A DNA stretch of 32,000 nt, from NCBI RefSeq assembly GCF_000400465.1, contig NW_008806277.1, positions 300,001 through 332,000 of the forward strand. Direction: 5' to 3'. The number at the start of each line of letters is the position of its first letter. Within the stretch, counting starts at the first letter, position 1. The notes beneath the pieces were generated by a model. That model made no database searches, was not told the DNA's origin, and saw nothing but the letters and a program-made list of their open reading frames with translations. A program made the position numbers and the translations under genes. Shown here piece by piece: positions 1 to 32,000 of this stretch. The stretch is from Wallemia ichthyophaga EXF-994 (taxonomy: Eukaryota > Fungi > Basidiomycota).

Positions 1-2933
1 TCGTAAAAAGCAAAAATCTACGAAGCCAACACAGTCAATACAGCCAACCCAACCAAATCAACCAATCAAATCAATCCAACCAAGGCTATTTGCTCCATTC
101 AGAGCTCTAGGATTCGTTACCAATGATATTCCCTTCAATATCCTATCTAGATCCACTAGAGACGCAAATAAATTATCTGCTCAGATTGTAACGTGCTTAG
201 GAAATAGCTGGGCTATGTGGGATCTTTCTACCATGCGCCTTCTCTTTGTTTCCCCAGATTGTGAAAATCCAATCAACTCTATTGCAAATGATGGTACATA
301 CGTTTATGTCTCTGCCGGTCCTCATTTGATCAAGTATAGTAGGGGTAAACAAATTTCTAAATTTGAATACCCTGAGCCTTCAGAACTGGGCACTATCACG
401 CTCTTCGGTAGTCAATTACTCGCACTCAGAGCTAATGGAAATGGTCTAATCGTTTTTGATAATCATTCAAATGCTAAATCAGAATTCTCACACGAGATTC
501 AATTCCCTTTCAATTTCACTGCCACTCAGATCCTCCATCCATCCACTTATCTCAATAAAATCGTTGTAGCATCTGCTCAAGGTGATTTACAGTTGTGGAA
601 TATAAGAACAAGATCACTCATTCACTCCTTCCAATCAACTCACCTTCGAAGAAGTCTTCCAAGGCCTTCTACAGAGGCTATTACTTCCCTCGAGCAATCT
701 CCTGCAATTGATGTTCTCGCCATTGGTTACTCTGACGGTCTAATTTCACTCTACGATATCAAATCTGATGAAGAACTCCTAAGAATGCGTATGGATGGCG
801 ATCTCTCCATCAATAGCATCACTTTCAGGACTGATGGTGAACATATCATGGCTACAGCCGCATCTAACGGTTACATAGCATTCTGGAATCTCAATGAAGG
901 TGGTAGATTAGTCAATGTGTTAAGAGACGCACACAGTGAATCTACATCCAAGATAGAGTTCCTACCAAATCAGCCAGTATTGATATCTTCCAGTGGCGAC
1001 AACAGCGTGAAAGTAGGTAACGTGCATATAATCCAACACAATTCTAACGACTATCCAAGCAATGGCTATTCGACTCGCCCAGCGTTCTCCCAAGACTGCT
1101 CAAGTTCAGAGCTGGTCATACTGCCCCACCACACCACATACGCTATTACGGTGAAGACGGAAAAACAATTCTCAGTGCTGGCAGAGATAACAGCTTGAGA
1201 TACATGAGTGTAGTAAGAGATTCGCGCAGTTTCGAAATGTCTCAGGGCTCACTCGCTAGAAAAGCTGCTCAACTCGCTCTACCAATGGCTGCGTTGAGGT
1301 TACCGCCCATTACATCACTCGCATTTGCGACGCAGAGATCTAAAGACTGGGATGACGTTCTTACCTCACATGCCGACAGTGCTGACTCCTACACTTGGCA
1401 TGTCCAAGATAAGAAACTTGGTAAGCACAAGCTGGTGATGGATGACGGCGTCGCTCGATCAGTCACTGTATCCGTGTGCGGTAATTACGGTCTCATCGGT
1501 ACAGATAAAGGTAAGATTAATCAATTCAATATGCAGTCGGGCATCAAGAGACGTGTACTGTCTATACAGAACAAGTACGAGAATAAAGATGCACTGGCTA
1601 TTTCAGGTGTCATCAGTGACGCTCTCAACACTACCATCGTCGCTAGTACATTGGATGGATTCCTCTATTTCTTCGATTTCCACAACGGCGCTCTCATCGA
1701 TACGCTGCAACTGCGTGGTGGTGTACACCAGTTGATTCTGCAGCGAGACAACGGAATAATGGCCGCCATATGCGCCGACAATGTCGTACGATTAGTAGAT
1801 ATCGAAACAAGACGTGTCGTTCGTGAATTTAGAGGATTCACAAAGAGGGTGTCTGACATCGTAAGTATGAGTTTGCATAATAGCTTATCTAACAAGACAC
1901 ACAAAGGCATTCTCCCCAGACTCTAAATGGCTCGTTGCATCATCGTATGACTGTATTATACGGACATACGATATTCCAACGGGGACGTTGGTTGATGCAT
2001 TCCGAGTGACCAGTCTGCCCACCTCCCTCACCTTCTCTCCTACAGGAGATTTCGTAGCGACGACGCACACTGATTCCGTCGGTATCTATCTATGGGCGAA
2101 CAAGACACAGCTGGTGGAGGTTCCACTGCGACCCATCTCCCAAACTGATGTCATCGACGTTGGACTCCCAACTATGCAAGGCGAAGTTGAGGATGAGGAG
2201 CTTGGTCAGTTGGAGAGTGAACCTATTGTGCAACATGCGCTCGGCGGTATCAAAGACCAATTAAGTGATGGATTGGTTACGCTGTCGACTATGCCTCGCA
2301 CTCGCTGGCAAACGTTGCTCAATTTAGATACAATTAGAGAGCGTAATAAACCAGCTGAACCAGTCAAGGCTCCTGAACAAGCACCTTTCTTCCTTCCGTC
2401 GCTTATGGATACGCAGAACAACACTTCTGGCGATAAGATGAGTATGGATGTGGATAAACAGGATACTCATCGCCTGGTTGAAGGTGCTCTCGGTATTGAG
2501 ACCCAGCTGTCGAAAATGTTACACTCCGCTCAATCTGATAAATGTGAGTTTAAATCGCGCCTTGTCGTTGATTCAGAATTTGATGACTAACCTAATCTAA
2601 CTTATCGCAGTGGATCAACTCTTCACCTACTTGCATGGAATAACACCCGCCAACAATGACGCAGATGTTAGATCATTGATGCCTGCAGATCTCGAACTCT
2701 TCTTGAAAGCATTGAGCGAGAGACTTGGTCAGCAGAAAGATTTCGATACTGTACAAGCACAGATGGGATTAGCTTTGAGAGTTCACGCGGATATCTTGTC
2801 ATCTGACAGCTCACTCAGAGAAAGTCTATCAAACTTAGCTCAGGCTCAGCGCAAAGAGTGTCACAGATTGTTCGATCTGACTAATTACTCACTTGGTGTG
2901 CTCAGCTTCGTTAGAGACATCCCACTGCAGTAG
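1..2933 (+). CDS. UTP21: U3 snoRNA-associated WD40 protein Utp21/WDR36 (5' end outside window); exons <1-1012, 1060-1860, 1907-2543, 2611-2933
   Basis: Frame is open from nt 2 (RKKQK...RLFAPFRALGFVTNDIPF, typical Utp21 N-terminus). WD40 repeats follow, then the C-terminal Utp21 motif TLSTMPRTRWQTLLNLDTIRERNKPAEPVKAPEQAPFFLPS. Three GT-AG introns (47, 46, 67 nt) join the ORF fragments in frame. Confidence 0.95.
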
Positions 2934-3066
2934 AACCAGGCATTTGGCATTAGACAACGCGCAATAAACAAACAATAGACAAAAGACTTATTTATTCTGT
3001 AGCAGAAAAATATATGTTATAATTATTCGGGTAAACAATAGTAAATAAAATGCAATGTGTAACATG

Positions 3067-4324
3067 TCAACTTGGTTGCTGTTGTGTCGCCTTCCCCTCT
3101 TCTTCCTCATCCGACTCACTGTGAATATCTTCATCGTCATCTTCATCAAACAGCTTGCCCTGCTTCTTCCATCTACCATCTCCCTGTACTCTGTTGAATT
3201 GTTGTATGCTTGAATTCTTAATACGGCCTTGATTATCAACAGAATCTAACTCTTTCTGAGATGTCGGTCTCATTCTCAGCCATTGCATACGAGGTCCTGA
3301 TCTACTCTTTTCTGATATTCTGAAACCATATATCTTTGGTGTATATATCTTTGTAGCAGCTGGCTTGTAATGAGATTCAGCGATTGCTTGATAATCCACT
3401 GTGTCATCGTCGTTAACTGGTAGTACGATCGATGGTTGAAGATCCTTGTAGGTATGAAAAAGCAGATGAGGGAATGTAGTTCCGAAGAAAGAACCTTGGT
3501 GGGGCTGTGAGTGAAGTATTTAAGGACGCAATTAGCTCACCATCGACGCCTTGAAATCTAGAGCTTGGAGGTACGTAAATGTCCATGCAATTTGGACAGT
3601 ATAGCTTCACTGTATCAACTCCTGGTGTATCTGACCTTCCGCATGGAACAACAGGACAAGACTGACAGCAGAACCGAGGGCAGAATCCAAAGTGACCATT
3701 TTCGTATTTTTCAACCTGTCTGGAGTTAGGATTGTTAGGGCGTAGCTGCTTCTAGTGGCATACCATTTGCTGCAAACCAACTCTTGTAAGTATGAATCTG
3801 GCGTGGATGAGTCCGTAAAGCATTTCAGCGCTGTGTTCGACTATGGATACATCTGGTATTTTTAAAGATTCTTCTAAAGTGGATTAGTATTGAGAAGAGA
3901 GCAGGTTTTATCACGCTCACCTGGTTCAACGTCCAGTATCATCTCTAGAGCTTCCTAGTATGGATTTAGATGTGTAGCAATACGTAAGAACCTGTATCAC
4001 CTTATAAAATCCAACTATACCCGCTAATCCTGTCAAATTGAATTCGTCTTCGATAAAGTCCTCGGAAACTTCTGCAAAGTACTCGTGGCCAGCTGCTAAA
4101 GCATGAGGACTAGTACACCACACCGACGAACAATCTACGCACGTAATGAACAGAACCAGCTTATCCACGTTAAAGATGAAGTGCTCGTTGATTGCGGTGA
4201 TGATGAATCTATGGCCATTTAGCTTGTTTTAACGTACCTGAATAGCGCTCCCACCATAAACAATGGATTCAGGATTATTCTCCTCTAAGATTTCCATCTC
4301 TTCATCTGCTCTCTCGCCGGCCAT
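3067..4324 (-). CDS. CKB1: Casein kinase II regulatory (beta) subunit, multi-exon
   Basis: [31 protein letters not shown], zinc-finger CPRFCC...LYCPNCMDIY, GSFFGTTFPHLLF and YTPKIYGFRI motifs after splicing. ATG at 4322-4324; first intron 4209-4254. CKB1 versus CKB2 assigned by motif impression only. Confidence 0.93.
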
Positions 4325-4456
4325 AGATATACCTAATCAAGGTGATAGTCGACGCGTACAAGAATTTTTAAAATATTCAAAACGACATTTAAAATAAATC
4401 ACAGGCTTAAAATGAAGTATTTATGTGTAAATAAGTCTGCAATTAGTCATACACGC

Positions 4457-5274
4457 TTAGAACTTGAGCTAGAAAGGGTTCATGTTAGTAAGGCACTCTT
4501 TACCACCAAAAAAAAAACCTACTTCGTGTGGGAATTCACCACGTGAGAGACCGAATGAAGCGTTGAGGTACTTGGTGAGACCGTCGACCTTCTTGATCTC
4601 AGCAAGGATGGCCTTGTCGACATTCTTTTGCTCTTGGGCCTTCTCAGCAGGGTACTGCTTCTTCTCAACCTTGTCACCGAAGAATGCCTCTTCCTTGGTG
4701 GCGTTCTTGACGGCTGGCTTAGCGAAGTAAGCGTCGTTGAGCTTTGATGACTGTAATCTTGTAAGCGAGTGAGAATTTTATACCAACATCAACTCACGTC
4801 AACAGCACCAACGTTGACCTTGGTAGAGGTAGCGATAACGTAGGCTTGGTTAACGCGACGGAGAGGGACACCGTTGACCTTGAAAGGACCAGTGACGAGC
4901 AAGAGACCAGAGTTGAGTTGCTTGAGGAAGACGACTCTCTTTCCTCTGAAGCGACCAGCCAATAAGATCAAGACGGTTCCCGGGGTGATAGATTCACGCA
5001 GCTTGGTTGGACGTTGGGCCTTACGTGCCTTGGTTGGAACGGCAACATCCTCAGATGGGTAGAAAGCGCGAGCCTTGGTGGTTGGGACTTGACGTTGACC
5101 ACCGTTCTTCGCGCCACCAACGGTCTTGGTCTTGGACTCAGCTTGAGCCTCCTTTTGAGGAGCAACACCCTTCTTTTGACCCTTGAAGAGACCACGCTTG
5201 GTGTAGAGTTGGGTGCGGGTGAGACGACCAACGTTCTTAGCGATAGGTCTTGATCTTTGTTGCAAGGAAACCAT
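4457..5274 (-). CDS. RPL6: 60S ribosomal protein eL6; two introns near the 3' end
   Basis: [61 protein letters not shown]; C-terminus GEFPHE|LKF*. Strong codon bias. Start placed at [13 protein letters not shown] (5272-5274) rather than the ORF-track start. Confidence 0.96.
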
Positions 5275-5453
5275 TTGGGTCGAAGATGAATGTAAGCCTA
5301 CAAGCCACTTGTCGCCTCTTCTCATCTGATCAAATTTACTCAAAATTACAAAAAATTCCATAAACTTCAATATTCCCTATTTTATTGTGTTTATTTATTA
5401 ATCACAGCCTATGCCCTCTATTGGCTGTGTTTTTTATCTACTTTCTGCTGTCT

Positions 5454-5503
5454 TCTGTGTCGTTGCAGATATGTACACGATACACACACTGCAACTACAC
5501 AGA
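5454..5503. repeat. 15-bp inverted repeat with one mismatch
   Basis: TCTGTGTCGTTGCAG (5454-5468) and CTGCAACTACACAGA (5489-5503), with a 20-nt spacer. Confidence 0.9.
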
Positions 5504-5832
5504 TATCTATGTAAATTATAGCATACTTATATTCACAGCCGTAATATTAAGCTTATTTGGTACTTCTCCCTCTCTATCCACCTATTTTGTATGTCTTCTC
5601 TAATCTAACAGCGACGGTATAGCTTATGCAAAAGCGTGCATTCAAAACTTAATACAACTACAAGAGAGTTTTAAATGTATTTTACTACCCCAGGATCCTT
5701 TCGCCAGAAGTCAAACCATTTCTGACATGCTATCATAATCTGGCTAGAAACGACCAAAAATGTTAAAAATACTTTTCTAAAGCTAATCGGTGTAATGTGC
5801 AAATAAAAAAAGTTGACACTGATGCCAAAGTC

Positions 5833-5837
5833 AAAAA
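5833..5837 (-). terminator. RNA polymerase III terminator (T5) of the tRNA-Met gene
   Basis: TTTTT on the minus strand, starting 5 nt downstream of the tRNA discriminator base. Confidence 0.7.
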
Positions 5838-5841
5838 TCTA

Positions 5842-5946
5842 TGCTTCGGGGCGGAATCGAACCACCATTTCGGGATTTCGCCAATGTAGATTGGCTCATA
5901 GCGATAAACTATGAGACCCATGTACTAACCGTTATACTACCGAAGC
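5842..5946 (-). tRNA. tRNA-Met (CAT), elongator type, with a 32-nt intron (5878-5909)
   Basis: Cloverleaf: acceptor GCTTCGG/CCGAAGC, D-stem GTAT/GTAC, anticodon stem TGGGT/TCCCG with the U31-U39 apposition typical of eukaryotic elongator Met, anticodon CAT at 5911-5913, T-arm GGTGG-TTCGATT-CCGCC. Intron lies at the canonical 37/38 position; 73+32 nt. Confidence 0.93.
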
Positions 5947-6573
5947 TCTTAATTCTTCATCTGCAAGTACAAAGTCATATCTTATCGCTTATAAGAGCCA
6001 ACTTACAATCTAACTAGGACTGTCTGATTCTTGAGAACAAAAGAAGGTATGTCTCCTTTTTTTGGCTGTCGTAGAGCTCTAACAGACAATGATCTCACAA
6101 ATTGAGTCATTGGCGCACCACAATCTGGAAATAAGGACAGCCTTCGATAATTTGAAGAAATTTATTTCTGTGATAACATTGCTGCATGCATATTCCCTTT
6201 GGGAATGTCCTTCCTAAGCCTTCACAGCACGAACGTTCAGCAGCTTTAAAGGCGCCTTATTTTAATGAGAAGTATGATAAAGTCGTTTTAAGCATGCTAA
6301 ACTATTTGGCTGGCTATTCTACCTCATAACAGCCAAAGTGACTACTCGGTTTACTCATCGACTCTCAAACACGCAACAACAGTGCGTGTTTCGGAAACAA
6401 AATACGTTTGGTAGTGGTATAATATTTATGCAGAATACACGAAACTTGAATGATTAATTAAGTAGTTTAACGAAGGAGTGGCGTGTCTTGTAGGTCGTGG
6501 GCCGTGAGTTGTGTTTCGATTTTAGTGTTTAACGTTCAGGGCTAGTCCAAGTGTCAGTTGATGAATTATATGC

Positions 6574-6590
6574 AAAAAAAAAAAAAAAAA
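6574..6590. repeat. Poly(A)17 homopolymer
   Basis: 17 consecutive A, about 125 nt beyond the stop of the LRR gene. Confidence 0.95.
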
Positions 6591-6713
6591 GATCAGGTGG
6601 AAACGGTTGGTATGTTGTAAGTGTCTTGAGAAGCTTGCTGTTACGCAGCAACTCAACGTTATTAAACCCGAGCGCTAGTGTAACAGTGAAAAAAAAAGTC
6701 AAAATATCCAAAT

Positions 6714-9700
6714 TTAAGATGAGCGGGGAGGTGCCTCAGGTTTAGGCGAAGTGGGAGACTTGGGTGAAGTCGATGGCAGCTCAGTCTCGAGTATTTCCTT
6801 CCTGAGTGCCTCACCATCTTCTTCACTCTCGATGCGCTCCTCGTTGAGAAAAGCAATACCTTTCCTGAATATCTCACCCTCTTCAAACAACTGACTGCGA
6901 CCAAGATCTGACGTCGGACTCTTCACTTCTTCGCCATTCAAAGCAGGTTTCGGCGTCGACTCATCATCCTGCTTATCTATTTCAGTGCTAATTTCTAGCT
7001 TAGGCTTTGGTGGTAATTGCTTCAAACTCCCACCTTCACCACCGATGGATGTAGACTCTGGGTCAGCGTCGGTCTCAACATCCGAGTCATCAGATCCCAT
7101 AATTTGAAATTGGGGATTAGACATCTCATCATTGAGACTCAAACTTCTAGCTCTGTTGTGATTTGACTTTTTCGGCTGCAAAAATGCTGCACCCTGAGCC
7201 TGTTGACGTGCCAATATTGCATTCTGCTCTGACAACTTCACAGAATCCTCGATACGTCCGTTTAAGCCGGCAAGCTGATCATTCAGACTGAGAGCAAGGT
7301 TAATTTCATTCTCGTTCTCAATCAACTCCTCTCCGATCAACTCCATCAACCGATCTTTCAATGCCTTCACTTCGAGACGACGTTCGTGAATGTAGGTCTG
7401 AAGCGCTGCCAGCTTGTCTTCATTTCCAGGCTCTTTTTCCCGTTCATCGAATATCTCTGTGAAGATTTTGAGTATTTCTTGCGATACGACTAGCGTCTCC
7501 TGCGGTGTCTGGTTCCACACACGTGCTCGCGCTATACCTTCCGGACTCTCGGCTGCTGCTACGACTGCTGCCGTGGACTGCTGTACCTCAGCCTCTTGCA
7601 GTTTCTTCGCTAAGACTGAGCGCTGGATTGGTCCGAAAAGATTCTTTGATTTGCCCGATTTCTCCTGCGCTGCTTCCGTGTTACGGATGCATGACTGCAG
7701 TATATCTTGACTGAGGTTCGCCATGTCAGGGTCGTTGATTGGTATGCTAATGTCGAGACATCTGATTGAGTTATTCATTTTCACGGCGACAGAGAGTGCG
7801 AGCAAGCCCGACATAGTGAGATTATTGTCGGTGAGATCCTTTACACGGTCAGTAACATACTCAGCCGTACAAAGAAAGCTACCCACCACATGTAGCAGTG
7901 TTTTGGCTTCAGGGAGAAACTCGGCTAAAGCGATTGCACCTTCAGATTGCAACTGTGTGTCTGCAAGGAACAACCTCTTCATGTTCGAGTTGACCGCGAA
8001 GGATGTCCGCAGTGATGTGATCTAGGCGACGTTAGTTTTTTTTTTTTTTTGGTAAAAGTAGGTCCCTTACGCCATCTGCCTCAGGACCACAGCAAGGATT
8101 TTTGCTCAAATCGAGTGTTTCTAGAGTTGTATTATGTTTCTAGGCTTCAATTAGCATAATCTAACACCAACATTCGTTGCTCACCAATGCTTCAGAAATT
8201 GATAAGAGACCCCTATAATCAATCCTGTTCTCGCTCAGGTTGAGCACCTTGAGTGTCTTGTTACGCTTCAGTACAGTAGCAATATAATTGACGCTGGAGC
8301 GAATATCATTCCCTTTAAGATCAAGGGTGATCAAACCACTGCCAATATCAACTCTCGGCTGTGGGGGTACTTCCACCTTGTCTTGTGAATCTTCAAGACG
8401 TCGTGAGATGAAGTGGCTCTCGATATTTCCGTCTTGACTGTCCTCCTTCTGACCTGTCTGCTCATTATGCTGAATACTTGGAATTATGCGCGTGGTCACA
8501 CTGCCAGATGGACTTGATATGACAGGTGTCTCCTTCTCATCGTCCTCTAGTTTACTGCGCTGCCTGAAGTTGAAATTCTGGAGGAATGACATGCTATTTC
8601 TGTAACTGTTGTTCCTATTCGTGGCAAGGTCAGGTCGCCGTGGTGCTTGGGGAGGAGATGATTTGCTGAAAGGGTCACTGCTTAGCGATTCAGTGGTCGA
8701 AGGGTCGACGTAGTCTTTGAGCATCAATGCGAGCGAGACGACGCCGTTGCTGGATATCTTATTGCGTCGGAGCGAAAGATGCATTAATGCAGAGTTCTTC
8801 ATCCCCTGCGCTGTTATGTAATTGGTTAAATTGAGCTAGACTCTCCAACGCAAACCCACCTATGGCTTCTAATGCACCAGATTTAAACGTACACCCCTCC
8901 AAACGGACGGTGCTGATATTGCTATGGGTGTATTGACTGTATCGCAAGAGCGCGGGCGAGGGGATGAGAGGTTGGTCTTGGGCGTGTGAGCTATGAGCTA
9001 TTAAGGCTATCATATCATGCCCACCTTTATCATGCTCCTGATGCTGATCCTGCACCCGCTGCTGGCGTTCTTCATCTTTCAGTTCCTCTTTTTCGGGTCT
9101 AGCAAGAGCAGACATGAGCATTTCGGCGCTCTTCTTATCAAATATATTCTCCGACAAGTCAATATAAGTGAGGTGTTGTGCCTATGCATCAAATCAGCAA
9201 GTGTGAACCATCTAATAACTAACCCACCCTCTTCATAAACATAGACAGTAATTTCCACCCCTTCTCCTTGATCATCTTGTTATTGGCAATACTAAGCCAG
9301 GGCAGTTCTGCCGAGATAAGAAGAGCATGCAGCACCGGCTTCAACGACTCATCAACCAACCCTATATCTTCGAGAATGAGCCGTTGGAGTCCCCACCGTA
9401 TGCTGAGAACATCAGCAAGCGGCTCTAAGTTCTCCTTGAACAGATGCACACCTGAGAGATCGAGTGTACGGCCTGATTCGCGCATAAGCGCGGCTGAACG
9501 CAGCTGTTCAATGATCTCGGCGCGTGGAATCTCCTCGCGCAATCTGCAGGCATCCCTGTAAATTTGAATGAGTTGCGCGCCTTCGTCTGCGGTCCAATAG
9601 GAGAAGTCGTGAACACTATCGGTGTGTCTGTATTCGGCCTCGACTTGGGCGCGATGGGCGCGAGAGTCAGCAGGAGGAAGTGCCGCGTGAATGGGGTATG

Positions 9701-10136
9701 TAACAGACATGCTTGGGACGTGGAAGCTAACTCGCTTAATTGATTCGTGGGGTGGATGATGAGTAGCTGTGGGCTGTGAGGCATGTGTGGGTGGTGCGCT
9801 TGTATTTTCTGTAGGCGTAACCTGCTGCTGCAGCTTATTAGGGATAGACTTTGCAGTGTCTATCGCCTCTGCTGGTCCTTCAGATAGGAGCTTCTTGAAA
9901 CCGCCCCAGAAAGTGCTGTCCTGTGAATTATGGTGGCTCTGTTGCGGCTGCGGTTTTGGCTGTGGCTGTTGCTGCAAATGCTCATCGTCGCCTGCTCTGC
10001 TCAACTTCTCGAACAAGTCGTTGATGGGATTCAAGGTGAAGGGGAAACGCGACGACGGTGGTGGTGGGCTCTTGAGGATACCTTTCTTTGGAATTTGCTT
10101 ATTCGCCGGAGTATTTTCATTATTTATCCCGCTCAT
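6714..10136 (-). CDS. RNI-like leucine-rich-repeat protein, Mhp1/PPP1R37-like putative PP1 regulatory subunit; 5 introns
   Basis: Repeated LxxLxLxxN RNI-type LRRs (LITLDLKGNDI, LKVLNLSENRI, LMHLSLRRNKI, LKRLFLADTQL) across spliced ORF pieces. N-terminal GILK and KRVSF PP1-docking motifs. Start at MSGINNEN (10134-10136). Confidence 0.8.
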
Positions 10137-10323
10137 ATCTGCATTCGGCGCTGCTTTAAACCTTCTCAATCGATGATCCTCGCTGTGTTTCATCAAAAGA
10201 CATTTCATGACAACTATTCAAAAAATTCTAACAAATACATCAAACGTATGCTATCCTGTTCTCCCAGGCATATCGCATAGTGAACGGCTCCTTGGCGAAC
10301 TCTGCGCTGGACACTGGCAGCAC

Positions 10324-10371
10324 CGTTGGACACACTCCACTTATTGACTTATATGTGGAGTGTGTCTAACG
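10324..10371. repeat. 17-bp inverted repeat (hairpin/cruciform)
   Basis: CGTTGGACACACTCCAC (10324-10340) and GTGGAGTGTGTCTAACG (10355-10371): 16 Watson-Crick pairs plus one G-T, with a 14-nt spacer. Confidence 0.95.
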
Positions 10372-11240
10372 ACAAAGGTACCTTAAGTTTTCTTCCGTCT
10401 TAATTTGTACAAGGACTCGCTATCAACGTCGTAGGCTCTCGAAAAGCTCAAATATCTAAGCTTTCGTTTGGTTGGCGGAGTATAGCGAGAATGATAGCAA
10501 TTAGATCATTGCAACAAATTGTCTCTCAACTTGGCTGATTTCTCGTGCTTTTTTTATCGTAATTGGTGATGTCAGCGAACATGAGCGAGATTTAATCAGG
10601 GCTGAACGTCCAAAAGATTATACAACCACAACATTAATATTGTCTTCAAATCTGCGCTCATTTCTACCACCGACGCGTACCTTATGTTCTCGAAACATAA
10701 TCTACACCTACAGAGCTGATGAAGATAGTTACGATGATACAAATGAGGTGGGTAAAGATAGCTCGCGATACACCGGTAAGAACGAATATGAGTATTATGA
10801 TTGAATGGGTCTCTTCATCTACTTGTCTTTATGTTTCTTAAAAACTTTTCTCGCTCTTCGATAAGCATTAATTGTAGCCACGTCGCACTATAAAACTGTG
10901 TACCTTTGATATCTCATCGAGTTCATGTCTCTCTAGCAGCGTGTGCGAATTTATCAAAATGAGATATGCCGATACACTGTCTCAGTATCTCAAACATCAG
11001 CTTGAAATGAGTCCAAGTAATATATGCTAAAATTCATGCAAATGATACTCCAACGACTCCTGTGAAACAATGTCCGAATTTGAAATCTGAAATTGATCGT
11101 CACTTGGGCCTCGGAGAATTAAGCATGATCCATGCTCATTCCCTTTCTTATAGCAGCTGTTGCTGCTTTTAGTGCTACGAACAGCCCAATGAGTCATTTA
11201 TATCTCTGTATCAGTTTTTGAGGTGATCAACGCAGCTCAG

Positions 11241-11264
11241 CAATTACTCAATTACTCAATTACT
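11241..11264. repeat. Tandem repeat (CAATTACT)x3
   Basis: Three perfect 8-nt units; a further CAATTACTC occurs at 11730-11738. Confidence 0.9.
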
Positions 11265-12583
11265 TTGATTTCAGCGCTTGTGCATGTATAATGTACACAA
11301 CAATGCTTTATCTCTCACTGTCATCTTTCTATGGCGTGCTCAGCACAGAAGCTCTTCGATCTTTGGGCCGAAGATGTCACGCTCAAGAACGAGTGCGTCA
11401 TTCTACCTCGAGGACGTCAAAGTGTGTAGTGATGAATCTTTCGGTAGATAATAGCTAGCTAACAGTTATGTCGATATGCTCGCAATTATTAGTCTTTTAC
11501 AGCGCGCTATATCGTTTAAATAGTTTTGGTCTGTTGCAGAAAGAATAATTTGATATTTCTTAGGTTACTTTCATACTATTCTGATTTCTGCGATTCTTAG
11601 CGCAGCTTTATCAACATCTAAACCCCATTAATTGAATTCTCGTAATTCACTGGTCACAACTCAAACCCCTGATTTCACAGTTGGGCTGACCCCTACTTTT
11701 CTTTGCATGAATTGTCTTCAATAGTGTTTCAATTACTCGTAATGACAACAATTTTTCCCTGGAGCCAGCATCGAGTCCTGTGGACGCCAAGTGTCGGAAA
11801 ACGTAAATCGCGTCTCGAAGCGTGGATACTTGAGATATCTGGGTGCTTGTGGTCTCTATAAGTCAGCATTACTTACTTCTATCATTGAAGCGTGTCAAAT
11901 CATCCGCTTCTATCCTAAAACGTGCTCTCTCTAAAGTAATGTCGATTGCAACTTCCGAACACCTACAAGGCGCAATTGGAAGCTCAGGGATGTAGTTATG
12001 TCAAAATATTGTTGAGCTCATTTAGGGCTAATTATCAACCTTTTTTATTTGGACATCATCAAAACTCGTAAATCAGCCATCTGAGATGGAGATAGGTGGG
12101 AGCGGAGAAATTCAACTCTGTGGATATTGGGCGGAGAGTTGAGATGGGAATATGACTAGAATGATAAAGATGCTATGAAATGTATGATGTCGTTACATTG
12201 TTCAAATTGTCACTATATGGTATCCCTGCGTTCGTCTTCTCACTTACTTGGTTATTTGCAGGGTTCCTTGAGCAGATTTAATTCAAAAAAATGATTCATG
12301 CTACTGCAAGCACTTATTAGTCTTCAAAGAAGTATTCAAATCATCCTGTCTTTTCACAATCACATCTTGAAGTCATCAGATGCAGAGACGAGTTCCGGAT
12401 CGAGCGTTTTGGAGGTGCAACCGGGTTAATGAATTTGTTATCATACCCAAGCACTCAGCAATGTACCAAAACTACTTAAAAGTTGCTACTATATATTAAA
12501 TATTATATACAAATACAGTCAAAACGTTTATAAACAAGAAACAACTTCAATCAAGCATTGTGCAATAAGTCAAGCAATTTCTG

Positions 12584-15500
12584 CTAAGTACGTGGCTTTT
12601 TCGGAGGCTTCGCATCACCAGAATCACCACTGCCATCAATACCACTATCAGGTAAAAGGCCCTTCAGGCTGTCCTTCCACTTGTCGGCGCCTTGTTGAAA
12701 AGACTGCAAGTTGGTAGATCTAAAGTGACTAGCGGCCTTGTCGAGAATTTCAACATCTGGATCTGTCTTGTACCTCTTCATGCTGTTGCCACTGGCTTCC
12801 ACCTCAGCTTTCACTTCTTTACTGGCTGGTGCTGGTGGTACTGCTGGACGTGGTGGATTGAATGGCTTAATGTCTGAGTGCACCTTTCTTCTTGTTGTTG
12901 CAGTTCTATTGCTGCCGCCAGCACCACCACTAGCAATACTACCACCACTACCAGTTTTGAATGGATTATTTAATGTCTCGTGGGAAAGTTGTTGGACCAA
13001 ATTATTCGACTTGGGCGCCCTGAATCTCTGGTAAGAATTGTTGTATCCCTTTCCTCTTCCATACCTCGATCTATAATCATATCTGTCGTAGCCATCAGGA
13101 TCATATTCATGATAGCCGTTGTAGTCATTTCCTTCACCATCAATATTCCTCAGCCTTTCATTCTGCTTCATCTGCTGCTCCCTCAATTTGTCGACTTTGA
13201 ATGCTTCCTCAAATTCATTTATAGCAGCTTTGAGATCCTCCTTGTTTGGATAATCGAGGTTGAGTATGGAGAGCAATTGACTGCGCAGCTTATCATCAAT
13301 TAGCATAATATCATCTTGATAGCACTGTAAAGTTGGTATGTGAGCGTAGATAACATGAAAATAAACAATCAAACCCACTTCAAGATTTCTGGCAAACTTA
13401 AGGAAATCTGAGAGGCATCTATCTTTCATTGATCCTGCTACCAATCTAGAACGAGCGTGCGAAATGTTCAGCACGGCCTGTGCACGAGTCATTCCAACAT
13501 AGAGCAGTCGTCTCTCTTCTCTAACTTGATCTTCCGTGTCTGCTTTAAAGAAGGGTATTACGCCTGATTCTACAGCTGGCATAAATACCACAGGCCACTC
13601 CAAACCTTTTGCGCTGTGGATTGTTGATATTGTCACTTTTCCCTTTAAATTACATTAGAATACGCCATCTGAAATTCCGCCACACTCACCAAAGCCTCAT
13701 CAACATCCGCCTCAGTGTTGAAACTGACATCTAAAGAAGAGACCTCCAAAAATTTACCCAGTCTAGCAAAGTTTTGATCCTTGACTGAATCAAACTCTTC
13801 ATCTGGTTTGAATAGTGTGCCTTGATTGAAGTCATCATCAATGGTGGCAGCGAACGACAAAAGTTCCTTGAGGTTCTCCACTCTCGAGTTTACTTCTCTC
13901 TCACTCGAACAGGACACCTTCAAGTAACTTTCGTACTCAATATCAGCTATCAACTTCTCTACTATACTTTTGAGTGGTTTACCATTGCGTAGTGCTTGAC
14001 GGCTTTCATCTAGTGGATAAACGAACGCATCAAGCTTTTTCCAAGATGCCTTCCAGCCTTTGACTTTTTCCTCATTTATTAAACCGTCGAGAAGCATTGT
14101 GAATGGCGGCAATATTGCCTTTGATGATATATCTACTATGTCTTCAACACTCTTTGGACCCATTCCACGCTTTGGTACGTTGATCGATCTTTTTAGAGCT
14201 GGGGTATGACTTGGGTTTATCAGCAACGTCAGATAGGACATTATGTCTTTGATTTCAGAACGGTCAAAGAATTTTGTACCTGCAAGAACTCTGACCGGGA
14301 TGCGCATTTTGTTTAGTTGTGATTCTATCGTACGAGATAAGGCATTGAAGCGTACTTTTGCTAGTTAGTGATGGTATAAAGCATTTCCTTATCTACTCAC
14401 GCAGGATTACGAAGTCTTCATATCTCAGCTTGTTTCCTGAGTATGCAATTTGTCTCTTGATCTCTTTGGCAATCCAGTACGCTTCACTGTCTCCATCAAA
14501 GAACTCCTTGAGCGTCACCGGGGATCCTTCTGGATGATCAGTTTTAAGTTCCTTCTCTGGTCTTGTCTTATCTGTTATCATGTTAAAAAAAGTAATAACT
14601 CACGTATACTTCTTACCTTGAGACATTACAGACATTGCAGCCTTGACAATAGCACCAGAAGATCTGTAAGTCTGTTCCAAGTAAATTTCGGATGTGTTTT
14701 GGAAATCTTAAGTGGTGTTATGGTTGAGTGTATTAGTGGCTTGCAGCGATACTCACCTTTCTTCATTTTCTGCAAATTGCCAATCTCTGCAGCTCTCCAC
14801 CCATAGACTGGTTATGATGTTAGAGGAGGCGTGACGCATGGAATACAAACGCACTACTCTGATCTGGATCACCAACGATACTGACATAGTCATTGCGAGA
14901 CATCAACCTCATCAAATCGTATTGTACTGTGTTGGTGTCCTTTTTTTTTGATATGAGCGAAAACAAGACAGCTCATCAACAACGCACTTGAAATTCATCA
15001 ACGAGCATGACACGTATGTTGCTTTTGGCGTTAGGGACTTGCTCGAAAACGCGACAACCTTCAATCAAGAGATCATCAAAGTCGAGACAATTGAATTTAT
15101 CGAGCTTCTTCTGATATTCCTCGTAAACCTGAGCGAAATGAGTTAGCGGGTGGTGTTAGAAAAAGGTAAAGACGCACATAAGCAACTTGTTTGAGCTGCT
15201 TTTTCTCAAACTTATCAGTTGTTGCTTCGGCTATATCCTCTAGGTCATCTGGACCGATACGCTTAGCTTTATACCAAGATATTTTGTTGCGGGAGTAGTC
15301 AGCGAGACCTTTGAGCCCACTATCCTCTTTACAAACTTGAGCAACGACATCCTTGCTGTGTTTGTGAGAGACTGAAAACGTTTCAGACAAAATCAAGACG
15401 CACGAATCACTTGCATCGATGATGGACCAATCTTTGGTCATTGGAGGGTCGAGAAACTTGCCATAGATCTTTATATACCTGATGCAGACAGAGTGAAATG

Positions 15501-15939
15501 TTCCTTTGTATTTGTGAGCGGTGTAATAGCTGCATATGATCCAAACAAACCCATTATCAGGCCTTCTACTTTCTTTGGATCGATGAGCTTCTTCAGGCGC
15601 TCTTTCATTTCCTTTGCCGCTTTGTTTGTGAAAGTGACTGCAACGATGTTGCTAGGAAGGATATTGTGCTCGAGGATCATGTGCGCGACTATCGCCTGTT
15701 AGCTGGTATAATTTTAGCTGAATCCCACCTACTCCTCGTCGTCAGCACGCGAGTTTTACCTGAACCGGGTCCTGCAAGGATCTGGAGTGATGAATACGGC
15801 TCGTGAAGCACGGCTGGTGAAGTATTTAATGTAGAATTAAGATATAAATCTCATTCACACCTTGGCATTGTGCTGCATTTAATCCATTCAAGTAGTTTGG
15901 CTTTGTGTCCTTAACATCCTTTGTATCGCCGCCACCCAT
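12584..15939 (-). CDS. SRS2: UvrD/PcrA-family (SF1A) ATP-dependent DNA helicase, Srs2-like; multi-exon
   Basis: Q-motif LNAAQCQ, Walker A LAGPGSGKTRVLT, Ia VAVTFTNKAAKEMKERL, II LVDEFQ|DTN, III IVGDPDQSIYGW, GTKFFDRSEIKD, V STIHSAKGLEWPVVF, VI EERRLLYVGMTRAQ. Orthology to Srs2 is inferred from family membership. Confidence 0.85.
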
Positions 15940-15995
15940 GGATGATAAGAGGTAAGAAGGAAGAAACAGCAAATAAATTATGCATTAATATAATT

Positions 15996-18019
15996 CTAAT
16001 CAAGTTTATCAAGTTTCTCTAACAGAACCCCATTCCCTTTAGCTTCAGAATGTTTGATTTCATCGCGTTGAGGACCATCAAACTCATTCACTATTTCCTC
16101 TTTAATACTATCCAATCCGTTAGCAACAACAGCCTCAACAAGTTCAGCGATAATGAATGTACCCGATGACTTGGCCAGCTTCACTGCGTGCGATTGAATA
16201 GCCTTCCACAACTTCTCAGCCGATTGCTTGGACAGTTCCGGATCAGTTACCACGACTTTCTTTTCATTCTTGTCGAATTTTCCACCTTGTAATAGAGTCT
16301 TGTAAACTCTAGAAGCAGGGGTGAAATCCAAGACGTCGTTGCTGGTTTCAATCAACCCAGCTAATGCATCCAATGCTCTACTTTTATCTAGTCAATGTGA
16401 TTAGCTGCAGTGTAAGCAATATCACTACACTCACCTCCTATAGTGTAGAGCATTATGTCAGTCAAGATCAAACTACCACCAGCATCCATGATCAACTTTC
16501 TTGGCAACTCCTCAACGACCTTCAATAGATCACCACTCGATGCTTTGATAATTTCACCTCTTCTAGTGTTGAAATCCTTCTTGGAAGTCTTCTTCAACGC
16601 TTCATCTGTCTCTGCAATTGTGGCGATGAATGCCGGTGTGAAATGTTTCGTTGATCTTGGTGTGGTGAGGTAATGTAATGATCTCCTGCCATTTTTATCG
16701 AATGCAATTTCTTCAGCAGCTTTCGTTATTGGAGAAATAATAGACTGGCTCAATGCTTTGGTATCGTCTACAGCATCTAATGCGGTGAAGAGCACAAATT
16801 GAGCTTGATCATCCGTAGCCATCTTTCCTATGTGTGGTCTCATGATTCTAAGTATCATTTTACGTTCTTTTGCTGATGTTGTTGCAATAAACTCTCTAAC
16901 AGCTCTCGATCCATCTCTTGTGTGTACTATTTCTGGAAGGACTTCATTGCAATCTTCCAGCAAAGACTTGCGCTTCTTGTCGGCTTCAACTTGGTCGTAA
17001 ACCAGGTCTAATGCACTCATGTATTCCCATAGTGCTCTATGAACGATGGAATGAGACACTGCACCTTTGTCTGAGTGCTCGAAAATGGATTGCAGAGTGT
17101 TGCGCACGTTATCCATCATCATTTCACGCTTAGATTGGTTTTGTTCTGTGAGAAGATCCTTAAGAACTTTACCTTTCTTGCTTTCGTCATCGTTGAAGAG
17201 TGAGAACTCTTTGCCGTAGAAATCACGAACGAGAGCTTGACGATCTACTGCATTAGCGTAGAGAGCGAAAGCATCCTCAATCACGCCAGATGCGTACTTG
17301 TGGAGTAATAGCTTGGGGACGTTACCGTGGAAGGAAGCAAGAATCTTTGGTCTGAATGTAGGGCAGTATCTGATGAGCTTAGTGAGAAGGAAATTAGCGT
17401 ATTTGTCTTGTGCTAGCTTTAAGTAGCTTCCTTCTAGTTCATGTGCTACCAATTCCCTCTCCTTGCGACCACCGTGCTTTACGATAGACTGGATAATGCG
17501 GCTAGCGTCGTGTTTAAAGATGACATCCTTTACATGACCAGTAACCACATCAACCAGAGAATCAAGGTGCTTCTTGCGCTCTTCTTTTGTTAAATTCTTG
17601 CTCTGCCTGACCATTTCCCAATGAACTTTAGCCTGTGCGACGATTTCTGAGTGTGGCTTGTGCGCTTTTCTCATTGCAGCCTTCTCCTTTGACTCTGCGT
17701 GCATTTTTTTATTGCCTGAGAATGGCTGTGAGAGGATTAGTGGTGTGTACAGGTTCTACTCACTGGCAGCCTTGTCAGCGTCTGGTAAAGGCTCTTCACG
17801 GTCCATTTCTTCATCCTCCTCTCCTTCAGACGCAGCTGGAACTTCCTCATATCCATCCTCTTCCTCCTCCTCGTCTTGGTCGTCGCTGTCGTCCTTGACT
17901 GGAGCTGAGCCTGTAATTGGCGCCTTCCTTTTAGCAGGAGCTTCTTCAGCCTTGTTAAAGCTTGGTTTACTGCGCTTGTTTTTGTTTTCGCTGCGCTCGT
18001 TCGCTGCTCGCTTCACCAT
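15996..18019 (-). CDS. PUF6: Pumilio-repeat nucleolar protein Puf6/PUM3; 2 introns
   Basis: Basic/acidic N-terminus, then VIFKHDASRIIQSIVKHG, LAQDKYANFLLTKLIRY and EIVHTRDGSRAV Puf6-type repeats, and CPL-domain-like TDDQAQFVLFTALDAVDDTK. Confidence 0.92.
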
Positions 18020-18186
18020 TTAGTTGAGTGTGTTTTGTGATAAGAGAGGTGCACACGGTGAAGTGAATTCATCATACAAATTTTATCTTAACGGGATTAT
18101 TTTGTGGGTTGTGTGGGGGGGGAGCTAGCTATACTCAACAAGTTCTAATTACGCTTGCTCTGGGTCAATATGATTTTAAGTCTATC

Positions 18187-18196
18187 AAAATTTTCA
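18187..18196 (-). promoter_or_regulatory. RRPE-like element TGAAAATTTT upstream of PUF6
   Basis: Exact match to the yeast ribosome-biogenesis RRPE consensus, about 170 nt upstream of the PUF6 ATG. Function in a basidiomycete is not established and it may be a generic AT tract. Confidence 0.3.
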
Positions 18197-18356
18197 TCAA
18201 AGACTTTACTGAGATTTGAAGATGGTTTAACAATCGCTTAGACTCAATAAATGGAGTCAGTACAATTTTCAGGCAAAACCGTTAAAATAATGAGGGAATC
18301 AACCGAGACATATATTAATCAGTACATTAAAGTTCACGGGGAATACAAGTAACACC

Positions 18357-18764
18357 TTAGATAAGTGGGATTGGGGTGCAGTTGATACCAACGAGACCAT
18401 CATCCTCTACATCCTCACAACAGGTTGGAGTGTTCTTGCACTCATCTACGGGATGTCAATTGTGATATAAAACAAACGCGTTTACTCACCTTCGATAGCA
18501 ACACCGATTAACAATGGGATCTGAGTACATTGAATGGCAACTTGGTCGAGGATATCGCCAGTGTGGAGGAGGCCAGATTCTTCACCGGTTGACTTTTGAA
18601 CCTTCTTGTTAGTGTCGCCTTGGCAGGGTGAGTTGGTGGAAAGCTATAGATTTCTTATACGTACAACATGAGAGCTTGCCGGTGTTACATGAGCCAGTCT
18701 TTGAAGTCCAGCCAGCGGAGGCGGTGGCAGCGAGGGCGGTAGCGAAGATGGTTTGAGCGATCAT
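18357..18764 (-). CDS. Class I hydrophobin (105 aa); exons 18764-18665, 18618-18490, 18445-18357
   Basis: Spliced product MIAQTIFATALAATASAGWTSKTGSCNTGKLSCCDTNKKVQKSTGEESGLLHTGDILDQVAIQCTQIPLLIGVAIEDECKNTPTCCEDVEDDGLVGINCTPIPLI: signal peptide and 8 Cys spaced C-X6-CC-X29-C-X14-C-X5-CC-X12-C. Introns of 46 and 44 nt. Missed by the ORF track. Confidence 0.96.
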
Positions 18765-18816
18765 TGTGAAAACTGGAGAAGAAGAGTTGTAAGGAGCATA
18801 GGAGAAAGAGGGGGAG

Positions 18817-18824
18817 TATTTATA
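18817..18824 (-). promoter_or_regulatory. TATA box of the hydrophobin gene
   Basis: TATAAATA on the minus strand about 53 nt upstream of the ATG, followed by a pyrimidine-rich leader. Confidence 0.65.
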
Positions 18825-19052
18825 GTATAAATTTAGTCTGCATTCCAAGTTTAGTGGGGTTTTGAATGAAAATATTCAAATATTCAAAACATTCCAAATT
18901 GGCAGAGGAATGAATGGGGAGAGATACACAAACATATGAGATACACGAAATTATACAGATAAAGATACGCGCAGGTATACAGATTGGTATGAATGAAATA
19001 TAATGTGCAAACACGCTCACACTCCCCTTACACCGCAACTAATAACGTCAGA

Positions 19053-19533
19053 ATGTCACTCGTGGTTTTGAGAGCAGGCAGAGGATTTAGAGTGGGAGAA
19101 TCGCAGAGAGTTGAATTTATGCCAGATAAGGGACAGATAGAGGTGGATGTACAAGACGGTTTAGCTAGATTCTGTAGGTGGTGGTGTATTAAATGATATA
19201 AAGGGCTAGACTGACGCGATATACCAAGGCTGGAGAACACGCGCTACTGCGAGCTTAGAAGAGGAGCTGATGCTTTTCCCGCACGACAGCAAACTCGAGC
19301 GTGTCCACGAGGAGCCAACAGGAAGAACATTCAAGCTGACGTTTGAATCGAGCCAGGCGGTGCATTTCTTCTACCTCCAGAGTGAGCGCAGTGATGTGTA
19401 CAAGGATAAGCTGGTAGACACGGTGAACGCCATCATCAATGACCCAGAAAACGCTGCTAGTCTCCCAAAGCTGCCGACGGAAGCGTCAATCAGGGAGAAC
19501 AGCGCACAGCCCCAATCCATGGAGACCGATTGA
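19053..19533 (+). CDS. RPN13: Proteasome ubiquitin receptor Rpn13/ADRM1, Pru domain only (141 aa); intron 19174-19228
   Basis: MSLVVLRAGRGFR...PDKGQI...DGLARF|CWRTR...LMLFPHD...TGRTFKLTFESSQAVHFFYLQ matches the Pru-domain pattern (KAG..., PDxRKG, IHFCW, LIIFP, GRVFVLKF, RLFFWMQ). Confidence 0.85.
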
Positions 19534-19582
19534 ATTGTAAAGGAAATGAATTTGAATTGATTGTTCGCTTGTAGCCTCCATC

Positions 19583-20466
19583 ATGTCGCTCATACGCTCT
19601 GGACAAACGCTCGACGAGTTCCTGTCCAGCTTCTGGACAAGCCACCTCCGCGAAATCGAGAACGAAGACAGCGATTTCAAGAAGCACGACTTGCCGCTGG
19701 CGAGGATAAAGAAGGTGATGAAGTCTGATCCCTGTGAGTTGAGTGGTTTGCTGTTGAAAGTATTTAAACCATTTGAAAGCGGTGAAAGTGAGTTTGTTTG
19801 GTTGGCGTGGATAAGCTGATCCGTTGTGCTGCCAGATGATTTCTGGTGAAGGTGGGGGATGTCGTCCGTGTATTGAGCACACTCTAACGCCCAATCAGCT
19901 CCAATACTCTTCTCCAAGGCTTGTGAGAGTGCGTCGATCAATCTCATCGGCCTTGCTCACTCACGCACCCGCAGTCTTCATCTCAGAGCTCACTTGCAGA
20001 GCGTGGCTTGTCGCCGAATCAAACAAGCGCAGAACTCTCCAGAGATCTGACGTCGCTGGCGCCGTTGAGCTCTCTGATCAGTTCGATTTCCTTATCGACA
20101 TACTACCACGCGGCGAAGAGGCCAACAAGAGGAGTAAAAGTAAGGCTGCAGAGGCGGATGTGGAGCGGGAGCACGAAGAGCAAGAGCAGGAGCAGGATCA
20201 GGAGCAAGAGCGAGACCAAGAACAGGAATATGAGCAAAATCAGCCGCAACACCAGGAACACAATCAAAATGACGTCACTTTGAGCGTGAGTTATCATCTA
20301 TACATGCAAATAAATACTCAGACACAGCATTATATTACACTAACTTCAGTACTCGGACCATTCCAATGATCCAGCTCCTTCTGGCTACTTGCAATACGAT
20401 ACTGATTTCCTACTCGACATGATAGGCAGCTCACCCAACAACGCCCAGCAAACAGAGCAGAGATGA
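19583..20466 (+). CDS. HAP5: CCAAT-binding factor subunit C (Hap5/NF-YC, histone fold); exons 19583-19733, 19780-19787, 19836-19851, 19899-19928, 19975-20285, 20350-20466
   Basis: Spliced product gives [78 protein letters not shown], the canonical NF-YC core. The last exon is less certain. Confidence 0.92.
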
Positions 20467-20509
20467 GTTTGCTTCGCCATTTGCCATCTACTACCTGCCG
20501 CCTGTACAA

Positions 20510-22017
20510 CTAATGTATCTCACGCTCCAAACTCTCGAAATCCTCTTTGTGTATCTCTGCAGCCGACACCCTAACAGCGCTGCGAGGGGGGTTGGTTAGC
20601 CATCTGAGAGTGATACAATCGCTGCGCCACTCACCCTGCCAAGCTACCGCCGACCCAAGCATAGCAAGCCGGATTCCAAGCGGGAGCTTTGTTTGCTTTG
20701 CCACCTTTGCCACCTTTGCCTGCTTTGCCAGTTGGCTGGCTACCACGCGGCATCGGGTCGTTGATGACCTCGAACGACGTACTCAGACTGCTGAGATCAT
20801 TGAGATGAGTGGCTGTGCGTGTTGTGCGTTGCAACAGAGCGCGTGTCTCATCGCCAAGTCGCCGCCTGAAGCCGACTATGGACGCTGTACCCCCGACGAC
20901 TAGACAGCTCGCGCTCAGCTCTCTTCGCAGATCAATCGGTAGCGCTTGCATGCACTTCACCACGCACTCAGGTATGCTTGGCTCGTCTATGTCGCCACGA
21001 CTCTCAAGCAACTCCTCTACCGCCCTCGCTCTCACCCAGCCCGGTATAAATACCACTCCGCGCCCGTGGCTTGTTTGGATCTTGACTGCTATCTGATTAG
21101 CGTTTTTGTTATCATTATCATTAGCATTAGATGGTTTATCCGTCTCGCTATCAATTCCACTTTCATTTTCAGTTCCCGACTCAGCCAAGAGTGCCCGACA
21201 CTTAACATCCTCAATCCAGGCATCAGTGACTGCCTCGTGCGGCACATTGCCTGGTGGGGGCTGGCCGGCAGCGTTAGAGAGCTGGTTGGTGGAAAGGGCA
21301 GGGTAGTAAACACCATGAGCGAGCACGAGGTTACGCAAGTGGTTCGTTAGCCGCTTTCCCGCGAGTGGGGAAGAGACAGTGAGGGGTAGCATAGGTCTAG
21401 CCGCGTACACAGCCGACACGACAGTCTGCAGATAGCCCACATCCACGACCAGACCTGTCGTCCTCCCCGCCGCCATAAGCGCCGCGAGTGTGGCTGGTGT
21501 GAATGACACGGCTGTTACTTGCATGCTAGTGAAGAGTGCACCCATTATAGCCCGCCGCACTGGTGTGCTGAGCAAGTCATTCTCGAGTATTATAACCCGA
21601 CGTTGCTTGGGATCGACTTGAAGGTGGGTGTAGTAGATTTCGCGGAAGGCGTCGAGAAGCCCTAGCTCATTCTGCACCCCATTCAAATCCCAAAGCCCTC
21701 CTTCCACCTCTACCGTTATACTCTCGCGCGGACTGGCTTCCCCGCTGAAACCAACCTTTATCACCCTCGAGCCTGGGTCAATCACTATCTTTGATTCCGT
21801 CCCGTAGACTGAATGGCGGGTTGACTTGTTGCGTATATCCCCCGTCAGCGCGTACTTGGCTGTGGCTTTCACTCACGGTGAGATACGCGGGACTGTGCCC
21901 CATCGGCGTCGCTGGCTGCTTCAATGAAATTGGCGTAGAGAACCCGAACGGCAGCCCTGCACCACTGCCAGTCGATCTGTGTTTCACCGGCGTCAACGGC
22001 GGTCTGGGAGTGCTCAT
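20510..22017 (-). CDS. ARP10: Actin-related protein, Arp10/ACTR10 (dynactin)-like; 2 introns
   Basis: IVIDPGSRVIKVGFSGEASPR, TGLVVDVGYLQTVV, LPIDLRRELSASCLVVGGTASIVGFRRRL, AWVGGSLAG: a divergent actin fold with the basidiomycete Arp10-type N-terminal extension. Exact C-terminus uncertain. Confidence 0.78.
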
Positions 22018-22096
22018 GAGCGTAGATGGAAGACAAGTAGAAATGAAAATAAAGAAATGAAAATATAGATTACAATCGTTAGCAGCGTAATCAACG

Positions 22097-23792
22097 CTAA
22101 TGTCTACCCGTCAAAGCATCGTATTTGCTCAAGCACGAGTACCATTGGTAGTCTGTCTCAGGTTAGCGTGTTGAGGAATAGACTAAATACTCCACTCACC
22201 AATATTATCACTTGGATCACAATAGCAGCGTCCTAAAGAAGCGTCGCCTTGTGGGCAGTGTTGGAATGGCTGGTGGCGGTATCTGCAAATATTAAGACAC
22301 GCAGCTTCGCGTAAGCTAACTCACCCAAAATCTTCGAAAAAGTGAATTTGATCTGGTCTAGAGAATAAAGCAGCAGCTATAGAGTGCACCGGTGCATCCC
22401 CCCAGCGCTAAAAGCTAATGTCAGCTCATTTTCTCGCTGAGGAACACCACTGACCTCATAGTAGAAACCACCTGCTTGATCGAGGTAGTCGAAGAAGGCC
22501 TTATATGCAGGTGATCTCCACAGATTAAGATTGGCTATCTCAAAGTTGCTCCAGAAGTGGCAGCGGTTGTATGACTCTCCAGAGTCATCCGAGAGGAATT
22601 TCATAGCGTTATCCTTTGGAATGTGCTCGGGATGATCGCGGATAAAGTCTGGTGTGTGTCAGTTGAGTAGTTAAACAGCCACATTACACCCACCCTTCAC
22701 AGTCTGCCAAAGTGAAGGTATGGTTTCTTCATATTCCAAGAGAGAGACAGTGAAGCCTAAGAGTGCTGTGAGTGGAAATGAGCATGAGTCTTTGGATACC
22801 CACCGTAGTTAATATCGTTTTCTGCAACGAATTTGAATGCTATTGAGGTGATAAGAACTGGTTTAAACCACCACTCAGCAACTCACGGTCATAATCAACG
22901 TCGCAGTAGAGCTAAAACGTGTCAACAATGCTTAAAGAAACCTCTAAAGACCTGTACGAACACTAATATCTGGTCTGATAGTTTTCTGTAAGCAAAGGGC
23001 CATATTAAACACGCGTAACCCACTCAACGCGCCAATAATAATCAAAGTTATTAAGCAGAGGATGTCTCCAGAAGAAACCAGAGTTGAATCTGCACATGTT
23101 TCTATAAGGTACTGAATTAGCGTAAGGCACGACGCCAAGTTTCTCCATATTGTGTCTGTTCTCAGCAGCTAAAGTCTCGTTGATGAAGCTAGGCTGATTC
23201 CAGTGATCACTGGGGATAGTACCGTAGTGACAATGTGAACTAGCGAGTGCCTGTGTGTGACTGTGCTGTTTGTAAGCCACAAATGGGCACATTTACGCTG
23301 TAGTACTTTAACACACGCTTTGAATTCATCGTTGAAAGGTTTATCATTGAGGAATACCCATTCGTCTAAGAAGCACGTGAGCTGGACAGCCTCATCACCA
23401 CGCACTCCACTCACAGCCAAACTTGCTATTGAATCTGTCCTCGCTTTGGGTGGCGTTAGATGCCTTTTCGAAGCAGCTGTAAAAACGCACACCGCTCTCA
23501 TTGATGGCAGGAACGAATAGAGATCTGAATTCCTCGCTAAAACGACAAACGCAGCTTTTTGAAGATCTTTGGGATCCAAACCGTTGGTGTTGCTCAGTGG
23601 GGGGCGGTGATAAGAAGATTTGTGATCCTTGTTGTTTAATCGAAGTATTCTTGGTGTGTATTGCGTAGGCTGGGTGATGGACAGCAGCAGCACCAGCGAA
23701 ATCTAAAGCTGTTTCAATGAAATACACAGCGCATACGCTCCCCCTACCACTCCTGTAACTATCAGCAATCCCGCTCTCCAAAGGCGGTGCAT
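22097..23792 (-). CDS. Glycosyltransferase family 15 alpha-1,2-mannosyltransferase (Kre2/Mnt1/Ktr-like), type II membrane protein; many short introns
   Basis: N-terminal anchor MHRLWRAGLLIVTGV|ISLVLLLSI; KAAFVVLARNSDL; WVFLNDKPF; YRNMCRFNSGFFWRHPLLNNFDYYWRVE; YNRCHFWSNFEIANLNLWRS..Y..FFDYLDQAGGFYYE; RWGDAPVH; C-terminal Cys motif CPQG...CYCDP. Confidence 0.93.
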
Positions 23793-23862
23793 TATGATGA
23801 CGGTGGTTAAGGAACGTTGAATTTCCGCGTGAAAATATTCATCTATTTTTTTATTTTTTTAT

Positions 23863-26800
23863 TCATTTATTCACAGTTTGATTTATGAAACCATAAAGCG
23901 CATTCCCCTGATCTACTCCCAATATATCCCTCATATCTTTGTTTGTCATGTCCACCAAATGACGTATTGAGTTTACTTTGTTGGGTATATATTGGTAATT
24001 CTTCCCTGAAACTCCAGGCATGCTCTTCATCACTTCCACTGGCGTCATTGTCCAATTCTCTTCAATCAGATCCTCCAGTCCCGCTTCATCCGTACCCACA
24101 CCGCTCGCTTTCTCCACATCCGGCTCTTCCCTCTGTACCTTAAGATCGCTAAATATCTCTGCTGTCTGTCTCGGCGACGACGACCATATGATCCGAAGCC
24201 GAGGAAACGATATCGTCAGCATTACTAGTCTTGATTGGAATATCTCTGTGGGTGATGTACCCGTTATACGCGTCTTTTGAGCTGCAGCGGGGTGTAAATT
24301 CTTTTTAGATTCCGCTATTGTCTGTATTTATCGTCAGTCACGTGTCTGCCCGCACACCTCATTCCCTACCTCTAGTGAGAACGACCGGTTTTCCTCAAAT
24401 TCGATCAGTAGTATAGGTGTCTTATAGTATGTGCTCATGTATTCACACTGTGTGAACAGTCTACCCGATTGGAATGACTGGTTCAGATCTGTTAAACTCT
24501 TGCGCTCGACTACCATCGTAGGATCCAAGACATAGTCTCCAACTGTAAGCGTTGTAGGCTGCACGTCAAAGTTAGCTGAATGAAGTATACCTGGCAGCGA
24601 TGATCTGAACTCTCGAACATCAACCACTACCTGTGTGTGTGTAAGCAGTGGAAAGCTGGTGCATTATCTCTCGCCGCGCGCTTACTATTGGCTGCTTATC
24701 GCCGACTACTTGCTGGCCACCCGCTACACGCGCCGACAGAGCACTCAAGTAGTGGTCAGTCCCTGCCCGCGTCGACTCCTTCTCAAACAGAGGCAGGAGC
24801 ATTGTCTGCAGTTGAAAAATTTAGTTATCGAAAACCCACTCATTCCAAAACCCACAGATTTCTCGCGGATCAGTCTCTCAAAAGCATCCTTTTCTTTACG
24901 CAACCCAGATAAATACCTCTGCTCCTCCACCGACGCATTGTACAGCAAGAAGTACAGTCTAATGTCGATGTGAGGGTTGGATGATTTGTAAACCTAAACC
25001 AAGTAAGCTAAATTACCCCACTATACCCCTTCAACTCACCTCAACTCTCCTAACGAATGCCGGATCAGGATCATACATAACGATGAACTTTGGTTTGATT
25101 TCATCCAGGAGCGCATCGTCATCATCACCTCTATAAGCCCTGATGAGCAAAGTATCCTCCTCCTCCATCAATCCGTACTCGTCATTATCATCATGCGGCC
25201 ATATTTCATTAACATCTGTTGTAAGAAGCCATTGAGGGAGGTTATCGAAAAAATCGTAATCTTCATCGTCATCCTCGTCTGAGAGCTCTATCACTTCCTT
25301 ATCTTTGCCAGACCTCTGAGATTGACTGTGAGAATGTGTTAGATGAAGATAACGCTGAGAAATGCCAATTCACCTACAACTGTGCAATTTGCTTTGCTTC
25401 TGCTTCAAGCGGCGATTCAGCATTCGCGTCTAAATTGTTGTGTGTCTTGCGCGATGACGCGACGGATGCCATAACAGATCCTCCACGCACGCGTCGTCTG
25501 TTGTGACCATACGCGGTAGCTCCTTCATTTCTCCTAAATTGCTCCTTCCTCTGCAAGGCGGCAGAAGTGGCCTGAGAATTGCCTTGCTCAACTGCATTCT
25601 TGTCGCTAGACGATGAATTTTTGGACGGACTGCCAGCATTTGTGTTAGCAACATTGCTCTGCGCATTAAACTTCATATTGGTTGACATTATTCCCACATT
25701 TGCCTTGAATTTCTCGAGGTGATCTCTCAGCAACCTCTTCATCATCTTAGGTGCCTTTTTCTTTAAATGTGTTGAATGTGTTTTGCTATTATCATCTTCG
25801 CATTGACTGAGGTACTCTGTTAGCTGTATGACTGTCCTATTAGTCCCGCACATGATCAGAGTCATGTTATTCTCGCTCTGCGTTAGACCCTTGTTAAATT
25901 GTATGTTGTTGTCTATCTCTGCCAGTATCTCTGTCAACACTCCCCATTTCGGCTGTTCTTCTAGGACCGGAACTATGTTGGGCGGCAGCCACGACGCTCC
26001 ACCTCCACGACCGTTCTCGACCACTTTGTATGTCCGCTCTTTAGCTACACTGAAGATAGCATCGGCTGGGTCGAGATACAGCCAATGTGACGGAGTTTTG
26101 TTACCTGTACTCGAACTCTTATATTCATTCAGGTTGGATTGATAGATAGATTCGAGCAATTCTTCAAACTCGACACACGAATAGTTGAGCAGGAATGAGA
26201 GAAGATTGCGCAGTGTGCTAAGATCTTCAATCAGTCGCTTAGTTTTTGGTTTGATGAGGTGCCAGACGGGCAGTAGCTGCATCTTTATAATCTTGTCAAA
26301 ACTCCTGAACAGGGCGTTATCAACGGTGAAGTCATCAATATCGAGATTTGCGACATTGCCCTTCTTGATTTCCTGTATTGTAGCATCCATACACTGCAGG
26401 ATAGAGTGCTGTAAGTTGAGCATAGACTTTGTCAGCGATGGGTATAGTTCTACGACGTCAGCCTTGCGTTTGTCGAGATCTTCCTGGATAGTTTCGTGGA
26501 AACGCGGCCATATCCAGACCTTCCTGAGACCCAAAGAACGTAAAACAGTCTGCAGTGGCGAGACGCCGCTAGCAAAGAGCTCAGGGTTGTCTGAGAATGC
26601 CTTAAGAAAGCCCTCCTGGAAGTTGCAGGTGAGATAAGGAGTTTTTCACAGTGAAACCGCTCACCTTGTTATACTTGCGGTAAATTCTAGTAATGAAGGT
26701 CTCGAGCGAGGTTGGTGTGACTCTGGGAGGGTTGAGTGATAGTTCCACACAGTCCAGCATAATACCCACTGTTCTGCGTGTAAAATCACCATACCAGAAA

Positions 26801-27215
26801 TAAGATGTACGGGTATGGTTCCATTGAGCATGTCGACGACGAGGATTCGCGAGGTGACAGACACTAAGCCACCCTCCTTATACAACTCCTCCCTCTGCTT
26901 ACTGATCATATCAAAATTGACAACTCTGAGGCCTGGTTTGGCCACGCCCATCGTGCCGAGTAGATCGCCAATGCCGTCTTCCTCTGGTGAATCTGCGTTA
27001 AGCAAGAGAACCAATCTGCGTGGATCAGATTGGAGAGTGAGGAACGAGCACACGACACGCCTCAGTCCCAAGCCTCTAGCGAGGATCAACAGACCAGATT
27101 CGCAGGGATCGAGGTCCTGGGTGGAAGTGTCTGATGGATCTGGTGTTGCCGTGTCTGGTGTTCCTGGAATTAGCTGCCGCAGAATCTCCCGGTGAAATCT
27201 CAATGGGAGTTCCAT
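23863..27215 (-). CDS. RAD1: Structure-specific endonuclease XPF/ERCC4 (Rad1/Rad16); multi-exon
   Basis: N-terminal helicase-like module ([43 protein letters not shown]), [18 protein letters not shown], nuclease domain [11 protein letters not shown]...VGDYVL...[15 protein letters not shown], and C-terminal HhH2 (MKSMPGVS...). Start set at [12 protein letters not shown] (27213-27215). Confidence 0.95.
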
Positions 27216-27281
27216 CAATGATGACGTAACGAGACCAAGTCCAGTGGCGATAAGAAATTTATTTTTTGCGCGCACGCCACC

Positions 27282-28153
27282 ATGCCACCAAAATTCCCAA
27301 ATAAATCTGTGCACTATCTGCGGCTGAATGGGAATGCTGTGATGCAGTGTATCGTTTACTTGGACAATAAGCACCTCGAATGGTTCAGCCGCAGAATCCT
27401 CGAGTGCGTCATACGCGATATCCGGAAGCTGTACATGCCCAAGCTGTTGGCAGAGTTGCAAAGTGGCAAGGCTGAGCTAGACACGTACAGGAACCAGGGC
27501 TATCAATTTGCCTACTACTTCAAACCCACGCGCGACAAGCAGGGCGTTGTGAGCAAGGCCCACCAAATGACGTACATTCCTTCGTCTAAGCGTACAGTGC
27601 GACAGAAGCCTGAGCCAAGGCGTAATCAATCTGGTGAGACTGCAGAAGAGCTATTTGTCGATGACGACGGTGACGACTATGACGACGCTCAATTCGAAGA
27701 GAAACCAAAACCCAAGGTCAACACAAGCTACAAAATGAACAAACTCTTCTCAAAGACACTTTGCGTGAGTGAAGTGGCTAGCAATACAGCGCACAATATC
27801 TGACACGCGCTATCCAGATTATCATAGAACCATTCCCTTCGCTGGAAGAGTCGCATGTGGAGGGGACGATGCATCCACCCATTATGCCATCGCCATCGTC
27901 TCCTCCGCAGGGTGATATGCCAGGCGACACACATATACCAGACTCACTCGCAGATCCAGAAGATATCAAACCAGACATCAACACAATCAGCAACAGCAGT
28001 CCTCAACTCCCCTCTTCTACTCAGGCACTTTTCAACGACTTCAACTTGAACAATCCTGGCAGCTCCCTCTCCTTTTCGCAGATGGTCCAGAATGACCATT
28101 TCGGCGATAGGGTTGCTGAAATTGATGAGGAGAATGATGTAATGTATGAGTGA
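27282..28153 (+). CDS. Conserved-looking 272-aa protein, putative Saw1/SLX4IP-family XPF partner; exons 27282-27764, 27818-28153
   Basis: Two ORF pieces joined in frame by a 53-nt GTGAGT...CTGAC...CCAG intron, with good start context (GCCACCATG). The gene model is solid; the family call rests on recalled motif similarity (see findings). Confidence 0.75.
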
Positions 28154-28158
28154 TTCTA

Positions 28159-30433
28159 CTACTTCAGGCTTTGTCTCGACGAAGACTTGGCCAGCAGCTT
28201 CTCATGTCTCCGGCTAGTCTGGTTGAGGTCTTTGAGGAGCGCGTCGTGCCTCTTCTTGAGACTGTCCATACGCCAATTGAGTGTTTTTGGAGGGGGTGAC
28301 TTGATGGCGTTTTCTGGATGCGCTTTGTTCCCATCAGCTCTCTCAATCTTCTCTATATTCTCACTCTTCTCCATCTCCGGCAGATCGCCCAGCGCGCTGA
28401 ACCTGGACGATGATTTGGTCAACCTCGACGAGCTGGCCCTGCTAGAGAGGGTATGAGTTGGGCGAGAGGGAGCGTCTTTGAGTGTGTTGAGAGTATTCTG
28501 TGTAGAGTGTGTACCAGTAGAGCGGATATTAGGCGAGGATTTGTACTGTTTACTGAGCAACGGGCTGGCATTGGTAGTGGCGGTGGTAGTTGTTGTAGTG
28601 GTAGTAGTAGCACCACCATTAGCACTTACACCGCCCGCACTCAACCTAGACAAACTAATTTGCGAGTTCATCCTCCCCAGACTGGACCTACTCTCGACTC
28701 TCTTGAGCGGCGATTCGCGGTAGCCACCCGCATCAGCCTGGGTGTTGTCATCCACTGACGAAAGATCGCTGCTGTACGACACAGTGCGCGGTATACCTTC
28801 CACCATGTCTACCTTCTCCACATTCTCCACGCCCGCCAAATCGACTGTCCAGTCCAGTCGCTTTTTCGCTGAGAGTCCGACACATTGCTGCATCTCCAAG
28901 AAAGCCTGCTCTTCAGAAACATTCCGACTACGCGGGTTGGTTGATGTGTGGATGTTGTGGAAAGACAGTTTGAATGGTGTCTCTGGGGCGTGTAGGGGGG
29001 TGTCTCCCATACTTGCAAATGTGTTAGCATTTGCTTTGTTACTAGTGTGTGTGTCGCTGCTGCTGTGAGGGAATAAATTTTCAACTGTTGGTATATAATC
29101 AAAGTCCATCCATTCGTTAGATGGCGTGAATGTGAAAGGGCTGCTTGAACTCTTGTCGCGCGTGTCGTCCACACTCGCACTCCAACTCCCACTGACAGAG
29201 TTAGCAGCCTGGAAGAGAGCGCTGAAGTCGAAAGCGTTCTGAGGAGTCTTTTGGTGGTGGTCTTGGGGCGGCGTATTATTCCCCTCGCTTTCGCTCCCCT
29301 CCACCAGCTCATTTAGAGTGTGATCGTAGTATGTCGAGGGCACGGCGCGTTGCTCAACGCCATTCCAGTCGACGCCACGGAAAAAGACATGGTGCTTAAC
29401 CTGCTCCGTGCCACTATACCCCAATCGTTCCGTCTGTGGTTTGAATAGGCCCACGAGCAATGCGCGGAGATCGTCGTCTGAGCGACAGTGAATTTGGTCA
29501 TCACCCAGCGCATACTGATGCATCTTGATGCGGTTGTACGTCTCCCCGACGCTCTCTGCGAAAAAAGGTGTAATTCCGAATGCGAGTTCGTAGAGCACAA
29601 CGCCGAAGCTCCACCAGTCGCTCTCTGGGCCGTATAAACCTGGGGAATTATCGCTGTCTTTCTCCTTGTCCTTCTCGTTATCATTCACGTTATCATTCTC
29701 ATTCGCCTGCTCAGCTACCAGGTATTCTTCCGCTGCGAGAAGTATCTCTGGCGAGACATAGTCGGGCGTACCCACCAAGCCGACGCTGTCAATTTTGCGT
29801 GCGCGCTGCACACCAGCGTAATCGAGGAGCGCGGTAGCCGCTCCAAAGTCAGTAAGGAGAAGGTGATCGTCAGAGGCGATGAGCATGTTTTGCGGCTTGA
29901 GGTCGCGGTGCAGCCAGTGCACGTCATCATGTAGCCATTGTAGGGCGGCGAGAAGCTGAGCGCCGTAGTTGCGTATGGTCTGGGCAGGCAGCGTCTTCTC
30001 GTCTTGCATTTCGAGCAGCTCGAGGAGAGTGCCGTTGCTGGCGAGTGGGAGTTGCAGTAAGAGGTCCGTATCCGTTTGGAACGCAGAGATCATCGGCATA
30101 CAATGGCTGCTTTTGTGTGTCAACGCTAGCAGATGCACGCTGCGCTCGTTGTGTGGATTGCTGTACTGCAAGTATGCGTGAATAGCAGCGTTAATGAGAG
30201 AAATACTAACGCACACTAATATGTCTCCTGCTAAAACCTTTATTCATCACCTTCAACGCGTAAAATGACCCATTCAGTCGGCATTTGGCTAGCTGAATTG
30301 TGCCGAACTGCCCTTTGCTGATCAACTTGAGCGTCTTGAAATCTGTGCTGTTTATATGCAATTGATTATATTTTACATCATTTCCCTTAATATTTCTTAG
30401 CTCCTTGCGACGTTTCAACCATTCTTCCATCAT
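28159..30433 (-). CDS. AGC-group Ser/Thr kinase, DMPK/MRCK/ROCK-like catalytic domain with a long disordered tail; one 49-nt intron
   Basis: DFKTLKLISKGQFG, YALKVM, HRDLKPQN, LTDFG, VGTPDYVSPEIL, YGPESDWWSFGV, TPFFAESVGETYNRI, HVFFRGVDW. Confidence 0.88.
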
Positions 30434-30454
30434 GTCGATGATGATGGCATCGGT

Positions 30455-32000
30455 TCAAGCGACGTACCGGTAAATCATCCGATTTTCAGTACGTTCGAGG
30501 TATTCTCGCTGTTTGTCCCGTTAAAATGTCCTCATTATCTACTCCACACTTACCTCTATCAACGCCTCTATCCGCTTCTTGATCGCTTGCGGCGTGGGGG
30601 CGAACCGCGAGCCTAGCATCTTTGAAGCTTCAATTACTATCTCGTTATGAGATGCTTGTTTCCTTGACTTCATTATCCTCACAACACACGCCTGTTTTAT
30701 TTTTGTCAAATTTTCACTTTCTCACTTTCCACTAATCACACTCACGTCAGTCTGGTGCTTGCGCTCCTCCTCAACCTTTTCATCTGTTTCTTTTCGCTCT
30801 TCGCTCGTCTCTACGCGGTTTGCTATCGTCGCTATCTTGATCTTGGCCAGTGGGGAGCTGAAGTTAAGATTGACGCGGAAGCTATCTGACGCGCGTACCT
30901 CCTTCCCTTTAGGATCCTTCTCTAGCAGTTTATACTTACCGCATGCCAGCGTCTGCAGATTCCGCTTTAGTTCATTCTCGGGTATGTTAGTCGTCGACAG
31001 TATGTCACTGTACTTCAGCCACTTTCCATCCTCGACATCATCAAACAGCAGCAAAACGATGGCGCCGAGAGTCGACACATTCACATCGTATTTCCTCTCT
31101 TGGTACTCCACCTTCATGTCCACGGTCCCCTGCGTCACTTGCCATAGCATCCGTCTACCGCTGTGGCGCTGGAGGTAGAAACGCTCGTACTGCTGCTGCA
31201 TCCTCGTCATTACATCAGGCAGAGTTGCTGTGTTTACCTGTGCCGGCATTGGCCAGTACGAAGCGGTGAGAACATTTACATTCAGTTCGGCCTTGTCGGA
31301 GGGCTGTGAGGTGTATGAGAAGCGTGAAGCACAAGACATAAAGTCATCCCACCTTTTCTTTAATACTCAAGTGATTTTTATACGCTCTCATATTGTCTGC
31401 AGATGTGCGCATGTCTGTGTACAGTCATAGTTAGCATGAGTATCTCGCAAAAACCTCCACCAACCATTGAACATTCCCTCCATCTTTTGCGTAAACTGAA
31501 CTCCACATTCCACTTTCAGCTTGGCCAGCATTCCACGCTCGGCATCGTCAGACACTGACCTGCCCTGAATCAATCTGCGTGCAAGATGTCTCTTATAAAA
31601 CACCTCAAAGACATCCTTGTCAACGAGGAATCTAAACAAAACTATTGTCTGATCGAGCACCTCGTCTGCCTCATCTTCACTCTTTCCCTTGAGACCTTTC
31701 TTGAGGTTATCGTCGATGAAAAGGGAGATGAATTCTGAAGCTTTGGTGTTCATGTTGACAAAGTTTTCAAATCCTTCATTTATATATGTTTGGACATCCT
31801 CGTCGTGTTTAAAAGCCTTCTGCCAGAGATTGTCAAACTTTAGCTTGAGTTGGAGTGTCTGTTTGACCCATTGGAGGGCGAGATTGAGGGTGGAAACGTC
31901 ACTGGATGGAGGCTTCTTCGAGTCGTTTTTGGGTTCGTGTATGAGCGAGAAGACATCCGAGTTGATCGCCTGGCCGCGTCTAATGACGTCTTCTTTGATT
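30455..32000 (-). CDS. CUL3: Cullin-3 (5' part outside window)
   Basis: SEFISLFIDDNLKKGLKGK, DKDVFEVFYKRHLARRLIQGRSVSDDAERGMLAKLKVECG, neddylation-region ACVVRIMKSRK, and terminal REYLERTENRMIYRYVA* (stop 30455-30457). Confidence 0.93.

Follow-up and report, generated by a model that had tools for sequence, protein, structure and literature searches.

The gene for the nuclease XPF and a gene for a putative adaptor of that nuclease stand head to head in Wallemia ichthyophaga, and their proximity raises the question of whether the short spacer has been selected to control the two together or is simply what a dense genome leaves between neighbors. A sequence-only reading of the window (the whole 32-kb stretch of DNA analyzed here) had proposed a selected bidirectional promoter that holds expression of XPF and of its recruiter to a fixed ratio, possibly under stress through a bZIP factor of the ATF/CREB type. 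Our analysis leads us to a different view, in which the two genes probably form a real but ordinary divergent pair of an ultra-compact basidiomycete genome, served by one short nucleosome-free region. The coordinates and the gene identities were established directly: both ATGs, the 66-nt gap between them, the CRE-like sequence, the A/T tract and the GCGCGC were all found on re-reading where the sequence-only reading had placed them, and the pair is indeed divergent with a short common upstream region. The genes and their spacer are laid out as follows.

23863..27215, minus strand: XPF/Rad1 orthologue, multi-exon coding sequence, start codon at 27213-27215 and stop at 23863
27216..27281, no strand: divergent intergenic spacer, 66 nt from start codon to start codon
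27282..27764, plus strand: exon 1 of the SLX4IP/Saw1-like candidate, residues 1-161
27765..27817, plus strand: intron of 53 nt, GTGAGT...CAG, compared with the 272-aa protein (...KTLC/IIIEP...)
27818..28153, plus strand: exon 2 of the candidate, residues 162-272 plus the stop codon

The width of the spacer depends on the two start codons, both of which are well supported by homology. The XPF ATG at 27213-27215, which reads "cat" on the plus strand, has no in-frame ATG further upstream, and residue 40 of the query aligns with residue 30 of human XPF in a match that covers human residues 30-138 with exon 1 (E 5.7e-16) and in which XPF chains alone were found. The plus-strand ATG at 27282-27284, in the context GCCACCATGC, opens the ORF MPPKFPNKSVHYLRL; in the roughly 130 fungal homologues of its product, the conserved first strand K/R-N-x-x-Y-L-R-I-S starts 5-8 residues past the initiator Met. 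The identity given earlier to the minus-strand gene also holds. A Pfam scan places an ERCC4 nuclease domain (PF02732, E 4e-20) in the ORF at 24334-24627, where the catalytic signature GDY...ERKSLTD, of the GDXnERKX3D type, is intact, and the match of exon 1 to the N terminus of human XPF indicates the helicase-like (SF2-derived) module that separates XPF from Mus81. The orthologue in Wallemia mellicola is called as a protein of 965 aa with ERCC4. These sequence features identify the minus-strand gene as a true orthologue of XPF/Rad1. The automated annotation merges XPF with two downstream genes, and a kinase with a cullin.

The plus-strand gene has two exons and a product of 272 aa (locus J056_003418 in strain EXF-994), which is 99% identical to the "hypothetical protein E3P81_02278" of another strain. 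Its stop codon lies 5 nt from that of a convergent protein-kinase gene (28159-), in which the Pfam scan detected a kinase domain. The same scan returned no match at E<=1 for the Wallemia plus-gene protein, and a word-based search found homologues in Wallemia alone. A full HMM search gave 133 relatives, which a further profile search places in Agaricomycetes, Malassezia, Glomeromycota, Umbelopsis, Jimgerdemannia, Protomyces and Eurotiales, all of them annotated as "hypothetical proteins." Two stretches are conserved among the relatives, the first an N-terminal domain about 100 residues long and the second the motif KPKPxLxLxYxGFxIxxxxLCVVVEP, with a disordered linker of very variable length in between. 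The plus-strand gene is a member of an unnamed pan-fungal family without a Pfam domain.

The fold of the product was modeled with AlphaFold2 from a 90-sequence alignment, which was required because an input of just three sequences, all from Wallemia, yielded a model too poor to use (pLDDT 39). In the larger model, pLDDT is above 90 over residues 1-100 and 140-170, and the elements run b1-b2-long helix-b3-b4-b5, linker, b6-b7, that is, a beta-grasp fold, predicted rather than solved, with a b2-helix-b3 core like that of the solved SLX4IP structure. When the model was compared with the PDB by Foldseek, MAJIN (6gny; probability 0.99, TM 0.56) and human SLX4IP within the XPF-ERCC1-SLX4-SLX4IP complex (9qed_C; probability 0.98, TM 0.61 over the full 121-residue chain, E 0.09) were the sole high-probability matches. 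These two proteins are published structural homologues (PMC12804970), and the coincidence of the top two matches with that subgroup argues against an unrelated protein. The Foldseek E-values are nevertheless just 0.03-0.09, with MAJIN scoring as well as SLX4IP, which is in keeping with an alternative in which the plus-strand gene is unconnected with XPF, its product being a generic MAJIN-like beta-grasp protein engaged in some other protein-protein interaction and its adjacency to XPF a coincidence of a dense genome.

Profile comparisons likewise point in both directions. The human SLX4IP sequence was checked against the PDB chain before its profile was compared with that of the family. The hhalign comparison gave a P of 0.001-0.002 and a probability of 10-22%, below family thresholds; the alignment is collinear (W-F/M-S at the helix start, the long helix, and the G-Y/F-Q-F...Y-F strands), and its score of 24.9, against 10.3 for the reversed profile, was equaled by 0 of 150 column permutations and 2 of 150 block permutations. 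That a collinear alignment outscores reversed and permuted controls counts against an unrelated gene, and we regard the sequence link of the family to SLX4IP as weak but consistent. On the other side, neither the Wallemia protein nor any of the 90 homologues matched Pfam SLX4IP (PF15744) or Saw1 (PF11561) above the gathering score, no Saw1 or SLX4IP match appeared in the 10 compact members from ascomycetes, glomeromycetes, Mucoromycota (Umbelopsis) and Malassezia, and three profile searches of PDB sequences failed to find SLX4IP and yielded nothing significant or relevant. Matches to bS21, centrin and Msh2 in the PDB searches were set aside as chance (E>0.05). Against this, Saw1 was the most recurrent sub-threshold Pfam match of the family, in 5 of 90 members with a best E of 0.042, and these matches fall on its C-terminal block and strands. 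A 2026 paper shows that yeast Saw1 shares this beta-grasp topology and docks on the Rad1 surface equivalent to the one SLX4IP uses on XPF (PMC13578500), and the known fungal and animal members of this adaptor group bind XPF/Rad1 (PMC13578500, PMC4159138). The earlier description of the gene as Saw1/SLX4IP-like is therefore plausible on the fold match and the weak but control-beating profile alignment, and it falls short at the Pfam thresholds. We consider an SLX4IP/Saw1-type adaptor a plausible and moderately probable identity for the product; that the gene is unrelated to XPF is a substantial possibility, if not one we would back.

Comparison with the individual systems sharpens the likeness and its limits. 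The N-terminal beta-grasp domain of human SLX4IP, solved in complex with XPF (PDB 9QED; PMC12804970), agrees with the prediction in fold and strand order (b1-b2-long helix-b3...), its motifs (W-F-S at the helix start and G-Y-x-F...Y-F in b3-b4) are collinear with those of the family, and in both cases the domain is N-terminal with a disordered tail behind it. What sets the fungal proteins apart from SLX4IP is a linker of 40-250 residues, disordered and in many cases acidic, ahead of the final b-hairpin, together with an acidic C-terminal tail that is conserved; they also lack a PF15744 match, their similarity to the SLX4IP family lying under its thresholds. Yeast Saw1 (S. cerevisiae Saw1; S. 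pombe SPBC409.16c), the recruiter of Rad1-Rad10 / Rad16-Swi10, resembles the family in being fungal, in its beta-grasp core and in having a disordered insert ahead of its last strands; it differs in that all Saw1 Pfam matches in the family lie under the gathering score, with the ascomycete members giving none, and in its two long "arms," a feature that we did not identify in the fungal family. A near-invariant Arg in strand b1 of the family (YLRIS, R14) presumably recalls R19 of Saw1. The N-terminal domain of MAJIN (PDB 6GNY), the best of the high-probability Foldseek matches, belongs to the same beta-grasp subgroup, in which partners are bound by strand addition. MAJIN itself is a metazoan meiotic telomere and nuclear-envelope protein with a transmembrane anchor, and the fungal family is otherwise unlike it.

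Turning to the spacer, a head-to-head arrangement with so little room between the ATGs would seem to speak for a promoter selected for the pair, particularly when the predicted fold of the partner resembles that of SLX4IP. The spacing of other genes nearby, however, takes the force out of the distance. Gaps between coding sequences on the same W. ichthyophaga contig are 5, 35, 43, 49, 56, 66, 94, 109, 226, 285 and 336 nt, with a median of 66, and the four local divergent pairs are separated by 285, 66, 56 and 35 nt, the last two being HisA/PPR and cullin/AhpC, respectively. In W. mellicola the median gap is about 70 nt, and divergent pairs there lie 28 and 38 nt apart. The XPF spacing, equal to the local median, does not stand out from the genomic background. 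The genome of W. ichthyophaga, a salt-loving fungus, is described as "unusually compact," with 4884 genes in 9.6 Mb and coding sequence making up about three quarters (PMC3849046). As a special sign, then, the tight spacing of the XPF pair loses its meaning, being general in W. ichthyophaga, in W. mellicola and in the published genome description. The related argument, that 66 nt is too short for each gene to have a 5' UTR and a promoter of its own, is correct, and it is equally so across much of the genome. What follows from 66 nt between ATGs is either a shared promoter region or transcription that starts inside each other's coding sequence. Fungal bidirectional promoters such as those of histone H2A-H2B and GAL1-GAL10 in budding yeast serve widely conserved pairs whose co-regulation has been demonstrated. 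Like these, the XPF pair is head to head across one short intergenic region with an A/T tract and candidate factor sites; unlike them, it occurs in one genus, at a spacing that is the genomic norm.

The restriction to one genus emerges from the synteny pattern. The pair is present in four Wallemia, namely W. ichthyophaga, W. mellicola, W. hederae and a fourth Wallemia from a sequencing run (L010), in all of which the whole 20-kb block is collinear and every neighbor keeps its order. Because the entire block is retained, no constraint specific to the pair can be read from its conservation, and the arrangement is not conserved beyond the collinearity of the block. Outside the genus, seven fungal genomes were compared (Malassezia sympodialis, Rhizophagus irregularis, Aspergillus brasiliensis, Umbelopsis and three Agaricomycetes), and in each of them the 8 kb to either side of the plus-gene orthologue is free of ERCC4 genes. 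Nor do the neighborhoods of the orthologue in these seven fungi hold any DNA-repair hint, a point in favor of a plus-strand gene unrelated to XPF. In the three Agaricomycetes the orthologue sits in a different neighborhood that they have in common, with an EF-G-like GTPase, ICMT, RPL6, Pcf11 and ADH, and this other conserved neighborhood implies that adjacency to XPF is derived in the Wallemia lineage. A pairing found in one genus, within a collinear block, and missing from 7 of 7 other fungi gives no backing to a promoter selected to hold the two genes together. There is a counterweight, in that two true partners would rarely adjoin by chance: if the proteins are partners, the a priori probability of their adjacency is about 2/4884, and by our estimate chance alone should place a few interacting pairs side by side in each genome.

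The spacer itself contains the following elements.

27219..27230, plus strand: TGATGACGTAAC block, with the CRE-like TGACGTAA at 27222-27229 and the conserved ATGATG at 27218-27223
27245..27256, plus strand: TGGCGATAAGAA, a GATA-type box and the second phylogenetic footprint
27257..27273, plus strand: A/T tract ATTTATTTTTT, then GCGCGC, shortly upstream of the plus-gene ATG; tract AGAAATTTATTTTTT at about 27253-27267, GCGCGC at 27268-27273

The spacers of the three other Wallemia are 133, 140 and 141 nt long, compared with 66 nt in W. ichthyophaga, whose spacer is about half that length and has lost about half. A spacer of 18 nt, as annotated in W. hederae, was rejected, since the annotation lengthens the N terminus by way of a doubtful intron; counted from the conserved start at L004:3896, the spacer is 140 nt. 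The ATF/CREB-type site that had been read as the core of a stress-responsive promoter is the sequence ATGACGTAA at 27221-27229, which encloses TGACGTAA at 27222-27229 and contains the TGACGTMA octamer. That the sole copy of TGACGTAA in the 32-kb window falls in the spacer is suggestive of a bZIP promoter, but 0.77 copies are expected and 58 of 100 shuffles contain at least one, so the occurrence alone is not significant. The blocks orthologous to TGATGACGTAAC are TGATGATGTAAC in L010 and GATGATGTCAC in W. mellicola and W. hederae; at the position of the CRE they have TGATGTAA (L010) and TGATGTCA (W. mellicola and W. hederae), with TGATGT in all three. ATF/CREB factors need the ACGT core, and among the four Wallemia compared this core is found in W. 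ichthyophaga only. The canonical CRE variant TGACGTAA results from a T-to-C change specific to W. ichthyophaga. With its core in one of four species and its count no higher than chance, the site lends little support to the role assigned to it.

Other parts of the spacer are better conserved. ATGATG is the sole 6-mer common to all four spacers (0.01 expected), and the 10-mers GCGATAAGAA and TGGCGATAAG are common to W. ichthyophaga, L010 and W. hederae, with shuffles reaching that length in 2/300 and 7/300 cases. W. mellicola has TGATAGC at the offset equivalent to the GATA-type box. The footprints ATGATG(N)GTMAC by the XPF ATG and GCGATAAG about 20 nt beyond it may be cis-elements, and the conserved position in four Wallemia species of a TGAYGTMAC block, related to the CRE, and of a GATAAG box speaks in favor of a bZIP promoter. 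The A/T tract and GCGCGC have no conserved counterpart in the other three Wallemia, whose spacers are longer; the tract may act as a poly(dA:dT) element excluding nucleosomes. On spacing and synteny, the results largely correspond to outcomes that the sequence-only reading had itself named as refuting its proposal. Taking the spacing, the synteny and the motif together, we consider it improbable that a selected, bZIP-driven promoter matches the expression of XPF to that of its recruiter.

The ATGATG block could also be something other than a transcription-factor site, namely a translational or 5'-leader element. It is the only 6-mer shared by the four spacers and always lies 1-6 nt from the XPF ATG; viewed on the minus strand, it places a CATCAT context just 5' of that ATG. 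Read on the plus strand, ATGATG begins a very short upstream ORF in every species, soon closed by an in-frame stop: MMT* in W. ichthyophaga, MM* in L010, and 8-9 codons in both W. mellicola and W. hederae. Such an upstream ORF of the plus-strand gene would, however, require a transcription start site inside the XPF coding sequence, and the conserved 8-mer TGAYGTMA fits a bZIP half-site equally well. We regard a leader function as a reasonable but unlikely account of the block.

We therefore return to an ordinary divergent pair as the favored description of this locus. In such a pair, the 66-nt spacer would form all or part of a single nucleosome-free promoter region used by both genes, each of which would have either very short 5' leaders or start sites inside the coding sequence of the neighbor. 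The shared region would stem from compaction of the whole genome and not from a device selected for the XPF pair. Adjacency to XPF probably arose in the Wallemia lineage by rearrangement and has since been retained as part of the collinear block. The partner, probably a fungal member of the SLX4IP/Saw1/MAJIN beta-grasp group, would accordingly be a plausible XPF-binding adaptor; XPF binding and any co-regulation of the two genes are inferred. Two considerations weigh against so plain a description. If the partner is a true adaptor, the rarity of a chance adjacency means that the pairing could be more than an accident of rearrangement, and the two short footprints in otherwise saturated spacers fit shared functional cis-elements. 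These would be accommodated if a Wallemia rearrangement joined XPF to an unrecognized SLX4IP/Saw1 orthologue and a miniature co-regulating bidirectional promoter then held the pair together, a scenario to which we give little credence. The miniature promoter would in that case consist of the ATGATG/TGAYGTMAC and GATAAG footprints. Were it true, gene order would have hinted at the function of a pan-fungal orphan family.

The ordinary-pair description makes the promoter claim a cautionary case, since a head-to-head gap of 66 nt is uninformative in a genome of which roughly three quarters is coding. The useful result is the partner family, which extends across Basidiomycota, Mucoromycota, Glomeromycota and some Ascomycota and which, according to the model, apparently has the SLX4IP/MAJIN/Saw1 beta-grasp fold. 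An orphan family with a predicted SLX4IP/Saw1-like fold is a modest, testable lead. If the family binds XPF, it would be the missing link from yeast Saw1 to animal SLX4IP and would provide a candidate recruiter of XPF-ERCC1 in recombination and cross-link repair for most fungi.

A double ATG (ATGATG) immediately adjoining the XPF start codon is kept in four Wallemia species, in each of which it begins a plus-strand ORF of 2-8 codons that may act as an upstream ORF or 5'-leader element.

27218-27229 of the window (W. ichthyophaga), plus strand: ATGATG block and short ORF
L003:9870-9896 (W. mellicola), plus strand: the same
L004:3758-3784 (W. hederae), plus strand: the same
L010:5862-5870 (fourth Wallemia), plus strand: the same

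The divergent spacer between XPF and the SLX4IP/Saw1-like plus gene appears to be 18 nt in W. hederae because the plus-gene orthologue is annotated there with an 11-residue N-terminal extension, reached through a predicted intron (L004:3774-3896). Across the family, however annotated, the start that is conserved corresponds to the ATG at L004:3896, and beginning translation there gives a spacer of 140 nt.

At the 3' end of the plus gene, 5 nt separate its stop codon from that of the convergent kinase gene (28151-28161), so that the 3' UTR of each must overlap the opposite coding sequence.

28151-28153, plus strand: plus-gene stop codon, TGA
28159-28161: stop codon of the convergent kinase gene

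In the public annotation of the W. ichthyophaga E3P strain, genes on either side are fused. The XPF, GT15 glycosyltransferase, actin-family, kinase and cullin genes are annotated separately in W. mellicola.

L001:3229-9934 (window about 20510-27215): XPF, GT15 glycosyltransferase and actin-family gene as one 1753-aa product
L001:10878-15764 (window 28159 onward): protein kinase and cullin as one 1489-aa product

At residue 178 of the plus-gene product (27869-27871), the window encodes HVEGTMHPP as opposed to HVEGAMHPP in the representative 272-aa protein P0001, a single amino-acid difference suggesting that the two come from different W. ichthyophaga strains.

Three Agaricomycetes loci (L008, L011, L012) hold the plus-gene orthologue in a conserved neighbourhood comprising a convergent EF-G-like GTPase, ICMT/PEMT, ribosomal protein L6, Pcf11 and zinc ADH. 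Malassezia (L005) too has an ICMT gene close to the orthologue. Across the plus-gene family, in members ranging from Wallemia to Agaricomycetes and Glomeromycota, a long disordered region precedes a conserved C-terminal tail, in which F-S-Q-hydrophobic is followed by an acidic run and a terminal Y/F-E/D.

Residues about 225-272 of the plus-gene product, within the exon at 27818-28153, plus strand: conserved tail

This tail may constitute a second interaction motif of the family.

Follow-up and report, generated by a model that had tools for sequence, protein, structure and literature searches.

The window analyzed here, a 32,000-nt stretch of Wallemia ichthyophaga DNA, contains, head to head with the gene for the repair nuclease subunit XPF/Rad1, a two-exon gene whose product is likely to be an accessory subunit of XPF-ERCC1, remotely akin to SLX4IP and Saw1, and, as such, a putative XPF-binding protein. 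We regard it as probably an unrecognized fungal counterpart of SLX4IP and Saw1 because the predicted fold of the family to which it belongs matches that of human SLX4IP, a known XPF-binding adaptor. That family is fungus-wide and ancient, and probably a remote homolog of both human SLX4IP and yeast Saw1, accessory subunits whose docking site on XPF/Rad1 is its helicase-like module.

Joining the two exons (Table 1) yields a protein of 272 amino acid residues, in which the four blocks quoted by an earlier reading of this DNA made without database searches (the sequence-only reading) are all found in the order given there: VHYLRLNGNAVMQCIVYLD at residues 10 to 28, LEWFSRRILECVIRDIR at residues 32 to 48, YRNQGYQFAYYFKP at residues 69 to 82, and EEKPKPKVNTSYKMNKLFSKTLCIIIEP at residues 139 to 166, the last of these crossing the splice junction. 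The N-termini of other family members align with the N-terminus encoded by exon 1. The gene had been called unannotated; since GenBank carries the same spliced product as a hypothetical protein of Wallemia ichthyophaga, a halophilic basidiomycete (E3P81_02278 / E3P98_02153), it lacks a functional name but not an annotation. The representative of its cluster, listed at 100% identity and 100% query coverage, differs from it in one residue of the alignment, A versus T in VEG[A/T]MHPP. The window yielded neither tRNAs nor relevant tandem repeats.

Table 1. Coordinates of the gene, its encoded features, and the neighboring XPF gene (positions in the window; residues of the spliced protein)
Feature	Position	Strand	Description
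XPF/Rad1 gene, multi-exon	23863..27215	-	helicase-like module, ERCC4 nuclease, C-terminal HhH region
Gap between divergent ATGs, 66 bp	27216..27281	.	XPF ATG at 27215 (-), gene ATG at 27282 (+)
Exon 1	27282..27764	+	codons 1-161, from the start codon through beta-grasp core strands b1-b5 and the basic/acidic linker to strand b6
Intron, 53 nt	27765..27817	+	GTGAGT, CTGAC branch site, CAG; in-frame stops inside
Exon 2	27818..28153	+	codons 162-272 and TGA; end of strand b7 (IIIEP), then disordered tail
Predicted beta-grasp core, residues 1-100	27282..27581	+	AlphaFold2 pLDDT 92-97, conservation, hhalign to SLX4IP
Predicted core elements			AlphaFold2: b1 8-14, b2 19-27, long helix 37-61, b3 67-71, b4 74-82, b5 89-97
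Predicted disordered linker, residues 98-140	27573..27701	+	pLDDT 56-66, composition
Predicted hairpin block, residues 141-170 (intron-split)	27702..27844	+	KPKPKV..Y; b6 145-155, b7 158-165, ends IIIEP
Predicted disordered tail, residues 171-272	27845..28150	+	acidic, S/P-rich; pLDDT mostly <50, short helices only
IKPD, residues 211-214	27965..27976	+	in disordered tail
ALFND	28025..28039	+	in disordered tail
FSQMVQ	28073..28090	+	in disordered tail

The family extends across most of the fungal kingdom. Word-indexed homolog searches returned mostly Wallemia sequences, and the third of them, for which the family profile served as query, contributed Umbelopsis and Geosiphon as the only additions; a profile search of 1.84 billion representatives, seeded with 4 Wallemia-type sequences and run without a word index, returned 126 proteins with E ≤ 1e-3, 55 of them with E ≤ 1e-10. 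Members come from Agaricomycotina (Crucibulum, Trametopsis, Amanita, Cryptococcus, and Cutaneotrichosporon), Pucciniomycotina (Puccinia, Cronartium, Melampsora, Sporobolomyces, and Mixia), Ustilaginomycotina (Pseudozyma, Malassezia, and Sympodiomycopsis), Mucoromycota (Umbelopsis, Calcarisporiella, and Jimgerdemannia), Glomeromycota (Geosiphon, Funneliformis, Paraglomus, and Ambispora), Chytridiomycota (Powellomyces, Gaertneriomyces, Rhizophlyctis, Cladochytrium, and Phlyctochytrium), and Taphrinomycotina (Neolecta and Protomyces). The protein is short in early-diverging fungi (about 175 residues) and reaches about 400 residues in many Agaricomycotina, whose forms contain long charged linkers. 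Not one of the 30 relatives looked up has a functional name, all being unnamed, "hypothetical" or "uncharacterized", and Saccharomycotina, Pezizomycotina, and animals are absent from these 30.

An alignment of 109 family sequences, used both for conservation and for structure prediction, shows Y12, L13, R14, W34, Q75, K92, and L160 conserved in at least 90%, with K143, P144, Y150, and L160 conserved in the C-terminal hairpin block. The family signature runs R-N-x-x-Y-L-R-I-S ... V-L-P-L-x-L-Y-L-D-x-x-H-x-x-W-M in its N-terminal part, continues as D-V-x-R-G-x-x-Y-Q-F-A-Y-F-F-R ... H-x-V-L-x-K up to a variable linker, and resumes beyond the linker as K-P-x-L-x-x-x-Y-x-G-F ... L-C-V-V-V-E-P; within residues 1 to 100 it takes the form YLR...VxxxxVYLD..H..WF and R.GYQFAYYF. 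The four blocks singled out by the sequence-only reading are the most conserved columns of this alignment and fall on the strands and the helix that AlphaFold2 predicts with confidence, and thus amount to more than a chance selection.

Given the 109-sequence alignment, AlphaFold2 returned pLDDT values of 92 to 97 over residues 1 to 100 and 141 to 170 (92 to 96 in the b6-b7 hairpin, which completes the sheet); a model built from 4 sequences only had a mean pLDDT of 41.6 and was unusable. In the model the two segments fold together across the linker as one SLX4IP/MAJIN-type beta-grasp, with seven strands around a single long helix. A Foldseek search of this model against 350,542 PDB chains gave, among the best 50 matches listed, only three with a probability of at least 0.98: SLX4IP in the XPF-ERCC1-SLX4-SLX4IP structure obtained by cryo-EM (9qed_C; probability 0.99, TM 0.62 when normalized to the 121 modeled SLX4IP residues), and two chains of MAJIN (6gny_A, probability 0.99 and TM 0.59; 6gny_C, TM 0.52). 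Probability then drops to 0.14. The E-values for the SLX4IP and MAJIN matches are modest (0.03 to 0.07), to which the more than 140 disordered residues of the query contribute, and a control search of viral structures yielded nothing above a probability of 0.23. The family membership proposed by the sequence-only reading thereby finds support in the fold of the model, MAJIN alone scoring similarly, and no confident match to any unrelated family was found. According to PMC12804970, SLX4IP 1-122 is a MAJIN-like beta-grasp that attaches to XPF through beta-strand addition; structural homology of SLX4IP with MAJIN, and for Saw1 the SLX4IP topology and use of the same Rad1/XPF surface, are described in the literature (PMC12804970, PMC13578500). 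No Rad1-Rad10-Saw1 entry appears among the Foldseek matches listed (library to April 2026), nor was Saw1 found among PDB sequences with an unverified Saw1 sequence as query.

Sequence comparison lends the structural result a weak but consistent signal that does not stand on its own. The sequence-only reading had named the Pfam Saw1 and UPF0492 profiles as a check, and the window protein passes neither: it matches no Pfam family at E ≤ 10, and ten further individual members, including both from Taphrinomycotina, gave no Saw1 or SLX4IP match in Pfam. Saw1 (PF11561) is matched by 3 of the 109 members (best E 0.042) and is the only family matched by more than one member, as far as the listing (25 of 31 families) shows. 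On Saw1 the family consensus reaches 20.2 bits (E 4.7e-4), 0.3 bit under the gathering threshold of 20.5, through a region (an acidic run plus KPKPxLxxxYxGF...VVVVE) aligned to profile positions 186-246; removal of the acidic linker brings the score down to 11.9-13.5 bits over profile positions 210-246. The C-terminal hairpin block is colinear with Saw1 profile positions of about 210-247, and a genuine Saw1 fragment maps to 221-247. At E ≤ 10 neither the window protein nor any consensus sequence matches the SLX4IP profile (PF15744, UPF0492; threshold 27 bits), which is also missing from the listed 25 of the 31 families that the 109 members match at E ≤ 0.1; human SLX4IP 1-178, the positive control, scores 354.6 bits on it.

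Family profiles were also compared with SLX4IP by hhalign. Successive profiles gave the same alignment each time with P values of 0.016, 0.0028, and 5.2e-4, the last obtained with a clean, linker-free profile of 40 sequences against SLX4IP 1-122; WFSE recurrently pairs with WMSD, and GYGFQITAYFLK with GDxYQFAYFFR. For the clean profile none of 400 shuffles reached the SLX4IP score of 26.3 (shuffle mean 11.4, maximum 21.8), and for an earlier, noisier profile 2 of 120 shuffles did so. At low stringency the alignment is colinear across the whole domain, family positions 2-125 against SLX4IP 3-120. Controls stay at background, with ubiquitin reached by 7 of 150 shuffles and MAJIN, covered here by its verified residues 1-52 only, by 82 of 150. 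The N-terminus of Saw1, taken from a sequence that is no verified database entry but scores 175 bits on Pfam Saw1, was reached by none of 150 shuffles, the b1-b2 hairpin being the only convincing part of that alignment. The SLX4IP strings that the sequence-only reading had cited proved genuine (they occur in PDB chain 9qed_C), as did its Saw1 strings (they match PF11561 at profile positions 1-29 and 221-247), and its block pairings were recovered by profile methods: WFSR with SWFSE, GYQFAYYFK with GYGFQITAYFLK, and EEKPKP...CIIIEP on the C-terminal Saw1 region already mentioned.

Saw1 Arg19, located in strand b2, is needed for Rad1 binding according to PMC4159138, where the statement is attributed to Li et al. 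2013. In the hhalign register, on which the outcome depends, Arg19 aligns to Ile24 of the window protein; the equivalent column holds Y in 50 sequences and I in 24. Its only R residues belong to Neolecta P0096 and Protomyces P0100, which hints that these Taphrinomycotina members may lie between the family and Saw1.

The minus-strand neighbor is XPF, as the sequence-only reading had said: it matches human XPF with E-values of 5e-36 and 6e-16, and Pfam ERCC4 with 4e-20. The gap between the two start codons is presumably a shared promoter. The same head-to-head pair occurs in W. mellicola, with a gap of 133 bp and an XPF ortholog of 965 residues, but in none of six other fungi checked (Umbelopsis, Geosiphon, Pseudozyma, Trametopsis, Cronartium, and Protomyces), so that the adjacency is a feature of Wallemia and not conserved synteny. 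We nevertheless think coincidence unlikely for a protein that finds its best structural match in an XPF subunit: a gene has a chance of roughly 2 in about 4900 (the gene number assumed for the genome) of lying immediately next to XPF. This argument is to be read with the caveat that the gene first drew notice because of that neighbor. A candidate ATF/CRE-like site in the gap, TGACGTAA, was discarded as not above chance, at least one copy occurring in 58 of 100 shuffles. The corresponding site in the W. mellicola gap is only loosely conserved.

Outside the predicted fold the protein is strongly charged and largely disordered. The linker combines a basic patch (6 K/R in residues 98 to 117) with an acidic one (12 D/E in residues 118 to 140), and the C-terminal tail, like the C-terminus itself, is acidic (2 K/R against 19 D/E in the tail). 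Two short tail motifs recur in the family: (P/A)LFx[DE] in 66 of the 109 sequences, and FSQ(V/M)(L/V)(N/Q), whose columns are kept in about 55-60 of 109 (S in 62, Q in 57). The IKPD sequence, which the sequence-only reading took for a SUMO-type site, is present in the tail but is not conserved outside Wallemia; the column of its lysine holds T in 47 sequences and K in 4, the latter from Wallemia only, and most members have T-P there. There is no transmembrane segment, the maximal 19-residue Kyte-Doolittle mean being 0.77, inside strand b7.

If the protein is indeed an XPF-ERCC1 subunit, we envisage i) that XPF, the product of the neighboring gene, would be contacted at its helicase-like module by the split beta-grasp; ii) that the contact would probably be made by an edge strand, through beta-strand addition as in 9QED; iii) that the linker and tail motifs (PLF..D/E, FSQVLN) might recruit DNA or partners such as Slx4, SUMO, and recombination proteins; and iv) that XPF-ERCC1 would thereby be steered toward intermediates of recombination (removal of 3′ tails in single-strand annealing) or toward the repair of crosslinks, and not toward nucleotide excision repair.

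We wish to weigh this reading against others that would account for much of the same evidence. The protein could be a true SLX4IP/MAJIN-type beta-grasp adaptor whose partner is something other than XPF, the adjacency in Wallemia being coincidental. MAJIN, which binds TERB2 rather than XPF, fits the model as well as SLX4IP does; XPF is not the neighbor in the six other fungi; the Arg19 through which Saw1 binds Rad1 is not conserved; and S. pombe Saw1 binds Rad16-Swi10 yet shows no SSA phenotype (PMC4159138), indicating that function within this group can drift. We consider such a partner unlikely all the same, as it is SLX4IP and Saw1, rather than MAJIN, to which the sequence signals lead, the family consensus comes close to matching Pfam Saw1, the transmembrane anchor is absent, and XPF would seldom be found next door by chance. 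A more radical alternative is a fungal-specific protein of unrelated origin whose likeness to SLX4IP is analogy and whose weak sequence matches are chance. Beta-grasp-like folds are common, the Foldseek E-values exceed 0.01, every curated-model threshold was missed, and SLX4IP does not appear in the PDB hmmsearch lists. Against this stand three independent weak signals that agree with one another and are colinear with the fold (the hhalign result for SLX4IP, the N-terminal hairpin of Saw1, and its C-terminal hairpin in Pfam), the return of the SLX4IP/MAJIN subgroup only, and of no generic beta-grasp proteins, from the whole set of PDB chains, and the background level of the ubiquitin control; we judge unrelated origin to be distinctly improbable.

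The PDB sequence searches raise one further candidate. Taken together, phmmer and hmmsearch against PDB sequences returned acidic-linker noise, ribosomal bS21, and MSH2, and neither SLX4IP nor Saw1. Human MSH2 481-552 tops the hmmsearch list for both family profiles (E 1.2 and 0.042), and SLX4IP is absent at E ≤ 10 from the search of those profiles over all PDB sequences; for this reason the sequence evidence alone would not identify SLX4IP. Conceivably the helix and beta-meander (about positions 38-109 of the linker-free core) are related to the clamp-domain region of MutS/MSH2 and form a DNA-binding module, and the hhalign score for the MSH2 segment is high (36.7, P 1.5e-6, reached by none of 150 shuffles). 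The segment was picked post hoc, however, and its database-level E-value is not significant; MSH2 is missing from the best 50 Foldseek matches listed; the match is partial, omitting b1-b2 and b7; and yeast Msh2 is not known to share the string QFGYYFR. Kinship with MSH2 therefore strikes us as very improbable, and we retain an SLX4IP/Saw1-type subunit of XPF-ERCC1 as the likely identity of the protein.

A bolder version of this reading, which we put forward tentatively and hold to be possible without quite being probable, is that the family is the direct orthologous lineage joining Saw1 and SLX4IP: an XPF-docking beta-grasp would have been present in the opisthokont ancestor, kept in nearly all fungal phyla under the label "hypothetical protein", and remodeled to Saw1 in Saccharomycotina by the addition of arms, with the Taphrinomycotina members that carry an Arg19-like residue as intermediates; the lineage-specific tail motifs (PLF..D/E, FSQVLN) would then define new partners of XPF-ERCC1. 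The suggestion that the protein might be a sequence bridge between Saw1 and SLX4IP has meanwhile lost much of its novelty, shared topology and a shared Rad1/XPF surface having been published in 2026 (PMC13578500); the common fold and surface were reported only in 2025-2026, and the relationship itself is already published (PMC12804970, PMC13578500). In the literature searched we found nothing on SLX4IP or Saw1 relatives in the fungal phyla listed above, and Saw1 studies in budding and fission yeast only. What is probably new here is a divergent counterpart in further fungal phyla for which XPF binding is predicted. Were the reading correct, a dedicated beta-grasp subunit for the targeting of XPF/Rad1 would go back to early fungal evolution, perhaps to before fungi and animals diverged; a function would be assigned to more than 100 proteins that are unnamed or called "hypothetical"; intermediate sequences would be gained for aligning Saw1 with SLX4IP; and the conserved tail motifs would become candidate docking sites for additional repair partners.

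Among known systems the closest is human SLX4IP (C20orf94; UPF0492/PF15744; 9QED/9QEE chain C), a protein described as vertebrate-specific (PMC8599992). Its N-terminal beta-grasp of about 120 residues has the element order predicted for the fungal domain (b1-b2, a long helix, and five more strands by AlphaFold2/DSSP count), and both proteins follow a structured N-terminal domain with a long disordered tail; they also share motifs, SWFSE in SLX4IP with EWFSR in the fungal protein, and GYGFQITAYFLK with GYQFAYYFK. They differ between b5 and b6, where SLX4IP has about 4 residues and the fungal protein a disordered insertion of about 45 (more than 100 in many Agaricomycotina), and the tail motifs of SLX4IP are unlike those of the fungal family. 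MAJIN, whose N-terminal domain (6GNY) belongs to the same beta-grasp subgroup, is an animal, meiosis-specific protein in the meiotic telomere complex that binds TERB2 and ends in a C-terminal membrane anchor; the fungal protein has no such anchor, and no sequence signal to MAJIN 1-52. Saw1 of budding yeast (YAL027W; PF11561; in S. pombe SPBC409.16c) is a fungal Rad1/XPF accessory subunit, the core of which shares its topology with SLX4IP (PMC13578500). The hairpin at the N-terminus of Saw1, VKIARDMVLPLRIFVN, is similar to LRISxxxVLPLxLYLD of the family, and the C-terminal EEDIKPVIEFMYKP...IIDVHV of Saw1 resembles EEKPKPxLxxxYxGF...LCVVVEP. The two long beta-hairpin arms of Saw1, however, have no counterpart among the seven core strands of the fungal model; the C-terminal basic DNA-binding stretch of Saw1 is absent, the fungal tail being acidic and its basic patch internal; and a residue other than Arg stands at the place of Arg19 in all members but those of Neolecta and Protomyces. 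In its predicted architecture, a compact domain followed by a disordered tail, the fungal protein is nearer to SLX4IP than to Saw1.

The locus around the SLX4IP/Saw1-like gene is extremely compact. Its start codon and that of the divergent XPF gene lie 66 bp apart, and 5 bp separate its stop codon (ending at window position 28153) from the stop of a convergent protein-kinase ORF, so the flanking transcripts must overlap or carry very short UTRs. The layout is identical at the W. mellicola locus, with a gap of 133 bp on the start-codon side and 15 bp on the stop side. Beyond XPF, G+C reaches 0.49-0.55 at 19000-22000, versus about 0.41-0.47 elsewhere in the window; synteny with W. mellicola predicts that the minus strand downstream of XPF carries genes for actin and for a Glyco_transf_15 protein.

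Features of the SLX4IP/Saw1-like locus (window positions)
Feature	Position	Strand	Remark
XPF/SLX4IP-Saw1-like intergenic gap	27216-27281		66 bp, between start codons
TGACGTAA site	27222-27229		ATF/CRE-like, in 66-bp gap
GCGCGCACGC stretch	27268-27278		in 66-bp gap
Disordered tail, residues 171-272	27845-28150		motifs conserved across basidiomycetes
Gap between stop codons	28154-28158		5 bp
Protein-kinase ORF	28159-30216	minus	convergent to SLX4IP/Saw1-like gene

Within the 66-bp gap the ATF/CRE-like site does not exceed chance expectation (58/100 shuffles), and its conservation in W. mellicola is only loose. In W. mellicola there is also a CGCG core directly upstream of the ATG.

In P0004, a family member from a Logan assembly of another Wallemia-like species, the predicted gene continues through two introns: one is shared with the W. 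ichthyophaga gene, and the other falls between YRN and GYQF (compare window 27486-27500), where W. ichthyophaga has none; intron positions thus vary within the genus.

The tail of the window protein contains ALFND, an instance of the family motif (P/A)LFx[DE] present in 66 of the 109 aligned sequences, and FSQMVQ, the counterpart of the family motif FSQVLN; both are candidate partner-docking motifs, and AlphaFold2 predicts short helices at residues 227-234 and 248-251.

The top PDB sequence match of the family profiles A2 and A3 was human MSH2 481-552 (LREIMNDLEKKM...; E 1.2, then 0.042), spanning roughly residues 38-109 in the linker-free core. A post hoc hhalign comparison of the family profile with this segment scored 36.7 (P 1.5e-6), and no MSH2 appeared among the 50 listed Foldseek hits for the window protein model. 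The two may be distantly related, a helix plus beta-meander may have arisen convergently, or the likeness may be due to chance.

Among family members, only two, both from Taphrinomycotina, have arginine at the column (residue 24 of the window protein) aligned with the Rad1-binding Arg19 of Saw1: P0096 from Neolecta irregularis (VLEVRIYLD) and P0100 from Protomyces lactucae-debilis (ALELRIYVA), the Saw1 counterpart being VLPLRIFVN. These two proteins look like intermediates between the SLX4IP/Saw1-like fungal family and Saw1.
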